Source: a virus
Taxonomy: Duplodnaviria > Caudoviricetes
Direction: 5' to 3' (one strand)
IMG/VR virus record: IMGVR_UViG_3300033513_000017
Span: 1 to 44,165 of that record
Length of the DNA: 44,165 bases
Shown: positions 1 through 44,165 of the stretch, piece after piece
Layout of the letters: every line of letters starts with the position of its first letter
Numbering within the stretch: the stretch's first letter is position 1
Program-made: the position numbers and the translations under genes
Notes under the pieces: generated by a model
Told to the model about the DNA's origin: nothing
Databases searched by the model: none
What the model saw: only the letters and a program-made list of their open reading frames with translations

Positions 1-1710
1 TTGGGAAATACGTTCAAATGTAAATTCAGCAATGAGTATGAATTACAAGACCTTATTGAAGATATTTATAGAGCTACTTTCATTGTCGCTCATAATGCTA
101 AGTTTGAGTTGGCTTGGCTTGTTAGAGCTGGCTTGGACTTATCAAGGGTAGTTGTATGGGATACAATGATTGGGGATTACGTAATAGGTGGTAATAGGTA
201 TGGTGGTAAGAAAGGTACACTTACTCTAGAAGCCTGTTTACGTAGACGCGGACTTAAAGGTAAAGAGTCTGTAGTTTCTACTTTGATTCACAAAGGGTGT
301 TGTCCTTCACGAATCCCTAAAAGTTGGTTAATGGAATATGGAAACCAAGACGTTGAACAAACCCTTGAATTGTTTAAACTGCAAAGAAATGAAATTATAC
401 ACGGTGGATTGTTACCCACCATGTTTACTAGATGTTTATTCACTCCCGTACTTGCAGATATCGAAAAATACGGTATACATTTGGATGGGGAGCGAGTCCT
501 ACAGGTGGTCAGGAAGGTTAAAACCCGACACTTGGAACTTACCAAGGAATATAACGAGTTAATTGGTAATGTTAATCCTCGTTCTCCTAAGCAACTAAGA
601 GAGGCTATTTACGGCACACTTGGATTTAAGATTCCGAAGGACTACAGGGGGAATGAAATTCTTGGTCCTTCTGGCCTTCCGTCTACTAATGCTAAAGTAC
701 TTGAGAAACTTAAGGCGAAGAATCAAAAACAGAAACGATTCCTTGAACTACAGAAAGAGTTAGCTAAACTAAATGCAGCACTAAGTAAAACACTGGATAA
801 GTTCTATGATTGCATTAATGAAACGGATACGCATATCCTTACTGCTTCACTTAATCAGACTGTTACCCAAACACACAGGTTGTCTAGTACAGGGAAAAAT
901 TATAAGGCCCAATTTCAAAATTTCCCGAGAGAATACAAACCTTTAATAAATACCCGTTTACCGGGCTGGAAAGTTGGTGAAGGCGACCAAGCACAGTTGG
1001 AGTTTAGAGTTGCGGCATTTCTTGGACAAGATAAGCAAGCAATAGAGGATATAAAGAATAAAGTAGATGTACACTCAGTTACGGCGTCAGTTGTATTTGC
1101 AGAAGATTGGAATAAAATCCAAGATAAAAAATCCGCTAAAGGTAAGGAATTACGCGCAGAAGCCAAAAGCAGAACATTTAAACCACTTTATGGTGGTACA
1201 TCTGGAACGGATTCGGAGAGAGCATACTATGCGTACTTTAGAGAACATTATCGAGAGATTACGGATACGCAACAGGCTTGGATTGATGAGGTCTTACGAG
1301 ATAAGACTCTCAAGACAATTACCGGGCTTCGATTCTTCTGGCCAACTACGAAACTTACTTCCTCTGGCTTTGTTGTTAACTCTCAACAAATCTGTAATTA
1401 TCCGGTTCAAAGCTTTGCAACAGCGGATATTGTCCCAATTGGTGTTGTATATCAATGGCACATAATGAGGGCTTGTGGATTAAAGAGTTTTATGGTAAAT
1501 ACAGTCCACGATTCTACGGTCTCAGAAGTAGCCCCCGGTGAGGAAGAAATATTTACAGAAATTGTTAATCTATCAATGGTAGATAAAACAGTAGAGTATC
1601 TAAAGAAGGTGTACAAAATTGACTTTAATGTGCCCCTTGAGGCTGAGGTAGTAATTAAACCTAATTGGAGTGATAGTGAAGAGTGGAAAGAAAAGTGGTT
1701 GAACGATTAG
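1..1710 (+). CDS. polA: Family A DNA polymerase (5'-truncated by the window edge)
   Basis: Exo II AHNAKFE; TQTHRLSS; motif A DQAQLEFR; motif B RAEAKSRTFKPLYG (Phe at the position equivalent to E. coli 762); NYPVQS; motif C VHDS. Confidence 0.97.
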   Translation: MGNTFKCKFSNEYELQDLIEDIYRATFIVAHNAKFELAWLVRAGLDLSRVVVWDTMIGDYVIGGNRYGGKKGTLTLEACLRRRGLKGKESVVSTLIHKGCCPSRIPKSWLMEYGNQDVEQTLELFKLQRNEIIHGGLLPTMFTRCLFTPVLADIEKYGIHLDGERVLQVVRKVKTRHLELTKEYNELIGNVNPRSPKQLREAIYGTLGFKIPKDYRGNEILGPSGLPSTNAKVLEKLKAKNQKQKRFLELQKELAKLNAALSKTLDKFYDCINETDTHILTASLNQTVTQTHRLSSTGKNYKAQFQNFPREYKPLINTRLPGWKVGEGDQAQLEFRVAAFLGQDKQAIEDIKNKVDVHSVTASVVFAEDWNKIQDKKSAKGKELRAEAKSRTFKPLYGGTSGTDSERAYYAYFREHYREITDTQQAWIDEVLRDKTLKTITGLRFFWPTTKLTSSGFVVNSQQICNYPVQSFATADIVPIGVVYQWHIMRACGLKSFMVNTVHDSTVSEVAPGEEEIFTEIVNLSMVDKTVEYLKKVYKIDFNVPLEAEVVIKPNWSDSEEWKEKWLND

Positions 1711-2068
1711 AAAATCTGTATTGGGATTTAATAGGTTTTACGTGGAAGGCAAGTGCTGTCATTGATGCAATGTGACTTGGGTATTATCCCGGCACATTCA
1801 CACCAGAACGATATATGGAGAAACGAGAAGAATATTTTAGCCGAAAAGAAAACCAAGAAGAAGTAGAAGCAAATTCAGCGGCATTAGTTGCTCAATATGA
1901 TGCACGCCCGAATGGCATTAGGAAAGATACTTATGCACTTGGAAATGGCCAGAATCTTTGCGGGATGGTCCTTATCAACCTCCGCTTGCTTGGTCTAATG
2001 GTACTCTTTTAAATCATCCATTATCTTGTAATTGTGAACTTTGTCAACATAAACAGAGGAATTATTAA
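1695..2068 (+). pseudogene. Interrupted hypothetical ORF (contains ORF 1815-2012)
   Basis: GTG at 1695 is in frame with ORF 1815-2012 but has an internal TGA at 1773-1775. Another frame gives a plausible C-terminus (HPLSCNCELCQHKQRNY, stop at 2068) abutting the next gene. Confidence 0.3.
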
Positions 2069-2070
2069 TT

Positions 2071-2331
2071 ATGTTTAAGAAACTTTTGGCCCAACTTGGG
2101 CTTTATACTGTTGCTGACCGCTTTGCAGCGTTTAAACGTGAATACGAAGAGAAGGTTCAAGAACTTCATGCTATTATTGAACACGCAGAAGAAGAGAAGC
2201 GTCGGATTCAGTTCCGCATTGATAATTTGAATGTAGAAGTAACTCTTGAAAAGTTGGCACATGATGCTGTTGATTCTATCAAGATGGAAGCGGAGCGACT
2301 CCGCACCAAGTTCCTTTCGTTTTTTAACTGA
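2071..2331 (+). CDS. Hypothetical coiled-coil protein
   Basis: GAGGA RBS; charged, helical 86 aa protein; fits the operon. Confidence 0.75.
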   Translation: MFKKLLAQLGLYTVADRFAAFKREYEEKVQELHAIIEHAEEEKRRIQFRIDNLNVEVTLEKLAHDAVDSIKMEAERLRTKFLSFFN

Positions 2332-2342
2332 GGCAATAAAGC

Positions 2343-2978
2343 ATGGCGTTTAAGAGTAAACCCAAGGGTGAACCCTTTGAAGTAGAAGGTTTTGTAAAGA
2401 ATACGGGTAGTAAGGATTTTAAGGGTACTACTTACTACAATCTGTTTCTTGAAGATGATAAAGAATTGTACCGTTGTGGTACTAATGAGCCTGATGTACA
2501 GAAGGGTGATTATGTTAAGCTTACTGGTATCAAAGATGATTATGGGTATCAAGTTAAGGATTTGGAAGAGGCTGAGGCACCAGCAAAAGCCCCTCGGAAA
2601 GCGAAAGCTCCTGCAAAGGATTCGCCGCGAACGGAAACTAGTAAAACAGAGAAAATGAGTAAGGATGATTATTGGGTTCAGAAGGCAGCACAAGATGCTG
2701 AACGTCAAACTGTAATTTCATATCAAACAGCTACTAATACCTCTGTTGAAGTTGTGAATGCCGCCCTTGCTCAAGGTTTCTTACCGATGGCTGGTAAGTC
2801 CAAGGAAGATAAGTTTGAAGTGTATGTAGGGATGGTTGAGAAGGTTGCAGCACACTTCTTTAATAAGTACCGTATGGCGGCGTCTGAAAGCTTTCTTGCT
2901 GAAATGAATAAGCTTCTGGAAGAAACTGAGGATACGCCAGAAGGTGAACCCAAAGAGGACCAGAGTGGCACTGACTAA
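2343..2978 (+). CDS. Putative ssDNA-binding protein (OB-like N-terminus, acidic tail)
   Basis: Beta-rich N-terminal domain, PAKAP linker, acidic C-terminus; lies downstream of the polymerase. Function inferred. Confidence 0.55.
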   Translation: MAFKSKPKGEPFEVEGFVKNTGSKDFKGTTYYNLFLEDDKELYRCGTNEPDVQKGDYVKLTGIKDDYGYQVKDLEEAEAPAKAPRKAKAPAKDSPRTETSKTEKMSKDDYWVQKAAQDAERQTVISYQTATNTSVEVVNAALAQGFLPMAGKSKEDKFEVYVGMVEKVAAHFFNKYRMAASESFLAEMNKLLEETEDTPEGEPKEDQSGTD

Positions 2979-3279
2979 GCATATTGCTTATATCGGACAG
3001 CACTATGAGATTGATATTGGAGATAGTGTGCTTGAACCTAAGTGTGGATACCCTGTTTATCGAATCTGGAACAGGGACCATACAATGGTAGAACTTGAGC
3101 ATACTATTCTGCCACAGGCTTATGTGTATGCCTATCGCTTTGAGGAGAATTTACAGAAGATTCTTAATCCTTCTCACGCACAAGCGATAACGGAGTTGTT
3201 TGACCAACTTGCTGAGTTAGTTGGTAATGCTGAGATTCCTTTATCTAAGGATAATAAAAATAAGGGGCATTTGAATTAA
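2965..3279 (+). CDS. Hypothetical protein
   Basis: ORF 2944-3279; GTG at 2965 with an upstream GAGGA is the more likely start. Confidence 0.7.
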   Translation: MALTKHIAYIGQHYEIDIGDSVLEPKCGYPVYRIWNRDHTMVELEHTILPQAYVYAYRFEENLQKILNPSHAQAITELFDQLAELVGNAEIPLSKDNKNKGHLN

Positions 3280-3645
3280 ATGGGTTCTGTGTTTGGAGTT
3301 GATTTAGTTCGAGCGGCAGTAGGAGAACGTATTAGGCAAGTTCAAGTGGAAGGTTTCAATGAATTCCATGATGCGGGATATACTCATGAAGAACTCTTAA
3401 GGGCAGCAGCTTGTTATCTGCTTGGACAACATTTGTTTACAGCAGAAGCTAAAAATGCTGATGAAAATAACTTCGAGCCTATCTGGCCTTGGAGTAATGC
3501 AAACAAGTGGCCCATCAGTCGAATGCAAAAGAAGGATAAGCTGACTCGCATGAAGATGGCCATTGCTCTTATAATGGCAGAAGCAGATAGACTGCAGTTA
3601 AGTGGTGAGTTAGGAAGAAATGAAAATAAGGTGGCCGGAGTTTAA
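3280..3645 (+). CDS. Conserved phage protein (ER-RQ-EG...HD...AACY...WPW...ALI-AE family)
   Basis: Motif pattern recognised from a widespread phage hypothetical family; function unknown. Confidence 0.7.
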   Translation: MGSVFGVDLVRAAVGERIRQVQVEGFNEFHDAGYTHEELLRAAACYLLGQHLFTAEAKNADENNFEPIWPWSNANKWPISRMQKKDKLTRMKMAIALIMAEADRLQLSGELGRNENKVAGV

Positions 3646-3853
3646 GTTTCCTCCGATTAATTTGTGGAACGTATGGCCATATATGGGTAAAAGTAAGAAC
3701 GATAAAAACCGTAAACTCACAGAAGATAAAAGAGTTAAGGATAAACCAGTTAGGGTAGTAATTTGTTATTACTGTGGTGGTTATCAAAACCAAGATTGTC
3801 CTTATTGTTCCGGGACTGGTTGGATTGAAAAAGAAGAGAAATTAAATTCATAA
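3620..3853 (+). CDS. Small zinc-finger protein
   Basis: CYYCGG...CPYCSGTG, DnaJ-like CxxCxGxG motifs. Confidence 0.6.
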   Translation: MKIRWPEFKFPPINLWNVWPYMGKSKNDKNRKLTEDKRVKDKPVRVVICYYCGGYQNQDCPYCSGTGWIEKEEKLNS

Positions 3854-3900
3854 TGAGTGATGCAGCAAGTGAAGCTTGGGAAGAATATAAGAGGATATTT

Positions 3901-4128
3901 ATGCCTGAAACGAAGAAGTCTGTTAAGAAGGTCGGTGCAAAACGAGTTAAGGCTGTTAAGAAGGTAGCGAAGAAGCTTAAGAAATCTGTAGTTAAGCGTG
4001 GTCGGCCTGTAGGTTCCAAGGACACTAAGCCGCGTCGTCTGCGCGGTGAGAATGATAAGGAATATGCAAAGCGTATGGCTGTGTTAAAGGGTAAGGCTAC
4101 CAAGGCAGCTAAGGCTAAGGCAAAGTGA
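3901..4128 (+). CDS. Basic histone H1-like protein with an AT-hook
   Basis: Lys/Ala/Val-rich with KRGRPVGSK; GAGGA RBS before ATG 3901 (the ORF track starts it at 3853). Confidence 0.7.
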   Translation: MPETKKSVKKVGAKRVKAVKKVAKKLKKSVVKRGRPVGSKDTKPRRLRGENDKEYAKRMAVLKGKATKAAKAKAK

Positions 4129-4168
4129 TTTAAAAGTGGAGCAAGGACGCTCCCTTCACCTTTAAAAA

Positions 4169-5059
4169 ATGAAAACGGTAACCCAACTAATTTTACAGGA
4201 CGCAGATGTTCTAATTTATAGGATAGGCCATGCAGGACAAGAAAGACAATACAATGCAATTGTGGACGGAGAATGCATTAACACGTTTCGTCTTAGGAGT
4301 GAAGCTAAGAGAGCTATTGTTGGCTGTAGCAATGCAGAAATACTGCCAATCGTGGTTCCAAAGGAACGTCACGAAGTAATTCACTGGATGCGTTTGCAGT
4401 TGTTCAAGATTCTTGAGGACTTGCAGACTAAGGATATGCGATTATTCCTTACCGGGGATAATAACTTTCGATTTAAGTTAGCAACAATTCAGCCATACAA
4501 GGGTCACAGAGATAAAGAAGATAGACCATACTGGTACGATGAATTAAGGAAGTATTTAGTTGATGAGTGGGATGCTGAAATAGTTGATGGAATGGAAGCA
4601 GATGACAAGCTTGGTATTGTTCAGTATGAGGATTATAACCAAGCTTGCTGCGTGGCCGATTACAGATTCGGCCCCGATGCTCATACTAATACTATTATCT
4701 CCACCATCGACAAAGATTTAAACATGATTCCGGGATGGCACTACAACTTTGTTAAAGAAGAGAGATATTGGGTAGATGAACATGAAGCTTTACTTAACTT
4801 TTATTCTCAGCTTCTTACTGGTGACGTATCTGACAACATATTGGGCATCCCGAAAGTCGGACCAAAAACAGCGGAGAAATTACTTGTTTATTGTGAAACT
4901 GAGAAGGAAATGTATAATGTTGTGCGTCAATGTTATCAACAAAACGTGGACAAGTTTACTCCGCTTACAAAACTATCTATTGACGAAATTATAAGGGAGA
5001 ATGGTAAACTATTGTGGATTCGCAGATACCCAAACGAAGAGTGGGAGCCGCCAGTATGA
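4169..5059 (+). CDS. 5'-3' exonuclease (T7 gp6/FEN-like)
   Basis: DAD, YKGHR, EADD, DKDL and GDVSDNILGIPKVGPKTA (H3TH) motifs. Confidence 0.93.
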   Translation: MKTVTQLILQDADVLIYRIGHAGQERQYNAIVDGECINTFRLRSEAKRAIVGCSNAEILPIVVPKERHEVIHWMRLQLFKILEDLQTKDMRLFLTGDNNFRFKLATIQPYKGHRDKEDRPYWYDELRKYLVDEWDAEIVDGMEADDKLGIVQYEDYNQACCVADYRFGPDAHTNTIISTIDKDLNMIPGWHYNFVKEERYWVDEHEALLNFYSQLLTGDVSDNILGIPKVGPKTAEKLLVYCETEKEMYNVVRQCYQQNVDKFTPLTKLSIDEIIRENGKLLWIRRYPNEEWEPPV

Positions 5060-5232
5060 TTCACGAATCCATTACTAAATTAATCAAAGAAGAAGAACTT
5101 ATAGTATTTGCCCTTGAGCGTGGGTTATGCCCTTATTGTGGACAAACATTAAACACGAAACATAAATTCTATGCTTTTTTGATTTGTCACAAATGTGAAA
5201 GACAATGGATGCGCACTTATGTATCGGTTTGA
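5056..5232 (+). CDS. Small zinc-ribbon protein
   Basis: CPYC...CHKC; ATGA overlap with the exonuclease stop. Confidence 0.6.
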   Translation: MIHESITKLIKEEELIVFALERGLCPYCGQTLNTKHKFYAFLICHKCERQWMRTYVSV

Positions 5233-5243
5233 AGAAGTTCAAT

Positions 5244-5651
5244 ATGGCACGTAGACAAAAAACACACGCTTGGAAGGGGGAAATATATAAATCTAAGTTT
5301 GAACTTGAAACTGCTAAAAACTTAACCGACCGTAAGGTAAGATTTAGATATGAAAAGACCAAGCTTAGGTACACAATTCCGGCCAAGGAATGCACATATA
5401 CTCCTGACTTTGAATTTAAGAGTAAAAGCGGCAAACGAATCATCATTGAAACCAAAGGTCACTTTACTAAAGAGAATAGAGAGAAAGCCCTTTACGTTAG
5501 AGACACCAATCCTGACCTAGATATTAGATTTGTATTTATGAGTAATAATCCTATCTACCGTAAGAGTCCGACTAGATACGGAGATTGGTGTATTAAACAC
5601 GGTTTTAAATGGGCTTTAAAGACAATCCCTAAAGAATGGGTAGATGAATGA
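5244..5651 (+). CDS. Endonuclease I (T7 gp3-like Holliday junction resolvase)
   Basis: YKSKFE, YTPDF, IETKG, DIRFVF, YGDWC-KHGF and IPKEW motifs. Confidence 0.93.
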   Translation: MARRQKTHAWKGEIYKSKFELETAKNLTDRKVRFRYEKTKLRYTIPAKECTYTPDFEFKSKSGKRIIIETKGHFTKENREKALYVRDTNPDLDIRFVFMSNNPIYRKSPTRYGDWCIKHGFKWALKTIPKEWVDE

Positions 5652-5830
5652 CACTGTTAAACATATTTGATTTAATTTTGGTAGGGGTTCCTGTAATCGG
5701 TATTATTGGTATGGTTCTCTGCATTTTATTGGTTCTCTACATTTTATTTGTGGGGCGTGATGCCTCTTTATGGTTTGCCATTTTAACGGTTGCCACTATG
5801 TTTTTAGGAGGATATTTACTTGGTAAATGA
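5648..5830 (+). CDS. Small membrane protein (2 predicted TM segments)
   Basis: Two hydrophobic stretches; ATGA coupling to the upstream gene. Confidence 0.6.
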
Positions 5831-6287
5831 GATTGAGATTAAGTTACTGAGAGAGGGGGCTGTTATTCCTGAGTATGCTACAGAAGGTAGTGCAGCAGTT
5901 GACTTACGAGTATTTAGTGAGTATAGTAGCTCTATTGGATTCCAACTAGAACCGGGACAGTGTACTAAACTTATGTCTACTGGTATTGCAATTCATATTG
6001 GTAATCCAAATATTGCAGCTATTATTATTCCGAGAAGTGGCCTAGGTTCCAAGTTTGGAATTGTCTTAGGTAATGGTACTGGTCTAATTGATTCTGATTA
6101 CCAAGGTGAAATTAAGATTGCTGTTTACAACAGGAGTCAAAAGGTTCAGTTTGTTAAAGCAGGGGATAGAGTTGCACAGATGTTCTTTGTACCCATTGTA
6201 CGGCCTAGTAGGTTTAAAGTAGTAGATGAATTCTCAAGTGAATCTGAACGTGGAGAAGGTGGCTTCGGCCACACTGGAACTGCATGA
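5820..6287 (+). CDS. dut: Trimeric dUTPase
   Basis: [25 protein letters not shown] and [10 protein letters not shown] motifs. Confidence 0.97.
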
Positions 6288-6454
6288 AAACTTTTACGTT
6301 TACAGTCGTAATCAAAGAAGGGTGTGATGAGTTTTGGGAGGCTTTAGAAAAACATCCTGATAAAGGAATGGAAGAACTTACAGCATGTGTAAAAGAGTTT
6401 TTTGAAGATTGGGATGCTGATGTGACTTTAACACGGTTTAACTATGCACTATAA
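6284..6454 (+). CDS. Hypothetical protein, 56 aa (not in the ORF track)
   Basis: [19 protein letters not shown]...RFNYAL; ATGA overlap with dut; fills the gap to thyX. Confidence 0.65.
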
Positions 6455-7382
6455 ATCGGAAGTATATGGGCCGGAAGGGATGTATGCAAAGGTGGTACTT
6501 GACCATATTTCCCCGGATGGTATTAGGTTAGTAACACTAGAAACCTGTGCCCCTAAGTTCATTGATGCTGAGTTTGAGAAGCATCGAATGCTTAGTAGTA
6601 ATTCTAGCTCCACACGGGCTATTCCTATTAAGACGGCTCTCTTAAAGGCAAATTATTTACCCTCTGACCTTCGCAAGAATGAGCGAGGGATGCAGGGTTA
6701 CGAGAAGTTAAGTGAGAAAGAGAAACTTGATTTCAATTCTCAGTTGTGGGATGTGAAGGATGTAATTGAAGCCTTTGTAGAACGATGGATGGATAAGGTA
6801 CACAAGCAGCACTTGGGCCGTTACTTTGAAGCTTTTACTTTACAGAAGAAGGTTGTAACTGCTACTGAGTGGGATAATTTCTTTAGGTTGCGTATTGCTT
6901 CTGATACTCAGCCTGAAATGTTAGAACTCGCTCGGTTGATGAAACAAGCAATGGAAATGTCTGTAAATGAAGAATTGCTTCCCGGTAGTTGGCATCTACC
7001 TTACATCACAGATGAAGATTATGGATTGATTGAAACTTTAACTACAGAAATTCCAGAAAATGTAGTCAGAAAGATAAGTGCGGCCCGCTGCGCGCGCGTA
7101 AGTTATATGAACCATGACCAAAGTAATCCTGATGTGGAGAAAGACCTTGGGTTTGCAGAGAAGCTTATGTTGTCTATGCATATGACTCCCTTTGAGCATC
7201 AAGCTACTCCTATGCCTTGGAGTCGTGAAAGTACATATATTGATGTGACGGCTGTTGATAATTTATTTGACCCGGGAGTATCACACTTAGATAAGAATGG
7301 TTATTACTGGTCTGGTAATTTCAAGGGATGGATTCAGAACCGTAAACTTGTAGAATTAGATAATGATAAGAGGTTGGGATAA
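6444..7382 (+). CDS. thyX: Flavin-dependent thymidylate synthase-like protein (phage ThyX)
   Basis: EFEKHRMLSSNSSSTRAIP (RHRxxSxxxxSxR-like); NFFRLR...QPEM; SAARCARVSY; HMTPFEHQA. Confidence 0.85.
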   Translation: MHYKSEVYGPEGMYAKVVLDHISPDGIRLVTLETCAPKFIDAEFEKHRMLSSNSSSTRAIPIKTALLKANYLPSDLRKNERGMQGYEKLSEKEKLDFNSQLWDVKDVIEAFVERWMDKVHKQHLGRYFEAFTLQKKVVTATEWDNFFRLRIASDTQPEMLELARLMKQAMEMSVNEELLPGSWHLPYITDEDYGLIETLTTEIPENVVRKISAARCARVSYMNHDQSNPDVEKDLGFAEKLMLSMHMTPFEHQATPMPWSRESTYIDVTAVDNLFDPGVSHLDKNGYYWSGNFKGWIQNRKLVELDNDKRLG

Positions 7383-7638
7383 AATACAGATGATGAGTAT
7401 TGATGAAGTTCACACCAAAATAACAGATTCCGCAGAGTGCATTACACTCAGTTACTATCATAATGGGCCACACAGTTTGCATGAGAATGTCAATATAAAC
7501 TTTGATGCAACAGATACTTGGTTGGAGCACTTAGAGAAGTACCTTGACTTTCTTACTCGATTAGGTTATCAGATTCCTAATCACGTAAGGGACCGCATTA
7601 TGAAGTCAGCGGAAATGACTCTTGATGATGTTAGCTGA
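7363..7638 (+). CDS. Hypothetical protein
   Basis: ORF in the operon; the true start may be 7390. Confidence 0.65.
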   Translation: MIRGWDKIQMMSIDEVHTKITDSAECITLSYYHNGPHSLHENVNINFDATDTWLEHLEKYLDFLTRLGYQIPNHVRDRIMKSAEMTLDDVS

Positions 7639-7640
7639 GT

Positions 7641-7850
7641 ATGAGTCTATTCTCAACTTGGTTTGATAATTTGATGTACCAATGGGGAATTAAGAAACGT
7701 CCACGTAAGCCAAAGGCATATACTATATGGGGGAAGGTATTAATTGTACTGAATCCTGTAGCAATTAAATTGATTCATGCACGACATTACTTAATTAATG
7801 TATTTGTAAAAACAAAAGTTACCTTTCATAACGATACCAAAAAGAACTAA
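7641..7850 (+). CDS. Hypothetical protein
   Basis: Tightly packed ORF. Confidence 0.55.
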   Translation: MSLFSTWFDNLMYQWGIKKRPRKPKAYTIWGKVLIVLNPVAIKLIHARHYLINVFVKTKVTFHNDTKKN

Positions 7851-7858
7851 TAAAAAAG

Positions 7859-8113
7859 ATGGGATACGTATTCTTAACTGAACAAGAAACTTCTGCTGTT
7901 GAAGAAGCCTTAACTTATGCAAGGGAAGAATTAAAAGCCGCTGAGGAACAGACTGATTTTGTCTTAACTTCCGGTGCCAATGAGTTAATTACTCAAGCAT
8001 TATTGATTATTCGTAAGGCAGCTAAACACGCACAAAAAGAACTCGATGATGAATTATCGAGGGCATATGCAGAAGAGGTTAGTGACGAATCTGAGTTTGA
8101 AGAAGTAGAATAA
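7859..8113 (+). CDS. Hypothetical acidic protein
   Basis: Tightly packed ORF with a Glu-rich tail. Confidence 0.7.
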   Translation: MGYVFLTEQETSAVEEALTYAREELKAAEEQTDFVLTSGANELITQALLIIRKAAKHAQKELDDELSRAYAEEVSDESEFEEVE

Positions 8114-8118
8114 GATAA

Positions 8119-8519
8119 GTGAAGATATGTAGAACTTGTTTAAAACGTAAACATGATTCTAGTTTTTCTAGAGCTAAAGGAAATACAAGTGGTATAAGTA
8201 ACCGTTGTAAAGCTTGTGATATACTGTATCAAAAAACATATAGACAAAATAATAAAAATAAAGTATATACAAAACATAAAAATAAAAGAACAAATAGAAA
8301 ACTAGAAGCAATAGCAATCCTTGGAGGAAGGTGCTCAATGTGTCATAAACAATTTCTGCACTATTGTTATGACTTTCATCATATTGACCCTTCCAAAAAG
8401 GAAGTCTCCATATCTTATGTAGTAAATTTAGATAGAAAAACGGTTTTTTAGCGGAAATACAAAAATGTATGTTATTGTGTGCCAATTGCCATAGAAAAAT
8501 ACATTATGAGGAAAAATAA
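8119..8519 (+). pseudogene. HNH homing endonuclease, frameshifted at the T6 run (8444-8449)
   Basis: Frame 0 reads CRTC...CKAC, CSMC, YDFHHIDP and stops at 8451. The -1 frame continues LAEIQKCMLLCANCHRKIH to TAA 8517-8519, overlapping the RNR ATG. Confidence 0.8.
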
Positions 8520-10186
8520 TGGCAAAATCTGAATTCCGAGATTCATTCGGAGAACGAATGTTTTATCATAAATATTCGTTTGGAAATAATGATACTTGGG
8601 CTAACTTGGCCCGAAGAATGGTAGAAGATGTATGCGGAGGAAAGAACCCTCTTCTTAGTTTAGAAGATAGGAAAGAACTTGAACATATCATTCGTAGCTT
8701 TAAGTTTATTCCCGGCGGTCGCTATCTTTATTACGCTGGCCGGTCTGCTCATTTTTGGAATAACTGTTATCTCCTTAAGGCAGAGGAAGATACACGGGAA
8801 GAGTGGGCAGAAGTGGCAAAACGTACTACTTCCTGCCTTATGTCGGGTGGTGGTATCGGGGTTGACTATTCTATCTTGCGCCCTAGTGGGCTTGCTCTTT
8901 CTCGCACTGGTGGGATTAGTAGCGGGCCTATTTCACTTATGAAGATTGTCAATGAGATTGGCCGTAATGTAATGCAAGGCGGAACCCGCCGAAGTGCTAT
9001 GTACGCCTCTCTCAATTGGCAACACGAAGATGTACCTCAATTCCTTATAGCTAAGAATTGGAAACACATGCCCATTGGGGCACAGAAGTTCTGGGAAGAG
9101 GACCGTCCTTACACTTTCTGGGATGCTAAACAGGACGACTTCAACTTCCCATGTCCCTTGGACATGACCAACATCAGTCTCAACTACGATGATACTTGGT
9201 TGAAGTTCATCAATCAAGGACTATTGCCTGAGATTTATCTAAAGAATGTACGACAAGCTTTGGAAACAGGTGAACCGGGATTTAGTTTTAACTTTGGGAA
9301 ACACAGCAATGAAACGCTTCGCAATGCTTGCACAGAAGTTACGAGTGAGGATGATTCTGACGTATGTAATCTTGGGAGCATCAATCTCGGCAATATTGAA
9401 ACTGTGGATGAATTTCGATTTGTTACAAGTTTGGCCTCTAAGTTCCTTGTATGCGGGACAGTACGGGCTGACTTACCATATCGGAAAATCCGCATGGTAC
9501 GGGAAAAGAATAGACGCCTCGGCCTGGGTCTTATGGGAATTCACGAATGGCTTATCAAACGAGGATACCGATATGAAGTAACTGATGAACTTCACAAGTG
9601 GCTAGAGGTTTACAAGAATGAATCAGAACGCACAGCTAGAGAGTCTTGTAGCGAACGCAGCATTAGTACACCAAAGGCTTTTAGGTCTATTGCACCGACT
9701 GGAACTATTGGTATTCTTGCTGGAACCTCAACAGGAATCGAACCTATTTACGCGGTGGCCTATAAACGTAGGTATCTTAAGAATGGCACTCGCTGGTACT
9801 ACAGGTATGTCATTGATTCAACAGCAGAGACTTTAATTAATTCAGGTGTTGACCCTTACTCTATTGAAACGGCTTATGACTTAGCCAATGACCCGGAAAG
9901 ACGAATCAAGTTTCAGTATGACGTTCAACAGTACGTCGATATGGCAATTTCATCAACTATCAATTTACCTGCTTGGGGAACACCCGAAAACAATGAAGAT
10001 AAAGTCTTGCCTTTTGCACTACTCTTGGCTAAGTACGCTAGCGGTTTACGGGGTTTCACTTGTTATCCTGATGGTTCTAGGGGTGGACAACCTCTCACAG
10101 AAGTTGATTACTATTTGGCGAAGGGTAAGACTGATGTAGAGTACGAAGAGAATACAGTGTGTTTAGGAGGGGTTTGTGGCATTTAA
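8519..10186 (+). CDS. nrdJ: Class II (AdoCbl-dependent) ribonucleotide reductase, compact form
   Basis: FIPGGR, NNCY, GGGIG, QGGTRRSA, GEPG, NACTE, VCNLGS, RRLGLG, APTGT and C-terminal CLGGVCGI; no beta-subunit gene in the window. Confidence 0.88.
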   Translation: MAKSEFRDSFGERMFYHKYSFGNNDTWANLARRMVEDVCGGKNPLLSLEDRKELEHIIRSFKFIPGGRYLYYAGRSAHFWNNCYLLKAEEDTREEWAEVAKRTTSCLMSGGGIGVDYSILRPSGLALSRTGGISSGPISLMKIVNEIGRNVMQGGTRRSAMYASLNWQHEDVPQFLIAKNWKHMPIGAQKFWEEDRPYTFWDAKQDDFNFPCPLDMTNISLNYDDTWLKFINQGLLPEIYLKNVRQALETGEPGFSFNFGKHSNETLRNACTEVTSEDDSDVCNLGSINLGNIETVDEFRFVTSLASKFLVCGTVRADLPYRKIRMVREKNRRLGLGLMGIHEWLIKRGYRYEVTDELHKWLEVYKNESERTARESCSERSISTPKAFRSIAPTGTIGILAGTSTGIEPIYAVAYKRRYLKNGTRWYYRYVIDSTAETLINSGVDPYSIETAYDLANDPERRIKFQYDVQQYVDMAISSTINLPAWGTPENNEDKVLPFALLLAKYASGLRGFTCYPDGSRGGQPLTEVDYYLAKGKTDVEYEENTVCLGGVCGI

Positions 10187-10376
10187 AATTAGTGTTTCAG
10201 TTACAGAAGAAGAAAAGAACGAGATTGTTTCACGCATCGTAGAATGGTGTGAAAAGTATCATATCTGGTCTGGTGAATGCTTGTGTCAATCTGACAATGG
10301 TAATATTTATGCTCCTGCATTAGTGGCTGATATAATTGATGATATTTTACAGCCTGAAGTTGTCGAATTCGATTAA
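10176..10376 (+). CDS. Hypothetical protein
   Basis: GTG start with an AGGAGG RBS; overlaps the nrdJ end. Confidence 0.7.
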   Translation: MAFKISVSVTEEEKNEIVSRIVEWCEKYHIWSGECLCQSDNGNIYAPALVADIIDDILQPEVVEFD

Positions 10377-10612
10377 TGGCAACTTTTGACTTTAATGTAC
10401 AAGTAGATGGATTACAGGGTTTAGTTAATATTAGAGAACCTAGTACAGGGAATTTTTATACTTTTACCCGCGATGATACTTATACAGTCATATTTGATAA
10501 CGGGCGAAAGTGCCTCTTTACTTTGGAATGGGATGGTGTTAAGTCAGAATTTAATTTAGCACAACAGTATTTTAATAGGTTGGAAGAAAACAATCTTCTT
10601 TTGTTACTATAA
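10376..10612 (+). CDS. Hypothetical protein
   Basis: TAATG coupling. Confidence 0.65.
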   Translation: MATFDFNVQVDGLQGLVNIREPSTGNFYTFTRDDTYTVIFDNGRKCLFTLEWDGVKSEFNLAQQYFNRLEENNLLLLL

Positions 10613-10617
10613 TAATT

Positions 10618-11043
10618 ATGGACAGAAAGTTACTTGAATCACTACTAATTAAACATGAGGGAATAAGATATCGACCATACCTTGATTTAAAGGGTAACAT
10701 CACTATTGGTATTGGACATAATTTAACTGCTAATGGATTATACCCTGAAATAGTCACACAGTTGTTTCAACTTGACATTCAAAACATCGTACTTACTCCA
10801 CTGTCAAATGTGGAGTGGTACAACAATATGGGTGATGAAGTTCGACAAGCTGTAATTTGTGATATGGTATTCAATATGGGCTTAGATGATGTACTTGAGT
10901 TTACCCATATGATTGATGCCATTCAAAAGAAACAATGGGAGAATGCATCTTACTTCATGTTACAAAGCAGGTGGGCTAAACAAGTTGGTAATAGAGCAGT
11001 AGAACTCGCAGAGATTATGCGAACAGGTAAATCATATTTATGA
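10618..11043 (+). CDS. Endolysin, T4-like/GH24 muramidase
   Basis: HEGIRYRPYLDLKGNITIGIGHNL (E-x8-D-x5-T), DMVFNMG, SRWAKQVGNRA. Confidence 0.92.
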   Translation: MDRKLLESLLIKHEGIRYRPYLDLKGNITIGIGHNLTANGLYPEIVTQLFQLDIQNIVLTPLSNVEWYNNMGDEVRQAVICDMVFNMGLDDVLEFTHMIDAIQKKQWENASYFMLQSRWAKQVGNRAVELAEIMRTGKSYL

Positions 11044-11249
11044 TTTTAGGATATTTAAGAAACTGTTGTACTGATAGGCGTAAAGATGATACTTCGCTAT
11101 ATTTACTTCACTTATACACTATCACACAAGAAGATGTTGGTAAACGAGCAATACTTTGTTACTTAGATGGCTATATAATTACACCTTTGCCAGAAGAACA
11201 TAATACGTTTTGGAAAAAGTTAAAGCGATTATTCAATGTTACCAATTGA
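11040..11249 (+). CDS. Hypothetical protein
   Basis: ATGA coupling, within the lysis region. Confidence 0.5.
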   Translation: MILGYLRNCCTDRRKDDTSLYLLHLYTITQEDVGKRAILCYLDGYIITPLPEEHNTFWKKLKRLFNVTN

Positions 11250-11667
11250 GGCAGTAGTATCTATCTTCACAAACATCTTAGGTATTGTAAATAAGAATGT
11301 AGAAGATAAGGATAAGAAGAACGAGATAGTTCAGCAGATATCTACCTCCCAAACGGAACTCATTAAAGTATTGGTACAAACTCAAACAGTTCCTTGGGTT
11401 GACGCTTTAGTCAAGTTGGTGTATGCTTTCGCGGACACCTTAGACCGCATCTGGCGGCCTGTAGGGGGTCTCCTAGCGGCTTGCTTTGTGGCCTATACCA
11501 CCCTAAAGGGTATACCTGTAAATCCAATTTTGGATGGCGTCCTAGCGGCTCTCTTCCCCGGTTGGATGGTATCTAGGCATATGGTGAAGGTAGCGGAGGT
11601 GAAAGCACAGCAACCTACTGTTATAGTACAGAATAACCCGGCTAACTGGCCAAAGAACCTAAACTAA
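11236..11667 (+). CDS. Holin-like membrane protein (GTA 3TM-holin-like)
   Basis: N-terminal amphipathic helix, 'EDKDKKNEI', WRP motif and two hydrophobic segments; near the lysozyme. Confidence 0.6.
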   Translation: MLPIEAVVSIFTNILGIVNKNVEDKDKKNEIVQQISTSQTELIKVLVQTQTVPWVDALVKLVYAFADTLDRIWRPVGGLLAACFVAYTTLKGIPVNPILDGVLAALFPGWMVSRHMVKVAEVKAQQPTVIVQNNPANWPKNLN

Positions 11668-11674
11668 AGGTAAT

Positions 11675-11718
11675 AAAAAAGCCCCATTGGATGTCGAGTC
11701 CTTTGGGGCTTCTTTTTG
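11675..11718. terminator. Bidirectional rho-independent terminator between the convergent arms
   Basis: AAAAAAGCCCCATTGGA-loop-TCCTTTGGGGCTTCTTTTT; the stem is flanked by an A tract and a T tract. Confidence 0.85.
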
Positions 11719-11719
11719 T

Positions 11720-11866
11720 TTACTTCTTTTTAAATGATAAATACAATTGCCTTGCTAACCAAACTATAGATAAAATAGTTGCTACTGGTGTTAAGAGTTT
11801 CATTAGAACAGCAGCAATTATCCCATAAGAAGTTATATCCAAAAGCCAATCAAATACTTCACTCAT
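11720..11866 (-). CDS. Small class II holin-like protein, 48 aa (not in the ORF track)
   Basis: MSEVFDWLLDITSYGIIAAVLMKLLTPVATILSIVWLARQLYLSFKKK: hydrophobic segments and a basic tail; ATGA overlap with the upstream gene. Confidence 0.65.
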   Translation of the reverse strand: MSEVFDWLLDITSYGIIAAVLMKLLTPVATILSIVWLARQLYLSFKKK

Positions 11867-14800
11867 TTCGTAATTAATCCTTTGTCTAATTCGGACTTCT
11901 TACTATTGTTGCTTTTCTTGCTGTCGTGGGGTTTCTTTATTTCTCCATTTAACCATTTAGCAGTTTCATCAATTTGAGGACTTAAGTTTCTGGTACTTTG
12001 TATTACAGGATTAACGATACCTCTTTCTGTATTAACTACAGCCTTTCCTAAAGGTGAGAAGTCCCAAGCTGTTACTTTACCATGACGATTTAAATCTTTA
12101 ACAACATTGGAACCAGTATTTCTTGCTCCCTGAACTATGTTAAATAGGTCATTACCAGCAGGACCAATTACAGAACCCTTTGGGTCAAAGGATAAAGCAG
12201 CATCAACCAAGAAACCTAAAGATGATGTATTAGCAATATTACGCATTGCACGTGTACCTATTGCTTCAAAATCCTTATGCTTAACTGCATCTAATAAACT
12301 TAGTTGCTTGTCGTTACGATTGGTAATCCAATCCTTTAACTCAGTAACCCCTTCACCAGCTACTTGAGTAGCAGCTACCCAATATAACAGAGGTTTAAAG
12401 TTTCCATGTCTTGCGGGTTTGATTATATTGTCAATTAAGAATCTACTTTGATAAGTAGCGAACCTTTTATATTGTGAGATTAATTTGAAGTAAGGATTAT
12501 TGAACCATTGAGGGGTTTTAAAGTTGGCTGATGTAAAGTTAATCTCAGCATCAATCTTTTGAGCACCCATAAGCATTTGCCTTTCAGGAATTGCATCAGG
12601 GTGTAAAGAAGTATCAATACCGAAGTAGTTAAGTTTATCATCAATCTGCTTTAGAGTCTTTTGGCCTCCCTTACTAATATTTCCTTTTCCAAGCAGTGCA
12701 GCTTTCTTTTCAAGCAAATCTTCCAAGTAAGCTTTACCAACATTAGTAGCAACAATATGGTTTGCTTCTTCAACAGGTAAGAAGGCATTTACGTTTAACA
12801 ACTTGTTTGGGTCATTAAGAATCTCAAGTGGGCCAGAGATATGTTTACCCATAATTGTGTTATGGGCATCTGCAATTTGTCGGGAATACTGAACACCAGA
12901 GGTTTCCATTGCAGCACCAGCACGTTTAGCAAAGTCCCTACCACCCTCTTTCATTAATCCATGAATACCCTGTAAGTATTGTTTAATAGGAGTAAAAGGA
13001 TTATGTCCAACTTGATTCTTTGCTAACCAAGGTAATCCATTGACTAAGGTTTGTGAAGAGTTAGGTATAGCTGAAAGAATCATTTTATGAGTTTCAAAAG
13101 CGGCAGCAGCATCATTAAGTCTTGCCGACTTACTTTCAGTTCTATACTTAATCTGTCTTTGAATAGTTTCAGAATTAGCGACATCCCCAACAGCAGTATA
13201 ATAAGCATCCCTAGTGATATTACCTGCAATACCTGTTTTATCTCCATTCATTTTAGCATTGTAGTCAATTTCATCTACTAAAGCTTTGAACTTGGAATCA
13301 TCTGCCCCAAAGATTTTAGAGAATTCAACCTGACGAAGAATATCATCATGGAATTCACTAAGAACTAATTTTGGATTCTGAATAGTTACAGGACCAAGTT
13401 CAGCCCTAATATCGGAAGGTGGGAAAGCATCAGATAAATGCTTTGACCTATTCATCTTTCTAGTAGCACCACGAATCTTTAAGATATCGTTTGTTACTTC
13501 TACAACATTATCCCCCGCCTGTACTCTTTTCATTGCATCAACTACAAATGAGGGTTGGTCCTCACCAATAAGAGATTTAACTACCTGCTCTAATTTAGTT
13601 GAGTTATTCTTGTACTTCCCGAGTAAATTTCCTACTACCTGTCTACCACCGTTTGTGTTCAAACGTAGTTCATCAAACATCACCGGCATTTGGCCAGAGT
13701 CAATCCTTTGAAATGCACTACTCATGTCACTTCTACTAATCATGCCTACATCATAGGCTTGTTTATAAACACCCTTCAAACCAGTTCTACGTTCCATTAT
13801 TGCTTGTTGAACTTTAGTATCAAGAGTATTCAAAGGTACTTGATTAGTAATACCCTTATTGAATTGGTCCATAAGGGCGGGGTCTTTTTCGATAGGCTTA
13901 AAAGACTTCGCAATATCAAACCTACTAGTACCAGAAGAAACACGATAGGAGGTGTGTGCTAAATTCAAACCCTCAGCAACAGCATTACCAGCATCCCCAT
14001 ATCGAGAGATAACAGTATCCATTGGGGTATAAGTACGTCTTAGAAAACCAGTAGCATTAAAGTCTCCGTTATATTCGGGAATTTCTGTGCCCGGTATATT
14101 ATCTCCCCACTTACCAACTACCTTATAATTTTGTCCACGACTCCAAGGCATACCGCCTGAATTAATTGTGTCATAAACTAAACCTTCTGGACTATCCCAT
14201 CTTGCACCACTTACATGAATAGCGTGCATCATATCCTCAGAAGTAATAGTTCCTGAGTCAATGTGGTCCTTAGTAATCTGTGTAAAATCCCCAAGTTGTG
14301 TTTCATCACGAATAGTAGTATTGAGTGCTACCTTTGCACTATCCACATTTGCAATAGTTGGATTTTCTGCTTTAGCTGTATAGGAAGGAGTTTCAGATAA
14401 AGTAGTGTGATGTCTTGCAGCATCAGAAAAGGTAACCTGACCAAACTGAATTTGTTTACCTTCAAGTCCAGTAACCATCTTTGCATACTTGGCACCCGTA
14501 CCGGGTTTAACATAAGCAAGAGTTATGTGTGGATTGTAGTCAGGAAATTTTTCGTGATTAGGTAATTGCTTTAGTGTATTATGTACATTGGATAAATCAT
14601 CACCTTGTACACCAAGAACAACTATATCAGCATTTTTGATAGAGAATACCTTAATCCCTTGTACTGTTCCGGTAAGGGGTTTATTAGGGATAATTTGCTT
14701 TACTACTTTGGGGTTAGCAGTTTCTAAACCAGATTGTAAAGTTACATGTGGCTCAGTTTCTAATCCTTTAAGTGGGCCTATACCATGAACTACATCATTA

Positions 14801-15606
14801 GGGTCAAACATTTGTCCAACCTTAGTGATAGTCTCAGGTGAAATAGGCTCAGCCATAATAGTTGCATCACGCTTACCAGTTTTAGGATTAATACCTTTAC
14901 CTAATTTTCTAGCAGCAGAGGCAGCACCTGCAGCATTAGTAAGACCTTCACCAACAACAGAGAAACCAGCACCAAGTAAAGCATCAACACCAGTTTGTTT
15001 CGGGTCTATTTTACCTGTTTCATCAAGTTGCCTTACAGCACTTTGAGTACCAGTTAAAGCACCCCATCTAGTAGCATTACTTGCTAATCGTGTTAAAGGT
15101 TGCGCTGCTTTAGATGCGGGCATAATTACAGTAGTGGGGTCAGCCATACTACCAAGGATATTACCAACAGTTCTTTCAGCTTTCGGGATTTGCTCAGGGT
15201 TTGTTACGCCCGTTATTTTCTTTATTGTACCTTGATTGCTTTGCTCTAATTCCTGTGCCCGTTGTTCCGAGGTCATGTCCTTTATCTTGTTGTAATCCTT
15301 TTCAGACAAGAAAAGTTTTAAAGCAGCCGCAGGAGCACGATTACGAATAAACTTACCGAGAGTTGCAGTAGGGGAAGATTTAGTACCTTCCAATAAAGAA
15401 TAAGCAGTTCCTTTAATGTGGTCAAGTAAAGAAGGATTCTTAGCTTCTTCTGCAAACTGATAATCTACAGAGGAATCTTGTTTTTCTTCAACTACTGGTT
15501 TAGCAGACTTTAAATCAAAACCACCTACAGGTTTTGCATTTTTTAAATCAAACCCGCCGGGGGAATTACCCCCGACAGGCTTGGCAGAGTTAATATCAAA
15601 AGCCAT
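11863..15606 (-). CDS. Large internal virion (DNA ejection) protein with an embedded 2H phosphoesterase
   Basis: 1247 aa; last large gene of the ejection cluster; Gly/Ala-rich segments; PHVTL (H287) and PHITL (H360) motifs. Confidence 0.78.
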   Translation of the reverse strand: MAFDINSAKPVGGNSPGGFDLKNAKPVGGFDLKSAKPVVEEKQDSSVDYQFAEEAKNPSLLDHIKGTAYSLLEGTKSSPTATLGKFIRNRAPAAALKLFLSEKDYNKIKDMTSEQRAQELEQSNQGTIKKITGVTNPEQIPKAERTVGNILGSMADPTTVIMPASKAAQPLTRLASNATRWGALTGTQSAVRQLDETGKIDPKQTGVDALLGAGFSVVGEGLTNAAGAASAARKLGKGINPKTGKRDATIMAEPISPETITKVGQMFDPNDVVHGIGPLKGLETEPHVTLQSGLETANPKVVKQIIPNKPLTGTVQGIKVFSIKNADIVVLGVQGDDLSNVHNTLKQLPNHEKFPDYNPHITLAYVKPGTGAKYAKMVTGLEGKQIQFGQVTFSDAARHHTTLSETPSYTAKAENPTIANVDSAKVALNTTIRDETQLGDFTQITKDHIDSGTITSEDMMHAIHVSGARWDSPEGLVYDTINSGGMPWSRGQNYKVVGKWGDNIPGTEIPEYNGDFNATGFLRRTYTPMDTVISRYGDAGNAVAEGLNLAHTSYRVSSGTSRFDIAKSFKPIEKDPALMDQFNKGITNQVPLNTLDTKVQQAIMERRTGLKGVYKQAYDVGMISRSDMSSAFQRIDSGQMPVMFDELRLNTNGGRQVVGNLLGKYKNNSTKLEQVVKSLIGEDQPSFVVDAMKRVQAGDNVVEVTNDILKIRGATRKMNRSKHLSDAFPPSDIRAELGPVTIQNPKLVLSEFHDDILRQVEFSKIFGADDSKFKALVDEIDYNAKMNGDKTGIAGNITRDAYYTAVGDVANSETIQRQIKYRTESKSARLNDAAAAFETHKMILSAIPNSSQTLVNGLPWLAKNQVGHNPFTPIKQYLQGIHGLMKEGGRDFAKRAGAAMETSGVQYSRQIADAHNTIMGKHISGPLEILNDPNKLLNVNAFLPVEEANHIVATNVGKAYLEDLLEKKAALLGKGNISKGGQKTLKQIDDKLNYFGIDTSLHPDAIPERQMLMGAQKIDAEINFTSANFKTPQWFNNPYFKLISQYKRFATYQSRFLIDNIIKPARHGNFKPLLYWVAATQVAGEGVTELKDWITNRNDKQLSLLDAVKHKDFEAIGTRAMRNIANTSSLGFLVDAALSFDPKGSVIGPAGNDLFNIVQGARNTGSNVVKDLNRHGKVTAWDFSPLGKAVVNTERGIVNPVIQSTRNLSPQIDETAKWLNGEIKKPHDSKKSNNSKKSELDKGLITK

Positions 15607-15608
15607 GT

Positions 15609-16691
15609 TTATTGTTGTTCTTCATCAGTAGTAGTATCTTCTGAGCCAACTTCCTCGTAGTCATTGCCATCAGGAGATACGTAAGCATAATTACCATTCT
15701 GGTCTTGAAGTAATTTCCAACCATTAGCATTCTGTGTAGGTAATCCTTGTTGTGCTTTAGGTTGCTTAGTTTTAACTTTAGGACCGGGCTGATTAGTAGT
15801 TGCACTAGAAGAAGGAGTACCAAAAAAATTAAAACTACGTCCCTTGAATTGACCACCTTCCAGATTCTTCTTTAATCCTTCCTGTAACTGTTGCATGTTA
15901 TCTGCTACAATCTTTCCGTAGGGACGCATAGGAACCTTTCCATCACCAGATAACCAATTCTGTCTTTCTAAATCTCCTTCATCAGCAATCTTACGTGCCC
16001 AATCTTGGGCTTTAGGTAACCACTGACGCTCCACATCCTTTTTAGTATCTTCATCCCCATTAATCCAAGCAGGGTCATGACCAACAAGAATAGTAAGAAT
16101 ATCCTTTTGAATATCTGCCATGTTGGGATACTTAATCGGTGGAGCACCTTTAGCCTTTGGACCATCCTTGGAAGGTAAACCATTCTTATATTGGGCAAGT
16201 TTCTTCTCACGCGAAAGAATTGCATCCTGCTTCATATCCTCTTGAAGTTGAGACGCTGAATGTACAGCGCTATCTCGTAAGAAGTCTAAACGCGGAGCAT
16301 CCTTTTTATAGTCACCAGTTAAACCAAGTAAATTATATGCTTGTTCAGTATGCTTACGTTTAAAAGAATCAGTCCATAAGTTATAGTGGGGTTGGTCAAC
16401 AATTAAAGGTCTTTGCGCACCGATATCAGCATACATACTGTTGTACATATCAGTCTGAGCCTTTTGATTATCCCGCATAGCTTTATCTTCTTCTCTAGCA
16501 GCACGGCGTCTATTTAAATCCAAGTTCTCAATCTGTAATTGTAACTTAAGGCCATTAACTAATTTATCATATTCCTTTTGCTGTTTTTGTTGTTTAATTT
16601 GATTTAAGCCAACAATAGTACCACTCAGTTCATTAAATGGTAAACCTTGAGACTCTTGACGTAGAACATTAGGGTCGAATTGAAAAGCCAT
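15609..16691 (-). CDS. Internal virion/ejection protein
   Basis: Position between the pilot and large ejection proteins; Gln-rich helical N-terminus. Confidence 0.65.
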   Translation of the reverse strand: MAFQFDPNVLRQESQGLPFNELSGTIVGLNQIKQQKQQKEYDKLVNGLKLQLQIENLDLNRRRAAREEDKAMRDNQKAQTDMYNSMYADIGAQRPLIVDQPHYNLWTDSFKRKHTEQAYNLLGLTGDYKKDAPRLDFLRDSAVHSASQLQEDMKQDAILSREKKLAQYKNGLPSKDGPKAKGAPPIKYPNMADIQKDILTILVGHDPAWINGDEDTKKDVERQWLPKAQDWARKIADEGDLERQNWLSGDGKVPMRPYGKIVADNMQQLQEGLKKNLEGGQFKGRSFNFFGTPSSSATTNQPGPKVKTKQPKAQQGLPTQNANGWKLLQDQNGNYAYVSPDGNDYEEVGSEDTTTDEEQQ

Positions 16692-16693
16692 AA

Positions 16694-17575
16694 TTAAATA
16701 CCACCGCCCTTAAATGTACTATAAGCCGTAAGACCAAGGCCAGCTAATCCAAACAAGTTATTAGTTGCACCTTGAGATTGAGCCAAGGATAAGTTAGCAC
16801 CCTGACCATATAAGTTACCCATAGCATCCGCTTGTTGCATATATGTACTACCAATATTCGGATAACCCATAGTGGGCATCATACTAGCCCCACTTGCTAA
16901 ACGATTAAGGAAATCCTGTTGGGCACCATAAGCAAGTTGATAATTAGTAACTCCACGTTGATACTTGGATTGTTCAGCAGCAAAGTTTAATTGATACTTA
17001 GACATAGCACCCTGATATTCTTGGAGTGCTTTATTTACATCAGTACCATATACAAACTGCTTACGCCCAAACAATTCAGATTCAGCACCACGATTCAATC
17101 CATACTCTTCAACACCACGTTGGTAATTAGTCTGTGCATTCTGATAACCTGAGTTATAAGTAAACTGACGTTCACCTTGGTTTGTGATATAGGATTGTAA
17201 GGCTCTTTGGTATTGATTCTGATATTCTTGAGAAGCAGCACCTTGACCATACTGCTGTAAAGCCAACATACCACCACCACTAAAACGATTACCTGATGCG
17301 GCTAATTGTCGTTCAGTAGCTTGCTGACCCTGTTGGAATCGCCATTGATAAGATGGGTCATTATTGGGGTCAAACTGGAAGTTAAAGTTCTGATTCTGAT
17401 AACCAGTTAAGTCACTACCAGAAGCACGTTGATACTTAGGAATATCACCAAATCCATAACCCCAACTAGGAATACTTAAATCCTTATTGAAGTCTGGAAC
17501 ATTACCTTGGGACGGTAAACCAATTTTATTCATTGCCGGGATAGAGGAACCCGGAATTTCAGTATAGTCAGCCAT
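16694..17575 (-). CDS. DNA transfer/pilot protein (P22-like ejection protein family)
   Basis: DPSYQWRFQQGQQA...SGGGMLALQQYGQGAASQEY motif. Confidence 0.75.
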   Translation of the reverse strand: MADYTEIPGSSIPAMNKIGLPSQGNVPDFNKDLSIPSWGYGFGDIPKYQRASGSDLTGYQNQNFNFQFDPNNDPSYQWRFQQGQQATERQLAASGNRFSGGGMLALQQYGQGAASQEYQNQYQRALQSYITNQGERQFTYNSGYQNAQTNYQRGVEEYGLNRGAESELFGRKQFVYGTDVNKALQEYQGAMSKYQLNFAAEQSKYQRGVTNYQLAYGAQQDFLNRLASGASMMPTMGYPNIGSTYMQQADAMGNLYGQGANLSLAQSQGATNNLFGLAGLGLTAYSTFKGGGI

Positions 17576-17580
17576 TAGTT

Positions 17581-18156
17581 TTAACCGCCACTCGGATTAA
17601 GAGATTGTGCCCATGCTTGACTAGGAGTTAATTTCTTCTGTGTTGCTACCTTACCTACCGGACCTGTAGCTTTCTTTGCAGTAGGTTTAGCAGGTTCAGG
17701 AGCCGGCAAGAATTGTGGCCCCTTTGAAGTCATGGGAATCATTCCAGTATTCTTATTTCTATTTTGCAAATCTGATAAGTTCGCTGAGAAGTTACCAGTG
17801 TAATCATCACCAAAATATGCTTGTCTAATCCCTTGGTTATAATCAACCAAGTTCTGCATAGCAGCCATTCTAAAAGGAGTTTGGTCCGCACGTTGCTGAT
17901 TATACATCCAAGATTGTGCGGCTAAAGATTGTTGAAACATTTGCTGTTGGGATGCAATAGCCTGACCCATCATTTTATCGGCGTCTTTACTACCTCCACC
18001 AATACCGGGCATACCACCACCCAAAACACTGTCAGCCATCGAACCCAATCCCATACCAGCAGCACCACCAGCTAGACCACCTCCGATGCCCAAGAACGGG
18101 ACACCCAAGGCAGCACCAGCTACACCACCAATTAAACCACCTAAACCACCACTCAT
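17581..18156 (-). CDS. Gly-rich DNA transfer protein (P22 gp7-like N-terminus)
   Basis: Gly/Ala-rich hydrophobic N-terminus; QQQMFQQ...RADQTPFR. Confidence 0.65.
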   Translation of the reverse strand: MSGGLGGLIGGVAGAALGVPFLGIGGGLAGGAAGMGLGSMADSVLGGGMPGIGGGSKDADKMMGQAIASQQQMFQQSLAAQSWMYNQQRADQTPFRMAAMQNLVDYNQGIRQAYFGDDYTGNFSANLSDLQNRNKNTGMIPMTSKGPQFLPAPEPAKPTAKKATGPVGKVATQKKLTPSQAWAQSLNPSGG

Positions 18157-18459
18157 TTATATAACCTCTTTTTCTAAAATCCAACCAACCACTTTACGTT
18201 TATATCGTCTTATCCAAGCTTCTGACATTCTTTGAGTATTATGTCTAATTACATTACAACCTTGTATCTTCGCTATGATAGTCAAGATATTATCCCAATA
18301 TCTACCGTCCCCATAAGCTTGATGAACGTAAAGAATTTTACCGTCTATTAGAAATGAACAGAATCCTTTGTCATTTTCGAGAAACACCAGAGGTTCAATT
18401 TTATCTATATGCGCATCTCCACTACGTAGGAGATAATCTCTATAAATATCTATGTTCAT
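18157..18459 (-). CDS. GNAT-like virion assembly protein
   Basis: Size, position before the ejection genes, and AKIQGC...T-R...W-RR motif. Confidence 0.5.
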   Translation of the reverse strand: MNIDIYRDYLLRSGDAHIDKIEPLVFLENDKGFCSFLIDGKILYVHQAYGDGRYWDNILTIIAKIQGCNVIRHNTQRMSEAWIRRYKRKVVGWILEKEVI

Positions 18460-18461
18460 AA

Positions 18462-19013
18462 TTACGTATAGTAAAACACTACATAGAAACCATGAATATT
18501 TACTGTACCACCATTAGGTTGATAGCCACGGAATTGCACTGAGTTAGCACTCTTATTGGTGCATATCATTTGTGCTCCATAACTATTCTCGGGTTGTACA
18601 ATTGCTACATAATTTGTGTGACCAATGTTATGTGTTATAGTTAATGTATTGGGGTCGGACCAAGAAAGATTTGCTTGTGTGATAGAGGTATCAATACCAC
18701 CAGATTGTAAATTGGTTTGCCAAGAACCAGAAATTTTCATGGCTTTGGTGTAACCCAACTTGGCTCTTTCTACCGCAGTAAATAAACCATTAGTTGTACT
18801 AGTAGTATGATTGTCGGCATTTAAGATAGCTGATATAGCTTGGCCAGAGTCTTTAACTAAACTAGTAGAATCCCATTGGACAAGGTTATTAACTGTAGGA
18901 GTAGCACCAGTCTTTTCAACCTTTGTTTGGTTGAGATAAGTGAAATTATCATCAAGTTCACTATGAGTAAGTGCTTGTCCTTTATCTTCACGTAAGGTAA
19001 GAACAGCGGTCAT
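18462..19013 (-). CDS. Short tail fibre paralog 3 (183 aa)
   Basis: LTLREDKGQALTHSELDDNF anchor; C-terminal TITHNIG domain. Confidence 0.7.
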   Translation of the reverse strand: MTAVLTLREDKGQALTHSELDDNFTYLNQTKVEKTGATPTVNNLVQWDSTSLVKDSGQAISAILNADNHTTSTTNGLFTAVERAKLGYTKAMKISGSWQTNLQSGGIDTSITQANLSWSDPNTLTITHNIGHTNYVAIVQPENSYGAQMICTNKSANSVQFRGYQPNGGTVNIHGFYVVFYYT

Positions 19014-19549
19014 AGGAAGTAAATCGCAAACATAATTTCCGATTCCTCCGCATTACCTGACCCATTAATTACCCGAAGAGTAATACTATTAGTTGCTTTA
19101 TTTGTTGGGAGTACTGTTAAGAAATATGTAGCTCCCTTAACGGGGGAAGCCATAACAAAGTAGTACAGAGTATTCAGATTATGTGTAATTGTAACTGTCC
19201 CTGTACCATTTTTATTAACTGATAAACTATCTGGATTATAAGACCAATTCAGAGTGCTGGTAGAAACATGACCCACATATGTTTTATATGTCTTGGATAA
19301 CAAATCTTTAAGAACAAGTGGATACACATGTCTTGAAGCAGTTGATACATGATGGTCTACATTCTTGGCATAGGCTACTGTATCTGTGGTACTAGTAAGA
19401 GAATTAGCACCTTGCCAAACAGCAAGATTATTGGCCTGCACACCAGTACCGATACCGACTTTATCAGTATCCAAAGCTGTAAAGTTATCATCCATTTCCG
19501 AGATAGTTAATCGACCCGGTTTAGCACTAGGTAAAAGTAATGTGGACAT
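19010..19549 (-). CDS. Short tail fibre paralog 2 (179 aa)
   Basis: Starts at 19549 (MSTLLLPSAKPGRLTISEMDDNF); TITHNLN domain. Confidence 0.7.
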   Translation of the reverse strand: MSTLLLPSAKPGRLTISEMDDNFTALDTDKVGIGTGVQANNLAVWQGANSLTSTTDTVAYAKNVDHHVSTASRHVYPLVLKDLLSKTYKTYVGHVSTSTLNWSYNPDSLSVNKNGTGTVTITHNLNTLYYFVMASPVKGATYFLTVLPTNKATNSITLRVINGSGNAEESEIMFAIYFL

Positions 19550-19550
19550 T

Positions 19551-20087
19551 TTATAAGGCCGAATTAAATAACAAGAAACAAGTAAAAGGTAAATCTGTAG
19601 GAGTCTGTGACAAGTTATAAGTATAAAAATCTGTGTAGATATTGTTACCATAACTTTGTTCTGCTACTCCACCAGTATCAGAAGTACACCATGCCACATC
19701 CATATGATACCAACCAAGGTTATGTGTAATGCGATAATAACCAGTACCTAATTTTTCTACAGTAAGTCCTTGTGGATTATATGCTACTGTACCATCCGCA
19801 TTAACTTGTACTATGTAAGTACACTTTAAAGTTTGTAACTTAGCATACTCAGCAGCAGTTAATAACTTATTAGTTGTACCTTCGGTTTGGTTATCCATAT
19901 TCAACAAATCACTATAGGCATATGTTGAAGCTTTAATTTTAGACCCGGTATCCCATAGAGCCAACTTACCGGCTGTTGCAGTACCTGACCGCTCAATCTT
20001 ATCAGTGTTTAAATTATCGAAATTGGCTTCACCTTCAACGCGGGTAACAGGTGAACCTTTTGTTTTACGTAGAACTAAAGTGCTCAT
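19551..20087 (-). CDS. Short tail fibre paralog 1 (178 aa)
   Basis: MSTLVLRKTKGSPVTRVEGEANF; GTGYYRITHNLG. Confidence 0.7.
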   Translation of the reverse strand: MSTLVLRKTKGSPVTRVEGEANFDNLNTDKIERSGTATAGKLALWDTGSKIKASTYAYSDLLNMDNQTEGTTNKLLTAAEYAKLQTLKCTYIVQVNADGTVAYNPQGLTVEKLGTGYYRITHNLGWYHMDVAWCTSDTGGVAEQSYGNNIYTDFYTYNLSQTPTDLPFTCFLLFNSAL

Positions 20088-20088
20088 A

Positions 20089-20361
20089 TTAAGAAACTAT
20101 TGCCCTGTCTGTTACACGAAGCCAATTAGTGCCATTTGAAAAAGCTAGAACCGCACCACCTGTTTCATCCTTTACATATATCAAACTAGTAAAAGAAGTA
20201 TTATCCCCCCACATAGCAGCATCTGGTAAGTCCGCTTTGGTATACACAGGAACCATAAAAGGACCGGAACCTACACGATTATAGACTTCATTAAGCCATT
20301 GCTTTAGGGAAACATCTTCTGTTGAAATATTAGGAGGGGATAGGCGTAAACGATTTGTCAT
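20089..20361 (-). CDS. Small tail protein (needle/plug-like)
   Basis: Directly after the gp10-like gene; IYVKDETGGAVLAFSNGTNWLRVTDRAIVS motif. Confidence 0.6.
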   Translation of the reverse strand: MTNRLRLSPPNISTEDVSLKQWLNEVYNRVGSGPFMVPVYTKADLPDAAMWGDNTSFTSLIYVKDETGGAVLAFSNGTNWLRVTDRAIVS

Positions 20362-21941
20362 AAGTTTCTACCTATCCTAAATTTCAGTTCCATTGCATAC
20401 AAACGTACTTGTTCAGTAAGAACAGCAACAATTTGAAAACTGCGTCTTACAAATCGTCCAAGTCTTGTCAATTTATTGTTCTTAGATAAGTCATAAGTAC
20501 GTCCACTATTGTATGACTCATTATTATTATCCGACCATCTAATCAAAATATTCTGTTGTGCTTTTGTCCTTTCAGCAACTATATTCATTTCAGTACCTAT
20601 CTTCCATATATCTGTACCACCATCGAAGAAGGCACTTTCAATAATCATTTCGATATTAGTACCAGACTGGTCAAGAGATACTACATAGTCTGAATCTACG
20701 AAGTCTGCATCTTTAGTGAAGTATGCATCACCACGAAGAGTGTCAAAGGGATTCAGATTATCAGACATGGCTACTACATCGCCATTGATTAATTGTGCTT
20801 GAGCCACAGTAAGGTCACCGTAGAACACAGTATTACCAACAAGAGGTAGTGATTCAAGAATAGCAAGACTAGGTAATGAACTCTTCCACGAACTCCAAAA
20901 ACCCGAAGTGTGGTCATACACAATAGAGGCTTTAGAATAGAAACCTACATCTGTTTCAATACCTGTACTAATCAGATAAAATAAATGACCGTGGCCAGAT
21001 AAACAAGCAGCACGTAAGATTAATCCTTCACGTAACAACATAGTAGTTAAGTAAGAGTCAATACTGGCTGTACTTACTTTTCTGATTTGCCAATTCTCTA
21101 ATACATAAATACCAGCACCCCCTGTAGATGTAATACCAATGAAGAAACATAATTCACCATCGGACCATACACTAGGGCCATGAGCACAGCCTATATTAAA
21201 GAATAAATCTTCACGTCTGGATAATGGAGAACCTACAGGATTGGCATTGTTATAGAAGAACTCAATTGTTCTAGTACCAAGTGCTACTATATTATTATGA
21301 TGGCGAATAAGAGCTACACCACCATCTGAATCTCTTTCTGCTTCTGCTACATCTATAGCATTCCAAGTAGAAGGGTCGTCCTCGGCAGAATTATAAATTC
21401 TTCCGTTTTCACCCATAACGAAGATAAATCCATCCATAGAGACAATGCCAGAGGCTAGGCTAGTCGGAGCATCGGTATCTGATACTTCTGTTAAGGTGTC
21501 GGAGCTATCAAGCATCCAGAGCCCATGGGAAGCGTCATGCGGGGTATTGATTACCAACTTGGAACCTAACTCAGCAAATGAACAAGGGTCTTCCGCACTA
21601 TTAGTAGTACCAACAACACTACCTGTTTCGTATGTATTCTTGTAAATAGTATTGTAATGCGCTAGATAAGTAGCATCTGTTTCTGTCCAGTAATAGATAC
21701 CTCTACCTTCCTGTGAACTAATACCTTGTTCTGAGGCATCAATAATTACGTCGAATCCGGGACGCTGAGTTACAAAAGGTTGATTAGCTTCCAATCCTTC
21801 TGGATAGATTTCAATCATCGCATTCTGCATCATTTGATGGAAATGCAAACTAGCACCCATAAATGTATCAACAGCAGAACTTGTAGGTAAAGGAATCCTT
21901 ACTTGTTTAACCGGACCATTATCACTTTCTGCCATAATCAA
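20358..21941 (-). CDS. Tail hub/packaged DNA stabilisation protein (P22 gp10-like)
   Basis: QRPG, DGFIF, AERDSD, GTRTIEFF, IGCA, KVST-SID, LRWSD-like and LGRFVRR motifs. Confidence 0.85.
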   Translation of the reverse strand: MIMAESDNGPVKQVRIPLPTSSAVDTFMGASLHFHQMMQNAMIEIYPEGLEANQPFVTQRPGFDVIIDASEQGISSQEGRGIYYWTETDATYLAHYNTIYKNTYETGSVVGTTNSAEDPCSFAELGSKLVINTPHDASHGLWMLDSSDTLTEVSDTDAPTSLASGIVSMDGFIFVMGENGRIYNSAEDDPSTWNAIDVAEAERDSDGGVALIRHHNNIVALGTRTIEFFYNNANPVGSPLSRREDLFFNIGCAHGPSVWSDGELCFFIGITSTGGAGIYVLENWQIRKVSTASIDSYLTTMLLREGLILRAACLSGHGHLFYLISTGIETDVGFYSKASIVYDHTSGFWSSWKSSLPSLAILESLPLVGNTVFYGDLTVAQAQLINGDVVAMSDNLNPFDTLRGDAYFTKDADFVDSDYVVSLDQSGTNIEMIIESAFFDGGTDIWKIGTEMNIVAERTKAQQNILIRWSDNNNESYNSGRTYDLSKNNKLTRLGRFVRRSFQIVAVLTEQVRLYAMELKFRIGRNL

Positions 21942-21946
21942 AATCC

Positions 21947-22903
21947 TTAGTTATCGTAGTCCGGTACAAATTGAACAGAAAGTTCTCTATCAAATCCTCT
22001 AGCTAACATCTTTGCATCTTGTGCTAAGGTAACTACATCAGCAATTTGTGCAAGGTCAGTACCAAACTTGGATGCAACTTGAATAGCCAAATTGGTACTC
22101 AGTGACAAATACCATTCTTGTGGAAAGTCAGGATTATCAGAAGTGGCATCAAAATCATCAAGAGTACGCTGTACCCAAAACACCCCCATATATACAGAAG
22201 AGTCAGGAACAGGCCACGTAAATATTTCAGCATAACCAATCTGATAGTTATGGTAGTATTGTCTAGGAACACCTTGAGTTGTTTTATTCGGGAAGATAGC
22301 ATAATCATCACGATTGATTTGTGTATACGGTACATCAATATTACTTTGTACATTACGGACAATGCCATTTAAAATACGTACTGGCCGCATTGCCGAATCA
22401 GCCGGTTTGTAGTTGATAACTAAATTACCAACAGCGAAGGCATCACCATTAAGAACTTCATTTAATACTACAGTATCAGTGTTAGACACACTAGCTACAG
22501 TATGCCACTCAATATCAGCATATCCATCATTGTAAATGCCAATCACATCAGATGCAGCAATATTAGCATTGCTATCTACCTTAATTGTGTAAGTATCTGT
22601 AGTAGCAATAGCGTTTTTCAGAGTAGTTGAGGTATAAGTAGTACAGGCTTTATCACCAGACACACCTTGAATTCTATAGCTATTTTGCCCCGGATTGAAG
22701 AATATATAAATCTTTTGTACTGCAAAAAGGTTTAACCCCTCCCCTTGCCAAGCTTTGACCATCATGTTTAAAGTGCGAGAACACGTAGTAATCTGTGCAG
22801 AGTTTGGGGTTTCACCTTCTCCGAGTACACCTAGACGTTCAAGCGCCTCTTGGATAATATCCAATTCTGTGACGCTAAAATTAATTGTACCAGAAGTTGC
22901 CAT
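21947..22903 (-). CDS. Head-tail adaptor (P22 gp4-like) with an inserted beta domain
   Basis: MATSGT...DIIQEALERLG...GETP...LNMMVKAW; NKTTQGVP; WPVPD; DFPQEW. Confidence 0.82.
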   Translation of the reverse strand: MATSGTINFSVTELDIIQEALERLGVLGEGETPNSAQITTCSRTLNMMVKAWQGEGLNLFAVQKIYIFFNPGQNSYRIQGVSGDKACTTYTSTTLKNAIATTDTYTIKVDSNANIAASDVIGIYNDGYADIEWHTVASVSNTDTVVLNEVLNGDAFAVGNLVINYKPADSAMRPVRILNGIVRNVQSNIDVPYTQINRDDYAIFPNKTTQGVPRQYYHNYQIGYAEIFTWPVPDSSVYMGVFWVQRTLDDFDATSDNPDFPQEWYLSLSTNLAIQVASKFGTDLAQIADVVTLAQDAKMLARGFDRELSVQFVPDYDN

Positions 22904-22912
22904 TTAGGTTCC

Positions 22913-25861
22913 TCAGAGGTCGTTTGTAAAAGTTCCTTGTGGAATTTCAGAGGAATTAGGAACATCAGTAATTTCTTCTAGCCTCTTTCGTTCAGGTTCA
23001 GGCTGAACCAATGCAGGAGAAATCTTATCTTGTTTTGCTTTAAGGAACTCTTGCTCGTGGCGAGGTTCCCAACATTGACTACAAACTAATTTACCATCCC
23101 AAGTACGTTTCATTTCAGACATACGGTAATTCAAACCACATATAATACAGTGTGCCCAATTATCGCCCCACACTAAACCAGCGCCGCTCCAACCACCGGG
23201 GTTACCTGATTTAGTTTCATCAGGAGTAATTGCAGTATAAATGGTAACACCTTCATCAGTAGTCGGATAAGCATGCGAGGCTCTCTTACCACCTTTGATA
23301 ATTGTTGTAGTTGTTACATATACATTCAGTACATAATTATGAACACCTAACGTACCTTTTTGCATAGTACCATTTGTACCGATAGTAATAGTATTGCTAC
23401 CATTAATACCCCAAGCATCACCATGACCTAATGTACTATATTCATCAACACCTATATCCCAACCAACCATTAATCCGCGTGTATCAAATTCCCAATCTTC
23501 TGTAACTCGTAAATATTGGTCACCTGATAAACTAGTGCCTTTATCACAAGCTACAGTATCAAGCATAGACAAATGAAAATTATTATTATCGGAGTCAATG
23601 AATATAGGAGTTACATTAGTATAACTGTTAGTACCCGGTGCATCATTATGATTTGAAATATTATAATCAGAATCATTTGTAAATTGACTGGTACTACTTT
23701 CAGCACTACATAAAGCAAAGATGGTGTTTTTCATACGAACACCGCCTGTACCAGAATTTACAGGTTTGTTACCACACTTAGCAATAGTACAGTTATAAAC
23801 TGTTACTTCTTTATTGCCGTAAGATGAAGCATTTAATCCATATTGTTTGGGACCACAAATAAGACTATTCTTAATGCGTAAACTATTTTCTTTAGTTAAT
23901 ACACCATCACTAACTAAAATACCATCTGAACCAGATGTATCAGCTAATACACCAGTAAATAACACACATTTATTAATTAATACATCTTCTACAGTAACAC
24001 GTATAACTGGTTTACCCCAACTACCATTATATCTAATACATAAATTTTCAATAGTAGTGTATGGCGCACTGACCACAAGAGGTATAGCATTATCTGTAAT
24101 TACATCCAAATTATAAGCATCAATAGTATTGAACTTACCGCGAACATTATTGATACACTTTACTGTAACATTATAAATATTGTCTGTAGTCCATCCACTA
24201 ATTGTTACGTTAGTAGTATCAGAAGTACCGCCATTAGACCGAACATAACAATAATGCTTTTTAGTTATAGCTGTGAGGTCTTTAGCCTCAGCAGTATTCC
24301 AAGCATCTAAAGATGTATAAGCATCTGTCCAACTTGTACCATTACCTAATCCTGTTGCTTCGGGGTCTACATAAGTCTCTTCATAAGACAATGTAGAGAC
24401 TTCCATAATTGCATGAGTAGTAATAGTAGTAGTTACAGATGCATTTAAATTATAATCATAAGTGTATCGTTCATAAGTTAATCCAGCAGCATCCGGTACA
24501 AAACTAGTTGTGACTGAACCATGCAAAGCTCTAATCACATACATAGAAGAAGCATTAGGAGTTATAGATAATGTAAGACCACCTTGGAAATTTTCATTAA
24601 CACATCTGAATGTTGCAGCAGGTGTTACATATAAAACTAAACTACCATCAAAATTATAATGGTTTGCCGAACTTGTGTACTCCATTACTGTTGCACTTGG
24701 AGTTACATATAAAGTATTTGCACCATTTTTTATGTAATTACGTGCAAATTTTAATACTGTAGCTCCTGGAGTAATTGAAAGAGTTACAGAACCATTAAAA
24801 TTATAATTGGCAAAGTGCATTGTAGCACTAGGTGTAAAAGAAGTTGTGATTGATGCATTCAGTGAAGGAGTTTGTTGCGTAGTTTTATATTCATCACAAC
24901 CAATATCCCAACTTGTACCACCGGGGCGGGTTTGCCCATCAATATCAGTAGTAAAAGTGGCACTTAAATCATAACCATAATCACGAGCACCGGCATCATT
25001 CGATGCTAAATGATAATCATCATTGGGTCGGTCTACAAAAGTTATAGTCTGACTTGCACGACTATTAGCACCAGTTACACCCGTACCTGTTGAGGCATTA
25101 TAATTTGAACCAGTTGTATAAGTAGAGGTATCAACTTCATTTGTGTTGTATGCAAACAGATTATTAGTACAATTAAAAGGTTTAGCAGTAGATGATGTGC
25201 TTAAAGACCTACCATTATCTACAAAAGTATTATTGTATAAATTCCATGCACCAACAGCAGTATCAGTTCTAGGGTCGTCAATTGCTTTATCATATACATT
25301 ATAGAATAAACAATTAATAACAGTCGCACCACCAGTAGTTGTTATACCGCCAGTTCTTTGGTCATATATTCCTTTATACACATTCACAAAAATACAATTT
25401 TTAATTGTCAGTTGTGGATTAGCCGCAGAAGGACCAACACACCAGTAAGGGCCAACAGAACCATCACTTTGCCCAACAAACTGTAAACCGTCAATTGTTA
25501 CATACTGTTTAGAACCTGTACTAATCCCTTGTGTACTGGCTGTTGCTGGCATACTAAGTCGATACTTAGATGTACTATATGAACCAGCATGTCTGTCTGC
25601 TTGGTCAACTTGAATAGTAAGAGTATGGGTATCATCAGTAGTCCAAGAGGAAAGACTGACAGCAGTTACACCAGAAGTGGTACTATCAGCCGTTCCCGCC
25701 GAACTTTTACAATGTACTACATGACTATTACCAGCAGTTACAAGATTAACTGCTTCTGCCGTGTTCCAAGCAGATAAAGAACGATATGCCTGAGACCAAG
25801 TAGTTCCATCAATAGGAGTACCTGTAGCGTCCGGGTCAACATAGCGGTCAATAACTGCCAT
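22913..25861 (-). CDS. Large virion appendage: duplicated beta-helix domains, shaft repeats and a C-terminal Zn-binding module
   Basis: YVDP-ATG...AWNTAEA...WDIG-DEY occurs twice; repeated NGSxTLxxTP motif; C-terminal CIICG...VCSQCWEPRH. Confidence 0.75.
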   Translation of the reverse strand: MAVIDRYVDPDATGTPIDGTTWSQAYRSLSAWNTAEAVNLVTAGNSHVVHCKSSAGTADSTTSGVTAVSLSSWTTDDTHTLTIQVDQADRHAGSYSTSKYRLSMPATASTQGISTGSKQYVTIDGLQFVGQSDGSVGPYWCVGPSAANPQLTIKNCIFVNVYKGIYDQRTGGITTTGGATVINCLFYNVYDKAIDDPRTDTAVGAWNLYNNTFVDNGRSLSTSSTAKPFNCTNNLFAYNTNEVDTSTYTTGSNYNASTGTGVTGANSRASQTITFVDRPNDDYHLASNDAGARDYGYDLSATFTTDIDGQTRPGGTSWDIGCDEYKTTQQTPSLNASITTSFTPSATMHFANYNFNGSVTLSITPGATVLKFARNYIKNGANTLYVTPSATVMEYTSSANHYNFDGSLVLYVTPAATFRCVNENFQGGLTLSITPNASSMYVIRALHGSVTTSFVPDAAGLTYERYTYDYNLNASVTTTITTHAIMEVSTLSYEETYVDPEATGLGNGTSWTDAYTSLDAWNTAEAKDLTAITKKHYCYVRSNGGTSDTTNVTISGWTTDNIYNVTVKCINNVRGKFNTIDAYNLDVITDNAIPLVVSAPYTTIENLCIRYNGSWGKPVIRVTVEDVLINKCVLFTGVLADTSGSDGILVSDGVLTKENSLRIKNSLICGPKQYGLNASSYGNKEVTVYNCTIAKCGNKPVNSGTGGVRMKNTIFALCSAESSTSQFTNDSDYNISNHNDAPGTNSYTNVTPIFIDSDNNNFHLSMLDTVACDKGTSLSGDQYLRVTEDWEFDTRGLMVGWDIGVDEYSTLGHGDAWGINGSNTITIGTNGTMQKGTLGVHNYVLNVYVTTTTIIKGGKRASHAYPTTDEGVTIYTAITPDETKSGNPGGWSGAGLVWGDNWAHCIICGLNYRMSEMKRTWDGKLVCSQCWEPRHEQEFLKAKQDKISPALVQPEPERKRLEEITDVPNSSEIPQGTFTNDL

Positions 25862-25879
25862 CTTGTTTTAACTCCTTAA

Positions 25880-28504
25880 TTAATAGCCATGTACCCCTGC
25901 GTCTGCAAGCCAATCAGCATTAGCAAAACACCCCATATCCATAGCAGCACCAGTAACAAGACCACCAACCCTACCTGCGCCCTTACAAGGTGAAGCAGTA
26001 GTTAAGTGATAATCACCACCAGTAAGATTTACAAATAATGGATTAGTAGACATACCATGTATGTCATATCCTAAAGCTTGCCATTGAGCAAAGGTAAGAT
26101 TAGATGGGGAACCATAATACCCAATACTCCAAGTTGTACTACCATTAGTGTTAAAGAAACAATTATAATCGTGAATATCAAACTCACCAGTATGGGGCGG
26201 ATTTTCGTAGTAAGTGCGCATCACAGGTCCACCAGCAGCTTGTTGGATAAAGATATTGTTATAACACGATACATGATTAGTATAAGTTGGGGGCGCATCT
26301 GTAGCATAACCATTAGGTTGCCATGTGGCGCTTGAACTTGCGTTATTGATTACAGTGTTGTTCCACAAATTATTATATTCATGGTACTTAGCAATCATAT
26401 ATTGGATACTAGCACTACCAGAACTTACAATTAAATTCTCATAATACTTATTATAACTTGACATAGGAGAAGTACCAGTACCACCCAAAATCATATGAAT
26501 TGGGTGAGTCAGATTATAAAAGTAATTACGATAAACCTCATTACGCGCATCACCTTCATTAGCGTTACTTTTTGACATAATACCAGTTGCACTATTATGA
26601 CATTTGTTATATCTTAAGATATTGTCAGTGCCGTGGAAGAAAGTAAAGCATGTGGCATTCTCAGTACCAGAGTTTGCAGTATCGTAAAGTTCACAGTATT
26701 CAACAATATTGTTATAAGAATCAGTAAATTCAACAGCAGGAGTATTACTAGTATCACCACTTCTCATACCATGAACATAACAATTACGAACTACATTATG
26801 TGAAGCACCATTAAAGAATGCTACTCCACGTGTACCAGCATTTTGAACATCAAACCCTTCCCACCAAATATAACTACGTCCATTACCACCAATAATACCA
26901 CCTTGGGAAGCACCACCACTGGATTTAAGGATAACCTTATCCCCGGGTTTAGCTTGGAAACGAATGTAATTATTTGCAGTACCACTATTAGTAGGATTAA
27001 ACACTACATCTGACCAAGCAGCATCAGCGCCAAGATATGTACCAGCTTTGACGCCCACGGTCTCGCCGGGAGTCGCAGTTTGCATTGCTTTAACAAAAGT
27101 ACGCCACGGTAAAGCTTCTGTACCGGGATTTAAGTCTGATGCATTAGGATGATTTTGGTCTACCCAATAAGCATCAGGAGGTAAAGTAGTTGGTGTACCA
27201 GTACCAGAATAAGGAGGTTCTCCACCTCCGCCACCTCCACCACCACCAGAGGTGTCTTGAATAACTAATTCATTAGTAGTTGCATCACTACGTTGGATAT
27301 TACTCGCATCAACTTCTGTTGCTACTACATCATAAGTACCAGCAGCCATAATCTTGTTAGCCGGAATCTGTAGTGCCCAATTACCAGCACCATCAGTAGT
27401 CAATGCACCCGGAGGTAATAGAGAAGATAACAGTTGGTCAGTACCAATACCAAAGATATAACTATTGAGAGAGTCAGAATTGATATCCCAACCAGAGACA
27501 CCACCAAGAGCTTGATACTGGCTACTAGCTGTAACAGTACGTCCCGTATAGTCCGTACCATTAACTAAATACTTAACAGCATAAGTAATAGCATTATTAC
27601 TACTACCCGAACCAGACAAACCTTGAGCAAGTGTAATATCATCTAACCAAAGTGTCTGCGCTACAGGTGAACCATCACCAATATAAGGACCAAGACCAAT
27701 TTGATTAAACTTCATAATAGGATGTGCACCAGTACGGAACACCATTGCATTATTATGCATTATTTCCGTACCATCAACCCACATTATTGCTACACCATCA
27801 GCTAACCCCTTACCACCAGAAATTGAATTCATCTTAAGATAAACTTCAACTTTATGGAAAGAAGTAGGATTAGTTATAGCATTAGGAGGATACCACCATC
27901 GCTCATTACGCCAAGCACTATAATTATAACAACCTACATAATTACCAGCATCACCTTTAGTACCATTACAACCAGCAACAGCACGATTCTCAGTAGTACC
28001 AGTAAGGTCAACATTGATATTATTAGTATCAATATTCAACCTATCTTGAATACCAAACCAAAAATACAAATTACTGTGCGGCTCCACATAGCAAGTCATG
28101 TGTGAATCGGCATAACCTAAATAATCTGTATCAACATCAGTACAAATATAAAATAAATGTGGGTGGTAAGTGTGATTAGAACCAACCCAATTACTTGATG
28201 TTTTAATATTAAAACTAAAATATAAAGATTCAGTCGCCGTAAATTTATGTCGGGCATCACCCCAACCAGCAGGAGTAGTACCAGTAGTGACCCAATCTAA
28301 CTTTAGTGTACCGCCGTCAATAACAAATTGAGTATTAGAACAATCATACCAACCACGGCTAGTTAAATTATTATCAGTAAAAGATTCTTGAAGTAGAATA
28401 GCACCCTTATAAGAATCTCCACCTGTACCACCACTACTAGGAGCCTGAGAAGTAGGGACACCAAGCGTGACTTGTCTTTGTCCGAGAACAGCAAAATCGG
28501 TCAT
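25880..28504 (-). CDS. Virion appendage B: GH18 fragments, ConA/lyase-like domain, half Ig, Gly linker, right-handed beta-helix
   Basis: Likely start at 28504 (MTDFAV); poly-Gly linker; NPGTEALPWRT...TPGETV-VKAGTY beta-helix cap. Confidence 0.75.
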   Translation of the reverse strand: MTDFAVLGQRQVTLGVPTSQAPSSGGTGGDSYKGAILLQESFTDNNLTSRGWYDCSNTQFVIDGGTLKLDWVTTGTTPAGWGDARHKFTATESLYFSFNIKTSSNWVGSNHTYHPHLFYICTDVDTDYLGYADSHMTCYVEPHSNLYFWFGIQDRLNIDTNNINVDLTGTTENRAVAGCNGTKGDAGNYVGCYNYSAWRNERWWYPPNAITNPTSFHKVEVYLKMNSISGGKGLADGVAIMWVDGTEIMHNNAMVFRTGAHPIMKFNQIGLGPYIGDGSPVAQTLWLDDITLAQGLSGSGSSNNAITYAVKYLVNGTDYTGRTVTASSQYQALGGVSGWDINSDSLNSYIFGIGTDQLLSSLLPPGALTTDGAGNWALQIPANKIMAAGTYDVVATEVDASNIQRSDATTNELVIQDTSGGGGGGGGGEPPYSGTGTPTTLPPDAYWVDQNHPNASDLNPGTEALPWRTFVKAMQTATPGETVGVKAGTYLGADAAWSDVVFNPTNSGTANNYIRFQAKPGDKVILKSSGGASQGGIIGGNGRSYIWWEGFDVQNAGTRGVAFFNGASHNVVRNCYVHGMRSGDTSNTPAVEFTDSYNNIVEYCELYDTANSGTENATCFTFFHGTDNILRYNKCHNSATGIMSKSNANEGDARNEVYRNYFYNLTHPIHMILGGTGTSPMSSYNKYYENLIVSSGSASIQYMIAKYHEYNNLWNNTVINNASSSATWQPNGYATDAPPTYTNHVSCYNNIFIQQAAGGPVMRTYYENPPHTGEFDIHDYNCFFNTNGSTTWSIGYYGSPSNLTFAQWQALGYDIHGMSTNPLFVNLTGGDYHLTTASPCKGAGRVGGLVTGAAMDMGCFANADWLADAGVHGY

Positions 28505-28508
28505 TTTA

Positions 28509-30878
28509 TTAAGCCCCCGGTCCGTTCTGCCCAACATCAGGCAACCAATACATCTTTGCAAAACACCCTAAATCATCACCATATCTACCTGCATTTTTAG
28601 CAGGAGAGCCGGTTTGTAGTTGATAGTCCTTACCGGCATAATTAACAAACAGAGGGGCAGTAGCTTGTGCAGAGTGAACATCCCACACTTGACCAGCATA
28701 ACCTTTCCACTGAGTCCAATTATAATCAGTAGATGCAAACCTTACAGTAAATGCACCAGAACTACGATAATATAAATTATAATCCCAAGTAGTAATAATC
28801 TCAGGAGGGAATGGATTTACAAAGGTAAGCATTTCATATCCGGTGTTATATGCACAAATGTTGTCATAGAACTTAATACCATAAGCACCATTATATGCAT
28901 CACCAGATTGACCATACTTCATTAAGTTGGTAGTATTAACAAAGGTATTATTGTATACGGGGAAGTTATTCAGAGGACTATTTACGTCATAAACAAACAT
29001 CCACATACCTTGTGTAACACCATCAACTAAGTTCTCGTACCATTCATTATCATGTGAAGTAGTGGTAGAAACAAACGCAACAGCATCACCGATTAAATCG
29101 TGGATATGGTTACGCCATACTTTGCAACCAGTTACGGGCTGACCAGTGCCTTGAGCCTTAAGGTCAATACCAGAACCATTATTGTAAATATCATTGTACT
29201 TGATAATACAATCTTGTGAACCATATACCTTAATACCACAGGCATTATGATTATTCACACTATTACTAGAACCATGAACCTTATTGTACTCGACAATAGC
29301 ATGTTTAGTATTCTCTAGACGAATACCATCAGCATTATCAGTAGTAGCTACAGTAGCACCACCAACATCACAATTGCGAATACGATTGTATTGTCCACCA
29401 TAAATGATTGCATTCTTTTCTTGTGCTTGAGTAGTAGTAATACCTTCCCACCACACATAATCATTATTGTAAGTGCCAAATACAGGACCATTACCACTAG
29501 CAGCTAGTGTAACAGTTTCACCATTATAATTCTGAATGTGAATGCGCTTATCACGAGAAATACCAGTACCAGACGCACCCGGACAAAAGGCCGGATAGTA
29601 GCCATCACCAGTATTAGTAGTGGTATAAGTACCACCCCTTAAATTTACATGGTCACCTGGTTTCATTTGAGTACGGCCAGTTGCCCAATCCCAAGGACTA
29701 CCCACAGCACCAGTACCACTAGAGGAACCAGTAGTAGAAATAAACACTTCTCGTAAATAACTACCCTTGGAAGCTTGTGCATCAACAGCAAAACCAGATA
29801 ACAGCATCTCAGTCATAGCCACATAGAAATTAGCTTTTTGAGCATCAGTGCTATTATCGTCAATATGATAAAGTACACCATCCTTTCCATATACATCCAA
29901 AGTACCAACATACTTGGGTTGTACATAATCTACAATATCTTTAATACCATAGATAATAGGAATCAAACTACCTTGTCTACGGTCAGTTGCCGTAGAGTAT
30001 TCATCATAACCAGCCTGTAAGAACAAGGTATCAGGGGATACAGAAATAATGAAACTAGGTTTGGATGCTTGCATATTACTATGAATAGTGGTAATTGCAT
30101 TAATAGCATTCAAAATAGCAGTAGTAGTCGGATTGATGTAATCATTGTCCCCAACATCACGTTCAAGTACATCCCCATACATGAAATCAAAATTAATACC
30201 GTCAAACCCAAAGGTTTGTGCCAAAGTAGTTAAAGAACTAACAAAGGCATTCTTCTGAGTAGTAGTACCTAAATTAACTGCATAGTTAGTGCCAACATTC
30301 AGAATAACCTTCTGACCCTTGGCTTGTAGTGCTTGAATTTCAGAAATGAAAACGGCGTTACTCGGATACATAAGAACATTTGGAGTAAACGTCATAGTCA
30401 TATTAGTAGGTGAGGTCGGGATTGCCTCAGTAACAGCTACAACATCATACTGAGTCGGAACTACATTTAAACGAATTTGCTGAGTAGAAACAGTTGGGTT
30501 ATTTATCCAATAACCAAACACAATAGAACTACCACCAACAGAACCTACGGAATAAGTGTTATTATCAACAGTAACAGACAAACCTTTTTGCGAATACTGA
30601 GTATCATAAGTACCAGTAATCAATGGGGTAGTGTCAGTAGTTGTTAATCCAATAACTGTGGGAACATTGGGTGTAGCATACTGCTTGTAAGAAATTGCTC
30701 TTGCTCTAGGAGTAATAGCAGTAACAGTACGGCCAGCAAATGCGCCCTTAGTGCGTCCATACTTTAGGACACTTGCTTGTACACCAAAACCAATACTTAC
30801 TATACCGTTAAATAAATACTCAGCATATGAAGGAGGGGTTACGTCCGGTGTATACCCCCCATCAATGATAAACGGCAT
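28509..30878 (-). CDS. Virion appendage A: half Ig, GH18 N-terminal part (inactive), right-handed beta-helix
   Basis: PTVIGLTTTDTTPLITGT; VFGYW; LQAKGQKVILNVG; GFDGINFDFM; GSPW...PGDHVNLRGGTY. Confidence 0.78.
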   Translation of the reverse strand: MPFIIDGGYTPDVTPPSYAEYLFNGIVSIGFGVQASVLKYGRTKGAFAGRTVTAITPRARAISYKQYATPNVPTVIGLTTTDTTPLITGTYDTQYSQKGLSVTVDNNTYSVGSVGGSSIVFGYWINNPTVSTQQIRLNVVPTQYDVVAVTEAIPTSPTNMTMTFTPNVLMYPSNAVFISEIQALQAKGQKVILNVGTNYAVNLGTTTQKNAFVSSLTTLAQTFGFDGINFDFMYGDVLERDVGDNDYINPTTTAILNAINAITTIHSNMQASKPSFIISVSPDTLFLQAGYDEYSTATDRRQGSLIPIIYGIKDIVDYVQPKYVGTLDVYGKDGVLYHIDDNSTDAQKANFYVAMTEMLLSGFAVDAQASKGSYLREVFISTTGSSSGTGAVGSPWDWATGRTQMKPGDHVNLRGGTYTTTNTGDGYYPAFCPGASGTGISRDKRIHIQNYNGETVTLAASGNGPVFGTYNNDYVWWEGITTTQAQEKNAIIYGGQYNRIRNCDVGGATVATTDNADGIRLENTKHAIVEYNKVHGSSNSVNNHNACGIKVYGSQDCIIKYNDIYNNGSGIDLKAQGTGQPVTGCKVWRNHIHDLIGDAVAFVSTTTSHDNEWYENLVDGVTQGMWMFVYDVNSPLNNFPVYNNTFVNTTNLMKYGQSGDAYNGAYGIKFYDNICAYNTGYEMLTFVNPFPPEIITTWDYNLYYRSSGAFTVRFASTDYNWTQWKGYAGQVWDVHSAQATAPLFVNYAGKDYQLQTGSPAKNAGRYGDDLGCFAKMYWLPDVGQNGPGA

Positions 30879-30883
30879 GGGGC

Positions 30884-31285
30884 TTACGCCACCACGTTAG
30901 ATAGATTAATAGTGTAAGTGTCGTTTTCTGCTAATGTATAGGGACCAGCAGCATCAACCTCAATATGCAGCAACTTCGGGGTAGTACCAGTAGTTGCAGT
31001 AAAATAACCACGGACAGAACCAGTATAACCACCACTACCAGCAGTAAAAGTCTGCGCGGCATAAGTAGAAGTATCGTTAGTCACAGTCCAAGAGGCATCA
31101 GTCAAAGTCTTGCGCGCATATGAACCACCAGTCGGTTCAGTAATTGCAGAAAGAGTAGTAGTCTCATTTACGCTTGAATTAGTAAACAAACCTAGCTGTA
31201 AATTCGTACCACGGTCAGTTGATACATTCTTATAAATAAAATTACCAAGGAAATTCTCGCCCTCATCGGGAGTAAAACCAGCCAT
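30884..31285 (-). CDS. Fibre/appendage base protein
   Basis: LGLFTN...ITEPTGGSYARKTL motif typical of small structural proteins that precede long fibres. Confidence 0.55.
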   Translation of the reverse strand: MAGFTPDEGENFLGNFIYKNVSTDRGTNLQLGLFTNSSVNETTTLSAITEPTGGSYARKTLTDASWTVTNDTSTYAAQTFTAGSGGYTGSVRGYFTATTGTTPKLLHIEVDAAGPYTLAENDTYTINLSNVVA

Positions 31286-31306
31286 ATTCTATTGTCTCCA
31301 ATCTCT

Positions 31307-31690
31307 TTAAGCTACGTTCTTTTTCTTGAGATAGAGCATAATCACACCAGCATCACCAGTAGCAATACCAGAAGTAGTAATCAGAATATCACCTGTTTTA
31401 CCCGTTCCAGCATTATTGATTAGTCCACCCATTGCCGTAAAATCTAAGTGGTCGTCATGGTCAGCTGAAAGAGAAATGATATCTACATCAGTAGAAGCAT
31501 CCCATAAAAGCTTCGCACTAAAACCGTTTAATACAGAATCGACACGCATAATCTTGATATCGGAAGTAGCAAAAGCAGATGCATCTACTGCAATAGAAGC
31601 AGATAAATCAGCATCACCAGCGATATTTAATTTAACAACAAGATTGCGGTCACCATTTACCAAAGTTTGAGAAGTAAGTGTACCCGCCAT
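31307..31690 (-). CDS. Conserved virion structural protein
   Basis: TSQTLVNGDRN...GLINNAGTGKTGDILITT; lies in the head module. Confidence 0.6.
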   Translation of the reverse strand: MAGTLTSQTLVNGDRNLVVKLNIAGDADLSASIAVDASAFATSDIKIMRVDSVLNGFSAKLLWDASTDVDIISLSADHDDHLDFTAMGGLINNAGTGKTGDILITTSGIATGDAGVIMLYLKKKNVA

Positions 31691-31731
31691 TTTTAATTAA
31701 TCCCCAAAGGGGAGGGCAAAAGCCCCCACCC

Positions 31732-32127
31732 TTAAGAAGTAGCCACAAGACCAGCAGTTTCAAGTAAGGCCAAAATAGCGTTTACTTTAGTACGAACAGC
31801 AGTTACATCAGCAATAATTGCAGTAGTCTGCGTTTGGAACTCTTTAAAATTAGCATTAATCTCATTCGCTTGAGCAGAACTCCAAGTCGAATTATAAGTA
31901 ATATCATTAATAGCACCATCATTGGTGCCAGTCATAGTCCCAGTTAAAGCGGCAGCAGTAATTGCAGCAACATCAGCAGCATGTGCTTGCTGTGCAAGTT
32001 TTAAGATAGTCTTTACTACACCAGCCGATGAAGTAATACGAAATTCAGGAACACCCGCATTATCGTAAAGTTGAATCAAATCCCCATCAAGAGTTTTCCA
32101 ACCCTCAATAACATAAGTAGCAGCCAT
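31732..32127 (-). CDS. Head fibre/decoration protein
   Basis: C-terminal KVNAILALLETAGLVA motif; directly after the major capsid gene; AGGAG RBS. Confidence 0.65.
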   Translation of the reverse strand: MAATYVIEGWKTLDGDLIQLYDNAGVPEFRITSSAGVVKTILKLAQQAHAADVAAITAAALTGTMTGTNDGAINDITYNSTWSSAQANEINANFKEFQTQTTAIIADVTAVRTKVNAILALLETAGLVATS

Positions 32128-32152
32128 CTATAATTCTCCTTTCTTAGTTATA

Positions 32153-32187
32153 TAGAAAGAGGGGCAGCGAACCACCCCTCATTTCTA
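32153..32187 (-). terminator. Terminator hairpin after the major capsid gene
   Basis: Minus strand GAGGGGTGG-TTCG-CTGCCCCTC followed by TTTCTATAT. Confidence 0.7.
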
Positions 32188-32190
32188 AAA

Positions 32191-33093
32191 TTATGCACCC
32201 GGAGAACCATAAAGAACACGAGGGTCAGTCCAACCAGCAGAATAACGCTCAGTAGCCTTAAACTTAGCTGCTTCGGTTTCAAACTCATTATCAATACCAA
32301 ATTCAAGAGCACGACGCTGATAGAACTTCAAACCATCCTTAACGTCGGTCTTAATGAACCAAGCATCAGCATCAGTGAAGAATTGATGTACATAAACCTG
32401 CTTGAAATAACCCATGCGGTCAAGAGCATTGATATCTACGTTAGCAGTACCAACACGCCCCGGAGTACGCAGAAGTCGTTCCACATCAAACATAATGTCA
32501 ACAGGAATATGCAGAGTAACGGGCTTAACACGAATCTTAAGACCACGTTCATCAACCCACTTGGCAATATCAATAACTGCTTGCTCAAGAGAAGCTTCGG
32601 AAATATCAGCAGCAACAGTTAATTCATTCTGCCAAGTACCACCAGTGAAATATGGATGGTCAGTTGCACACAGTTCCTTACCGTCACCACCAACATAATT
32701 GGAATCGAAAGCACGATTAAGAATATTCGCGGCAATCAGTTCCTTGGTGTAACGCATAGAACGGGCAAGAGCATCAGCCTTCTTGGGACCGATAATACCG
32801 TACTGGTCGTCCTCAACCATTTCACGGGTAATAGTGAAACCAAGAGCAAATACAGCATGGCTGTAACGAGTAATGAAACCCTGACGCATATCATCAAATT
32901 CGATGGATTCGCCTTCGGGCTTCTTACGGGCAAGACCTAAACCAATAGCCTGTACATCTTCCTCATATGCGCGCTTAGAAGTAAGCGTTTCAAAGAGACG
33001 GGTGTACTCCGATTCATAGTCATTGTAAGACATACCAAACCACGAACTGACGCCGGGGTAAAGTGCCTTAGCAAAACTGGAAGAAGTAATCAT
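32191..33093 (-). CDS. Major capsid protein (HK97 fold, Mu gpT-like family)
   Basis: FAKALYPGV, KPEGESIEFD, LGFTITREMVEDD, GGDGKELCATDHP, DAWFIKTD, ERYSAGWTDPR. Confidence 0.92.
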   Translation of the reverse strand: MITSSSFAKALYPGVSSWFGMSYNDYESEYTRLFETLTSKRAYEEDVQAIGLGLARKKPEGESIEFDDMRQGFITRYSHAVFALGFTITREMVEDDQYGIIGPKKADALARSMRYTKELIAANILNRAFDSNYVGGDGKELCATDHPYFTGGTWQNELTVAADISEASLEQAVIDIAKWVDERGLKIRVKPVTLHIPVDIMFDVERLLRTPGRVGTANVDINALDRMGYFKQVYVHQFFTDADAWFIKTDVKDGLKFYQRRALEFGIDNEFETEAAKFKATERYSAGWTDPRVLYGSPGA

Positions 33094-33108
33094 TTATCTT
33101 AGCTCCTA

Positions 33109-33684
33109 TTAAGTAGAACTTACGGCTTTCTTGAAGAGCACAAGATAACGAGCGTAAGCTAAGGTCTTATCATTGTCCTCAGCGGTAACATGTTCAACCA
33201 CAGTTACATCGTGATTGGCGTCTGCAACCAATTGAGTTGACGAAAGACCAGTAGTACGAGAACCATGTGCCTCACCAGAGTCCACCGACATATCTGCAAC
33301 AGCACCAAGAGCAAGGTCAAGGTCAGAAGCAGACTGAATTTCAAAAAGGACACCATCAGTAGGCACGTACCACACATCACCAGTATCGCCATAAGCAAGA
33401 TAAGTTTGTTCAAGCTTGGCGGGATTAAAGGGACCAGTCTCACCCATAGAACCAGTCGGGAGAGTACCAACACCAACTACAACACCTGCGACGGTATCGC
33501 CAGAATTGGCGGGAAGTAAAGTACCACTAGACCACTTAACGGGATCACCAATATATAAATCACCGTGGTTATTAGTAGTATCAGAACTACGAGTACCAGC
33601 AGGAGCCTTACGAATTAAACCCTTAAAGTCGCCATAAAGAGACTTCACCGGCTTAAAGCCGAAGGGCTTGTTTAAATTCGCCAT
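33109..33684 (-). CDS. Minor capsid/cement-like protein
   Basis: MANLNKPFGFKPV...IGDPV; directly upstream of the major capsid gene; AGGAG RBS. Confidence 0.65.
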   Translation of the reverse strand: MANLNKPFGFKPVKSLYGDFKGLIRKAPAGTRSSDTTNNHGDLYIGDPVKWSSGTLLPANSGDTVAGVVVGVGTLPTGSMGETGPFNPAKLEQTYLAYGDTGDVWYVPTDGVLFEIQSASDLDLALGAVADMSVDSGEAHGSRTTGLSSTQLVADANHDVTVVEHVTAEDNDKTLAYARYLVLFKKAVSST

Positions 33685-33703
33685 TTAAAACACTCCTTAA
33701 AAA

Positions 33704-34252
33704 TTAACGCGGAGGGCGGTAAGTTTTACTTACAGCACCCGAACCATATAAACTGTTTGGGTCATTCGGGTTTTCATCCCTTTGGCGAGTTACTTCCCTT
33801 TCTTGGTCCAAGATTGACTTGCTCTTTTGAGCTTGGTCTTGCTTATACAAATCTTTGGAAATAAACATTAGGTAAAGATACTCACCAGTGTGATTAGCAG
33901 GAACACGAACAATAGACCCTACTTGTTGTGAACGATAAACAAGTTCTTGACCAATTTCCACATCAACAGCCGGAACAAATTCATAACCAGCACGACGATA
34001 CTTGAAAATACGAGAACCAGTTTCACCCACATCTTTAACCCATCGCATATGATACTTATTGGTATCAAAACCAGTGACAGTTAAAATATCTCTATCACCA
34101 GATACAGGAACTCGATGGGGAACATTAAGCATTTTCTTTTCAAGATTAGACTTCCGGCCCACTTTCTTGCGAGGCATCATCTTCCGCTTTTCGGGGTCCA
34201 ACTTGTTTGCCTTCACTTCACTCTCAGGACTATTATTTTTATCATCTACCAT
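33704..34252 (-). CDS. Conserved head-module protein
   Basis: YHMRWV...GYEFV...YLM pattern; syntenic position. Confidence 0.6.
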   Translation of the reverse strand: MVDDKNNSPESEVKANKLDPEKRKMMPRKKVGRKSNLEKKMLNVPHRVPVSGDRDILTVTGFDTNKYHMRWVKDVGETGSRIFKYRRAGYEFVPAVDVEIGQELVYRSQQVGSIVRVPANHTGEYLYLMFISKDLYKQDQAQKSKSILDQEREVTRQRDENPNDPNSLYGSGAVSKTYRPPR

Positions 34253-34258
34253 TGTTTA

Positions 34259-35257
34259 TTACCTATTCTTACGTTGAGCCGGTAAATCACCGGCCTCAGC
34301 TAATTGGTCAACCCACTGTTGTATGGCAGCGTTATATGCTTTTGTTCCCTTCTTAGGAATAGGGTCAGTACGAGAAGTACGTAATGCGCCAGCTTCAATG
34401 CAGGTTTCAGCAATTTCTACTTGGTCAGGAGACATATCCTTAACCGTAAATCCACTCTTACTACGTGCGCCACTATTGCGCGGAGTCGGAGACTCATCAT
34501 CAGGTTCTACAGAAGGAGTACGGGGAGAAGCTTTCTTGAACTTATGCGGGAACTCTTCTTTGATTTGTTCCTCAACATAATTTAAAACTTCACTTAAAGG
34601 TGCATCAGGATTGTTATTTGAATACAAAACACCAAGAGCATTGGCAGAGCCATTCATCGCAGGATTAGTCTGGTACCACTTATTGCGGTCAACCCAAGCT
34701 GCAAAAATCTTCTGTTGTTCCGGGTCAGCTTGCGGCTGAGTAGGAGTATCATTATCCTGCTTTTTCTTAGCAGGGTTAGCTTCTTTTAATTCATCAATGG
34801 ACTCTTCCAATTCTGCAACCCTAGCCGAATCCCCGACTGTAATTGCTTCCGCCTTTTGGCCCTGTAAATCACGTAGAGCCTTTTTATACTGAACCTCAGC
34901 AATCTTACCGTTAATCTCGCCAAGTTCCTGTAAGGCTCTCTTTAAATTATCAATCTCTTTGGAAGAACTCCGTAAGGCACGACCTTGTTCCTTAATGCGG
35001 TCCATTAATTCACCGCGAACATTAAACTGTTTTGCATCTACCCAATCGTCAGGGTCACCCTTCCACTCATTAAGAGGAACCCAACCACCAACCCTAGCTC
35101 GCTTCTCAGAAGGACTTTCTACCTTTTCCTCAGTAGAACTAGTTTCATCACGTACTACAGGCTTATCAGCATCTTCCTTAACATGTTTATTACCATCTTC
35201 TTTGTCAACCTTCGGAAGCTTTGCCACAATTTCATCAATAGTTTGCTCAAATGCCAT
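34259..35257 (-). CDS. Scaffolding protein
   Basis: ARVGGWVPLNEWKGDPDDWVDA, coiled coil, W-RNKWY, EFPHKF. Confidence 0.75.
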   Translation of the reverse strand: MAFEQTIDEIVAKLPKVDKEDGNKHVKEDADKPVVRDETSSTEEKVESPSEKRARVGGWVPLNEWKGDPDDWVDAKQFNVRGELMDRIKEQGRALRSSSKEIDNLKRALQELGEINGKIAEVQYKKALRDLQGQKAEAITVGDSARVAELEESIDELKEANPAKKKQDNDTPTQPQADPEQQKIFAAWVDRNKWYQTNPAMNGSANALGVLYSNNNPDAPLSEVLNYVEEQIKEEFPHKFKKASPRTPSVEPDDESPTPRNSGARSKSGFTVKDMSPDQVEIAETCIEAGALRTSRTDPIPKKGTKAYNAAIQQWVDQLAEAGDLPAQRKNR

Positions 35258-35272
35258 AATCTATTTTTACCT

Positions 35273-35599
35273 TTACTTAGGATTCTCACCGGAACTCATT
35301 ACAGCAATGATATCATCATCATTTAATATATAGAGGTCTTTATCATTTGTGTATGGGTCAACCATTCTACGCTCTGCGTGTTTGGACCAAGTTACATGGT
35401 CCCCAACTTCAACCCACCGCTTACCTGTATAATCAGGCGAATATGCCTTATATGCGATATCACCAATTGCAACTACTCTACCAATATTCATATTGGCTTC
35501 TTGTAGTTCATCATCTGAAACAATAACAATGCCACCAGAAGAAACCTTTTCAACGGGGTCTTTACGTACTAAAATTCTAAAACCTTTGGGAGTAATCAT
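35273..35599 (-). CDS. groES: GroES-like co-chaperonin
   Basis: PKGFRILV...SSGGIVI...GRVVAIG...VEVGDHV...ILNDDDIIAV. Confidence 0.9.
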   Translation of the reverse strand: MITPKGFRILVRKDPVEKVSSGGIVIVSDDELQEANMNIGRVVAIGDIAYKAYSPDYTGKRWVEVGDHVTWSKHAERRMVDPYTNDKDLYILNDDDIIAVMSSGENPK

Positions 35600-35919
35600 T
35601 CTTCTTCTTTATCTCTCTCTTTTAGTCCAGCTATTACTTGTAACACACTGTTATAAGCGTCGAGCTTGCCGATATACTCAGCATTCTTTTGTGCTGTGCC
35701 TCCAACAGATTCTAGTGTATCTACACCAGCGAGATGTGATGCAAGTTCCGTATATACCTGTGAATCAATAAAATAAATTAAGGCTTGTGAAATTCTATCA
35801 TTTAACCAAGACTTAATATCATGTGCAGAAATATCATTCAGTAATCCATGAAAAGCATCAGTATAATTATTTGCTTCCGCTAGAATTGGGTTTAGAATTT
35901 GATTTAGATTGCGCTCCAA
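35596..35919 (-). CDS. Hypothetical protein between portal and GroES
   Basis: Syntenic small helical ORF; start uncertain. Confidence 0.55.
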   Translation of the reverse strand: MERNLNQILNPILAEANNYTDAFHGLLNDISAHDIKSWLNDRISQALIYFIDSQVYTELASHLAGVDTLESVGGTAQKNAEYIGKLDAYNSVLQVIAGLKERDKEEE

Positions 35920-37924
35920 TCTTTGCTACCTCTTTCTCATGTGAATGTTGCTGACCTGCTAAACTGGCCTCATGGCCCATTTCTTCACGCTTAAGTTCAT
36001 GCTCTTTATCTTGCATGTGGATATCAGCCACAGTTTTGTGTGCATCCACAGCCATCTTAAGACGGTCAGTTTTAAGCTCTTCTGGAATAGCAGCAGCCTT
36101 AGTTGTATTAAGAACAGCAGAAGCATGGTCTTTTTCAGCACCAGATTGAGTACGAACACCTTCCATCTGCATACTCGCCATATCCAATTGACGTTGATGT
36201 TCAAACTTAGCAACATCAAGTTGTAATTGTTTCTCTTCAATAGAAGGTTCAGGCGGCTTCGGAGAAGTCATTAACTTTTGAACTTCCGAATGACCTTCTG
36301 CTTCAAGTACGCGTTTCAGTGCTTCTTCTTTATTAGGAAGAATCTGCCACTTTTGAATCAATAATTGTGAACGCATCATCTTTTGCGCATCAGTAACCAC
36401 TCTTGGGTCACCAACAGGACGAATATCACAATCTTCTGGGTTAAAATCTTCTTTCAATACTTCAAGAGGAACTTGGGGTTGGTCTAAAACTACTCCATAC
36501 TCCTTAGCATCCATATATCTGTAGAATAAATTGAAGATTTTCTCGTATTCATCGCCTAAAGACTTGAAAATACGCTTGTAGATACCAACAAATACCTTCA
36601 AACCTTGCTCTAGAACGGCAGCAGTAGTTGCATACGGCTGATTTTGTCCCGGATTTTCACCCATCATGGCATCATTTATAGATGCTAGACGCTCACCAGA
36701 CTGAATTAACAGTTCAAGTAACTGAAAAAGTGTTGGAGAAGGTTGATTTGCAGGAATTGGTATAATTTCTTTACGTAAATCATCACCAAGGTTATTTACT
36801 GTCTGCCAAAGTCCGGGTTTAACCTTAATTTTACCACCACGAAGGTTCAAACCCTTACCCAAGAAGCCAGTAGACATAATTGATAATGTACCAGAATCAA
36901 TCAATTGGTTGATGTTTGTGTTAATTGCAAGATTAAGAGGACCAACCAAAGAACCCAAACCCATACCATAGAGAGGACTATTAGGGTCAGGAATAAAGAT
37001 ATACCTTGTGAATTGCTCTTCGGGTGTGATACAAACAATTTTCTTACCATTTTCTGACGTTTCAACATCTTTCCACTCAAATCGCGGAACAATCCGTAAA
37101 ACAGTATTAGTATCACGGTCAACAGTGAATATCCAAGGTTCCCTGTAACCATCCTTATCTAAATCCCAAGACCAATGTATTTCATAAATCTCTCGTAAAG
37201 CATCTTCCTCTTGGTTTAATCCACCAGTAGGATGCATACCAAGGATTTTATCTTGTACAGGGTCTTGATGTTTTTGTGCAGCTGGGGCAAGGTCTACATC
37301 TAAGAAAACACCCTTGCGCTTATACTCTTCAATTTGATTCTCAGTAAGCCACATTCTGTGAGTCTTACGTGCAGTTTCAAAATTGCGAGCATTGTAATTA
37401 AGAATTACATCTTTTGCGGTAATAAGGTCGGAAGCAACCCTATTGCGTACTGTTGAATAGTACGTCTTTTTGTACATCATACCAGAGATAGCTAGGATGA
37501 ATAGACCTCTATCCATACCATCTAGCCAATCAGGCATTTTTTCAATTAAGTAGAAGTTTGCGTAAGCAGCAGTACGATAAGCCCGGAATTGTTTAATACC
37601 TTCGGGGTCCTCACCATACACTCTTACATTTACAAGATTAGGTTCATTAAATAATGCACCATATGCTCTTGCATGGAAATTCAAACAAGCAGTTGTTAGA
37701 AGAGGATACTTTACGTTGGCAGCATGATCCCACGGAGTATTTTTTTGTTCAATTACTTGAGAAGTAAGTTTAATCCAAGTTGCTTGGTTCTTTAACCACT
37801 CCTCCCGACTTTGGTCATCCTCTTTAACAAGAGTAACCAACTTTTCCCCAAGATCCGTTAAAGTCTCTTCATCTAAGTTTTCTGCAATGTTTATACTTTG
37901 GATTGTATCTTCATCAATTTTCAC
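35867..37924 (-). CDS. Portal protein (P22-like, extended C-terminal barrel)
   Basis: NIAENLDEE-L, PWDHAANVKYPLL, YGMGLG, NQLIDSGTL, EQGLKVF-IYKR. Confidence 0.92.
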   Translation of the reverse strand: MKIDEDTIQSINIAENLDEETLTDLGEKLVTLVKEDDQSREEWLKNQATWIKLTSQVIEQKNTPWDHAANVKYPLLTTACLNFHARAYGALFNEPNLVNVRVYGEDPEGIKQFRAYRTAAYANFYLIEKMPDWLDGMDRGLFILAISGMMYKKTYYSTVRNRVASDLITAKDVILNYNARNFETARKTHRMWLTENQIEEYKRKGVFLDVDLAPAAQKHQDPVQDKILGMHPTGGLNQEEDALREIYEIHWSWDLDKDGYREPWIFTVDRDTNTVLRIVPRFEWKDVETSENGKKIVCITPEEQFTRYIFIPDPNSPLYGMGLGSLVGPLNLAINTNINQLIDSGTLSIMSTGFLGKGLNLRGGKIKVKPGLWQTVNNLGDDLRKEIIPIPANQPSPTLFQLLELLIQSGERLASINDAMMGENPGQNQPYATTAAVLEQGLKVFVGIYKRIFKSLGDEYEKIFNLFYRYMDAKEYGVVLDQPQVPLEVLKEDFNPEDCDIRPVGDPRVVTDAQKMMRSQLLIQKWQILPNKEEALKRVLEAEGHSEVQKLMTSPKPPEPSIEEKQLQLDVAKFEHQRQLDMASMQMEGVRTQSGAEKDHASAVLNTTKAAAIPEELKTDRLKMAVDAHKTVADIHMQDKEHELKREEMGHEASLAGQQHSHEKEVAKIGAQSKSNSKPNSSGSK

Positions 37925-37927
37925 AGT

Positions 37928-39418
37928 TTAATAACCAGTAACAATACACATTCCAGATTCACCACTTTCATCATGTTCATGCTCTTCTTCCCATTCTTCA
38001 TCGGCAAGTTGTTCTTCTGTAGGAGCAACTACCATTTTATCTAATTCAAGGCCAATATGTGCTGTTGCATCAACTTGGTCCAGATAAGCAGATTTAGGGA
38101 ATTGCAGGAATTCTTGCAGAAAAGTATTATACCAAGGGGCTTGTGTATCTACTTCTATACCACCGGCACGGAAACGAGCACGAATTGACTGAGCACGTTT
38201 GGGTTTATCTTGCGTCGGAGTAGCAGGACGAATAGTAAGATAGATACCTCTCTTAACCATTTCCAGATTTAAGAAAGGTCCAATTGATTTAGCAATGTTC
38301 TCTTGTTCAACAGCAAACCACATAGGGCTGTAGGTCTGTTGAATTTCAAACATTGTTTCTACAATTTTGAGGGAGTCACCACGGAACCGATGGACATTTA
38401 CTATTTTTAGCATTCCTTCACTATTAAGACCAGCAACAGTAAATACAGTAAAGGCACGTCTATCTTGAGTAGATATTGCTAAGTCTCCACCAACATAGTA
38501 TTCCAGAGGTTCAGTCCTATCCAAGATAGGTTTAAAATCTTTCGTCTGGAAAAATGCAGTAGACGCATCAATAGGATAATTCAGATACTCTTGGGCATAA
38601 CCTTCTGGTTCGCCTTGGTCAACATACTCTTGTCTTATTTCTTCAAGTCGTTCTTGACTGAACTTCTCTTGCCATAAGATATTATCAAAGTTTTCATCGT
38701 GGGCACGGTATCTAACCGATACCCAAGTTTTAATCTTTTTCTTCGAGTATGACTTTAGTGGTTCTACTACGGTATTCGCGTCCCCTATTGGTGGCATATA
38801 CCGTTCTAACAAAGAGTCTAGGTGAAGAATTGTACCTACTACTCGGAAAATACAATTGTCCCCTCCGCAGGGAAGTAGTGCCTTTTGGAACCACCTTCTG
38901 AACTTAGCCCTCCGTTCTTCATTTTCAACAATTTCATCATTCTCAAGGTCGTCACAAACAATAAGGTCAGGGCGCATATTACGCCACTTGATACCTCTTA
39001 CCTTTTGTTCTGAACCTTTAGCAATGATTCGGAATTCGTGTCCACCTTCACAGGAAACAATTATATCTGATTCTGTTTCTTTGGTGAAACCAAGAACTCC
39101 AAAGGTACGAATTAAATCATCGTTCTCAGTAAGTTCTTTCTTAATGTCACCAAGGAACTGTACAGCCTGTCCCTCAGTATCCGAAACAATAAGCGCGAAT
39201 TTCCTACATCTGAATAATACATTAGCCAGAACATATGCGTGTGTTATCGCTGTTGATTTTGCGTGACCACGTGGAGCAGCTATTGCTACCTTTCTTTCTT
39301 CAGAGCAAGCTAAATCCCACAATTCCCTGTGGAAGTGGGGAATTGGTTTTGGATTATCGTAACGGGTAAGTAAGAAGGTAGACGTAAATCCATAAATAAC
39401 GTCTGAGGTTAACTGCAA
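37928..39418 (-). CDS. terL: Terminase large subunit
   Basis: Walker A APRGHAKST, Walker B LIVCDDLE, VGT coupling motif, nuclease DLA and DQVDA. Confidence 0.95.
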   Translation of the reverse strand: MQLTSDVIYGFTSTFLLTRYDNPKPIPHFHRELWDLACSEERKVAIAAPRGHAKSTAITHAYVLANVLFRCRKFALIVSDTEGQAVQFLGDIKKELTENDDLIRTFGVLGFTKETESDIIVSCEGGHEFRIIAKGSEQKVRGIKWRNMRPDLIVCDDLENDEIVENEERRAKFRRWFQKALLPCGGDNCIFRVVGTILHLDSLLERYMPPIGDANTVVEPLKSYSKKKIKTWVSVRYRAHDENFDNILWQEKFSQERLEEIRQEYVDQGEPEGYAQEYLNYPIDASTAFFQTKDFKPILDRTEPLEYYVGGDLAISTQDRRAFTVFTVAGLNSEGMLKIVNVHRFRGDSLKIVETMFEIQQTYSPMWFAVEQENIAKSIGPFLNLEMVKRGIYLTIRPATPTQDKPKRAQSIRARFRAGGIEVDTQAPWYNTFLQEFLQFPKSAYLDQVDATAHIGLELDKMVVAPTEEQLADEEWEEEHEHDESGESGMCIVTGY

Positions 39419-39421
39419 ATG

Positions 39422-39562
39422 TTATCGAGGTTTCCGAGGCTTATATGGTCCCCTTTTCTTCCCCGTACCTTTCTTGATATTTACATCAGCGGGAGCTACC
39501 GTCATTAAAGTATTAGGCATCCCGAGTTTTGGAGTTTTTGGCATCTTCATCCGTTTAGCCAC
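39422..39562 (-). CDS. Small basic protein, 46 aa (not in the ORF track)
   Basis: AGGAGG RBS with GTG start; MAKRMKMPKTPK...KKKGPYKPRKPR. Confidence 0.65.
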   Translation of the reverse strand: MAKRMKMPKTPKLGMPNTLMTVAPADVNIKKGTGKKRGPYKPRKPR

Positions 39563-39580
39563 TTCTTTATTCCTCCTAAA

Positions 39581-40006
39581 TTACTTTTCCGTTGGACAAA
39601 CAAAAGTTACTGAATTAGTATCAAAGTCCATAGTAAGTTGTTTGAATTGCTTAAGTACATTCATACCAAGAATAGGTCTTTTAGTAGTATCAAATGCAAT
39701 TACTTCAACATCCCTAATTAAACAATCACCAACTTTGATAGAAGGTAAAGTATAAACTTTAGTGGTTATACGTTGACCATTAGCCATAACACCTTCTATA
39801 TCCTTAGTGTATACTCCATCAACAGGAACACCGGGAAGTACAGTATAACCAGAACCAGTATCAAATAAAAAATTAGCTGGTTGAGCAGCTCCAGAAATCT
39901 GAACTGGAACATCAATTGTACTTCTATCATTTGGGATTAACTTTACAGTAGTACCAAATGCTAAAACAGGAAACAAAGTAAATACTAATAGAAATCTCTT
40001 AAGCAT
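39581..40006 (-). CDS. Retropepsin-like (clan AA) aspartyl protease with a signal peptide
   Basis: FLFDTGSGYT, flap MANG, ILGMNVL; N-terminus MLKRFLLVFTLFPVLAFG (start at 40006). Confidence 0.88.
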   Translation of the reverse strand: MLKRFLLVFTLFPVLAFGTTVKLIPNDRSTIDVPVQISGAAQPANFLFDTGSGYTVLPGVPVDGVYTKDIEGVMANGQRITTKVYTLPSIKVGDCLIRDVEVIAFDTTKRPILGMNVLKQFKQLTMDFDTNSVTFVCPTEK

Positions 40007-40577
40007 CTTTTTTATCGTTCTCAATTTGAATAGTTGCTTGTGTATCTTGACGAATCTTAACAGCAAAGTCCTCCATCTTCTTCTTAAGAACTTCTAACAT
40101 TTCATCCTTAGTTGCTGAGTTAGCAACACCATTAATAGATTCTCTAATCTTTTGACGTTTATCAAATAGAATAGCTAAGGAAGTAGTTAAGTCTCGGAGA
40201 GATACTTTCTTTGTTCTTTTGTTACCTTCACTATCAAAGACTTCATCACCATTCTCCATACGGTCTAAAGCTTCTTTAACACCTTTAGAGATAACTTTGG
40301 TAATTTGTCCGTCTAGTTCATCATTATGTTCTTTACGTATCTTTTCAGCTATTTCAGGCCACCATAGTGACCTTTCTCTCCACATACGAACAGAAGAGTA
40401 ATTTACATTTGCAAGTTCTGCTGCTTGTTTTAAATCACCAGTAATTACATATTCTATGATAACTTTAATCTTTTGTTCAATAGAATACTTTGATTGTTCA
40501 CTATCAATCTTGTTTAATTCATCTTCATTAACTAACTCTAAATTATTTTTATCATTCACCTTTAATACATTCCTCAA
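39999..40577 (-). CDS. terS: Terminase small subunit (HTH)
   Basis: YSIEQK...TGDLKQAAELANVNYSSVRMW HTH; first gene of the structural arm. Confidence 0.72.
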   Translation of the reverse strand: MRNVLKVNDKNNLELVNEDELNKIDSEQSKYSIEQKIKVIIEYVITGDLKQAAELANVNYSSVRMWRERSLWWPEIAEKIRKEHNDELDGQITKVISKGVKEALDRMENGDEVFDSEGNKRTKKVSLRDLTTSLAILFDKRQKIRESINGVANSATKDEMLEVLKKKMEDFAVKIRQDTQATIQIENDKKDA

Positions 40578-41750
40578 CCCGTTCTCTCACTCAAAACATA
40601 TATAGTTTTTCTTTCGTTCACTTCCGTGTCTCGGAATGAACTTCGCTCTTCACCTTTCTTACATACGCCTCCTAAGAGGCTAATATGTGAAGAGCTAGTG
40701 ATTCGTACCTAAGTAATATCGCTCGTTAAAGTTAACACTTTAAACTCACTCTATTACCTCCCTGTACTCATTAAACATATAAGTATTAGGACAACAAAAA
40801 AACAAGGAAGTTCACTAGAAATTTTTAAGTTGTTGTAAAGATTACGATTATAGTTTGAACCTCCCACTCCCCCAAGAGTCGCAATTCTGCGAATCGCTCT
40901 GGGAGGGTCGGAGCAAAGTTTGGGCTTATTTGAATTCTTAAATTATAAAAAAATTTATAGCCCAAATCTTTGCGAAGGGTGGGAAGTATATATTCCCTAT
41001 ATTTCTGTTCTATCCTGAACAGGTATTATATATCCCTATATAAAAGTACTTCCTTGTACTTATCAATTATAAATAAAAAAAGTTATCTTTTAGCACCGTA
41101 GCGATGATAGACGCACGGGGCGCTTGCCCCTCAGCTCGCTTTAAGTTTCCCTACCGGGTCCCATTAGAGGACCCTATGTAGTACCTTTATCTGTATAGAT
41201 ATATATGTTATGTATATGTAAATGAATAGTAATTACAATAACTAAATACATTATTAGTTATTAATGTATATATAGTAAATGAATATGTATATTAATTATA
41301 TAATGATATTAAGTACATACTATTGTGTGTATTTATTATATTAATTAATGATAATGATTAATGCACTCACCTAGTTCTCTAGTTCGCGCTAATTACATCT
41401 TATTAGTTAAATCAATAACTTAGTTAATATACGTCCTTGTATTGTGTATGTTACGTACATCCATGTACCCTAATTAGCGAAGCATAGCGAAGTTTCTGAC
41501 TCCAAATAGGCCAATTGAAGGGCCGATTTGCTAGGTTTCTAGCCTGAACTTTCTTATCTAATCAGTCTAATATGTGTTCCCAATTATAAACATTTATTTC
41601 ATATAGTCTATGTCGTTACTTATGGAACTTTTAAATACCCAAGATTAGCTATATAAAGAGCAAGATTAAACCTGAACCCTTAGCCCCGCTTCGGGTCTAC
41701 TCTTACATAACCAAATAGGTAATCTCTAAACCCTTACTTCTGGAGATAGA
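40578..41750. other. Non-coding divergent region (likely genome termini/origin) with hairpins and an AT-rich tract
   Basis: No ORF of 60 aa or more; many inverted repeats; strongly AT-rich ~41185-41430; separates the divergent late and early arms. Confidence 0.6.
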
Positions 41751-41754
41751 AGCC

Positions 41755-41955
41755 GTGGTCCTAGTAAAGTTTGAAATTGTAAACAGTGAGACGCTCGGGG
41801 CCTACATCCGTGCCGTATATGATGACGGGCACAATACCGTATGGGGAAAGGTCAACATGACGGAACAAGGAGCCCGTAGGAGGCTCACAATAGCGGCTAA
41901 GCGTTGGGGCTTCACCGTTGACAAGGCTAAGGGCGAAGCAACAAAGAAAGTCTAG
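41755..41955 (+). CDS. Early hypothetical protein
   Basis: GGAG RBS with GTG start; GC-richer codons. Confidence 0.65.
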   Translation: MVLVKFEIVNSETLGAYIRAVYDDGHNTVWGKVNMTEQGARRRLTIAAKRWGFTVDKAKGEATKKV

Positions 41956-41963
41956 AAAAAAGG

Positions 41964-41992
41964 TAGACAAGTTCAGAAACCCGACCTAAAAT
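41964..41992 (+). promoter_or_regulatory. Sigma70-type early promoter
   Basis: TAGACA-17 nt-TAAAAT with an A-rich upstream tract. Confidence 0.7.
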
Positions 41993-42083
41993 AGACTCAA
42001 CAGATAACCAAACAGGACCGCCGACGTACTAATAACCTAAGAAAATCATGGAATTAGTGTACCTTGTGGGTCAAGGAAAGTAG

Positions 42084-42111
42084 TTGACAGATCTTAGGCT
42101 TCTGATAAACT
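42084..42111 (+). promoter_or_regulatory. Sigma70-type early promoter (extended -10)
   Basis: TTGACA-16 nt-TAAACT preceded by TGn. Confidence 0.75.
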
Positions 42112-42138
42112 GTAGGCAAGTAAAGAGGAGATAGAACC

Positions 42139-42333
42139 ATGATTCGCAACAACAAGCAGGACTGGGAAATCGGTGAAGTGGTTAAGGTCGGCTTCCTTCA
42201 GCTCCGCATTATCGGCAAGGAACCCACTCCGGGCGACTTCCTGCCTGACGCCTACATCCTCTGTGGTCTGGGCGACAAGGCCGACCGGAAGTACCGCTTC
42301 GTTCCCCACAACGGCCTTGAGCGGATGAACTAA
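42139..42333 (+). CDS. Conserved small early phage protein
   Basis: GAGGAG RBS; KQDW-IG-VVKVGFL...TPGD-PDAY...FVPHNGL pattern; high GC3. Confidence 0.8.
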   Translation: MIRNNKQDWEIGEVVKVGFLQLRIIGKEPTPGDFLPDAYILCGLGDKADRKYRFVPHNGLERMN

Positions 42334-42342
42334 GGAGGCTGT

Positions 42343-42555
42343 ATGAAAACGAAACACAGTTATGCAAGGCTTCCCACAGCCGAAAAACGGGAGTGGCAGT
42401 GGGAAGAAATAGAGAGAAAATGGAAGAACAAGAAATGGCAATTCCTAAGAGGTTATATATATGGAGTAACTGATTACCTACACCCTTTGAGTGAAGATTG
42501 GGAAGATTTATGGTTCTTAGCTTCAATCATTACGATAAGGGAATTTGAGGATTAA
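42343..42555 (+). CDS. Early hypothetical protein
   Basis: AAGGAGG RBS. Confidence 0.7.
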   Translation: MKTKHSYARLPTAEKREWQWEEIERKWKNKKWQFLRGYIYGVTDYLHPLSEDWEDLWFLASIITIREFED

Positions 42556-42559
42556 CTAA

Positions 42560-42805
42560 ATGAATAACCTAATGCCTTTAAGTACATATTGGAACAAACT
42601 ACATTATCACGATTGGTTTTATCAAATGAGTGATGATAGTTATTGGTATCATAAAGGAAGAGATGAAGAACTAGAGATAACTAATCATCGCCATGATAGC
42701 CCAGAGCACTTTAGGCTATTCCATGAATGGTTATCATATGTATTTGATGAAAGGAAATACCCCATTCTTTGTAAAGACTATAATTACCTTCAAGAAAGGG
42801 CATAA
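42560..42805 (+). CDS. Early hypothetical protein (HDWFYQMSDD motif)
   Basis: GAGGA RBS; motif recalled from small phage proteins. Confidence 0.7.
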   Translation: MNNLMPLSTYWNKLHYHDWFYQMSDDSYWYHKGRDEELEITNHRHDSPEHFRLFHEWLSYVFDERKYPILCKDYNYLQERA

Positions 42806-42809
42806 GGTT

Positions 42810-43019
42810 ATGCGAAACTACAAACACCCTGTGATTAAAACTGGTGGCTATTGGCTAATAGCCGAAACATTGAATAATGCTAAACCAATAGGTCCTAATA
42901 CTGGTATTGAATGGTGTTATTGGAAGCAACTAGTAGAGCACTTTACAGTAGCACTTAAACGCGATAACTCTAAGTTTAATCCTGAACTGTTTAAGAAAGC
43001 TTGTGGTCTAAGTGAATAG
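42810..43019 (+). CDS. Early hypothetical protein (DNxxF-FxxACG motif)
   Basis: Likely start at 42810; LKRDNSKFNPELFKKACG. Confidence 0.7.
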   Translation: MRNYKHPVIKTGGYWLIAETLNNAKPIGPNTGIEWCYWKQLVEHFTVALKRDNSKFNPELFKKACGLSE

Positions 43020-43108
43020 ATACGCAATTCCCTAATAGGTTATTTCTACCTGCGGTTTAACGAATTAGGTTAGACCGCTTCTAGAAGTAAACCTAAAAGG
43101 TTAAACTA

Positions 43109-43237
43109 ATGATACGTTATATAGTTGAATACATAGTTTTGATTATTCTTGGGAATATGTTTAATCTATTACTAATAGGTTTAATATTCCACAAGAATGT
43201 ATATAAATGGTTAAAAGATAAATTGAGGCATACATAA
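43109..43237 (+). CDS. Small single-TM protein, 42 aa (not in the ORF track)
   Basis: MIRYIVEYIVLIILGNMFNLLLIGLIFHK...; abuts the next gene. Confidence 0.5.
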   Translation: MIRYIVEYIVLIILGNMFNLLLIGLIFHKNVYKWLKDKLRHT

Positions 43238-43465
43238 ATGAATAAGGTTAAGAATATTGGTAGCACTGGTAAAGAGATTAGCAGGATGTTGCGTAATCTT
43301 GAGGGACCTCTTTATGCACCTGTTTCTAATAATGATGATACTATCTATCTAAAGATAGTAAAGGATGATGCCCTTATATTCTTTAAAGACTTTAGGGATA
43401 ATGAAACTGGTTTTGTATTGGAATATGATGAAGTAAAGAAGAGATTTTATCTAGAGGTTAATTAA
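43238..43465 (+). CDS. Early hypothetical protein
   Basis: GAGG RBS; ORF track. Confidence 0.65.
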   Translation: MNKVKNIGSTGKEISRMLRNLEGPLYAPVSNNDDTIYLKIVKDDALIFFKDFRDNETGFVLEYDEVKKRFYLEVN

Positions 43466-43609
43466 TGAAAAAAAGTAATTAAATGTCCAGTATGTGGGTG
43501 CAAGTGGATACTCAAAAAGCCCACTTCTAAAATTATGTAGACCTCATCATACTAGAATGTGGAAAGCACATAAATATATTCAGTTTTTCTGAAAGAAAGG
43601 AGGTTTATT

Positions 43610-43840
43610 GTGTGTAAATGTAGATACTTAGAGATAGCACACTTGCATCGATTCCATGAATTCGGAGCCATTATTTTAGGTAATGGTCAAACTCAGTATT
43701 TAACCGAAAAAGAATTAAAAGCAGTAGCAGAAGAAATGCTTAAGCTTGCTAGTGATATTCACTGGTATGAGTTTGTAGATTCTAATTATAATAGTGCATC
43801 AATTAATCATGAATGCGTAGATTGGCGACCCGGTAAATAA
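43610..43840 (+). CDS. Early hypothetical protein
   Basis: AAGGAGG RBS with GTG start. Confidence 0.65.
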   Translation: MCKCRYLEIAHLHRFHEFGAIILGNGQTQYLTEKELKAVAEEMLKLASDIHWYEFVDSNYNSASINHECVDWRPGK

Positions 43841-44165
43841 TCATGCTTTGAAAAGGATTTAGATAAGTATTTACCACAATACCCACACTATAAAACATAT
43901 ACACAGATGTACAGGATTCTTTAAGCATACTAGGTAAATTAGTTATTTTTGTGATAAATTTAGTCAGGCAGAGGGGGAAAACTTTACATGAAAATGCCGG
44001 CACTATTGAATAGGACAGAAGCAAGGTATTGGCTATTAATTAATAATCTTGGTGACTATAAATTGCCAAGAGACAATAGAGCATTTGTGATATGCTGGCC
44101 GGGCATGTTTGAACAATGCGTTAAAATTGAGAAAGTCGGTAAAGATTACTTTAAATTAGATACTG

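Follow-up and report, generated by a model that had tools for sequence, protein, structure and literature searches.

What is the role of two adjacent phage genes that each carry one part of the same two folds? In the window analysed here, a linear virus record of 44,165 bases (IMGVR_UViG_3300033513_000017; completeness about 90%) present in two runs of one study of wetland metagenomes, genes A and B divide between them the sequence of a GH18 barrel and that of an Ig-like domain. From A to B, the domain order is the N-half of the Ig, barrel strands 1-6, a first beta-helix, stop, start, strand 7, a jelly-roll, barrel units 7-8, the C-half of the Ig, a linker and a second beta-helix (Table 1). 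An initial annotation had explained this order by successive insertions and a gene fission, which left a dead barrel and an Ig completable only by two chains. Its coordinates and motifs for both genes agree with ours, including the start of B 4 nt past the stop of A, and our sequence tests support the nesting, the fission and an NxDxM reading of the catalytic site.

Since the barrel and Ig sequences are divided between A and B, the two proteins are likely to lock together and thereby rebuild both folds. We assign a probability of roughly 0.6 to the reading that A and B complete a dead chitinase barrel and an Ig domain in trans, and that B reaches the virion through A. The nesting, the fission, the lost catalytic Glu, the retained core and the separate start of B are read from the sequence, from which we further infer a heterodimer of A and B.

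Table 1. Genes, domains and junction of the A/B locus (positions in the window; aa numbering within each protein).
Feature	Position	Strand	Remark
133-aa gene	30884..31285	-	directly upstream of A; family resembles GP4 gp80 chain-like-fibre subunit
Gene A, 789 aa	28509..30878	-	
A1-70, about three 21-23-aa beta-strand-type repeats, putative rope/anchor	30669..30878	-	
A72-113, N-half of bacterial adhesin-type Ig-like repeat	30540..30665	-	
A116-370, GH18 subfamily B barrel strands 1-6	29769..30533	-	profile and structure model
A372-789, right-handed beta-helix, polysaccharide-lyase type, to the stop of A	28512..29765	-	PF13229, E 1.6e-6
A/B junction: GGGGG putative Shine-Dalgarno, tandem TAA TAA, ATG of B	28502..28518	-	
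Gene B, 874 aa	25880..28504	-	
B1-26, GH18 strand 7 and subsequent loop	28427..28504	-	profile positions 250-277; weak alone
B27-296, ConA-like/polysaccharide-lyase-like jelly-roll, inserted in the strand 7-helix 7 loop	27617..28426	-	
B297-361, GH18 helix 7, strand 8 (W339 kept), helix 8	27422..27616	-	
B366-414, C-half of Ig-like repeat	27263..27409	-	
B440-874, second beta-helix behind a Gly-rich linker, paralogue of that of A, shared C-terminal motif	25883..27187	-	
Gene C, 982 aa, candidate fibre tether	22913..25861	-	beta-helix-like, about seven rope-like repeats (330-495), second beta-helix-like, C-terminal CxxC...CxxC module

The larger part of the barrel is readily recognized, as A116-~366 matches Bacillus ChiA (3N11) with an E value of 2e-32. 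B300-365, searched alone against 177,635 PDB sequences, retrieves the ChiA family in the top six of eight rows (residues 273-319, E 0.038-0.07). We also built GH18 profiles from intact chitinases only (7 sequences; 87 domains) and ran them on the 1,144 six-frame segments of the window, among which only A and B pass. On the 87-domain profile A covers positions 14-252, the first 27 residues of B cover 250-277, and B302-360 covers 280-338; no barrel position is missing at either break, and the Met of B sits at the break. The whole-sequence E value of B is 1.3e-5 with the 87-domain profile and 3e-6 with the 7-sequence profile. All eight beta-alpha units of GH18 subfamily B are represented in the profile matches, but solely in A and B together, and the stop at 28511-28509 means that the barrel is not in one polypeptide. 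All of the GH18 relatives fetched (87/87) are uninterrupted.

The strand-7 piece of B is weak alone: it has no PDB match by itself, and its domain i-E values are 0.65 (7-sequence profile) and 5.4 (87-domain profile). With PSSMs of two widths it ranks first of 35,115 and second of 38,547 windows, and MAFFT places it unaided: at the glycine loop that follows strand 7, it opens a gap of ~272 columns in the C-terminal parts of 20/20 intact sequences. We accept it as GH18 because of its position and order. The proposed alignment of B with GH18 strands 7 and 8, and with it the division of the barrel between the two genes, is therefore borne out.

An AF2 model of A contains six barrel strands followed by the beta-helix. 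Against ChiA 3N17 it covers residues 32-267 with a Z score of 23.4 and an rmsd of 2.8, and the 235 aligned of 326 ChiA residues show 34% identity in the structural alignment. With six strands and this coverage, A is predicted to close no barrel by itself, as the initial annotation had expected. Residues 1-116 of the model have pLDDT below 50 but had no alignment rows, and three beta-helix rows were partly misaligned. AF2 of B1-414 alone, with an alignment that excluded jelly-roll rows, gave a pLDDT of 43, helix 7 alone being near 70. In sequence, the barrel is like that of ChiNCTU2/ChiA (Bacillus cereus, PDB 3N11, GH18 subfamily B), with no chitin-insertion domain and with a Trp ending strand 8. 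Unlike that enzyme, it is spread over two genes, carries two foreign domains in its loops, reads NxDxM for DxDxE and is nested in an Ig domain.

The Ig-like domain was assigned from B. Its B half alone found one plasmid-borne Vibrio type I-secreted adhesin (E 0.7), in which B368-406 matches residues 2001-2038 of one repeat (41% over 39 aa, pairwise E 2e-7). The A half played no part in finding this adhesin, and A72-113 matches residues 1965-1997 of the same repeat as well as similar positions in 12 further repeats (E 3e-5 to 1e-3). The two matches lie 3 residues apart in the intact adhesin; the halves thus match consecutive parts of one adhesin repeat, as in an Ig-like domain interrupted by an insert. 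Pfam assigned no family to either half. The placement of the N-half in A and of the C-terminal strands in B is confirmed in this way, and the gapless tiling of the barrel, together with two Ig halves that match a single repeat, supports completion of both folds in trans.

The ConA/lyase-like insert that had been noticed in B between the GH18 pieces corresponds to the jelly-roll B27-296, for which we found 206 homologues. The 119 that were listed have 34-47% identity, many with PF14099/PF21294, and mostly bear Ig or fibronectin domains; none of these 119 has a GH18 piece. Atlas structure matches of the jelly-roll span B 27-297.

Of the claim that A and B end in two different beta-helices, the presence of both stands, but they are paralogues, with 28% identity over 408 columns. 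In the structure model, the beta-helix of A appears nearest in fold to the polysaccharide lyases RbmB (Z 26.8, rmsd 2.9, 302 aligned) and Pel9A (Z 26.4, rmsd 3.5, 319 aligned), tied with many others. Both helices end in D-x-G-C-F-A...W-L-x-D-x-G, a motif found in 0/6 other alignment rows, and the stop of A falls within 2-3 residues of the corresponding C-terminal motif of B. In a tree of eight rows, with two domains of C left out, they are sisters (99/98) on branches of 1.49 and 1.27, about 2.8 changes per column apart. This pair joins the two longest branches, and long-branch attraction is possible. If the split arose with the beta-helix duplication, it would be old and the halves retained since; the beta-helix cassette of A could also have been acquired recently from another phage.

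The DxDxE site of A reads N229-F-D231-F-M233. In Chi23, a subfamily B chitinase, mutation of the motif Asp or Glu abolishes activity (PMC6831621). An active chitinase was considered and rejected on account of E233M, and the sequence tests argue for a catalytically dead barrel. At columns conserved in at least 90% of the family, A keeps 34/55 residues and the B pieces keep 5/7 and 6/10. Of the changes at invariant columns, many lie in catalytic or cleft motifs, namely D229N, E233M, the SxGG, MAPE and QxYN motifs, and the second Trp of strand 8. W339 of strand 8 is retained, and several further cleft positions are altered. The fold is better preserved: columns where at least 90% of the family have a hydrophobic residue still have one at 66/71 positions in A and at 5/8 and 12/15 in the B pieces, against a background of 0.33-0.45. 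The retention of a hydrophobic core while catalytic and cleft motifs have changed supports trans-pairing.

The B pieces are eroded beyond intact family members, which counts against trans-pairing. The helix 7-helix 8 piece has a best identity of 31% and a median of 24% to the family, whose own median is 47% and 5th percentile 33%; B thus lies below the 5th percentile. Such erosion would fit a reading in which A and B are separate carriers of beta-helices, whose broken barrel and Ig do not pair but serve as linkers or form a six-strand unit that is partly folded. We regard this explanation as rather improbable, though several observations suit it. (beta-alpha)6 subdomains can be stable alone (PMC3741200), and the pattern of divergence could have arisen before a split that is itself recent. 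The genomic slot is hypervariable in relatives, and a second example was not found among the 119 listed jelly-roll homologues and 95 loci. Against it, both reading frames are long and intact, no barrel position has been lost at the breaks, and the core hydrophobic positions are retained in A and in B alike. Moreover, B has no stretch comparable to the rope-like repeats described below, so that how it would reach the virion without A is not evident.

The junction between the genes bears on whether two chains are made at all. A ends in two in-frame TAA codons (28511-28509 and 28508-28506), and the ATG of B at 28504 is preceded, 9 nt ahead, by GGGGG (28518-28514), a putative Shine-Dalgarno sequence. 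Its duplex of -8.6 kcal/mol is the fifth strongest of 21 starts (computed with the E. coli anti-SD). We therefore predict that B has its own start and ribosome-binding site. A translational-coupling hairpin over the Shine-Dalgarno sequence and ATG of B was also considered and was dropped as evidence.

The same G5 run, two codons before the stop of A, permits GGG-G re-pairing, so that one chain might be made, at least in part, by a +1 ribosomal slip, or might have been divided recently by a single base; the folds would then close in cis. The frame of B is +1 to that of A and open for 21 codons upstream of its ATG, which makes a fused product possible and counts against trans-pairing, but an open stretch of this length has a chance probability of ~0.36. 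The beta-helix of A matches Pel9A nearly to the Pel9A C-terminus, and a Pel9A-like tail presumably runs back along the helix, which would permit in-frame nesting. On the other hand, no pause signal was seen at the junction, whose hairpin falls short of significance (z -1.33 and +0.35), the stops are in tandem, and the G run is placed as a Shine-Dalgarno sequence for B. That A stops where its paralogous helix in B stops is the main reason why we assign the stop to an inserted terminal cassette instead of to a fresh indel. In the second sample, X2, a contig of 151 nt agrees with the window over 28494-28644, showing neither a difference nor a gap, at depth 2 and ending 15 nt past the stop of A (bridging rule 31 nt). 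The junction letters are thus identical there, and no continuous reading frame appears at this depth. Overall, we judge a single chain improbable.

Uniform codon usage is a further argument for two genuine genes. The CAI is alike in all A/B segments, 0.51-0.73 compared with 0.66-0.69 in three core genes. The comparison across samples used assembled contigs of X2 and none from runs X1 and X3, and no RNA data set was found to contain the record. Of the 17 X2 contigs placed across 25000-31500, 14 have a likeness of at least 99%, and a chimeric joint was not found among the 17 in this interval. An error of sequencing or assembly is very unlikely: a homopolymer error or a chimera could be suspected from the G5 run, from the use of assembled contigs only and from an X2 contig of depth 2 that falls short of the 31-nt bridging rule, but that contig agrees without a gap, the interval shows no joint, codon bias is uniform, and the pieces join up in the right order. 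The Shine-Dalgarno sequence of B, the uniform codon bias and the same junction in a second sample support the reading in trans.

How A and B would reach the virion is suggested by their neighbours. The minus strand codes for a terminase, portal, major capsid protein, head-tail adaptor, head-closure/nozzle protein and ejection proteins, and the virus is therefore a podovirus. A, B and C are positioned between the capsid and adaptor genes, in the structural operon, and the nozzle gene (21941-20358) is distinct from A and B. A promoter scan gave 21 sites, compared with 40.5 in shuffles. Among the listed matches of 29 viral loci that the capsid protein retrieved, where the locus spans the capsid-adaptor slot, the gene content of the slot differs from phage to phage. 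Apart from the record itself, the capsid relatives have at most 61% identity and are thus too distant for a common A/B/C slot.

The 133-aa protein encoded next to A has 14 relatives in viral contigs. Ten of the 13 aligned family members match PF23140 (Gp80) at E<=0.1, the best at 1.1e-4, although the copy in the window has no match; a PDB search gave chance matches only for this protein and none for the family profile. In GP4, VP1 and A1002, gp80-like proteins are dimers strung on a rope protein (PMC13730344). The gp80 of PMC10966104 is a different gp80.

A1-70 aligns with C338-399 at 33% over 64 aa (E 3e-6). Compared with the repeats of C it scores 70, a value reached in 0/1,000 shuffles, where the best of 81 B windows scores 41 and the best other A window 60; a 5-unit HMM from the C repeats scored A poorly. 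The repeats of A1-70 and C330-495 are weakly common to genes near the gp80-like relatives in two loci (L175 and L176). From the similarity between A and C, we consider A1-70 to be putative rope repeats. In 20/20 matches (95 loci, several of them duplicates), the CxxC module of C lies at the N-terminus of a small gene of its own. C would tether the rope, A would join it, and B would be held only via A. The initial annotation had missed this likely anchoring route, which consists of the gp80-like gene and of the repeats in A and C that resemble a rope. The capsid-adaptor location, the gp80-like neighbour and rope-like repeats in A but not in B support trans-pairing.

We propose the following course of events for the trans-paired A and B. 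An adhesin-type Ig domain may first have taken up a GH18 insert, and the barrel may then have accepted the jelly-roll after strand 7. A terminal beta-helix cassette with its own stop would subsequently have entered the loop between helix 6 and strand 7, and the remainder past the cassette would have gained an ATG to become gene B. In the virion, gp80-like dimers on the rope repeats of A and C would build the fibre, which A would join by its N-terminal repeats, and the two sugar-binding-type domains of B would hang on the fibre via A. A 1:1 pair of A and B would display two beta-helices and the jelly-roll, binding or cutting host surface or biofilm polysaccharide, with the dead barrel acting as a scaffold. 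In its strongest form, which we put forward tentatively and at slightly under even odds, the locus would encode a double clasp of two genes, in which a 6+2 TIM barrel and a halved Ig close only when A and B meet. The heterodimer would be obligate and the sole virion anchor of B, and through it the tip of a rope-and-gp80 chain fibre would bear three domains that bind or cut polysaccharide. The barrel would represent a natural, long-maintained split TIM barrel that functions purely as an assembly device.

The A/B layout is a singleton, which counts against trans-pairing. In partial searches, none of 87 GH18 domains, the 119 listed jelly-roll homologues, 95 phage-like loci (many duplicate or short) and 50,697 phage records yielded a relative so arranged; the proteins searched were of up to ~1,381-1,530 aa. 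The homologue search with A70-370 returned one other protein among 3,629 candidates, and that with A372-789 returned two among 7,999 and missed B. Viral single-protein scans with the GH18 part, B1-420, the Ig C-half and the beta-helix of B gave no relative, and a viral scan with the GH18 alignment gave two intact chitinases. The genome scan covered 6/64 parts, with the best 80 of 418 matches kept. In the literature outside most subscription papers, we found neither a split GH18 of natural origin nor a nested fibre tip made from two genes.

The A/B arrangement is real and unusual, and partial precedents exist in RTX split domains, the A1002 nozzle and Aeh1 NrdA. The statement that no such phage appendage had been described was too strong, given the split nozzle of A1002 (PMC13730344) and the nested split Ig domains of RTX adhesins (PMC12077191). 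In the RTX adhesins AhLap, FrhA and MpIBP, split Ig domains within one chain project ligand-binding domains (PMC12077191). As there, the Ig is interrupted by an insert and there is a second level of nesting, which in RTX adhesins is a vWFA domain budding an insert; the Ig of A and B itself matches a type I-secreted adhesin repeat. Those are single bacterial chains; here the outer domains extend over two phage genes, a TIM barrel forms the insert, and the Ig is interrupted close to its middle.

In the Pseudomonas podophage A1002, gp39, which is the nozzle-rope protein, and gp42, that of the nozzle base, complete a split nozzle beta-propeller from two genes, and the fibres are of the rope-and-dimer type (PMC13730344). 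In our locus, too, two phage genes share one fold, which would be completed in the virion as it is in A1002, and a candidate gp80-like subunit would accompany a putative rope. In A1002 the native nozzle beta-propeller is split, whereas here a borrowed dead enzyme and an Ig are divided in the adhesive part, with the nozzle gene separate. By analogy, this documented completion of gp39 and gp42 in trans supports the pairing of A and B. In phage Aeh1, a ribonucleotide reductase gene was broken by an insertion, and the two polypeptides NrdA-a and NrdA-b reassemble (PMC3045599). There the insert is a homing endonuclease and activity is restored; here a beta-helix insert stays joined to the first half, with loss of activity. 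Fragment complementation has been engineered in the TIM barrels PRAI, TrpA and TIM, to judge from the reference titles in PMC3741200. Unlike these laboratory constructs, the split in A and B would be natural, with extra domains on each half.

A break after the sixth beta-alpha unit falls at a permissive site in TIM barrels. If trans-pairing is true, A and B would provide a natural split TIM barrel for folding studies, and would unite the nested split domains of bacterial adhesins with the trans-completed folds of virions. The locus would also be a caution for the reading of viral contigs, where a partial GH18 match, readily taken for an auxiliary chitinase, may be a dead structural part. For phages, the arrangement would be a way to add receptor-binding domains, in which a stop-bearing insertion is tolerated because the two products are linked by the very host domain that it broke.

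In all 20 hits from related loci, the counterpart of the CxxC...CxxC module of gene C, a candidate fibre tether, occupies the N-terminus of a separate 74-241-aa gene. The fusion found in gene C (see table) may tether the protein to the virion.

Coordinates of the features in the window
Feature	Position	Context
CxxC...CxxC module	22913-23210	end of gene C (residues C885-982), as a fusion
1,247-aa protein	11863-15606	closes the structural operon, following the ejection genes
Three small genes	18462-20087	adjoining, with a common N-terminal motif
Portal protein	35867-37924	short inserted stretch at residues 244-279
131-aa gene	31732-32127	after the capsid gene

The gp80-like gene, whose family resembles a subunit of the GP4 chain-like fibre, is found in phages that differ widely in the genes around it (L170-L183, around 8001-8400 in the coordinates of these loci), and no constant gene follows it. 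In L175 and L176, genes encoding comparable short beta-strand repeats are located near it. Separately, a contig of the viral collection (L117:5929-8457) encodes an 842-aa protein with two intact GH18 domains in tandem.

Head fibre proteins (phrog_6994, E 4.5e-5) are matched by the C-terminal part of the 131-aa product, and directly before its gene, at 32180-32159, there is a terminator-like hairpin. The portal insert bears a weak likeness to a phage zinc-binding domain (PF24230, E 0.019; phrog_3351, E 0.0067). One of the three small genes gives weak matches to tail fibres, and the motif they share also occurs in one tail-fibre-like gene of locus L007.

The protein closing the structural operon contains a 2H phosphoesterase stretch at residues 285-384, which matches the anti-CBASS protein Acb1 above the cut-off (E 3.2e-7). 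This protein may deliver a counter-defence enzyme upon injection.
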